Below the pieces are notes generated by a model, which searched no databases, was not told the origin of the DNA, and saw only the letters and a list, made by a program, of their open reading frames with translations. This document shows positions 1-64,000 of a stretch of DNA of 64,000 bases, piece by piece; positions within the stretch are counted from its first letter, which is position 1, and each line of letters starts with the position of its first letter. The position numbers and the translations under genes were made by a program. This DNA is from Macrostomum lignano (lineage: Eukaryota): NCBI GenBank assembly GCA_002269645.1, contig NIVC01001450.1, positions 223,257 through 287,256 on the forward strand, in the 5' to 3' direction.

Positions 1-110
1 CTTCTCCTCTCCTCTCTCATCTTCTTCTCCTCTCCTCTCTCATCTTCTTCTCCTCTCCTCTCTCATCTTCTTCTCCTCTCCTCTCTCATCTTCTTCTCCT
101 CTCCTCTCTC
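1..110. repeat. ~23-bp pyrimidine-rich tandem repeat, truncated by the window edge
   Basis: The unit CTTCTCCTCTCCTCTCTCATCTT repeats about 4-5 times. Confidence 0.85.
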
Positions 111-589
111 CTGTCATCTTTTTCTCATGTACAAAAACGATTTTGTTTAATAAGCATTTATTCCTTCGTGCATTATTCAAATTGGCCGATGCTTTCTTTG
201 ACAGCCGTGTGAATGAGCCTTTAGCCTTCTAAAAAACTTGAGCACCAAAACAGAACTAAACAGTGCATTGTGCAACCTCAGAGCCGATAAAAGATTAGCC
301 AAAAATCAATTATTAAAACCGAAAATAGTTGAGTAACCGAAGACCCTGGAGTTATAAATTATTCAGCATGACATCGATTAGCTGGCTGGGTGTGAGCCTG
401 GAATTTGAATAAAAGATTATAACAATATAAAACAGTGAAGATTTATATAATACAAAAATGTAAAATCATGCAGGAATTTACACTTTCTCTAATCACTTTA
501 TCAGACAAAACGGCTGGCATATGGACATGTCACTACGAGCTAAATCGTATTATAAGCTACTGAAAGTAATAATAGTTGATAACACCTGC

Positions 590-828
590 CCTAATAGGAA
601 ATTGTGCAACCGACAGCTCAGCCGCAGCTATCCGCGGCGCATCTGAAGGCTGCGTACGGCTGTTCAGTCCAAGGACTGGGGGGTCGCCACACACAGCCTC
701 AATTACCCCAGCTAATGCTGGCACCCATTTTACAGCTGGGTGAACTGAAGCAATGCAGAGTGGAATCGGGAATCGAACCCGCGACCTTCAAGTCGTGAGG
801 CTGACGCTCTGACCACTAGGCTAGTAGT
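590..828 (-). mobile_element. tRNA-derived CORE-like SINE (family 1), internally deleted copy
   Basis: Reverse complement of the copies at 1405, 8460 and 25595. It keeps the B-box (GGTTCGATTCC) and the body ACCCAGCTGTAAAATGGGTGCCAGC. Confidence 0.7.
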
Positions 829-974
829 ACTTTTCTAGATCAAAAGGCTACTTGAAAGCTTTGGCAATAATTATCAGAACAAGAAGCCGAGTGAGCAATG
901 AAATAATCAATATTTATAAATTCCGCAATATAAATCATCTCCGAATTCCAAGTTGCAGAACAAGCAAGCTCCAG

Positions 975-3900
975 TCACACCAGCACCCAGTCAGACAGCA
1001 GGCCGTCCTCACCAGCGCTGGCTCCGCTGATGCCGCGCGGCAGCAGCTCGGCCGCATCGGCCAGGGCCAGCGAGACCACCGCAAAGGCGGCCACACAGCG
1101 GTCCATCTCGGCCGGGTCCTGCACGGTCATCATGTCGCCTTCGCTATGGTGAAAGTAAAAATAAAAATCATCCGGCTGGCCGGCCCGTTTCGTCAGCAGG
1201 TCGCCAACTGGGACGCCGGACTTTGCCCACACCGTGATGTCGGGTCCGTCTGTCGAAGGCACCAGGGTGGTGGCGCCGATGGGTTCAAGGAGGTTCAGCA
1301 CCTGCTGATAGGCCGATCGGGTGGCCTCGGATCCCGAGCAGGTGGTGCCGATGGGCCTGAATGTGGAATTAAAAATTTTAAGCATGTTTAGTAAAGTTTA
1401 AAGTAAGCCCAGTGGTCAGAGCGTCGGACTCATGACTTGAAGGTCGCGGGTTCGATTCCCAATCTAAACTAGAACAATTTGTGTCCTTTGAGCAAGACAC
1501 TTAACTCTCTGCAAATGGGTGCCAGCATTAGCTGGGGTAATTGAGGGTGTGTGGCGACCCCCCCCCCACAGTCCTTGGACTGAACAGCCGTTACGCAGCC
1601 TCCAGATGCACCGAACAAATAGCTGCGGCTGAGCTGTCGGTTGCACATCTGGCCCATTAGGGCAGGTGTAATCAATTATTTTTTCAATTGCCTTAATTGA
1701 GGGTTTTAAGGGCGACATTAGCTAAAGATATGCGGGCCGCAAAAAGTGCATAAAAGGTGTGCAATAAAAATAAAACTCAGATCAAGAAGCAACTGCAGTC
1801 CAAATAGCCGCACACGCACCCAAAAGTGCCGCTGTCCGATTCCAGCATAAAGGAGATTTTATCAGCCAGTTCGGCCTTGTGCCGCTCATAGTAGGCATTG
1901 CCGCCCAGAATGCCGAATTCCTCACCGGAGAACAGCACCAACCGGATGGTGCGCCTGGGCCGCAGCCCCATCTCCAGCAGGGTGCGCACCGACTGCATGG
2001 CGCAGAAGGCGCCGCCGCCATCGTCCATGGCGCCCTGCGAATTGAAAAACAAATTAATAATCAATTAGCAAAGCAGCACAACTTTGTGGCTGATTAGGAT
2101 TCATTCAAATTCATTTGGGGCTTGTGTGCATGAAAATTGGCTCTTAGATTGTCGTGCCCTGACGGCCAAACCCCAAGACCTAGAGAATGTACATGTCTAA
2201 CGCTGTGCACCCTGTGTGAGTCAGTGGTTTGAGCGTCGGACTGAAAGGTCGGGGGTTCGATTTGTGTCCTTTAGGCAAGACGCTTAACTCTCTGCATTCA
2301 TGCTTCAGTTCACCCAGCTGTAAAAATGGGTGCCAGCATTAGCTGGGGTAATTGAGGCTGTGTGTGGCGACCCCCCACCCCCAGTCCTTGGCCTGAACAG
2401 CCGTACGCAGCCTTCAGATGCCGCCACACAATAGCCATTAGGGCAGGTGTAATCTATAATTATCAATTATTATTACAATGCAGTGCTCAGGGTCAACTTC
2501 GCCGAAGGCATTTTTTGTACTCAGACCAAACAGACCAGGATAACAGCAAACTCAACCTGGGCTTACTCTGGGACTGCTCAAGAAGATCGGGACTCTACTA
2601 TGGTTCTTGGGAAATCTTGATTTTTACAGGAAAAATGCCATTTCTTTTGGTAAGGCAGAACCAGTGTTCATCTTTTGATTTGCTGTGCCTTTCTTACAGC
2701 TCTATCGACATTCAAGAAGCTTTTTGTTCAGAAAATTGGGATTCTATGTTAATTTTATTTTCTGCACCTTAAAATCATAAAAATGCATGGCACAACCTAA
2801 CTAACTGGTTTTATGAATCCATTTCATCATTCTTAGCTGACTATGTAACAGAGATGATTTCTCGCTACAGGAACGAATGTACATTACATAGAATAAAGAA
2901 TTAACATAGAATTCTAATTTTCTAAACAAAAAGCTTTATGAATATCGATAGAGCAATAAGAAAGGCAGAACATTATAAGAAAGAAATAATAATAAGAAAT
3001 AATAAGAAAGGCTCAAAGGAACTCAAAACAATAAAAATTGTGTACAAAACCAACCGTACCTGTCCGACATCCCAAGAGTCGATGTGGCCGCAGACCACAA
3101 CCAGCTCCTGCGGCTTCTCGCTACCTTCCAAGTCGGCAACGATATTGCGCGACTCCTGAACGCCTGCGGAGCCGCAGGACATGCGCAGCCGGACGCGAAC
3201 TTTGTCGCCCCGTCTGGAAAATAGTAGATAGAAAATCTGGCCATTCCGCAGACTCCTGTGCACACAGTACTGTACGCAGGCACGGCACTCATGCACACGC
3301 TCACCCAGGATGTACTCGTACATTGGTCCACGCACAGTGGCACACGAGCTCCAAGCTAATGTGGCCGCCCACAGAATGAACCAGGGCTCGTAGCGCGAGA
3401 GTCAGACGCGTTTACCGCTAAGCTGCTCTGCCATCTGACAGACAGACTCAGACAGGCTCAGACAGACTCAGACAGACTCAGACACACTCAGAAACACTCA
3501 GACAGACTCAGACAGACTCAGACACACTCAGACAGAATCAGACAGACTCAGACAGACGCAGACAGACTCAGACAGACTCAGACAGACTCAGACAGACTCA
3601 GACAGACTCAGACAGACTCAGACACACTCAGACAGACTCAGACAGACTCAGACACACTCAGAAAGACTCAGATAGACCCAGACAGACTCAGACAGACTCA
3701 GACAGACTCAGACAGACTCAGACAGACTCAGACAGACTCAGACAGACTCAGACAGACTCAGACAGACTCAGACAGGCTCAGACAGGCTCAGACAGACTCA
3801 GACGGGCTCAGACACACTCAGACAGACTCAGACAGACTCAGACAGACTCAGACAGACTCAGACAGACTCAGACAGACTCAGACAGACTCAGACAGACTCA

Positions 3901-6900
3901 GACAGGCTCAGACAGGCTCAGACAGACTCAGACGGGCTCAGACACACTCAGACAGACTCAGACAGACTCAGACAGGCTCAGACAGGCTCAGACACACTCA
4001 GAAACACTCAGACAGACTCAGACAGACTCAGACAGACTCAGACAGACTCAGACAGACTCAGACAGACTCAGACAGACTCAGACAGACTCAGACAGACTCA
4101 GACAGGCTCAGACAGGCTCAGACACACTCAGAAACACTCAGACAGACTCAGACAGACTCAGACACACTCAGACAGACTCAGACAGGCTCAGACAGACTCA
4201 GACAGACTCAGACAGACTCAGATAGACCCAGACAGACTCAGACACACTCAGACAGGCTCAAACAGACTCAGATAGACCCAGACAGACACAGACAGGCTCA
4301 GACAGACTCAGACGGGCTCAGACACACTCAGACAGACTCAGACAGACTCAGACAGACTCAGACAGACTCAGACAGACTCAGACAGACTCAGACAGGCTCA
4401 GACAGGCTCAGACAGGCTCAGACACACTCAGAAACACTCAGACAGACTCAGACAGACTCAGACACACTCAGACAGACTCAGACAGGCTCAGACAGACTCA
4501 GACAGACTCAGACAGACTCAGACAGACTCAGACAGACTCAGACAGACTCAGATAGACCCAGACAGGCTCAGACACACTCAGAAACACTCAGACAGACTCA
4601 GACAGACTCAGACACACTCAGACAGACTCAGACAGGCTCAGACAGCCTCAGACACACTCAGACAGGCTCAAACAGACTCAGATAGACCCAGACAGACACA
4701 GACAGGCTCAGACAGACTCAGACAGGCTCAGACACACTCAGACAGACTCAGACCGACTCAGACAGACTCAGACAGACTCAGACAGGCTCAGACACACTCA
4801 GACAGACTCAGACAGACTCAGATAGACCCAGACAGACTCAGACAGACTCAGACAGACTCAGACAGACTCAGACAGACTCAGACAGACTCAGATAGACCCA
4901 GACAGACTCAGACAGACTCAGACAGACTCAGACAGACTCAGACAGACTCAGACAGACTCAGGCAGACTCAGACAGACTCAGACAGACTCAGGCAGACTCA
5001 GACAGACTCAGAGACTCAGGCAGACTCAGACAGACTCAGACAGACTCAGACAGACTCAGACAGACTCAGACAGACTCAGACAGACTCAGACAGACTCAGA
5101 TAGACTCAGACAGACTCAGACAGACTCAGGCAGACTCAGACAGACTCAGAGACTTAGGCAGACTCAGACAGACTCAGACAGACTCAGACAGACTCAGACA
5201 GACTCAGACAGACTCAGAAAGGCTCAGACGGACTCAGACAGACTCAGACAGACTCAGACAGACTCAGACAGACTCAGACAGACTCAGATAGACCCAGACA
5301 GACTCAGACAGACTCAGACAGACTCAGACAGACTCAGATAGACTCAGTTGACCCAGACAGACTCAGACAGACTCAGACAGACTCAGATAGACCCAGACAG
5401 ACTCAGACAGACTCAGACAGGCTCAGACAGACTCAGACAGACTCAGACAGACTCAGACAGACTCAGACAGACTCAGATAGACTCAGATAGACCCAGACAG
5501 ACTCAGACAGACTCAGACAGACTCAGACAGACTCAGATAGACCCAGACAGACTCAGACAGACTCAGACAGACTCAGACAGACTCAGACAGACTCAGACAG
5601 ACTCAGACAGACCCAGACAGACTCAGACAGACTCAGACAGACTCAGACAGACTCAGACAGACTCAGATAGACTCAGACAGACTCAGACAGACTCAGACAG
5701 ACTCAGATAGACCCAGACAGACAGACTCAGACAGACTCAGACGGACTCAGACAGACTCAGACAGACTCAGACAGACTCAGACAGACTCAGACAGACTCAG
5801 ACAGACTCAGACAGACTCAGACAGACTCAGACAGACTCAGACAGACTCAGACAGGCTCAGACAGACTCAGAAAGACTCAGACAGACTCAGACAGACTCAG
5901 ACAGACTCAGACAGACTCAGACAGACTCAGACAGACCCAGACAGACAGACCGACTCAGACCGACTCAGACAGACTCAGATAGACCCAGACAGACTCAGAC
6001 AGACTCAGACAGACTCAGACAGACTCAGACAGACTCAGACAGACTCAGATAGACCCAGACAGACAGACTCAGACAGACTCAGAAAGGCTCAGACGGACTC
6101 AGACAGACTCAGACAGACTCAGATAGACCCAGACAGACTCAGACAGACTCAGACAGACTCAGACAGACTCAGACAGACTCAGACAGACTCAGATAGACCC
6201 AGACAGACTCAGACAGACTCAGACAGACTCAGATAGACCCAGACAGACTCAGACAGACTCAGACAGACTCAGACAGACTCAGACAGACTCAGACAGACTC
6301 AGACAGACTCAGACAGACTCAGACAGACTCAGATAGACCCAGACAGACTCAGACAGACTCAGACAGACTCAGATAGACCCAGAAAGACTCAGACAGACTC
6401 AGACAGACTCAGACAGACTCAGACAGACTCAGACAGACTCAGACAGACTCAGATAGACCCAAACAGACTCAGACAGACTCAGACAGACTCAGACAGACTC
6501 AGATAGACCCAGACAGACAGACTCAGACAGACTCAGACAGACTCAGACAGACTCAGACAGACTCAGACAGACTCAGACAGACTCAGATAGACCCAGACAG
6601 ACAGACTCAGACAGACTCAGAAAGGCTCAGACGGACTCAGACAGACTCAGACAGACTCAGACAGACTCAGACAGACTCAGACAGACTCAGACAGACTCAG
6701 ATAGACCTAGACAGACAGACTCAGACAGACTCAGAAAGGCTCAGACGGACTCAGACAGACTCAGACAGACTCAGACAGACTCAGACAGACTCAGACAGAC
6801 CCAGACAGACAGACCGACTCAGAAAGGCTCAGACGGACTCAGACAGACTCAGACAGACTCAGACAGACTCAGACAGACTCAGACAGACTCAGATAGACCC

Positions 6901-7835
6901 AGACAGACTCAGACAGACTCAGACAGACTCAGATAGACCCAGAAAGACTCAGACAGACTCAGACAGACTCAGACAGACTCAGACAGACTCAGACAGACTC
7001 AGACAGACTCAGATAGACCCAGACAGACTCAGACAGACTCAGACAGACTCAGACAGACTCAGATAGACCCAGACAGACAGACTCAGACAGACTCAGACAG
7101 ACTCAGACAGACTCAGACAGACTCAGACAGACTCAGACAGACTCAGATAGACCCAGACAGACAGACTCAGACAGACTCAGAAAGGCTCAGACGGACTCAG
7201 ACAGACTCAGACGGACTCAGACAGACTCAGACAGACTCAGACAGACTCAGACAGACTCAGACAGACTCAGATAGACCTAGACAGACAGACTCAGACAGAC
7301 TCAGAAAGGCTCAGACGGACTCAGACAGACTCAGACAGACTCAGACAGACTCAGACAGACTCAGACAGACTCAGACAGACCCAGACAGACAGACCGACTC
7401 AGAAAGGCTCAGACGGACTCAGACAGACTCAGACAGACTCAGACAGACTCAGACAGACCCAGACAGACTCAGACAGACTCAGAAACACTCAGACAGACTC
7501 AGATAGACCCAGACAGACTCAGACAGACTCAGACAGACTCAGATAGACCCAGACAGACTCAGACAGACTCAGACAGACTCAGACAGACTCAGACAGACTC
7601 AGACAGACTCAGACAGACTCAGACAGACTCAGACAGACTCAGACAGACTCAGACAGACTCAGACAGACTCAGACAGACTCAGACAGACTCAGACAGACTC
7701 AGACAGACTCAGACAGGCTCAGACACACTCAGACAGACTCAGACAGACTCAGACAGACTCAGATAGACCCAGACAGACAGACCGACTCAGAAAGGCTCAG
7801 ACGGACTCAGACAGACGACAGAATCAGACAGACTC

Positions 7836-7868
<33 letters not shown>

Positions 7869-9088
7869 GCCAGACAGACAGTCTGTCGGGAAGCAAAGGT
7901 GGCACTGCCACTCACTTGTAGATGCGGTGCATCAGCTCGGCGTCTTCAACGGTGATGCAGCAGGCGGGAATCTGGACAGGCAGGCCGGGCTCGTACTCCT
8001 GCATGCCGGTGTGCGGCGAGCCAATGGAAAACGGCGTCACGGAGCGAATGAGGGCGGCTACGGCGCCGTACTTGGAAGCGCGACTGGCGCCGTCTGTTCT
8101 GTACTGGACAGACACGCCGTAGCCCTTGTACAGCTGGTTGTACACGACTATCTTGCCGGATATGCCAGCTTTGCCCAGCCTGTCCAGCTCGTTGAAGCTC
8201 TCCACGACAACGCAGTCGGCCTCGATGCTGCCATCGGCGCTGTCAGAAGCCGCGGCGGTGCCAACCGAGGAGCCGAGGCTGAGCATGGGCAGCCGCTTGC
8301 TCAGCGGAGCCACGAGCTCGGCAGATTCGGCACCTCGCTGCCAGCCTTCGAAGCTGAATGACTCGGTGTGCACCTGGGGAGAGCGGGGCAAGTCTCAGTT
8401 TTATCTGAGATTTGAGACTTCGAGCTAGGGTCTATGTTGACATTGATGTTGGTATGTTGGGGGTTGTGGCCTAGTGGTCAAAGCGTCGGACTTCTGACTT
8501 AAAGGTCGGGGGTTCGATTCTCGACTCACTACTCGGAACATTCTGTGTCCTTGGGCAAGACACTTAACTCTCTGCATTCATGCTTCAGTTCACCCAGCTG
8601 TAAAATGGGTGCCAGCATTAGCTGGGATAATCGAGGGTGTGTGTGTGGCGACCCCCCAGTCCTTGGACTGAACAGCCGTATGTAGCCTTCAGCTGCAGCT
8701 GAGCTGTCAGTTGCACATTTGCCCATTAGGGCAGGTGTAATTAATTATTATTATGGCATCCCGAGACACGAATCTTGACCCTGGATGCTGTTTAAGTCAA
8801 GTTCCATATTTTCTGTAATTATCATCACATTATGCCAAAAGGCATTAAAAAACCCCAGTTAACAAATCGACAAACCTTCAAGCTCCCAAGAGACTCCAGT
8901 TCTGACACAAGATGGCTGATGGCATCTTCTAACCGTTGGGTGCCCACTTTTCTAGAGCCAAAGCGGTCAACAAAAGTGGCCAGGTTTTTATAAGCCTTGC
9001 CAGAGCCGTCACCTTTGGTCACATAGTCAATTATCTGACTGTAGACTGGATCTAAATTTTGCTTAGTTGACTGATAGCCACCATACAT
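975..9088 (-). CDS. CPQ: Carboxypeptidase Q / plasma glutamate carboxypeptidase (M28 family), 5 exons, ~473 aa
   Basis: Exons complement(8876-9088, 7916-8373, 3060-3213, 1820-2034, 975-1356). All introns are GT-AG with compatible phases (0,2,0,2). Zn-ligand motifs GHIDSWDVGQGAMDDGGG, SGEEFG, ESDSG and FHHSEGD are present, with a PA-like insert (GKIVVYNQ...YGVSVQYR). An AG acceptor at 9100-9101 suggests a further upstream exon. Confidence 0.92.
1405..1680 (+). mobile_element. tRNA-derived CORE-like SINE (family 1) in the last CPQ intron
   Basis: A-box/B-box head (CAGTGGTCAGAGCG...GGTTCGATTCC), then TGTGTCCTTTGAGCAAGACACTTAACTCTCTG, then the shared 3' body and an ATT-type tail. Confidence 0.75.
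2221..2475 (+). mobile_element. tRNA-derived CORE-like SINE (family 1), preceded by a short family-2 fragment at ~2160-2220
   Basis: Same head, CORE-like block and 3' body as the other copies, with a TTATTATTA tail. Confidence 0.7.
2640..2995. mobile_element. Decayed copy of the CAAGG hAT-type MITE family (compare 13667-14364)
   Basis: Shares the blocks CCAGTGTTCATCTTTTGAT, GCTCTATCGA and GGGATTCTATGTTAATTT, and their inverted counterparts at ~2900-2980. Termini are lost. Confidence 0.6.
3255..3425 (-). mobile_element. tRNA-derived SINE (family 2), partial
   Basis: On the minus strand, a tRNA-like head (AGCTTAGCGGTAAACGCG...CCTGGTTCATTC) plus a body block CACTCATGCACACGCTCAC shared with the copy at 22540-22760. 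Confidence 0.55.
3435..7880. repeat. ~4.4-kb satellite of the 10-bp unit CAGACAGACT filling most of CPQ intron 2
   Basis: About 440 units, with recurring variants (CAGACAGGCT, CAGACACACT, CAGATAGACC, CAGAAAGGCT-CAGACGGACT). It ends in pure (CAGA)n at ~7825-7880. Confidence 0.97.
8460..8752 (+). mobile_element. tRNA-derived CORE-like SINE (family 1), near full length, in CPQ intron 1
   Basis: Head TGGCCTAGTGGTCAAAGCGTCGG...GGTTCGATTC, CORE-like block TGTGTCCTTGGGCAAGACACTTAACTCTCTGC...CTGTAAAATGGG, and an (ATT)n tail. Confidence 0.8.
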
Positions 9089-9361
9089 GATTATAAGCTC
9101 TAAAGGCTATTTATGCAAACTGTAATAGATGTGTAAAATGAACAATTTATAAATAAAAGCACTTATAAAACAGGACTTTCCCTTGCTTTAGGAAGTAAAA
9201 ATGTATCAATGTTCATTGAAACCTTATCAGTTGATAAAATTGAATTTTATTGAAATATATATTAAATCATTTAGAATCAATAAATTATGTATTTTAATGC
9301 TATTTAAATTAATAGTGCTGTTTAATCATTTTATTCCTTATGGATATAACAAAATCCTAGT

Positions 9362-9739
9362 CTAGGTTTTTTGGGCCATACAGGGGTTTTCGGTCCCTTG
9401 AAAATTTCATTGGCAACTGGATTTTTGGTATTCGAGACCAATCTGGCAACTTTATTTCCCCCAATCCAGTTGCCTTTTTAAAAAAAAGGATTTTGTAGGT
9501 GTAATAAAAGTGCCATAAAAATTGGTATAATGGAATTGTTAGTTTGTTATTGTTTGCAGTATAGATAGCAATTTTATAGTTGAGAGAACCAATTTCTGCT
9601 CTTCAAATGTAGCATTGGAAATATCCATCCTTGAGAATTTGGCTAGTTGCCAATGGCAACCAAAAATAGCCATTGGCAATTGAATTTTAAGCCAAAAGGG
9701 CTAGTTGGCAACTGGATTTCCAATCTTAAAAAAACCCAG
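9362..9739. mobile_element. Small non-autonomous DNA transposon, hAT-like
   Basis: 8-bp direct repeat ATCCTAGT at 9354-9361 and 9740-9747. Imperfect 11-bp TIR CTAGGTTTTTT / AAAAAACCCAG. Internal GGCAACTGG motifs occur in both orientations. Confidence 0.55.
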
Positions 9740-10601
9740 ATCCTAGTGCTATGGAAGTCATACTAGATAGTTTGTCAGACAAGTTTGGTCTATTTTCTAT
9801 TTATAATAGCATTAGACTAGGTGCTTAAGACTAGCCTATCTGATTTACATGTGGATGCTAGCAATGGCATCTCACTTAAACCCTGCATGAGTTGGCAATG
9901 TCCAAAGAAATATCTCTGTGCTTAGCCTCAAGATAACCTCTATTTTTATTTTAAAGTTAAAATGCTCAATGATAGCTAGATAGCTTGACAAAAGTGTCAA
10001 AAAGAGCCAACCTCATGCTGAAAATATGTAGAAGACTAAAGTCTTGATTAGATCATGTACCAAGATGCTATTAAGAATAAGACCCTTTTTTCTACAATTG
10101 CATTCTAAACTTATGCATTTCTATATACTTTTATAGATTTATGCTAGAAATTTTCTATAGCATGGGCTAGCTAGGCTGTCTTATACTTAGTGCACTTGCT
10201 AGGGGGCCTATTATGATTTTTTGTGATATAAGGCTCTTAATGATAGGACCAAGGCAGCCACTGCGACTGTTCTACTTTAGTACATTATTTTAAGACTGGC
10301 AGTTTGGGTTGGGCCTAATACCTAAAAATAGCTAGATGTTGCACACTAAAATATCATACCCAGAATTTGGTATGCACTATAGCCTAGGCCTGTCCTATAG
10401 GCAAGATCATGTCAACTATGCGCTAGAACATTTTTTCATTTTTTTCATTTTTCATGCACTACAACTATGCCACTTATGCTATATGTGCCAATGTAATATA
10501 TTAAACTAAAAAAGCTTCTGCATGCCAGAATTCTCTAGGAAAAATAATAGCATCTTGAGTGTGGAGCCTGCCTAAAATGAAATTTTGACCTGCTAGCTAG
10601 T

Positions 10602-12806
10602 TCCACCAGTGAACGAGCCGAGCCCGGCGCCGCTAAAGGCGGCGTCGGGCAAGAGCCAGAGAACCCGAGGCCCCACCAGGGGCCGAGGGCGAGTGAATAA
10701 TTTCTACCCATGGCGGCCGAAGGCCGACATGGGCTAGAAAGTATTTACGAGTAAATAAGTTAGACTCTTATGCATTTTGAAATTTCACGTTTTTTTGCTA
10801 AAAAATGCTCCTGTTTTGCAACCACTGCACCAATTGAGTTGAGTGAGGTGTTGATCGATAGAAAACTTTTAGATCTATCGAATGAATGTACTTTTAAATG
10901 CAGAGATTTTTTAAATGAGCCGTAAATTAACTGGAAAGACGATTTTTTCAAAAGTGCTTCTAGGAGATCTCAAAATTCTGGTACACCTTACCTTACGAGA
11001 TACAGCTTCGACATCTGAGGATCAAAGTTATAAAACTAAATTTCCTACAAAATGGTATATGGCGCTTTGATTTATTTTGGTATCTTTATGTAGTTTTGGT
11101 GGGTTTTTTGGGTAAAAAAATGACCCTCATTTTATTATTTCCCCACTTTTTCCTACGAAGCTTTTTGAGTTTTGGCTTCAAAGCAGTGCATTTGGATGCG
11201 CAATGCAAATATCTACAAGTGTCTAAAGTTTAGTTTTCCTACGCTTCTGCAGTGCTGAGAAAATTGACAAAAATCGATTTTTCAAAAAATCACATGACTT
11301 TCGCATTATTGCTCATTATAATTTTGAGAACATGGTGCGAATAAGCCAATATTGAATTTCTATAGCATAGTTGCTGTACTATATTGGTGTAAATTGCTGC
11401 CGTCTGCTTTCGCTGCTTTCGGATTGAAAAATCGATTAGAAATCGATAATTTGTGATTTTTGGCTGATTGGGTGCCAGAAAAATGGGTGATTAAAATTTT
11501 AAAAGATTTCTAGATCAAATGCGGATACTGCAACGAGTTGTACTAATGTCTGGCTAAAATTTACCAAGTTTTTGAGTGTCTGCAACAAGTGCTCATGTGT
11601 CAAAAGTGATTGGAAATCGATCAGAGTAGTGATTTTTTAATATTTTGCTTGAAATCTGGCAAAAAATGCAATAGGACAGCAATATTTTAATGACGCCTGA
11701 TTTCCCACATAACAGGGCATATTTGTGTGCAATTTCTAGAGATTCGGTTTACTGAGTAAAAAATTATCGATAAAAAACTGAAAACTTGACTTTTTACTTT
11801 TATGTTAGTTCCGGGGCTATTTAAACTGGAAATGGTAGGAATTTCGCATTGAAACCAATGCACAGTGTTCCATATAGTTAATTTAACAAATTTTGTGAAT
11901 TTCATAACCATTCAATGTTTTTTTCATGTAAAAAATGCCTTTTTTGCATCGAAATTCATCACATTAAGCTGCATACCGCTTTGCATAATCTGCATTTGCA
12001 TGTGATTGCTTGCATGGCTTTGGCATTGGGCTGAGTTAAGCTGGTTAGAAAGGAAGGAAAGGAAAGGAAAGGAAGGAATAATTGTACATACAATATACAC
12101 ACCCGTCCCTTCCAAGTGGGGTTGTGGCAACGCGAGAGGGCTTGGCGGCTTGGTTTGGAGGGCGTGTAATAGAGCTTCATTTGACTCGCACACAAACCAA
12201 GGGAAATTAGATCGATAAATGGGCGTCACGTGATTAGAATTTCATATTAAATTTAGCTCTTTAACTGCACATTTGAATTGCAAGCCCAGTACAAAGTTTG
12301 TCGGGCGCAAGATCCAAGTCACTACGTGTACAATCCTCCCCCCGACTAAAAAGTCAGGCGATACGGCTTCTGAAGTAGGTATGTACAGTGTTTTGGAAAG
12401 ACTTTATTTATAGCTTTCTTTGCAAAATATAACCCTGCTACGCTCTGGAGTCATTAGAAATTTTTTTATATCGAGGCCTTCTAAAGCCTATTATAGAAGA
12501 CTCGATTCCAGCTCATGGCTGCGGGTCAGATGAGAGAGAAAGAGAATAGAGAAGAGATAAAACTAAAGAGAAGATAAGAAATAAAACGAGAGCTAGAAGC
12601 GAGAGGAGAGGGGAGACTAGAGAGAGATTAGAGTGGAGAGAAACAGAACAAAGAGAGAAAATGGGAGAAGTAGAGATTTACATTTTTATTGAGCTTCTCA
12701 AAGTTCTTTTTCATCGGTACAAAACTAGGTTTATCAAGTAATATGAAGACCCACGTCTAAAAAGAAGCCCGTTCACTGGTGGCAAAAAGACGTGTGCGTC
12801 TTCATA
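10602..12806. mobile_element. Unclassified ~2.2-kb insertion flanked by a 30-bp direct repeat
   Basis: CTAAAATGAAATTTTGACCTGCTAGCTAGT at 10572-10601 and 12807-12836. Inverted repeat CCACCAGTGAACGAGC (10603-10618) pairs with GCCCGTTCACTGGTGG (12767-12782). Confidence 0.55.
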
Positions 12807-13221
12807 CTAAAATGAAATTTTGACCTGCTAGCTAGTAGCTACTATAAAAGATTATTTAGGCTAGGGCCTAGCTAGCTACCATATTAGGCCAAAGCCCAGA
12901 GTCTATACTATGAACTACTATATAGTTTGCTTAAATAGAACAATATCAGAGCCCACAAAGATAAAGCCAAGGACTAAAATGCATTACCCTTAGCTACTTC
13001 TATCCCAAGGATATGCAAAGTTGCAAATGCAAATCCCCTTTTTGACTCTAATAAGGCCAGGGAAATTGGCTTTTAAAGCATAGCTTAAAGGCATACATTT
13101 TGACACTTCCTCTATGGCCAATTATAGCTACTAAGGTATATCTTGATTGCTTTGCTTTGTTGCTTGTTGCTTTGCATTTAATTACTCTATTTGACTTAAG
13201 TCATTGCTTATGTCATGAAAT

Positions 13222-14770
13222 CAGTGTTGGGCACTTCCGTTACCGAGTAACTTGCAAATGGTAACGCAAGTTACTTTTTCGTAAAGCGTTCCTTACGCAA
13301 GTTACTTTTTTATTTTAGTAACGGAGTAACGGTAAGTTACTCAAATTTCGGAAGTCCGTTACAGTTACTTTTCAACAATCGCCATATTTAAATTTAAAAC
13401 TGAAATTCTTAGCTAGTACGCCGGTTGTCACATGTTTTTGCATTTTTCATTCCTAAATTCAAAATTAAGTAATAGTATCATATGGTATTGCGCTTAATTA
13501 TTGAAGAAATACTTGAAACATGTTTTACTTTGTTAATTTCCGTAAAATATTTTCGCCTTTCATTTTCGATCGTTACTAAAAATTTTCTAGGTTTGATTCA
13601 AACAAAAAACCAAAGAAAGAAATTCATCTGTAGCCTCCACAAGTCCCTCCACTGGCACTGCAGTACCAAGGACGACTTAAGTAGAAGGACGGGAAACCTC
13701 GTTTCTTAGAAAAGTTTTGAAGGCACTTTTTCCCGAAAAAATACACTACGGAGATAGGAAGTTTTCATTTTTTCAGCACAAAAATTGTTATTGCGTTTGA
13801 TAGGAGGCAGATCCAGTGTTCATCTTTTGATATGTTGTGCCTTTTTTATTGCTCTATCGATATTTATAAAGCTTTTCGTTCAGAGAATTGGGATTCTATG
13901 TTAATTTTTTATTCTACGTATATTTTCGCGTGTCTTGTGCTTGAAATACATTAGAATGCCACGGCTCGGCTCTTTAGCTTCATGAGTCTTTTTTATAATT
14001 CTTACCCGACTGTGTAGCAAATATTTGTAACAGAGATGATAAAATAGGTTCATAAAACCAAATATTGGAGCTGTGTCATGCATTTTTGTGATTTTTAGAT
14101 ACAGGAAATATACGTAGAATAAAAAATTAACATAGAATCCTAATTTTCTGAACGAAAAGCTTTAAAAATATCGATAGAGCAATAAAAAAGGCACAACATA
14201 TCAAAAGATGAACACTGGATCTGCCTCCTATCAAACGCAATAACAATTTTTGTGCTGAAAAAATGAAAACTTCCTATCTCCGTAGTGTATTTTTTCGGGA
14301 AAAAGTGCCTTCAAAACTTTTCTAAGAGGCGAGGTTTCCCGTCCTTCTGCTTGAGTCGTCCTTGTGCAGTACACTAGACCATTTTATACAGTTCTATTTA
14401 TTTTACTCTATTGAATTTTTGATATTCGTTTATTTTATCATTTATAATTTTAATTATTGATTGCCATTGCCCATTGGTCCTTCTACTTGCCTCACATCGT
14501 GTCGCCAATTCCTGTCTCTGTCTGTTAATCGGTTAATCCCAATGCCCAATGGCAAATTTCGGTAACAACAATGTGAAAAAATGTGCAATGTGAAAAAAGC
14601 AGAAAATTTTGTTAATAACATGGGTAACGGAAGTGAGTAACGGACAGTAACTTAAAAGTTACCAGGTTTTTGTCTAAAGTTACTAGGCTAACGTAAGTTA
14701 CTTTTTAAAAATTGGTAACTTAAGTTACAGTAACGCAAGTTACTTTTTTTGAGTAACTTGCCCAACACTG
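13222..14770. mobile_element. Non-autonomous hAT-type transposon (outer element)
   Basis: TIR CAGTGTTGGGCA / TGCCCAACACTG. Exact 8-bp TSD CATGAAAT at 13214-13221 and 14771-14778. Subterminal AGTTAC/GTAAC motif clusters at both ends. Confidence 0.85.
13667..14364. mobile_element. hAT-type MITE (CAAGG family) nested in the outer hAT element
   Basis: Near-perfect ~255-bp inverted arms starting CAAGGACGACT and ending AGTCGTCCTTG. Exact 8-bp TSD TGCAGTAC at 13659-13666 and 14365-14372. Confidence 0.9.
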
Positions 14771-15843
14771 CATGAAATATTAGGCCTAAATTAATTTTTT
14801 TATAAAACTAATTAAATTATTGTTAACAATTTCTGGTTTTTAATTTACTAATCTTGATGAAATTTATCTCTATCTATAGTGCATTTTGATTTTATTTCTA
14901 TGTCTTTAGACTATAATATTTTATTGAGCCTAATAAAAAAACAAGTAATTAATTGAGTTATAAATCGAAATGAACTTCAAAATTTTTAAAATCTAGGCCT
15001 AGCAAATATCTGAGAGAGCAGTTCTAAAATGAGTTATATAAAAGGCCTCTACATTAGGTTGAGTGACAGTGTTGAATCCAACGGGTATGACTCATGTGTG
15101 AAATTCTCAGTGACTGCAGTCTGCAGGAGAGGACAGAAAGGGTCAACTTGTTCAAGTACCTATATTGAATCGATAAGCATATGAGGAAGCAAAGGATAAG
15201 CATAGTTGGTTTGGTGATTGCAGTAGTAGGTTAGTAACAAAGTGGGTCAGGCGAGACAGCCTGTTCGGCCAATAAAAGGTAAACGACCGTATATTTTGTT
15301 AACTGGCTTTGATCTTTGAGTGTGACTAACTAACCACGAATGGTTTCTATGAAATTGTTGATTTTGAATTTGCAAGATTTTAAATATTTACGGTATATAA
15401 AAGGAAAAGCGAAGAGAGCAAAAAACAAAGTACGAAGAGGAGGGATAGCAATACATGTACCAGTAACATAAAAATGTTTTGTAATCAGTTAGTTTGTCGT
15501 AGTAAAATGCGATTGTATTTTGACCTTAATGGGTACACTTGTAGAAAAGCGGAACCCGAATTCAATGCAACTAAAAGATTATAATACACCACTTTAATCC
15601 ATCCGATCCAATAAATAATTAAAATTTTCATTTGCCAAAATAAAAAGGAAAAAACAAAGGAAACGAAAGACAGGGACAAAAGTTTAAGACCGACACGATT
15701 CTCTTTCATGCAGTGTATGGGACACAGGATGTGAAGAGGGGAGAAATAAATAGAGGGGAGGGAATTAAGAAGGAGAGAGGAGAGAGAATAGAGAGAAGAG
15801 ATGAGGAGAGAGAGGAGAGAGAATAGAGAGGGAGAGAAGGGGG

Positions 15844-16200
15844 CCGTAGCCCAGCGGTAGCGCAGCTGCTCTGGTGTGCCAGCGACCCAGGCTCGATTCC
15901 AAGTGCAGTCACATTAATTTGGGGCTGAATTGGAATCTCTGCTTGGCTCTGCTCGTGCAATAAACGGCCTTGAGAGCCAACCCCCAAGGCGCAGTGAAGT
16001 TTACATGCCTAAACGATAATATAAAGTTAAGGCCGCTGTACACTCCCTGTGTGAGTGTGTGCCTGCGTACGTATCCGCGCGCTTGTGTGCCTGCTCAGGG
16101 GAGTCGGCGGAATGGGCAGTAAGCCTGCGCTACAACTCAAAGGGCCCGAGGGTCGGATACAGAGGCTTAAGCTTTGCGGGTCGGAGTTTGCCGACCCCTG
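15844..16200 (+). mobile_element. tRNA-derived SINE (family 2), longest copy
   Basis: Head CCGTAGCCCAGCGGTAGCGC...GGCTCGATTCC. The body block GAGAGCCAACCCCCAAGGCGCAGTGAAG...GGGGAGTCGGCGGAATGGGCAG is shared with 21790-21965 and 33158-33335. The 3' end is approximate. Confidence 0.65.
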
Positions 16201-17066
16201 ACGTACATGTAGACTCTCGTGGAGTTACCCCAGGTACATGTAGAAAGATCGGTTCTGAAGGGAAGGGTTTCACACGGGGTGATGACGTCAAAACACCGCG
16301 GCTGTAACCCTATTATTCTCGCATCCTCAACTCCCGTGGCAAATGTCACCGGCTTCGAACTTGTCTTGACATTTCCTAAATAAGGAAGCTGTCAGATCCA
16401 TGACAGATAATTAGAGGAGAAGGCACGGCTGCAATTCAAGTTTTTTCTAGATTCAAGTGGAAGTGAAAATCAATTTGTTATATAGATATTTTACTAAGCT
16501 GCAGCTGATACTGATATTTGTAATACGCGATACTACTTTATCACTTCAAGCGCTGAACTAGCTCTGCTGTCGGTACTGATTAAGAAACTCAGAGGATGAG
16601 TCCAAATTGAAACATTTCAAAAACAGTGTTCGTTTTTATCAATGTGCTATACCCATAGGACGTGTTTTCAAGTGCCTCATCTACGTTACTACCTATACTA
16701 CTGAGAGATCCTAAGGCTAGCATTAAATTGCAATTGGAGTCGGAATGACAAATTTCTTCTGCTTATAAAATACCACAGTATGTAACTCAGTACATTTACC
16801 AGCTGTACTGAGGCAAGAGGATTAAAATAGAAACGCTCACTGTAGATTCAAAGTGCACGCGTTGGGCTGTGGCTGTACAGTAGGTGGCAGCGGGCGCGCA
16901 CATAATAGCCAAGCGATTATGTCTCTCGCTTTCTACAAGGTACTAAAGCCAACTTAACTGGCGAGCGGTTATAATTAAGCATGAAATTTGCTGATAAGTA
17001 AGGTAATGCGTTAATCACTGCTACTTGCTCGCTAGAATAGCAAGGTACTCACGACTGCTGCTTACG

Positions 17067-20000
17067 ATGAGCATCAGCCTAGAGCATCTACGGCTGCTGT
17101 CGGCCTGCGAAATGGGAGACGTCCAAGAGGCACGTCGGCTACTGCTGGCGGGGGTTTCGCCCGAATGCTGCGAGGCCGACACCAGAGAGACTCCCGTCTA
17201 CGTAGCTGCCAGGTGAGAACATCCCATTCTTATGCATTTCTGGGCTAAACAGAGGAGCAAAAACTGAATCGGAGGTTTGCTCATCATCCGCGCCCAGTCG
17301 TACTGCCCACAGCCGATGCAGGAGGTGCTATTGCTAACGCTGCAGGCACCCTACCGGCGGGGACAGGCACGCACTCGGCGTTTCGTCGACTGCCTGCTAG
17401 CTGACGCCGGCGCCCCGGATTCGGCTGGCGGCGTGGCGTTCATTCGCGGCCTGGCCTTGAAGCGCGCCCTGAGATGCTGACTGCGTATTCTGTTGTTGTT
17501 GTTATGCTTTAACAATAATTCTTTTAACCATCTTTTTCCTTAGAAAAAAGCCTTCGAGAGCTTCAGATAGCTTGAATGTCAAATTTCAAAGTCTAGAAGC
17601 TGGGAGCTATATTCCCATTTAGATTTTTTTGGTTTCGCTCCCAGCTGGTTTCTAATCTGCTGTTCTGTGATAAGATTTAAGATTGCAGTCGGCTTTGGGT
17701 TTTACAGGTGTCCTGCAAGGCTGGCTAAATACTATAGGGCTGGGAAACCAGCGGTTTGCTTATTTCCAACAACACAACAAAATACGCAATCAGATCTTCT
17801 AAAAACAACGTATGCAGCAGAACCTCCTGCATCGTCTGCAGAGAGTACCACGATATCACGCGCAGCGATCGCGTGACATCGCGTGTTGCGTTATTGCTCT
17901 GCCGTTACTCTGATAATTTTTGTAGCCAGGGTCTTTGGATTCTGGAAGAAGATAACAAAAAAGCCAACGTAGCCTTTAAAATAGAGAACTCGCGGCGACC
18001 CGCGAAAGCGTTTCGAGGTCGAATCGATTTTTTAACTGTCTTTAATTTTCATAAGTAGTTGGCGGTATCAGGGTACGAGTAGTTAAGATAAATAAAATTG
18101 GCAAAAAATTCGTTTAAAAAGGATTTTAAAAACATCGATGCAGAGAAGGACACGCAAGAGTCGTCGACCTGCTGGCCCGTTTCGGAGCTGACATCGATCA
18201 CACGGAGGTGGACGGCTTCAGTCCGCTATACATGGCCGCTCAGAACGACCACTGCGCAGCTGCCGAGCGGCTGCTGGCGGCCCAGGCGGACGTGGACCTG
18301 CCGCAGCAAAACGGCGGAACCCCACTGCTCATCGCAACTCAGCAGGGCCACGGCGGCATGGTCCGGCGACTCATTCAGGCCAAAGCCGACGTAAATTGCG
18401 GTAACGTCAATGGCACAACGCCGCTGTACATTGCCTCGCAGTACGGAAACGCAGGCCTCATCCAGCGGCTTTTGGACGCTGGCGCCGCGCCCGATCAGCC
18501 AGAAACCGACGGCACCGCGCCTCTGTGGGTCGCGGCTCAGAACGGACACTTCGAAGCGGTCGAGCGACTTGTGCAGGCCGGCTGCGAGCTGGATCCGCGC
18601 CGCCTCGAGACCCAGTCGACACCGCTGTTCATCGCAGCTGAGAACAACAACCTGGACATTGTGGAGCTGCTGATCACGGCGGGAGCAAACACGGAACTGG
18701 CTGACTATCACAACCAGACGCCGCTGTACACGGCGGCATGGAGTGGCTATTTGTCCGTTGTTGAACGCCTGATCGAAGCTGGAGCCGCTGTCGATGTGGC
18801 GAGATCTGACGACGGCACAACCGCGCTGTTTCGCGCGGCGATTCGAGACCATGCGGCACTCGTTAAACGCCTGGCCGCCGCCGGGGCCAACGTCAACCAC
18901 CCGGCAAGGAACGGTCACACCGTCCTGGTTGCCGTCTCTCTAAAAGGTGACGCAAAGATGGCGGCTCTGCTGCTACAGCTGGGCGCCGACGCAACTGTGG
19001 CGTGCGGAAATGAAAATCCGCCACTGACACCGCTTCGGGCGGCAGTCGAGTTCAATCGAGTGGCCGTGGTTCGAGTGCTGCTAGACGATGCTTCTGCCAA
19101 AGGACGGCGGTTCAACAACTGCGACGAAGCGTTTCGCCGCGACGCTCTGGACTGCACTAGACTGTCTCGGCGGAGAGGCTTGAGGGAGATCGCCAGCCAG
19201 CTGGGAGCGTTCTGGAACACGCGGCCTGTGACTCCGGGGCAGCAACAGAGTCAAAGTTTGACGGTAGAGAGCAGGTGAAAATAGGAGCCTCTGAAATGTT
19301 TATACAACTTTTCCTTTTGGTGTTTCTCATAAAAAAATGAAACAGACATTTAATGGGTTTGATTTGGGTCAGCTAAATGTCATATTTTTGGTCGCATCCA
19401 TACACTAGAGAGCACATTAGGACACTCAGAGAGTAAAAATTTCTTAGAACGCCTTATAACCAACTTTTACCAACTATTTCAGTAACATCACACAGTCAGG
19501 AGCGGCTGAACTCCGAGGACCTCAAAGCCTTCACGAAGCGTTCAACGCTGCCGGTTTCACCAGCGATCGGGCGGCCTTCCAGTGCGCCATGTCGGACGTG
19601 CTCGAGGAGGTGATTCGCGGCCACAGGAACACCAGAGAAGTGAACCTTGTGGGCAGCTACAGCGAGGGCTGGGGCAACAGCCTGGTTTCGCTGAACGGTC
19701 GCACGGACCCAGACTCAGATCTGGACATAACAGAGTTCTCGCACAGGAGACTGTTCCACATTCGGGGCAGGTGTCGCTGCACTGAGCCCCAGGTGGAAGA
19801 TGTCCTGGACTACGACAGGGGCCATGTGCTCTACGAAGGAGCCAGTAAGTTTGTTGTGTTCGGTTTTCGCTGCAAAAATAAAGTCGCACTAAAAAGTTCC
19901 GAAGATATGCAATAAAATTTTGATCGTTACCTGCAGGCTCCAACCCGTCCCTGCCGGACAGAGGCTCCGATCTCAGGCCCGCCATGGACCTGGTGCCAGC

Positions 20001-21378
20001 GTTCGCTTGCTGCTCCTACCCGGATATTGCCGTTCTGCATCAGCAGGACACTTACCTGCCAAAGCTGCTGTTAGCCGAACTGCGAGCGGAGCTGTCGCGG
20101 CCTCGCTCCTGCCACCTGATCCGCGCCTCGGCTCCCGGTTTCGAGGCCAAGCAGATGCGGGTGAGCACGACCTTCTTGGAGAAACGGTTCATGCGCAGTC
20201 TCACCGCAGTCCAGGGACAGCTGTTCCTGACACTCAAGTTCCTCATCAAGCGGGTCATTGGCAAGGAGCTGAATGTACACGGACTCAAGTCCTATCACGC
20301 AAAGACGCTCACGTTCCGCATGGTGACTAGCACGGAGCCAAGACTGTGGCAGCCGGAGAACCTCAGGGAGCTGGTCTGTAGCGCTCTTGAGGATTTGCGC
20401 CACTGCTTGACCACCGCTCCGCCTGGCGAGTGCATGCCGCACTACTTCATGCAGGACGCCCCGCTCTACCTGCGGCGGGGCAGCTCAGCCAAGGCCGAGG
20501 TGATCGCCGCTCTGGACAAGGTGAAGAGCAACTTGGCAATGTACTTGTCCAGTCTGGCGTCACAACTGCAGCCACTGACGGATGCTCAGGCCAGCTTCCG
20601 GCTGCATCCGTTCACCTTGCTACCGATCTACCTGGTGCTGCCTTGGCCAGACGAAGGAGAGCTGCAGTACCACCACCTGTACGCTGTTGTTCGCAAGCTC
20701 GTGCTCGATCTGGGAGCGCCAAAAACTCCGAGGACTCAGGCCGAATTGCAGGAGATGTACCGCCTGGCACAGCGACTGCCTTATTGCGCGCTCACCGCCC
20801 GCACCTGCCTACTCGCGCTGGCGCTGCTCCGAATGTCGCGTCCGTCAGAGGCAGCTCAGCAGCTGCGGCTCAGCCTGGGCTTCGAGAGGCGTCATCAGCG
20901 ACCACTGCTGCGCAGCCTGCCGGTGGGCCTGGCCGCCGGGCAGGACGACGGCGGCCGCGGCAACATCCGCCGCCTGCTGGAGACGACAGACTCGGCATGG
21001 CGGTTCTGCTTCTACTACGAGTCTCTGCCGGGCCCCAGCTTCCACTACCTGCTGCCGAGTCCCAGCGCCTACGCTAGCTTCCCCTGCATCATGGCCAGCT
21101 ACGAGAACTTCTTCTACGTAAACTTCGAGGCTCTGGCCAGATTGCTGATGTGCCAGCTGGCTCCGGACCTGCTGACTACCGCTGAGACGGACAGCTGGTT
21201 CCGGGAGCTGCAGACCGGCGACCCGGACTGGCTGGAGGTGGCCGTGCTCGCCCAGCACAGCCGCCGGCCTGAGCAGCTGAGGTGGGCGCTCAGCTGGCTG
21301 AGCAGTGCGCGGCCGGTGAGCCTCGAGATGCTGCGTGACATTCGACAGAAGATCGATCGGCTGCTGGCACCGGAGTGA
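17067..21378 (+). CDS. Ankyrin-repeat cGAS-like receptor (ANK x~11 + Mab-21/cGLR nucleotidyltransferase + helical C-terminal region), 4 exons, ~1026 aa
   Basis: join(17067-17212, 18144-19274, 19483-19844, 19937-21378) = 3081 nt, with GT-AG introns in phases 2,2,1. Intron 1 restores a perfect ankyrin repeat (TPVYVAAR|EGHARVVDLL). NTase motifs VGSYSEG...SDLDI and DLVPA, and Mab-21 motifs KSYHAKT and PHYF, are present. The ANK and Mab-21 parts are individually secure; the join relies on the donor GTGAAA at 19275. Confidence 0.82.
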
Positions 21379-21479
21379 TGGAGCTGCTGCGGCTTCAGCA
21401 GCTCGAAGCACCGAAGTCAGTGAAGCAATGAACAATATCAGACATATTCGATCAATAATTGATTTATGATAATTGATTA

Positions 21480-21660
21480 CACATACCCTAATAGGCAGAT
21501 GTGCAACCGACAGCTGATTTAACAGCTGAGTGAACTGAAGCAATGCAGAGTTGAGCGTTCTGCTCGTGGACACAAATAGTTCCGAGTGGGTAGAGAATCG
21601 AACCCCCGACCTTTCAGTTGTGAGTCCGACGCTCTAATCACTAGACTACAACTTCCCCCA
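21480..21660 (-). mobile_element. CORE-like SINE family 1, internally deleted copy just 3' of the cGLR gene
   Basis: Reverse-strand head (GAATCGAACCCCCGACCTTTCAG) and the TGAACTGAAGCAATGCAGAG block. Confidence 0.6.
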
Positions 21661-21789
21661 AGAACCCCTCAAAGCCCCGTTTGACTAATTTATTTCCCTG
21701 TCGTTCTGCGTACAGCACGCACGCTACGCCCACAGCCGATTCAATAGCAGTACAAAATCAGATTGCGCGAAAACTTTTGTAGCTGGCGC

Positions 21790-21965
21790 AATCAACTCAC
21801 TTGAGGGGCCAACCCCCAAGGCACAGTGAAGTGTACATGCCTAACGATAAATAAAGTTAGGGCCCCTATACACTCCTGTGTGAGTTTGTGCCTGTGCGTA
21901 TGACTGTGCACGTATCCGTGCGCTTGTGTGCCTGCTCAGAGGAGTCGGCGGAATGGGCAGTGATG
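21790..21965 (+). mobile_element. SINE family 2 body fragment
   Basis: High similarity to 15970-16120 (GGGCCAACCCCCAAGGCACAGTGAAG...GAGTCGGCGGAATGGGCAG). Confidence 0.65.
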
Positions 21966-22539
21966 CCACTCGCCGGTTTTGGGCAATGTCACTCAAGAGA
22001 CAAAGTCTTGAGAGAAATTATTCTTGTCTTGTCTTATTCTAGTCTTGAGAGATAATTTCACAACGATCGAAATTAAAATCTTAAAGTTAGATACTTCAAA
22101 CTCTTCGATCGATTTTTAAACCAACCGACAGGTTTACAATTTTAAATAAAAAACCTTTCTGAGTCTTAGATGCAGAAATACGAGTACTCAGCAACTGCTA
22201 ATCGATGCCTTTTCCCCATCATTTGACAGACAAAACACCTTATTCCTTGTCTAATAATTCTGTTAGACTTGCATGCATTCAAGGGTTCCCAGACCTAAGG
22301 GAGAGAAATGGACCTTTGCAGAGCTCTCATCGTTAGATTGGCAGCATGCAGGTAAAATTGAATAAACTGATCAGCACGAGGATGCGAACACAGGCCTAAA
22401 GGCTATCTCGTGTTTTTATCTAGCCATGTTATCTGCTGAAGGTGGCTGTTGTTCGAGTCTTTTATGCAATCGTTCTTTCAAAACTTTCATTAATTCATTA
22501 TTGCGGAGGGGCTGCTCAACGCTCTTGGCGACACCGTCC

Positions 22540-22760
22540 CGCAACCAGCGCTGAGGCAATACACTCATGCACACGCTCACACAGGGTGTACAGCGGCTCT
22601 GACTTCCTGACCGTCAGGCATGTACACTCTCTCTGCACCTTAGTGGTTGGCCCTCATGGCTGCGAATCGCACGACAACCCCCGGGCCAATTCTCGTGCAC
22701 AAGTCAAGTCCCAAGATACTGTGGCCGCGAGCGGAATCGAACCAGGGACTCTTTTTTATT
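22540..22760 (-). mobile_element. SINE family 2, diverged copy
   Basis: Minus-strand B-box GGTTCGATTCC followed by GAGGGCCAACCACTAAGG...GCCGCTGTACACCCTGTGTGAG. Confidence 0.55.
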
Positions 22761-23456
22761 GTAGCTACGCTCGTATAAATTGTTTTTTGAAAACTTTTTA
22801 AAAGCCTTTCATGAAAGCTCCTTAAAATTGAAATAATAAGCTATACATGTATGAATACCTGTCGCAGCTTGATTGTGTTTGAGCAGTCTTGCTGGACTGG
22901 GCAAGAGTTGCTAATTAGGCAGACATGGAAGCTTAAGAGAAATTGCAACTGCCTGAATTTTACCACCAGAAATGCATTAAGGGTTCTTTGTAGAATTTGA
23001 TGACATTTTGTGCTTCTCGGCTCCCGATGCAATCTTCCATTCTCTGCTACACCTGGCGAGTGCCTGAGGCTGGCAGCTCTGATGGGTTCTCAGACAGGCT
23101 GCTCACGCTCAGCAAACACAATGGGAGCTGAACCCAGAGCAGGTGAAATTCTCTAGCAAAAATATTCAAAGAAGCCAGGCAAGGAGAGAGAAGGCAGCTG
23201 CAAATACGCAGTTTTTGGCTAAACAGTGCCTCGATGCCGTTCCCATGGTGACTGCTAGTGAGACAGCTTTAGACATGATATAACTTTTTAAACAACTGAG
23301 TTCCACCAATCATTAGGGCGATGAGGAGTAGCGGAGTCTGAGTGGCAGCTGAGGCCAGTTAAAGCTGGAAACTCACGCAATTTCCACACGCGGCGCAGCG
23401 TTTTTGTTTTCTTGAAGCCAGCCTAAAATTAGACAAACTTTTTCATTGCTGCCGGA

Positions 23457-26400
23457 ATGTCCGTTTGGGCCAGCAGTTGGCTTTGCGGAGTGCCTCTGCT
23501 GCTGCTCGGCTGCTTCTGCTGCCTGCGGTGGGCCACCGGCTCTGCCGCAGATCCCGGCGGTTCCGGGTCGGTTGGTGAGTTCGGAGCTTACCATGATTGC
23601 TGGGCTGGTGATGGAAGGTGTGATCTGATCTACTGACTATACTCGTACAGGAGTCACAATGTCCACTTCATGCAAATTTTTGCGTACAAGCTATTGTAGA
23701 TGCTAGAGTGCCATTATCGACGGTATTATCGATGCTAGAGTGCCATTGTTGACGTTATTATCGATGAAAGAGTGCCATTATTGACGTTATTATCGATGAA
23801 AGAGTGCCATTATCGACGTTATTATCGATGCTAGAGTGCTATTATCGATGTTATTATCGATGCAAGAGTGCCATTATCGACGCTATTGTTGATGCAAGAG
23901 TGCCATTATCGACGCTATTGTTGATGCAAGAGTGCCATTATCGATGTTATTTTAGATGCTAGAGTGCCATTATCGACGCTATTGTTGATGCAAGAGTGCC
24001 ATTATCAACGTTATTGTTGATGCAAGAGTGCCATTATCGACGCTACAGAGCTATTATCGACGCCGGAGAGCCATAATACATGTAGATGCTGGAGAGCCAT
24101 TATCGACGCTATTGTTGATGCAAGAGTGCCATTATCGATGTTATTTTAGATGCTAGAGTGCCATTATCGACGCTATTGTTGATGCAAGAGTGCCATTATC
24201 AACGTTATTGTTGATGCAAGAGTGCCATTATCGACGCCGGAGAGCCATAATACATGTAGATGCTGGAGAGCCATTATCGGCGCTAGAGTGTTAATTTAGG
24301 CAGAGAAGGTACCAGGCCAGATGCTAGTAAATTAGCGAAGGTACTTACTTTGAGGTCCGATCCAGGTGCTATGGCGCTATTTCCTAGGAGACAATCTAGG
24401 AGGGAAAGCAAAATGTTTTGCAGACATCTCGATATCTTTGACAATCCCGATGCTCAACAGCCAGCCGCTACTTCACCTCGGCGAGCTCAGCACCGGCTCC
24501 GATATCTTCCCCAATGTCTGTCAGCCCGGCCCGCAGCGACATCGAGTGCGCCGGAATCTGCGCTTCGAAACTCGGCTGTCGGCACTTCCGGTTCGCAGTC
24601 GAGAGCCTGAGCTGCGCCCTTTACGACGCAGGCAGCGGGGGCGCCGGAGGGACTTCCGAAGTGGCGGCTTTTGAAGCCGACGGTGAGAAGCAAATCTCAG
24701 TGCGACACTTATCCAAGGACTACTAAAGTAGAAGGACGCGACACTCGCAATCAATAGAAAATGTTTTGAAGGCCACCTTTCGCCGAAAAATGCACTACGG
24801 AGATAGGAAAGCTTCATTTTTTCAGCACAAAAATATTTATTCCGTTAGATAGAAGGCCGACCCAATGCTCATCATTTAATATGCTCTGCCTTTCTTACAG
24901 CTCTATAATTGATATTACGGCAATAGATCTTTGATATCAATAGAGCTATAAGAAAGGTACAGCATATCAAATTATGAACACTGGGTCTGCCTTCTATCGA
25001 ACGCAATAACAAATGACATTTTCCATAGACTGCGAGTGTCGCGTCCTGTATATACATGCTTTAGTTGTCCTTGCACTTATCACTGGGATCCCAGTTGCTA
25101 CAATAAAGCCAGAGCCACAGCTTTGACAATGCTCAAAGTGCGACCCTAAGTGCTCGTAATTGTGGGACCTTGACTAAAGTTGATGTCAAATCGACACCCT
25201 GGAGTGAAAGCCAAAACGGTAGCTTAAAACGCTTCAACCTTGATAAGATGTCATTTGAGGACTGCTTGAGGTCGAGACTTAGGGCCAAAAGGTACAAGAC
25301 GTTTTGGGCATTCAAATTCCCGATTCTAATCGAGAATGTTGGGGGTCACTGAGAATTCAACCCGCGCGATTACCCCACAGCAACCAACTGCCCCTACATG
25401 GCAACACTCGGCGATCGCAGCTTCTGCACCTTCCAAGAGCGAAACAGCGCCTCTGTGAGCTTCGAGAGAACCTGGACAGAGTACGAGGCCGGCTTTGGAG
25501 ACGGCAGCAACTTCTGGATCGGCGAGTGGCGAAGCTTTTGTCTACTTATGTATCAGTAGTATTGTAGGATTTTGGTAACTTTTATTAAAGCCCTTTGTTG
25601 TCTAGTGGTTAGGAGGGTTATAGCCTAGAGACTAGAGCGTCGGACTCACGAATTCAAGGTCGGGGGTTCGATTCCCGATCCCTCAGGAACAATATGTGTC
25701 CTTAAGCAAGACACTTAACTCTGCATTGCTTCAGTTCACCCAGCTGTGAAATGGGTGCCAGCATTAGCTTGGGTAATTGAAGGTGTGTGTGGCGACCCCC
25801 CAGTCCTTGGACTGAACAGCCGTACGCAGCCTTCAGATGCGAAATAGCTGCGGCTGAGCTGTCGGTTGCACATCTGGCATGATTGGGGCAGGTGTAATCA
25901 ATTATTATTATCAGTAGTAGTATTATTAAGACCTTAGATATTTAGTATATTGTGATAAAGACCCTTGACTTTTATATCCTAAATGTCATTGCCGAAGGCT
26001 CACCCATTCCGTATCAACTTTCCGTATCAAAAATTTGACATTCAGTCGTACCCGTGTCAATCAGGCCTCCAGCGCATTCACGAGCTCACAGCCTCCACGC
26101 CGAGAACCCTCCGGATCCGTTTTCTGCTGTACAACAACTCCGAGTACTTCAACGAGTACAGCAGCTTCACGGTGGGCAATTCGACAACAAAGTACCAGAT
26201 GAACTATGCCGCGTTTCTGTCCAACCAGTCAAACTTGGCGAGCGACTGCCTGGCGGTGCACAATGGAATGAAGTTCTCCACCAAGGACCAGGACAATGAC
26301 GCTGCGCAGGCAGACTTCTGCGCAGTCGCATACGGAAATGCGGGCTTCTGGTTCAACTACTGCCTCACGTGCAACCCGAACGGTTGGTACGCGCCCAGCG

Positions 26401-26492
26401 GAGACGTCTACAGCCCCAAGTACGCCTACTGGAAATGCGTCGAGAATAACTACACTGCGGTTCGCTCCATCAGCATGATGCTGCAAGTCTGA
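23457..26492 (+). CDS. Secreted PAN/apple + fibrinogen C-terminal domain protein (FReD/ficolin-like), 4 exons, ~302 aa
   Basis: join(23457-23574, 24461-24682, 25381-25521, 26065-26492) = 909 nt, all phase 1. Signal-peptide-like start MSVWASSWLCGVPLLLLGCFCCLRWATG. PAN Cys pattern ECAGIC...C...C. FReD motifs FERTWTEYEAGFG, FWIG|LQRIHELT, HNGMKFSTKDQDND and GFWFNYCLTCNPNG. Intron 3 is GC-AG. The exon-2 acceptor is the least certain boundary. Confidence 0.85.
23700..24290. repeat. 32-bp minisatellite in FReD intron 1
   Basis: Unit GATGCAAGAGTGCCATTATCGACGCTATTGTT, about 18 variable copies. Confidence 0.9.
24714..25073. mobile_element. hAT-type MITE (CAAGG family), internally deleted, in FReD intron 2
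   Basis: Ends CAAGGACTACT...AGTTGTCCTTG. Exact 8-bp TSD CACTTATC at 24706-24713 and 25074-25081. Homologous to 13667-14364. Confidence 0.85.
25595..25920 (+). mobile_element. CORE-like SINE family 1 in FReD intron 3
   Basis: Head, CORE-like block TGTGTCCTTAAGCAAGACACTTAACTC, shared 3' body and ATT tail. Confidence 0.75.
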
Positions 26493-26883
26493 AGTCTGCA
26501 AGGCTGAATTCGACAAGTCAGCCAGAGATTGAAGAGATGAAAGAGTACTGCATGGGGATCGAAAATTTTCATGCACACTTGAGAATATTGTTTTGTAGCT
26601 ATTTGTTTAAATCGGTAGGTTTATATATGGAGCTTTATTTAGTTCTGTAGGTGGTCAATTATTGTTTTATTAGCCATGATGCTTCAGGATACACAGAGTT
26701 AAACTTTTTCTGGAATATATTTATTCAAACGAAGGTTTCAATAAATAAATACACAGTTAGAGCACACTTTTTAAAGAGCTGGAGTAGTGGTTAATCATAG
26801 ATGAAAATGTTGAAGTTAAATAAAGCTGACCTGATTTTTGTTTCAATTTAAACTCTTCCAAATCAACTGAGATCAGTTCCAGT

Positions 26884-29800
26884 CTATCCGCGGGAGCTGA
26901 GCTGCATGAGAGCGGCGAAAGCAGCGATGAGCATCCGGGGCCGGGCCTGCGCAATGTCCACCGGGGAGGCGAACACCTTGGCACCGGCTCGCCAGCTTAG
27001 ACTGACAGCCAGGCGGGCGTTCTGCAGCCGCTCCTGCGTTTTATTCGAGGTTGGTTGGCTCAGCCAGGTCATTGGGAGCGTCAGGGCACATGCAGTACGA
27101 ATACCCTCGAATTTGTTATGGGAGACCCATATTTATTTCAGAACGGTATTGAGTGTTTAGTGTTTTCGACGTTAAAATAGCAATTGTCCCTGTTGGGACA
27201 TAAACCTAAACCTAAACCTAAACCTAAACCTAAACTACGTGTCGCTCGCAGGTTTTTCTTTTTTACTTTTTGAAGGAAAATAATGGGTTTAAAGCAAAAA
27301 GCACCCGCCCTGAAATTCTGACATCTAGCCTGAAATATCAGCATCCTCTGAGTTTTGGATCGAAGCATCTCAGCAACCCCCATGAGTCTTGACCTTGAAA
27401 TCTCAACGATTCTCCCCATGAGCAACAGCATTTCGGCGACCCCCCATACATCTCAGCAACTCTCTTTAAGAGCCACAAAATTTCAGCAGTTCTTCAGCCT
27501 CAAGCTTGTTGTTCGAGTCCAAATTTGAAGCTTTATTGCCTGTCTGATCGACGGATTGCTGACAAATGCTGGGAAGTTCGTGATTCTCAAACTCACCGCC
27601 TCGGTGGCCCCCGGCAGCACCAAGCTGTAGTCGACGTAGCCGGGCCTCAGGCAGTCGATGAGGTCCAGCAGGCAGTGGCAGTTGCCCAGGCCGGCGTCCA
27701 GAAACGAGCGCAACCGCGACTTCTTGCCACCGCGCTGCAGCTGCTCGTTCGTCCACTCGACAATCGTGTTCTCGTCAACCAGCCGCTTGGAATTCTCGAC
27801 TCGATTGTCCCCCCTGGAGACTGCGGCCGGGTTGTGCGAGAGCATCAGCTGCCGCAGCAGCGCAAGAGTCGGCATCTCGTCACCGTCCAGGAGGCTCTTG
27901 CCACGGATGCCCACCAAGCTGAAGCCCAGCTGCCTGCCCAGCTCCACAGCGTAGTCGCAGTTCTCCAGCCGCTGAAAGTAGGCTCGGGCCCCGCGAAGTG
28001 TCTGGCTCACGCGCGACCACTGGACCAGGCCCGGCCGGATCTGGTCCAGCAGCTGCAGGTACGGCAGCCCGGAGCTCGCGTCTGTGTACAGGCAGTTGAT
28101 CCTGGGCTGCACCCCGGCCGAGTTCATCCAGTTCGCGTAGGTTCTCTCCTCGCGAACCAGCTCTGGCGGCTTTTCAGCGGCCTGCTCAGCCCCGGCCTGG
28201 CCGCCATCCGGCAGCTCGGGCAGGCAGGGCCACCTTTTGAACAGGTTGGCCACGAACATGACGTTCAGGTTGGAATTTCCGCTGACAATGTCCTCCGGCT
28301 GAAGAAATTCGCGAGCTTCAATGAGATCCGCGTTCTGCAGAACCAGCTGCGCTCTCAGGAGGAGGTCACTTTGAGCGACAATTCCCTGCAAGTTTGCGGC
28401 ATTTTCAAGCTTCATTCAGATGCACTGGGGCAAGTTCCTGCTCACTCCCAAGGATGTATTCTTTGTCCTCAGGCAGTGCAGCATTGGATTTAGCCACACC
28501 AGCCAAAGGCCGGGTTTAGTTTAGGTCAGGTTTAGTTTAGATTGGGTTTAGTTTAGGTCAGGTTTAGTTTTATGAACGGGATGAGAATACAGCCAGAAGG
28601 CAACGCTCGAAAGTGAAAAGTGACTCAAAAAATAAACAGCTGCTTTCTAAAGTGCAAAATTTAGGAAGCAGGGGTACGAGTAGGATTCTGTCTTTTCGGG
28701 TCGAATGTGTGCGATAAGCTAATACTTATTGCGATCAGAACCGAGGTGACTCACCGCAGCAGGATTCAAGCAGTCCCTCATGTCAGGCGGGCAGATCTGC
28801 TGCAGCAGAAGCGCGTAAGCCGCGCTGTCTCTCACATCCTCACTGAAGTTTTCAATCGAACGTTCACTGCCCGCATTACGCAGATGGTAGTTCACCCATC
28901 GCATGAGCATTTGCTCAGGTGCAATGCCTCGAATGTCTGCGTCCTGTTCTGTCTCTGGGAGCATGGCTTTGAGCTTCTGCGAGTCTGCGGCAGCTGCCTG
29001 CTTGACAGCATCAGTCAGGCCGAACCAGATCAGCTGCCACAGGAGATCGAGCAGCAGCTTCGGACTCTGCGCCAATTCAGCCGCCTCGGAGCTAACGGGA
29101 ACTCCGAGGCTTTGAGCCGAGTTCAGCGCCAGGGTAATGTTCTCAATCTGGTGCGACCGATTCATGCCTGCGTCTCTGTGCAACGCTCGCTTGTCGATTG
29201 TGTCCTGTGAGACAGCGTTGACCGCGCTGCTGCAATGGACAGATGTAGTAGTGAAATGTTCTGTCAGTTGCAATGCTTTAGACTACAAGCTGCAAACAAA
29301 GGCTCTAAGTTTTCTTGGAATAAATCCAGGAAACCTTCAAGGATTGTTCTGCTACTTGTATCACAGAATAAATAATTGCATGCAACGGTTAGTGATTTAC
29401 CATAGTAATATGCCATCGTCAAATTTCCCTTCGATTTCCGCCAGGATGTCCTCAATTGGCAAGTACTTCTCACAGTCAGGATCCGACCTCAGGTTTTTGT
29501 TAAGCCAATCAGCCACTGCTGCCTTCTCTCCAGCAGCTGGTTGGTCTGAAACCTCTGCTCCAGGTTCATCCTTCGACTCTGAAGTCTCGTTCTTCGTTTC
29601 CATAGTAGGAGGTTCATCTTCTAACGTTTCGAATCGGACAGCATCCAGTGCCGGCTCGTCTTCTGGTGCTTCCGGTTGCGCCTCTCCCAGTGCCGGCTCG
29701 TCTTCTGGTGCTTCCGGTTGCGCCTCTCCCAGTGGCGGCTCATCTTCCAGCAGCAGTTTTTCTAATTCGTTTTCCAGCTGCAAATCGGCTAATTCCTCAG

Positions 29801-32663
29801 GCCGAGGCGCATCCGGCAGCGGGTCCAGCGCCATCTCTTTTCTTTCGTGGTTCTCCTGCTTTCGCTTGCGCAGTCTTTCATTACCCAGGCGACTCAGGTT
29901 GAGCTTAGCCGCCGATCGAATTTCCTTGTTTCGAATAGTTTGATCCTTCTCCGATTCGAACTTGTAGCTTAGCAGCTCGGCGCACATGTTCTCACTGGGA
30001 CCGCCGAGCAGCTTAACAGACGAGCCTGCCGAGTCTTCGAGTCCCTCGATGGTGCCCTGCCAGATGTTGACATCGTCCCGCTGCATCACGGTGCGCTCGT
30101 TCTTGCCCTCGTTCAGCAAGTAGGCCACTTTGAAGTCCGGATCGCCGATTCGGACACTCACCGACACCGGCTTGTTCAGAGGCAGCAGCTTCTGCGTCGG
30201 ATGCAACAGTAGATTGTCGCTGCTCCACGCGGGCAGGGGCTCCGGGAACTGCTCAGCTCGACCGTCCAGCTGGCCCACGCACCGGATGAAGTAGTTCATG
30301 TAGCGCTGCCACGGGCTTGAGCTGCTCTGTCGGTAAAATAGTTGCAGAACGTAGTGACCAGCGATCTTGAACCGCACGTCCACGATGAAGCCGTCGCTGT
30401 CCCTGGAGATGAAAGTGTAGCCGCTGAGCTCTTCGCTCTCCCCGTTCGAGCAAATGTAAGACAGCTCAGCCCTGATTTCCAGGCGAGCTCTTGAAGCAAA
30501 CTTGAGCTGAAGGCTGGGGTCATTGCAAAGAATGTACGGATCGGGATGGCTCAGCGGCCGCACGAGTTCTTGCACGGCATCGTCAGCAACGTCCAGTCCG
30601 CCCAGGCTGTCCAGGTCCGGCAAGGGAAAGTCGCGACAATCGCGAAATTCAGACGCAGAGTCGAGCAGAAACTGACAGACTGGGATGCCTCTGTCGCGGA
30701 CGACCAAGGCGAATGACCCCGAGTCTGGCGACAGAAACTGGATGCTGGTCTTTGGACCGACTGTCCAGGTCAGCAGGTTCTTTGGCGATATGCTTTCGTC
30801 AGCGGCTCCGTACAGCTGGCACTCCAGCCGGTGCGGGCGCTGATCTGTGGACTCCAACTGAATCAGCCGCTCGCCGTCCTCCACCTTGATCTCGCCGGGC
30901 TCGTCCGTTCTCAGTCGAGTAGCAGCAAGCTGCGCTCCGGCCCCAAAGTGCATCAGATCCGCGCAGCCCACGGGCACCATCTTGGCGGTCCGGTCAGCTC
31001 GGGGGCAGTGAATGACGTAAGAGACGTATTCAACTCCCTTTTGTACAATCTTGTCGGGATAATCGATAGTTCTTAGGGAATAAATTGATAACATGAATTT
31101 CCCGCTGCACGGCGGAACAAACTTGAAGCGCACAGTGTCGTGGCTCATTCTGGTTGTTTTGGACAGGTAGCCGTTGATGCTGGCTTGCTGTTTGATCTCC
31201 GCCCGGGTCCCATCGGTGATGTTGGATTTGTGGATGCTAACAACGGCTTTGTAGTCGTACATCTGGCCGGCAGCCTCCCTTAGGTAAACCTTGACGGTAC
31301 CTGGCTTGCCCAGAATGACATTCAGCGGGTGGCTACTGGGGTTTATGCTGTAGTGGAACATCTCGTCCAGGGCCCCTGAAAAGAACTTCGGCATTCGATG
31401 AAACTCGGCCAGGGTGAGGGGCCTGGCCAGCAGCTGCCACTGGATCAGTTCCTCCACGGGGAAGTGCGTGAGAATGAGGTTCTCCGGATCGGTGAGGAAG
31501 TAGAACTCGTTGCAACCGTAAATCAGCCGTCCCTCCGACTTCCTCGAGTCCTCAACGTTGCCCTGGTTGTCCAGTTTGGAATAGTTGCCAGTGTCGAACT
31601 CGGTGAGGATCTGCGCGCCCCACAGCGGATCGACGAGGCGCCACTCGCCCTCGACGTAGCAAGCGGTCCAGTTGCCGCCAGACCTCCGGGCCTCCATGCC
31701 GCTCTCGAAGCCCGCGCCTTTCTTGTAGCCGAATATCTTTTTGGATGGCACATTGGTCAGCCTGTGCATGTAGTTTTCAGGTAGTATACAGTATTGGTAT
31801 CTCATAGAGTTTTTGCTTTAAGGTAATGCTAGTCTCTTTAACAGACCAGCTCATATCTTATTTGTTATTTTGCTTTTTATCCCAAATTTTAAACACTAAA
31901 CTTGAGTTTTCAAGAATGGCTTTACTGAGTCCTAATTTCAAAGTAAAACTCGCAGAGAAACGCATTTTTAGGATGTGTTTCTGTTCTTGTGCTTTAGATT
32001 GACAATAATTCTAAGTAGGTTTTCAGTCATATGTGCATACCTAAATAGGTTTCCACATGGCCAAGTGGGGATATAAAGAAAAAAATTATATATATTTGAT
32101 AATCAAAGCCAAAAAGTGAGCATAACTTTTTATCTTCATGCTGATAATTAACCTTACCCGATCAACCAATCGAAAATCTCATCACTGTCGTTGGTTTGCC
32201 GCATCCGCCTGACCCGGGTGTAGAACTCAGACTCAACCTCCGCCTCGGCCAGCTCGTCCACCGGCAGGCAGCAGACGAAGCAGAAGGCCGCCCGCACCGA
32301 GTCCAGGCCGCAGCGGCTCCGCTCGAACAGCCGCACGGCGAATTCCGCGTCCGACTCGAGCGGCTCCGGCTGCAGCGACTTCACGAATTCATCCTTCTCG
32401 GCGAACTTGGCCGCGTCGAAGATGTCCGACTTGAGCCGACGCGATGGGAACGGGCCGACATCCGTGGCGTCCGGGTCTTTGGGCTCCTCGCCCAGAGTGC
32501 GCTGCAGGTGGGCGAGCACCGTGGGAGTTGGGTAGAACCCGGACGCGATTTTCTCGGCCAGGATGTCCTCGTCCAGCAGGTAGGAGGCCAAGTCGATTTC
32601 CCCATCTTCCGGCCGGTAGGTGCGGTAATACTCCAGATCTGCGAGACTCGGTGGAAGGGACAT
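26884..32663 (-). CDS. KY/hillarin-type transglutaminase-like protein fused to a fimbrin/plastin four-CH actin-bundling core, 5 exons, ~1426 aa
   Basis: complement(join 32158-32663, 29401-31761, 28755-29229, 27597-28385, 26884-27033) = 4281 nt, with GT-AG introns in phases 2,2,0,0. KY/hillarin motifs GYKKG, WTACYVEGEWRLVDPLWGA and EFYFLTDP...HFP...WQLL are present. Plastin motifs are WLNKNLRSDPDC...DGILL|C, ENITLALNSA, LMRWVNYHL, NVMFVANLF, REERTYANWMNS, ENCDYAVELG and NARLAVS. Confidence 0.88.
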
Positions 32664-33157
32664 TGCAGAATCCCAAACACGTAAGCAGCTCTACAAGTAA
32701 AAATTTCTTCTCTTTGATTTTTTGGAGAGCTCTTGAATGCAGCACTGCTGGCCCGCTATCTAATCTTAATTACGCTAAAAATAAGGCACTAACATTCTCA
32801 CGGATTTACTGCTGCTCTTCTCACCGCCCGTACGAGCGCAGCAGCGCGCAAGTGCACAAAACAACCGCCTTTGACAGGCTGCGATATGAAGATACGAAGC
32901 TTACAGAAGCCTGAAGCGTACGTACGCTTCTGCTGGCTCGTGAATGTACGATTGTACTTTTAATTTAACAAGCCCGCAAGCAAGTGAGAGCGCACAGACT
33001 TTGAGTCTCGTACAAGCGGCAGACAATCGAAATAAAATGGACAAAAGCGGGTATACAGCAAAACCGCAACCCTTAAGGAGGCCGTAATGTCAAGTGGTCT
33101 GGCGCAGTCGCATTAATTTCGAGCCGTCTGCTGATGCAAAATTATAACGGCTTTGGG

Positions 33158-33335
33158 GGAGGGAAACCCCCAGGGCACAGTGAAATGTAACATGTCTAAC
33201 GATAAATAAAGTTGGGGCCGCTGTGAAATCCTGTGTCCGTGCATAAGACTGCGTACGTATCTGCGCGCTTGTATGCCTGCTCAGGGGAGTCGGCGGAATG
33301 GGCAGAAATGCCTCTCGCCGGTTGTGTGACAATGT
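33158..33335 (+). mobile_element. SINE family 2 body fragment
   Basis: Matches 15970-16120 and 21790-21990. Confidence 0.6.
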
Positions 33336-33825
33336 CGCTTTAAGTGCGCCAGGGTGTACACAGCCCCTTTGTCTCCCACTAAAAAATCGCAATCCATTCT
33401 TTTATCTGTAAAATTTTAACCGACGTCAAGAATATCCTGGTGCGAGAAACAGAGTTTATTTCATGTTTATTAAGCAAAGAAAGTAGTAAATTTACTAAAG
33501 AAAGCAAACTGCCAAATCTACAAAGCAATTAGCTTTTCACTTCAACTCGGAACTGAAGTGCGCAGGTTTAAGCTGAAACAAGTGGGACAAGATTTGTGCA
33601 TACGTCTTCGTATATTTGTCAGTGAGCAGTACAAGCAATATCAGTGCAGAGCTGAATGGAGCGAAAGATCTATCAGACTTACGAGTACTAAAGCAGTTTA
33701 TAACTGGGAAGACTAAATACATAAATGCAACGGAGACAAAAGTTTGCAGAATTCATCCAACTACATGTCCAAGCAACATTAGATGTAGAAAACTGAAGGT
33801 AAACTTATGAACAAAGCTTAGCGTT

Positions 33826-34120
33826 GAGTAGGTTTCTAATCATCTACCCACCTGTGAGTAGGTTTCCAATCATCTACCCACCTGTGAGTAGGTTTCCAAT
33901 CATCTACCCACCTGTGAGTAGGTTTCCAATCATCTACCCACCTGTGAGTAGGTTTCCAATCATCTACCCACCTGTGAGTAGGTTTCCGATCATTTATCCA
34001 CCTGTGAGTAGGTTTCCGATCATCTACCCACCTGTGAGTAGGTTTCCAATCATCTACCCACCTGTGAGTAGGTTTCCGATCATCTACCCACCTGTGAGTA
34101 GGTTTCCAATCATCTACCCA
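33826..34120. repeat. 30-bp minisatellite just downstream of the GT32 stop codon
   Basis: Unit GAGTAGGTTTCCAATCATCTACCCACCTGT, about 10 near-identical copies. Confidence 0.95.
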
Positions 34121-34147
34121 CTAATCAACTCATCTAATCACCAGGGC

Positions 34148-60099: not shown

Positions 60100-60830
60100 G
60101 ACTATTCATCCCCCACCCTGACTACTCATCCCCCACCCTGACTGCTCATCCCCACCCTGACTGCTCATCCCCACCCTGACTGCTCACCCCCACCCTGACT
60201 GCTCATCCCCCACCCTGACTGCTCACCCCCACCCTGACTGCTCATCACCCATCCTGACTGCTCATCCCCCATCCTGACTGCTCATCCCCCACCCTGACTA
60301 CTCATCCCTACCCTGACTGCTCATCCCCACCCCTGACTGCTCATCCCCACCCTGACTGCTCATCCCCACCCTGACTGCTCATCCCCCATCCTGACTGCTC
60401 ATCCCCCACCCTGACTGCTCATCCCCCACCCTGACTGCTCATCCCCCACCCTGACTGCTCATCCCCACCCTGACTGCTCATCCCCCACCCTGACTGCTCA
60501 TCCCCCACCCTGACTGCTCATCCCCCACCCTGACTGCTCATCCCCCACCCTGACTGCTCATCCCCCACCCTGACTGCTCATCCCCCACCCTGACTGCTCA
60601 TCCCCCACCCTGACTGCTCATCCCCCACCCTGACTGCTCATCCCCATCCTGACTGCTCATCCCCCACCCTGACTGCTCATCCCCCCCCTGACTGCTCATC
60701 CCCCACCCTGACTGCTCATCCCCACCCTGACTGCTCATCCCCCACCCTGACTGCTCACCCCCCACCCTGACTGCTCATCCCCCATCCTGACTGCTCATCC
60801 CCCACCCTGACTGCTCATCCCTCACCCTGA
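60100..60830. repeat. 19-20-bp C-rich minisatellite downstream of the SMAD gene
   Basis: Unit CCCTGACTGCTCATCCCCCA, about 37 copies. Confidence 0.95.
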
Positions 60831-60926
60831 GGCTCGAAATAGCTCCACTTTAGACACCCGTACCCCGCTCCAACCGGCCAATCAGCACGCGAGCACAGTG
60901 AGCTCACCACGACAGTCCGGTGCTCA

Positions 60927-62070
<1,144 letters not shown>

Positions 62071-62699
62071 CCAGCCAATGTAACAGCCCCAGCCCGTCAG
62101 CCCAGCTGCAAACCTGCGGGTCTGCTCCACGGTGAGGCTGCGGTTCACATTGGACAGCAGGCCCAGGCAGAAGCGTTCCGGCCGCTCGGGTCCGTGCCGC
62201 CGTCCACGGTGATGAACTGGGAGGAGGCATGGTAGGCGTCGCCGACCCTGCCGCCAGCTCATAGTAGTGAACGGAGCACCAGTGCTCAGGCTCGGTGTAG
62301 TGCACGCTGTACAGCGGCTGCTGCGGCTGCTGCTGCACCTGGCAGGCAGCTGCTGCTGAGGCGGGCTCAGCGCGCCTATTCGGCCGCCCTCGGAGCCGGC
62401 ACCGTCGTTGTCCTCGCTCATGTACACGCTGGGCGACGCGGCGTTCGGGTCGTCGGCGGGACCTCCGGCGCTGCTGGCGCTGCCCATCCCGACTCCGCTG
62501 CTGCCGGCGGGAGTCCCGGGCCGGCAGACCAGCACGGGGTCCTGGGCCGGCGAGCACAGCGGCAGCCGGGTGTAGTGCTGCGGGTTCACGCACAGCTCGG
62601 TCTGCGGGGGCGTTGGATGGGCTGTTTGTGCTCTTTCAACTGAATTTTAATAAGTCAAATGTGCAATTTAAAAGGCTTGAAAGTGTTTCAGGATTAGGG

Positions 62700-62940
62700 T
62701 AAGAATAGAAAATAGGGAGAGTAGATAGGAGATAGGGAGAGAGTAGATAGGGAAATAGGAAGAGTAGATCGGCGGATAGAGAGAGACTAGATACGGAGAT
62801 AGGAGAGAGTAGATAGGGAGATGGGAGACTCAAGAGAGTAGATAGGGAGATAGGGAGAGAGTAGATAGGGAGATGGGAGACTCGAGAGAGTAGATAGGGA
62901 GATAGGAGAGTAGATGGGAGATAGGGAGAGTAGATGACAG
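62700..62940. repeat. AG-rich degenerate repeat (GATAGGGAGAGAGTA-like) in SMAD intron 1
   Basis: Direct reading. Confidence 0.8.
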
Positions 62941-63529
62941 GAACATGAGCGGAACAGCAGTGTAGAAGATCAGCTGCCAGTTGCCGCAGAGCTCAAGCAG
63001 CTGTAGAAGCCGCTCTGCTCACCTGAGTCCGGGCCGTGTAGGGCATCTGGCAGTTTTCAAGCGGCCGCAGCTCTTGAGCGGACTGCAGGTCGGGCCAGCG
63101 CCACAGCCGGCAGGCGGTCACGTGACCAGCTCCGGTCGCCCTGAGCAACCGCAGCTGTGACGCATCCGGAATGCGGGCTGCCTCGCTAACCGCCCGCTCC
63201 AGGGCTTTCACCAGCTCTGGTCGGCGAAGCCGCTTCAACCAGCTGCTTGACCAGCTTCTCGCCCGACACTGAGCCGCTGCCGCTGGCATCGAGGCCCGGA
63301 CTGACAGCGCCAGGCCGCACCAGGCTGACCAGCCGCTTCACCGAGGATGAATGGGGAGCGCCCCGCATTAGGCTGGCTAGGGACTGCGGGAGTCGGTTGC
63401 CATTTTTGTTGTGAATGCTACTGACAGTAGCTAGATGGTTCATGTAGGCAAATTTATCAATCTTTTCCTCAAAAATGTTCTCGTAGAATACATTGGCAAA
63501 AATGCTTTTGTAAAATCACATGAAAAGGC

Positions 63530-63670
63530 CGTTGGCTAAGCTGCTGTCCCTGCCCTCTGATCCTTCAGTGAGCTGCTGCTGTCCCTGCCCTCTGATCCTT
63601 CAGTGAGCTGCTGTCCCTGCCCTCTGATCCTTCAGTGAGCTGCTGTCCCTGCCTCTGATCTTCAGTGAGC
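63530..63670. repeat. ~32-bp tandem repeat, about 4 copies
   Basis: Unit GCTGCTGTCCCTGCCCTCTGATCCTTCAGTGA. Confidence 0.9.
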
Positions 63671-63894
63671 TGCTCTGGAGTCTGCATGGCGTTTTTCCTG
63701 TTAATAGAGGCCGCCTTTCTAACACTTGACATAAAAGACGCGAAAAATGTGTTTTTCACTATGTTAAAAATACCAATGCAAAAACAAAACAGCGAGGACA
63801 TTGTCAAGGTTTGACATGACTAGTTTAAACTTTGAATCTGCAAACCTTCAATGTGCCAGTGCAACAAGGAACTGAATTGCTACTTCGGGATACG

Positions 63895-64000
63895 AGATTT
63901 GCTAGCAGGAAATCTGCTAGCCGAAGTTTGCTAGCGAGAAATTTGCTAGCCGAAATTTGCTAGCCGAAATCTGCTAGCCGAAATCTGCTAGCCGAAATTT
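63895..64000. repeat. 14-bp tandem repeat running off the window edge
   Basis: Unit GCCGAAAT(C/T)TGCTA. Confidence 0.9.

What the first reader, a model, noticed from the sequence alone, without database searches (positions are those of the whole stretch)
26884..32663. KY/hillarin transglutaminase-like protein fused to a complete fimbrin/plastin actin-bundling core
Seen: one uninterrupted 802-codon ORF (29397-31805) runs from KY/hillarin motifs, through repeated beta-rich domains and an acidic linker, into the start of plastin CH1 (EKAAVADWLNKNLRSDPDC...DGILL). A phase-2 intron then completes DGILL|CSAVNAVSQDTID, and three more exons give CH1-CH4. The fusion junction therefore lies inside an exon. 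Established: fimbrins normally have an N-terminal EF-hand headpiece, KY is a muscle Z-disc filamin-binding protein, and hillarin is linked to septins/cytokinesis. I know of no described protein combining them. Inference: a Ca-independent actin bundler with a scaffold head, possibly for muscle, microvilli or adhesive-organ anchor cells.
Basis: partly seen in the sequence, partly recalled or inferred. Interest (0 to 1): 0.8.

Follow-up and report, generated by a model that had tools for sequence, protein, structure and literature searches.

The report
Flatworm KY-like/plastin fusion gene
A Macrostomum lignano (flatworm) gene really does join a catalytically dead KY/hillarin-type scaffold to a full but divergent plastin actin-binding core lacking its calcium sensor. 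The combination was found in no other species' proteins and has not been studied experimentally.

Summary
A 5-exon GT-AG gene on the minus strand (CDS 32663-26884, about 1426 aa) contains one 2361-nt exon. That exon reads without a stop from a KY/hillarin-type head, through a 93-codon acidic linker, into plastin CH1. Three further exons complete CH1-CH4.

The organism is Macrostomum lignano. Three TrEMBL predictions (A0A1I8HW62, A0A1I8III7 and one more) carry the same junction with allelic or paralogous differences, so a mis-join is unlikely.

The plastin half aligns to human PLS3 residues 125-624. It is sister to the worm's own canonical EF-hand plastin and shares three intron positions with it. 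It keeps only 68% of near-invariant plastin positions.

The KY half has lost the catalytic Cys and His. Its homology to a paralogue stops exactly where that paralogue has an exon end. The fusion therefore looks like donor loss plus read-through into a duplicated plastin exon.

No second KY+CH protein appeared in the top 150 of an exhaustive HMMER search of 1.84 billion representatives. No paper describes it.

Loss of Ca2+ regulation is well grounded. Actin bundling, expression as one mRNA and tissue are all untested.

Verdict: a real, lineage-restricted new variant of a known kind, of moderate interest.

The parts
32825..32878 (-). Putative 5'UTR exon. It is preceded by AG and followed by gtgaga, and may be a trans-splice or cis-splice acceptor.
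   Evidence: Its translation (PVKGGCFVHLRAAALVRA), joined to 32690-32664 (SCLRVWDSA), reproduces the non-Met N-terminus of UniProt models P0001 and P0002. Inference: those models derive from transcripts.
32158..32690 (-). Exon 1: 5'UTR remainder plus CDS from the ATG at 32663. It encodes the N-terminal region and first part of the TGc-like domain (aa 1-168), with donor GG|gtaagg.
   Evidence: It is 38% identical to aa 23-187 of paralogue P0004.
29808..31761 (-). Exon 2, KY-like part: the rest of the inactive TGc-like domain, four Ig-like beta-sandwich domains and a basic helix ending ...ERKEMALDPLPDA.
   Evidence: Ig-like_KY hit. 35% identity to P0004 aa 188-868. Catalytic Cys and His absent. 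AF2 shows four beta domains plus a helix, with mean pLDDT 60. Foldseek top matches are titin and filamin tandem Ig.
29529..29807 (-). Exon 2, acidic Pro/Glu/Ala-rich linker of 93 codons. tblastn detects no homology to either parent over 85 of them (29783-29529).
   Evidence: tblastn limits. GC3 is 0.43, against 0.74-0.84 in most flanking coding segments. Only the coding frame is open.
29645..29747 (-). In-frame 42-nt tandem repeat (2.5 copies, 96% match) encoding GEAQPEAPEDEPAL units within the linker. Another gene copy has one more unit.
   Evidence: Comparison with P0001.
29401..29528 (-). Exon 2, start of plastin CH1 (EKAAVADWLNKNL...DDGILL), ending in a phase-2 donor TG|gtaaat.
   Evidence: The canonical plastin gene has its intron at the same position.
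28755..29229 (-). Exon 3: rest of CH1 and first part of CH2.
   Evidence: The intron position is shared with canonical plastin.
27597..28385 (-). Exon 4: rest of CH2, the ABD1-ABD2 hinge, CH3 and most of CH4. The canonical gene has one extra intron inside this stretch.
26884..27033 (-). Exon 5: end of CH4 (ERLQNARLAVSLSWRAGAKVF...MQLSSRG) and the stop codon.
   Evidence: 59% identical to the last exon of canonical plastin, with the same intron position GxTEA|ERLQNA. CH Pfam tail match.
27466..27558 (-). Alternative 3' terminal coding segment used by the UniProt models. It is reached through a 38-nt intron (27596-27559), gives ...GATEA-QSVDQTGNK...FCGS*, and truncates CH4. Status unresolved.
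26720..26725 (-). Candidate AATAAA polyadenylation signal about 160 nt after the stop codon.
   Evidence: Read from the sequence. Not tested.

Best explanation
This is a genuine Macrostomum lignano gene encoding one polypeptide of about 1426 aa. Its parts, in order, are:
- a KY/hillarin-type head, made of a catalytically dead transglutaminase-like domain and four Ig-like domains
- a basic helix
- a disordered acidic Pro/Glu/Ala linker of about 90 residues
- a complete plastin ABD1-ABD2 core (CH1-CH4) without the EF-hand/EBM regulatory headpiece.

Origin (inferred). A lineage-specific DNA-level duplicate of the worm's plastin gene came to lie downstream of a member of the expanded KY-like family. 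The KY-like exon lost its donor site. Reading then continued in frame through new sequence into the plastin exon, just before CH1, which deleted the EF-hand coding part.

Function (inferred). The plastin core binds F-actin and possibly cross-links it. It does so without Ca2+ control, because the Ca2+ sensor is absent. The KY-like head acts as a non-enzymatic docking scaffold that positions the core or links it to other cytoskeletal partners. Overall this would be a filamin-like layout (actin-binding CH domains plus an Ig rod) built from different parts.

What is shown: gene structure, domain content, loss of EF-hands and of catalytic residues, and parentage. What is inferred: expression as one mRNA, actin binding or bundling, and scaffold partners.
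For: - Reading frame: a continuous ORF and five in-frame GT-AG exons.
- Independent copies: the same junction appears in three independently predicted M. lignano proteins. They differ from the window by scattered substitutions and one extra in-frame linker repeat. P0001 and P0002 also begin with a translated, spliced 5'UTR, which points to transcript-derived models.
- Plastin half, similarity: E 2e-156, 51% identity and 99% coverage to canonical M. lignano plastin. It is 42% identical to other metazoan plastins. It aligns end to end with PLS3 residues 125-624.
- Plastin half, parentage: it is sister to P0007 in 200 of 200 NJ bootstraps. Three of the canonical gene's intron positions in the core are shared, so this is not a retrocopy.
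- EF-hands: absent from the protein and from the whole window.
- KY half, family: Pfam Ig-like_KY hit. Homologous to Hirudo hillarin and to a Branchiostoma protein clustered with one named 'KY'.
- KY half, enzyme status: the Cys and His of the catalytic triad are replaced.
- Junction: homology to paralogue P0004 ends about 8 codons past the point where P0004 has an exon end (...LEPLPTQ|gtgcat). The fusion has no GT there.
- Linker: its GC3 of 0.43 is intron-like.
- Background from papers: the plastin regulatory domain mediates Ca2+ inhibition of bundling (bioRxiv 10.1101/2021.12.01.470822). KY associates with the CH-domain cross-linker filamin C, and its TGc domain has been proposed to be co-opted for protein-protein interaction (PMC6078408). 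LTD-1 localises in a pattern reminiscent of actin (PMC3718969).
Against: - I could not reach any RNA read, cDNA or proteomic evidence.
- The NCBI transcript-based annotation of Mlig_3_7 yielded only a truncated 283-aa relative (P0127), not the full fusion.
- The plastin core is strongly diverged. 63 of 197 near-invariant positions are changed. These include W1292R with neighbouring changes in the last CH3 helix, and many changes in CH1. Two-site actin binding cannot be assumed.
- The UniProt models use a 3' end that truncates CH4.
- M. lignano trans-splices 39% of its genes and makes polycistronic precursors (PMC5730564). An internal plastin-only mRNA is therefore conceivable.
- No orthologue from another species was found that would show long-term conservation.
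Confidence: 0.7

Rival explanations
1. The fused ORF exists, but the locus also, or mainly, produces a separate head-less plastin-core mRNA. This would arise from an internal promoter or a spliced-leader acceptor inside exon 2, starting at the in-frame ATG of ...PPTMETKNETSE... at about 29602. The KY-plastin protein would then be a minor product.
For: M. lignano trans-splices 38.8% of its genes, and about 7% of assembled transcripts are multi-gene precursors (PMC5730564). An in-frame ATG with A at -3 and G at +4 lies 24 codons upstream of CH1, with an AG about 20 nt before it.
Against: There is no in-frame stop for an upstream KY-only product anywhere in exon 2. All three database models read through the junction. 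The linker frame is kept open, and its repeat number varies in multiples of 42 nt.
Confidence: 0.12
2. The gene is a young chimeric duplicate whose plastin half is decaying or has been repurposed. It may be transcribed, but it no longer binds or bundles actin, so the 'actin bundler with a scaffold head' reading would be wrong.
For: Only 68% of near-invariant plastin positions are kept, against 89% in the canonical paralogue and about 99% in other animals. The conserved Trp in the last CH3 helix is lost. The branch is much longer, with mean distance 1.10 against 0.73. No orthologue was found outside M. lignano. A truncated, frame-shifted partial copy exists at another locus. The eLife 2016 tables list two further CH-domain transcripts whose best human hits are plastins.
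Against: All 513 core codons are intact across four exons with correct splice sites, in at least three or four gene copies. Retention of invariant positions (68%) is well above overall identity (42%). The four copies differ at only 4 core positions outside the alternative C-terminus.
Confidence: 0.2
3. The junction is an assembly or annotation artefact: two neighbouring genes joined at the tandem repeat in the linker.
For: A 42-nt tandem repeat sits in the linker. The M. lignano genome is highly duplicated and repeat-rich (PMC5730564). One UniProt copy has a frame-shifted repeat unit.
Against: Both flanks of the repeat lie inside one ORF with unique sequence on each side. The identical flanks occur in three database proteins that differ from the window elsewhere. 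The window contains neither an EF-hand exon for a stand-alone plastin nor the C-terminal exons of a stand-alone KY-like gene. Neither putative parent gene would have a start or a stop at the junction.
Confidence: 0.03

Closest known systems
Plastin/fimbrin (human PLS3, PDB 7R94; M. lignano canonical plastin BOX15_Mlig009179g2 = P0007)
   Same: Four CH domains in the plastin order. They are collinear with PLS3 residues 125-624 (E 7e-101). The core is 51% identical to the worm's own plastin, and three intron positions are shared.
   Different: There are no EF-hands, no EF-hand-binding motif and no native linker. A KY-like head and acidic linker of about 910 residues replace them. About one third of near-invariant core positions are changed.
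KY (kyphoscoliosis peptidase), hillarin and LTD-1 family: transglutaminase-like domain plus KY Ig-like domains
   Same: Pfam Ig-like_KY domains. The TGc-homologous region aligns with hillarin, KY-like and bacterial TGc proteins. Like much of the invertebrate family, it lacks the catalytic Cys.
   Different: No LIM domain, unlike hillarin and LTD-1. Pfam Transglut_core is not detected, and the catalytic His is also lost. The C-terminus is a plastin core. In the closest paralogue P0004 the C-terminus is a coiled-coil tail instead.
UniProt A0A1I8HW62, A0A1I8III7 and a third M. lignano entry (P0001-P0003)
   Same: The same gene family, as allelic or duplicated copies, with the same junction. About 97-99% identical to the window outside the stretches where the gene predictions diverge.
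   Different: These are automatic, unreviewed predictions named only 'TGc domain-containing' or 'CH domain-containing'. They contain internal mis-predictions and an alternative 3' end that truncates CH4. One copy has an extra linker repeat.
Filamin (CH-CH actin-binding domain plus Ig-repeat rod)
   Same: The overall logic of CH-type actin binding combined with a tandem Ig-like array. The AF2 model's best structural matches include filamin A Ig3-5 and titin Ig tandems. KY binds filamin C in vertebrates.
   Different: The order is reversed, with the Ig array N-terminal. There are two ABDs in one chain instead of dimerisation. The Ig-like domains are KY-type and are not homologous in sequence to filamin repeats.
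Other plastin cores with non-EF-hand heads (Choanoeca flexa FG-GAP+4CH; Muranothrix gubernata FERM_f0+PH+8CH, both Trinity ORFs)
   Same: They show that the plastin core has been joined to other N-terminal modules elsewhere in eukaryotes.
   Different: The heads are different and the lineages unrelated. None has KY-type domains.

Membership tests
Plastin/fimbrin | Four tandem CH domains forming ABD1 and ABD2, collinear with the plastin core | tested here: met
   Pfam CH with 4 stretches, E 2.4e-61. 99% coverage of 513 aa against 2874 plastin hits. Aligns to PLS3 residues 125-624.
Plastin/fimbrin | N-terminal regulatory headpiece: two EF-hands plus an EF-hand-binding motif | tested here: not met
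   No EF-hand family scored at E<=1. tblastn with P0007 aa 1-118 finds nothing in the window. Homology starts at PLS3 residue 125.
Plastin/fimbrin | Descent from a plastin gene (phylogeny and gene structure) | tested here: met
   Sister to canonical M. lignano plastin in 200/200 NJ bootstraps. Three shared intron positions. Caveat: no other flatworm plastin was in the sample.
Plastin/fimbrin | Conservation of near-invariant core residues | tested here: inconclusive
   134 of 197 positions kept (68%): CH1 64%, CH2 80%, CH3 77%, CH4 70%. The canonical paralogue keeps 89%.
Plastin/fimbrin | F-actin binding through both ABDs, and bundling | not testable with these tools
   Needs co-sedimentation or microscopy.
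KY/hillarin (TGc + KY Ig-like) | KY-type Ig-like domains (PF23265) above the gathering score | tested here: met
   62-65 bits against a cut-off of 27, in 2 stretches. AF2 shows four beta-sandwich domains.
KY/hillarin (TGc + KY Ig-like) | Transglutaminase-like core domain | tested here: inconclusive
   Pfam PF01841 is not reported even at E<=1. The region nevertheless aligns by phmmer with proteins that do carry PF01841 upstream of Ig-like_KY, including hillarin and bacterial TGc proteins. UniProt names the copies 'TGc domain-containing'.
KY/hillarin (TGc + KY Ig-like) | Catalytic Cys-His-Asp triad | tested here: not met
   In the alignment with triad-bearing members (P0263, P0233), the Cys position falls in TNDSDEIF, the His position is Asn (GGNWTAC), and only the Asp (LVDPLWG) is kept.
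Hillarin/LTD-1 subfamily | N-terminal LIM domain | tested here: not met
   No LIM hit. A separate M. lignano transcript, RNA1509_4625, has a LIM domain and matches Drosophila Hil at 1e-114 (eLife 2016 supplement).
KY (vertebrate) | Binding to filamin C and Z-disc localisation | not testable with these tools
   Known from the literature only (PMC6078408).

The most novel reading that the evidence does not exclude
The fusion may act as a 'Rosetta stone': the conserved role of the enigmatic KY/hillarin pseudo-transglutaminase family would be to dock onto CH-domain actin cross-linkers (filamin C in vertebrate muscle). In Macrostomum the partnership would have been hard-wired in cis. The product would be a Ca2+-blind, filamin- or titin-like elastic cross-linker (Ig array, Pro/Glu-rich spring, two ABDs), used in a flatworm-specific actin-rich structure.
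Probability: 0.15. Interest if true: 0.65.

Novelty: new variant of a known kind. Interest (0 to 1): 0.45.

Why it matters
- Plastin regulation: plastins are defined by an EF-hand headpiece that makes bundling Ca2+-sensitive. A natural plastin core whose headpiece is replaced by a large scaffold shows how cross-linker regulation can be rewired.
- KY/hillarin function: the molecular role of this family is still unclear, although KY loss causes human myopathy. A covalent KY-like/actin-cross-linker fusion is independent genomic support for a functional link between the family and CH-domain actin cross-linkers. It also suggests concrete experiments.
- Gene birth: the junction appears to show donor loss, about 90 new codons with intron-like codon composition, and an expanding in-frame repeat.
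- Limits: the fusion was found in one species and is untested at the RNA and protein levels.

Tried and rejected
1. My first acceptor for exon 2 (31800...tatgag|A) was dropped in favour of 31761. The latter has a better polypyrimidine tract, matches the UniProt models and matches the intron of paralogue P0004.
2. An acceptor at 28424 for exon 4 gives an in-frame stop and was rejected.
3. The spliced protein could not be submitted to the representative search, structure prediction or contig look-up; these accept only exact window or database sequences. I used P0003 and single-exon translations instead.
4. The third word-indexed search, with a KY-family profile, returned only 7 hits and added nothing. 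In the CH-half search the fusion copies themselves were oddly missing from the list. That tool is therefore not evidence of absence.
5. P0127 / locus L002 looked like a second genomic copy. It is only a truncated, frame-shifted fragment (exon 1 plus about 440 nt of exon 2).
6. Multi-stretch long hits with CH at positions 600-950 (P0129, P0140, P0155, P0185, P0265, P0267) were checked as possible KY+CH fusions. None has KY domains.
7. UniProt names 'BAG domain' and 'MT domain' on short members of a KY-like paralogue cluster were not reproduced by Pfam.
8. The PDB sequence search with the KY half found nothing.
9. Supplement searches of four M. lignano papers gave no expression record for this gene. 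The stored files were truncated.
10. The AF2 model has only moderate confidence (mean pLDDT 60, and under 50 in the partial TGc part). I use it only for the count of beta domains.

Full report
**Observation**

The window carries, on the minus strand, an 802-codon ORF at 29397-31805. It is the longest ORF in the 64 kb. Pfam places KY-like Ig domains (PF23265, 65 bits against a cut-off of 27) inside it. It places CH domains (PF00307) in each of the three ORF fragments downstream on the same strand.

Reading the sequence and splicing it in silico gives a five-exon, all GT-AG model:
- Exon 1: 32663-32158
- Exon 2: 31761-29401
- Exon 3: 29229-28755
- Exon 4: 28385-27597
- Exon 5: 27033-26884

The model is 4281 nt and 1426 aa, and is in frame throughout.

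Exon 2 ends ...DDGILL + TG|gtaaat. Exon 3 begins after ...ccattgcag with C, which completes a Cys codon and continues SAVNAVSQDTID.

The spliced protein scores four CH stretches (E 2.4e-61) and two Ig-like_KY stretches. It has no EF-hand, LIM or Transglut_core hit even at E<=1.

**Organism and independent copies**

A search with the spliced protein returned three Macrostomum lignano UniProt entries: A0A1I8HW62 (1450 aa), A0A1I8III7 and a 996-aa entry. All three have the same precomputed PF23265+PF00307 content.

Aligned to the window protein, the junction and linker are identical in P0001 and P0002, and in P0003 as far as that model's mis-predicted stretch just before CH1. The proteins differ elsewhere by scattered substitutions; A0A1I8HW62, for example, has 16 in residues 1-300 and 12 in residues 301-820. 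A0A1I8HW62 also has one extra 14-aa linker unit. These are therefore different alleles or duplicated copies, as expected for this duplicated genome (PMC5730564). A contig-specific mis-join is very unlikely.

Two of the models start with PVKGGCFVHLRAAALVRASCLRVWDSA before the Met. In the window this is the translation of an upstream exon (32878-32825, preceded by AG) spliced to 32690. A spliced, translated 5'UTR is what a transcript-derived ORF call produces. I take this as indirect evidence for a fused mRNA, but it is an inference.

Those models also use the exon-2 acceptor at 31761, which I adopted. They use a different 3' end, reached through a 38-nt intron, which truncates CH4. My last exon has the same intron position as the canonical plastin gene and 59% identity to its last exon. 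Which ending is used needs RNA data.

**The plastin half**

The C-terminal 513 aa hit 2874 plastins. The best hit is M. lignano's own canonical plastin BOX15_Mlig009179g2 (P0007): E 2e-156, 51% identity, 99% coverage, with EF-hand Pfam domains. Other animals' plastins are about 42% identical.

Against solved structures, the half aligns end to end with human plastin-3 residues 125-624 (7R94, E 7e-101). This is exactly the ABD1-ABD2 core without the regulatory domain.

Mapping P0007 onto its locus shows that the fusion shares three of the intron positions in the canonical gene's core: DDGI(I/L)L|C in phase 2, the CH2 position, and GxTEA|ERLQNA. It lacks one. The core therefore came from a DNA-level duplicate, not a retrocopy.

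In the canonical gene the EF-hands and the start of CH1 lie in one exon, so the break fell inside that exon. tblastn with the EF-hand part finds nothing anywhere in the window.

In a neighbour-joining analysis of 27 plastin cores, the fusion core and P0007 are sisters in 200 of 200 bootstraps. The fusion branch is much longer, with mean distance to other plastins of 1.10 against 0.73. No other flatworm was sampled, and long-branch effects cannot be excluded.

Of 197 alignment columns at least 95% conserved in 119 other plastins, the fusion keeps 134 (68%). By domain this is CH1 64%, CH2 80%, CH3 77% and CH4 70%. P0007 keeps 89% and typical plastins 99%.

Changes include W1292R, with neighbouring substitutions, in the last helix of CH3, and a cluster in CH1. 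From general knowledge of CH-type actin-binding domains, the last helices of the first CH domain of an ABD contribute to the main actin contact. Actin binding by ABD2 may therefore be altered. That is an inference.

**The KY/hillarin half**

An exhaustive HMMER search was run against 1.84 billion representatives, using the 996-aa UniProt copy as query because the tool would not accept the spliced sequence. It found 1791 hits.

Named hits include Hirudo medicinalis hillarin (Q964C7, E 1e-25), a Branchiostoma protein whose cluster includes one named 'KY', and mollusc 'transglutaminase-like' or 'KY-like Ig domain' proteins. Pfam gives these relatives, and two bacterial relatives, the Transglut_core + Ig-like_KY architecture.

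In an alignment of 72 TGc regions, the two bacterial-type members keep the Cys-His-Asp triad (…AVCDGYS…, …NHAWNAV…, …LLDSTWG). The fusion has TNDSDEIF at the Cys position, Asn for His (GGNWTAC), and keeps only the Asp (LVDPLWG). Almost all of the other 69 proteins aligned, mostly invertebrate, also lack the Cys.

The domain is therefore a pseudo-enzyme. This fits the published view that KY-family TGc domains may serve protein-protein interaction (PMC6078408).

An AF2 model of the exon-2 KY part has only moderate confidence (shallow alignment, mean pLDDT 60, partial TGc part below 50). It shows four beta-sandwich domains followed by a 39-residue helix. Its best PDB matches are titin and filamin tandem Ig arrays. 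I use it only to support 'repeated Ig-like domains'.

The worm has many KY-like paralogues (P0004, P0005, P0128, P0132, P0133, P0136). Its true LIM-containing hillarin orthologue is a different transcript (eLife 2016 supplement).

**How the fusion arose (inferred)**

The closest paralogue with genomic DNA is P0004 (35% identity, 1386 aa, with a coiled-coil tail). It shares the intron at LLG|C. It has an exon end exactly after ...EEGLEPLPTQ|gtgcat. Its homology to the window stops about 8 codons beyond the corresponding point, at 29784. The fusion reads ...LDPLPDA-PRPEEL with no GT there.

Plastin homology begins at 29528. Between the two lie 85 codons with no detectable homology to either parent, inside a 93-codon linker. 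The linker has these features:
- It is extremely rich in Glu, Pro and Ala.
- It contains a 42-nt in-frame tandem repeat (2.5 copies here, one more in another copy).
- Its GC3 is 0.43, against 0.74-0.84 in most flanking coding segments and 0.32-0.44 overall GC in the introns.
- It is open only in the coding frame.

The simplest reading is loss of the KY-like exon's donor, followed by read-through of formerly non-coding sequence into a truncated plastin exon.

**Is the architecture found elsewhere?**

I ran phmmer with each half against all 273 proteins fetched by then: the top 150 of the exhaustive search, 120 plastins, and the proteins returned by the full-length search. Only the three M. lignano copies hit both halves.

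Long multi-stretch candidates turned out to be tandem plastins or plastin cores with other heads. These include FERM_f0+PH in the ciliate Muranothrix and FG-GAP in the choanoflagellate Choanoeca flexa, both from Trinity ORFs. Replacement of the plastin head has therefore happened elsewhere, but I found no KY-type head outside this species.

There are limits to this. Only the best 150 of 1791 hits are listed, and the query contained only about 1.5 CH domains. The word-indexed searches were clearly insensitive.

Full-text searches found no paper on a KY/hillarin-plastin protein, or on either family in Macrostomum.

**Function**

What follows from the sequence is that the Ca2+-sensing regulatory domain is absent. 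In plastins that domain mediates Ca2+ inhibition of bundling, and ABD1 allosterically restrains ABD2 (bioRxiv 10.1101/2021.12.01.470822). If the core still binds actin, it should do so without direct Ca2+ control.

The literature links the KY family to actin-associated structures:
- KY associates with filamin C at the Z-disc.
- LTD-1 localises in an actin-like pattern.
- Hillarin localises to the cleavage furrow and interacts with septins.

A dead-enzyme scaffold tethering an actin-binding core is therefore coherent, and resembles a filamin-type layout built from other parts.

Against a simple 'bundler' reading stand the strong divergence of all four CH domains and the unresolved 3' end. Tissue of expression is unknown. 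Supplement searches of four M. lignano papers gave nothing for this gene.

**Rivals**

- Internal plastin-only mRNA. In this trans-splicing organism such an mRNA could start at the in-frame ATG at about 29602. It could coexist with the fusion, but a separate KY-only product has no stop codon.
- Decaying or repurposed plastin half. This is compatible with the divergence. However, the core is intact in all copies and keeps invariant positions far above background.
- Assembly artefact. This is disfavoured by the independent copies, and by the absence of the missing halves of either parent gene in the window.

**Verdict**

The functional interpretation is plausible but untested. The finding is a lineage-restricted new variant of known families, already present as unreviewed predictions but not described. 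I rate it of moderate interest (0.45), mainly as a possible 'Rosetta stone' link between KY/hillarin proteins and CH-domain actin cross-linkers, and as a clean example of exon-level gene fusion.

Noticed in passing
window 25983-26492 (+): An exon encoding a fibrinogen C-terminal globular domain (Pfam Fibrinogen_C, E 6e-24). It is convergent with the 3' end of the fusion gene and lies only about 400 nt from its stop codon.
   Followed up: partly
window 33825-34121; 34686-35180; 35199-36112: Three large minisatellite arrays lie upstream of the fusion gene: 30 bp x 9.9, 21 bp x 23.6 and 33 bp x 27. They create long spurious ORFs on both strands.
   Followed up: no
window 27201-27235 and 28513-28570 (introns 4 and 3 of the fusion gene): Short TAAACC/GGTTTA-type tandem repeats, reminiscent of telomere-like hexamers, sit inside two introns.
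   Followed up: no
window 36019-36672 (-); 39810-40454 (+); 18208-19278 (+); 19984-21378 (+); 48947-49528 (-): Neighbouring coding exons: a DXD glycosyltransferase (Gly_transf_sug), ephrin-receptor-like Cys-rich repeats, an ankyrin-repeat protein, a Mab-21-like protein and a WSC-domain protein.
   Followed up: partly
L002 (NIVC01002974.1) 9154-11350: A second M. lignano locus holds a truncated, frame-shifted copy of exon 1 plus the first 440 nt or so of exon 2 (87-95% identical). It is annotated as the 283-aa protein BOX15_Mlig009057g5. Homology stops abruptly after that.
   Followed up: partly
P0001 (A0A1I8HW62) linker, corresponding to window 29645-29747: This copy has an extra repeat unit whose first unit reads ERRNRKHQKH. 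That is the +1 frame of GEAQPEAPE, and the reading then returns to frame. It is either paired indels or sequencing errors in the older assembly.
   Followed up: no
M. lignano transcripts RNA1509_3867 and RNA1509_20952 (eLife 2016 supplement): The eLife 2016 tables list two further CH-domain transcripts whose best human hits are plastins (LCP1 e=3e-32, PLS1 e=2e-26). One of them is testis-expressed. If they are plastin paralogues, the family has expanded in this worm beyond the canonical gene and the fusion.
   Followed up: no
P0278 and P0277 (members of the cluster of KY-like paralogue P0132): UniProt names short fragments of a KY-like paralogue cluster 'BAG domain-containing' and 'MT domain-containing'. 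This is intriguing given the KY-BAG3 link in vertebrates, but Pfam did not reproduce either domain.
   Followed up: partly
Homologous-protein output: The CH-half query did not list the near-identical fusion copies P0001-P0003 among its best 120, although they match at about 99%. The word-indexed search can miss obvious relatives.
   Followed up: no
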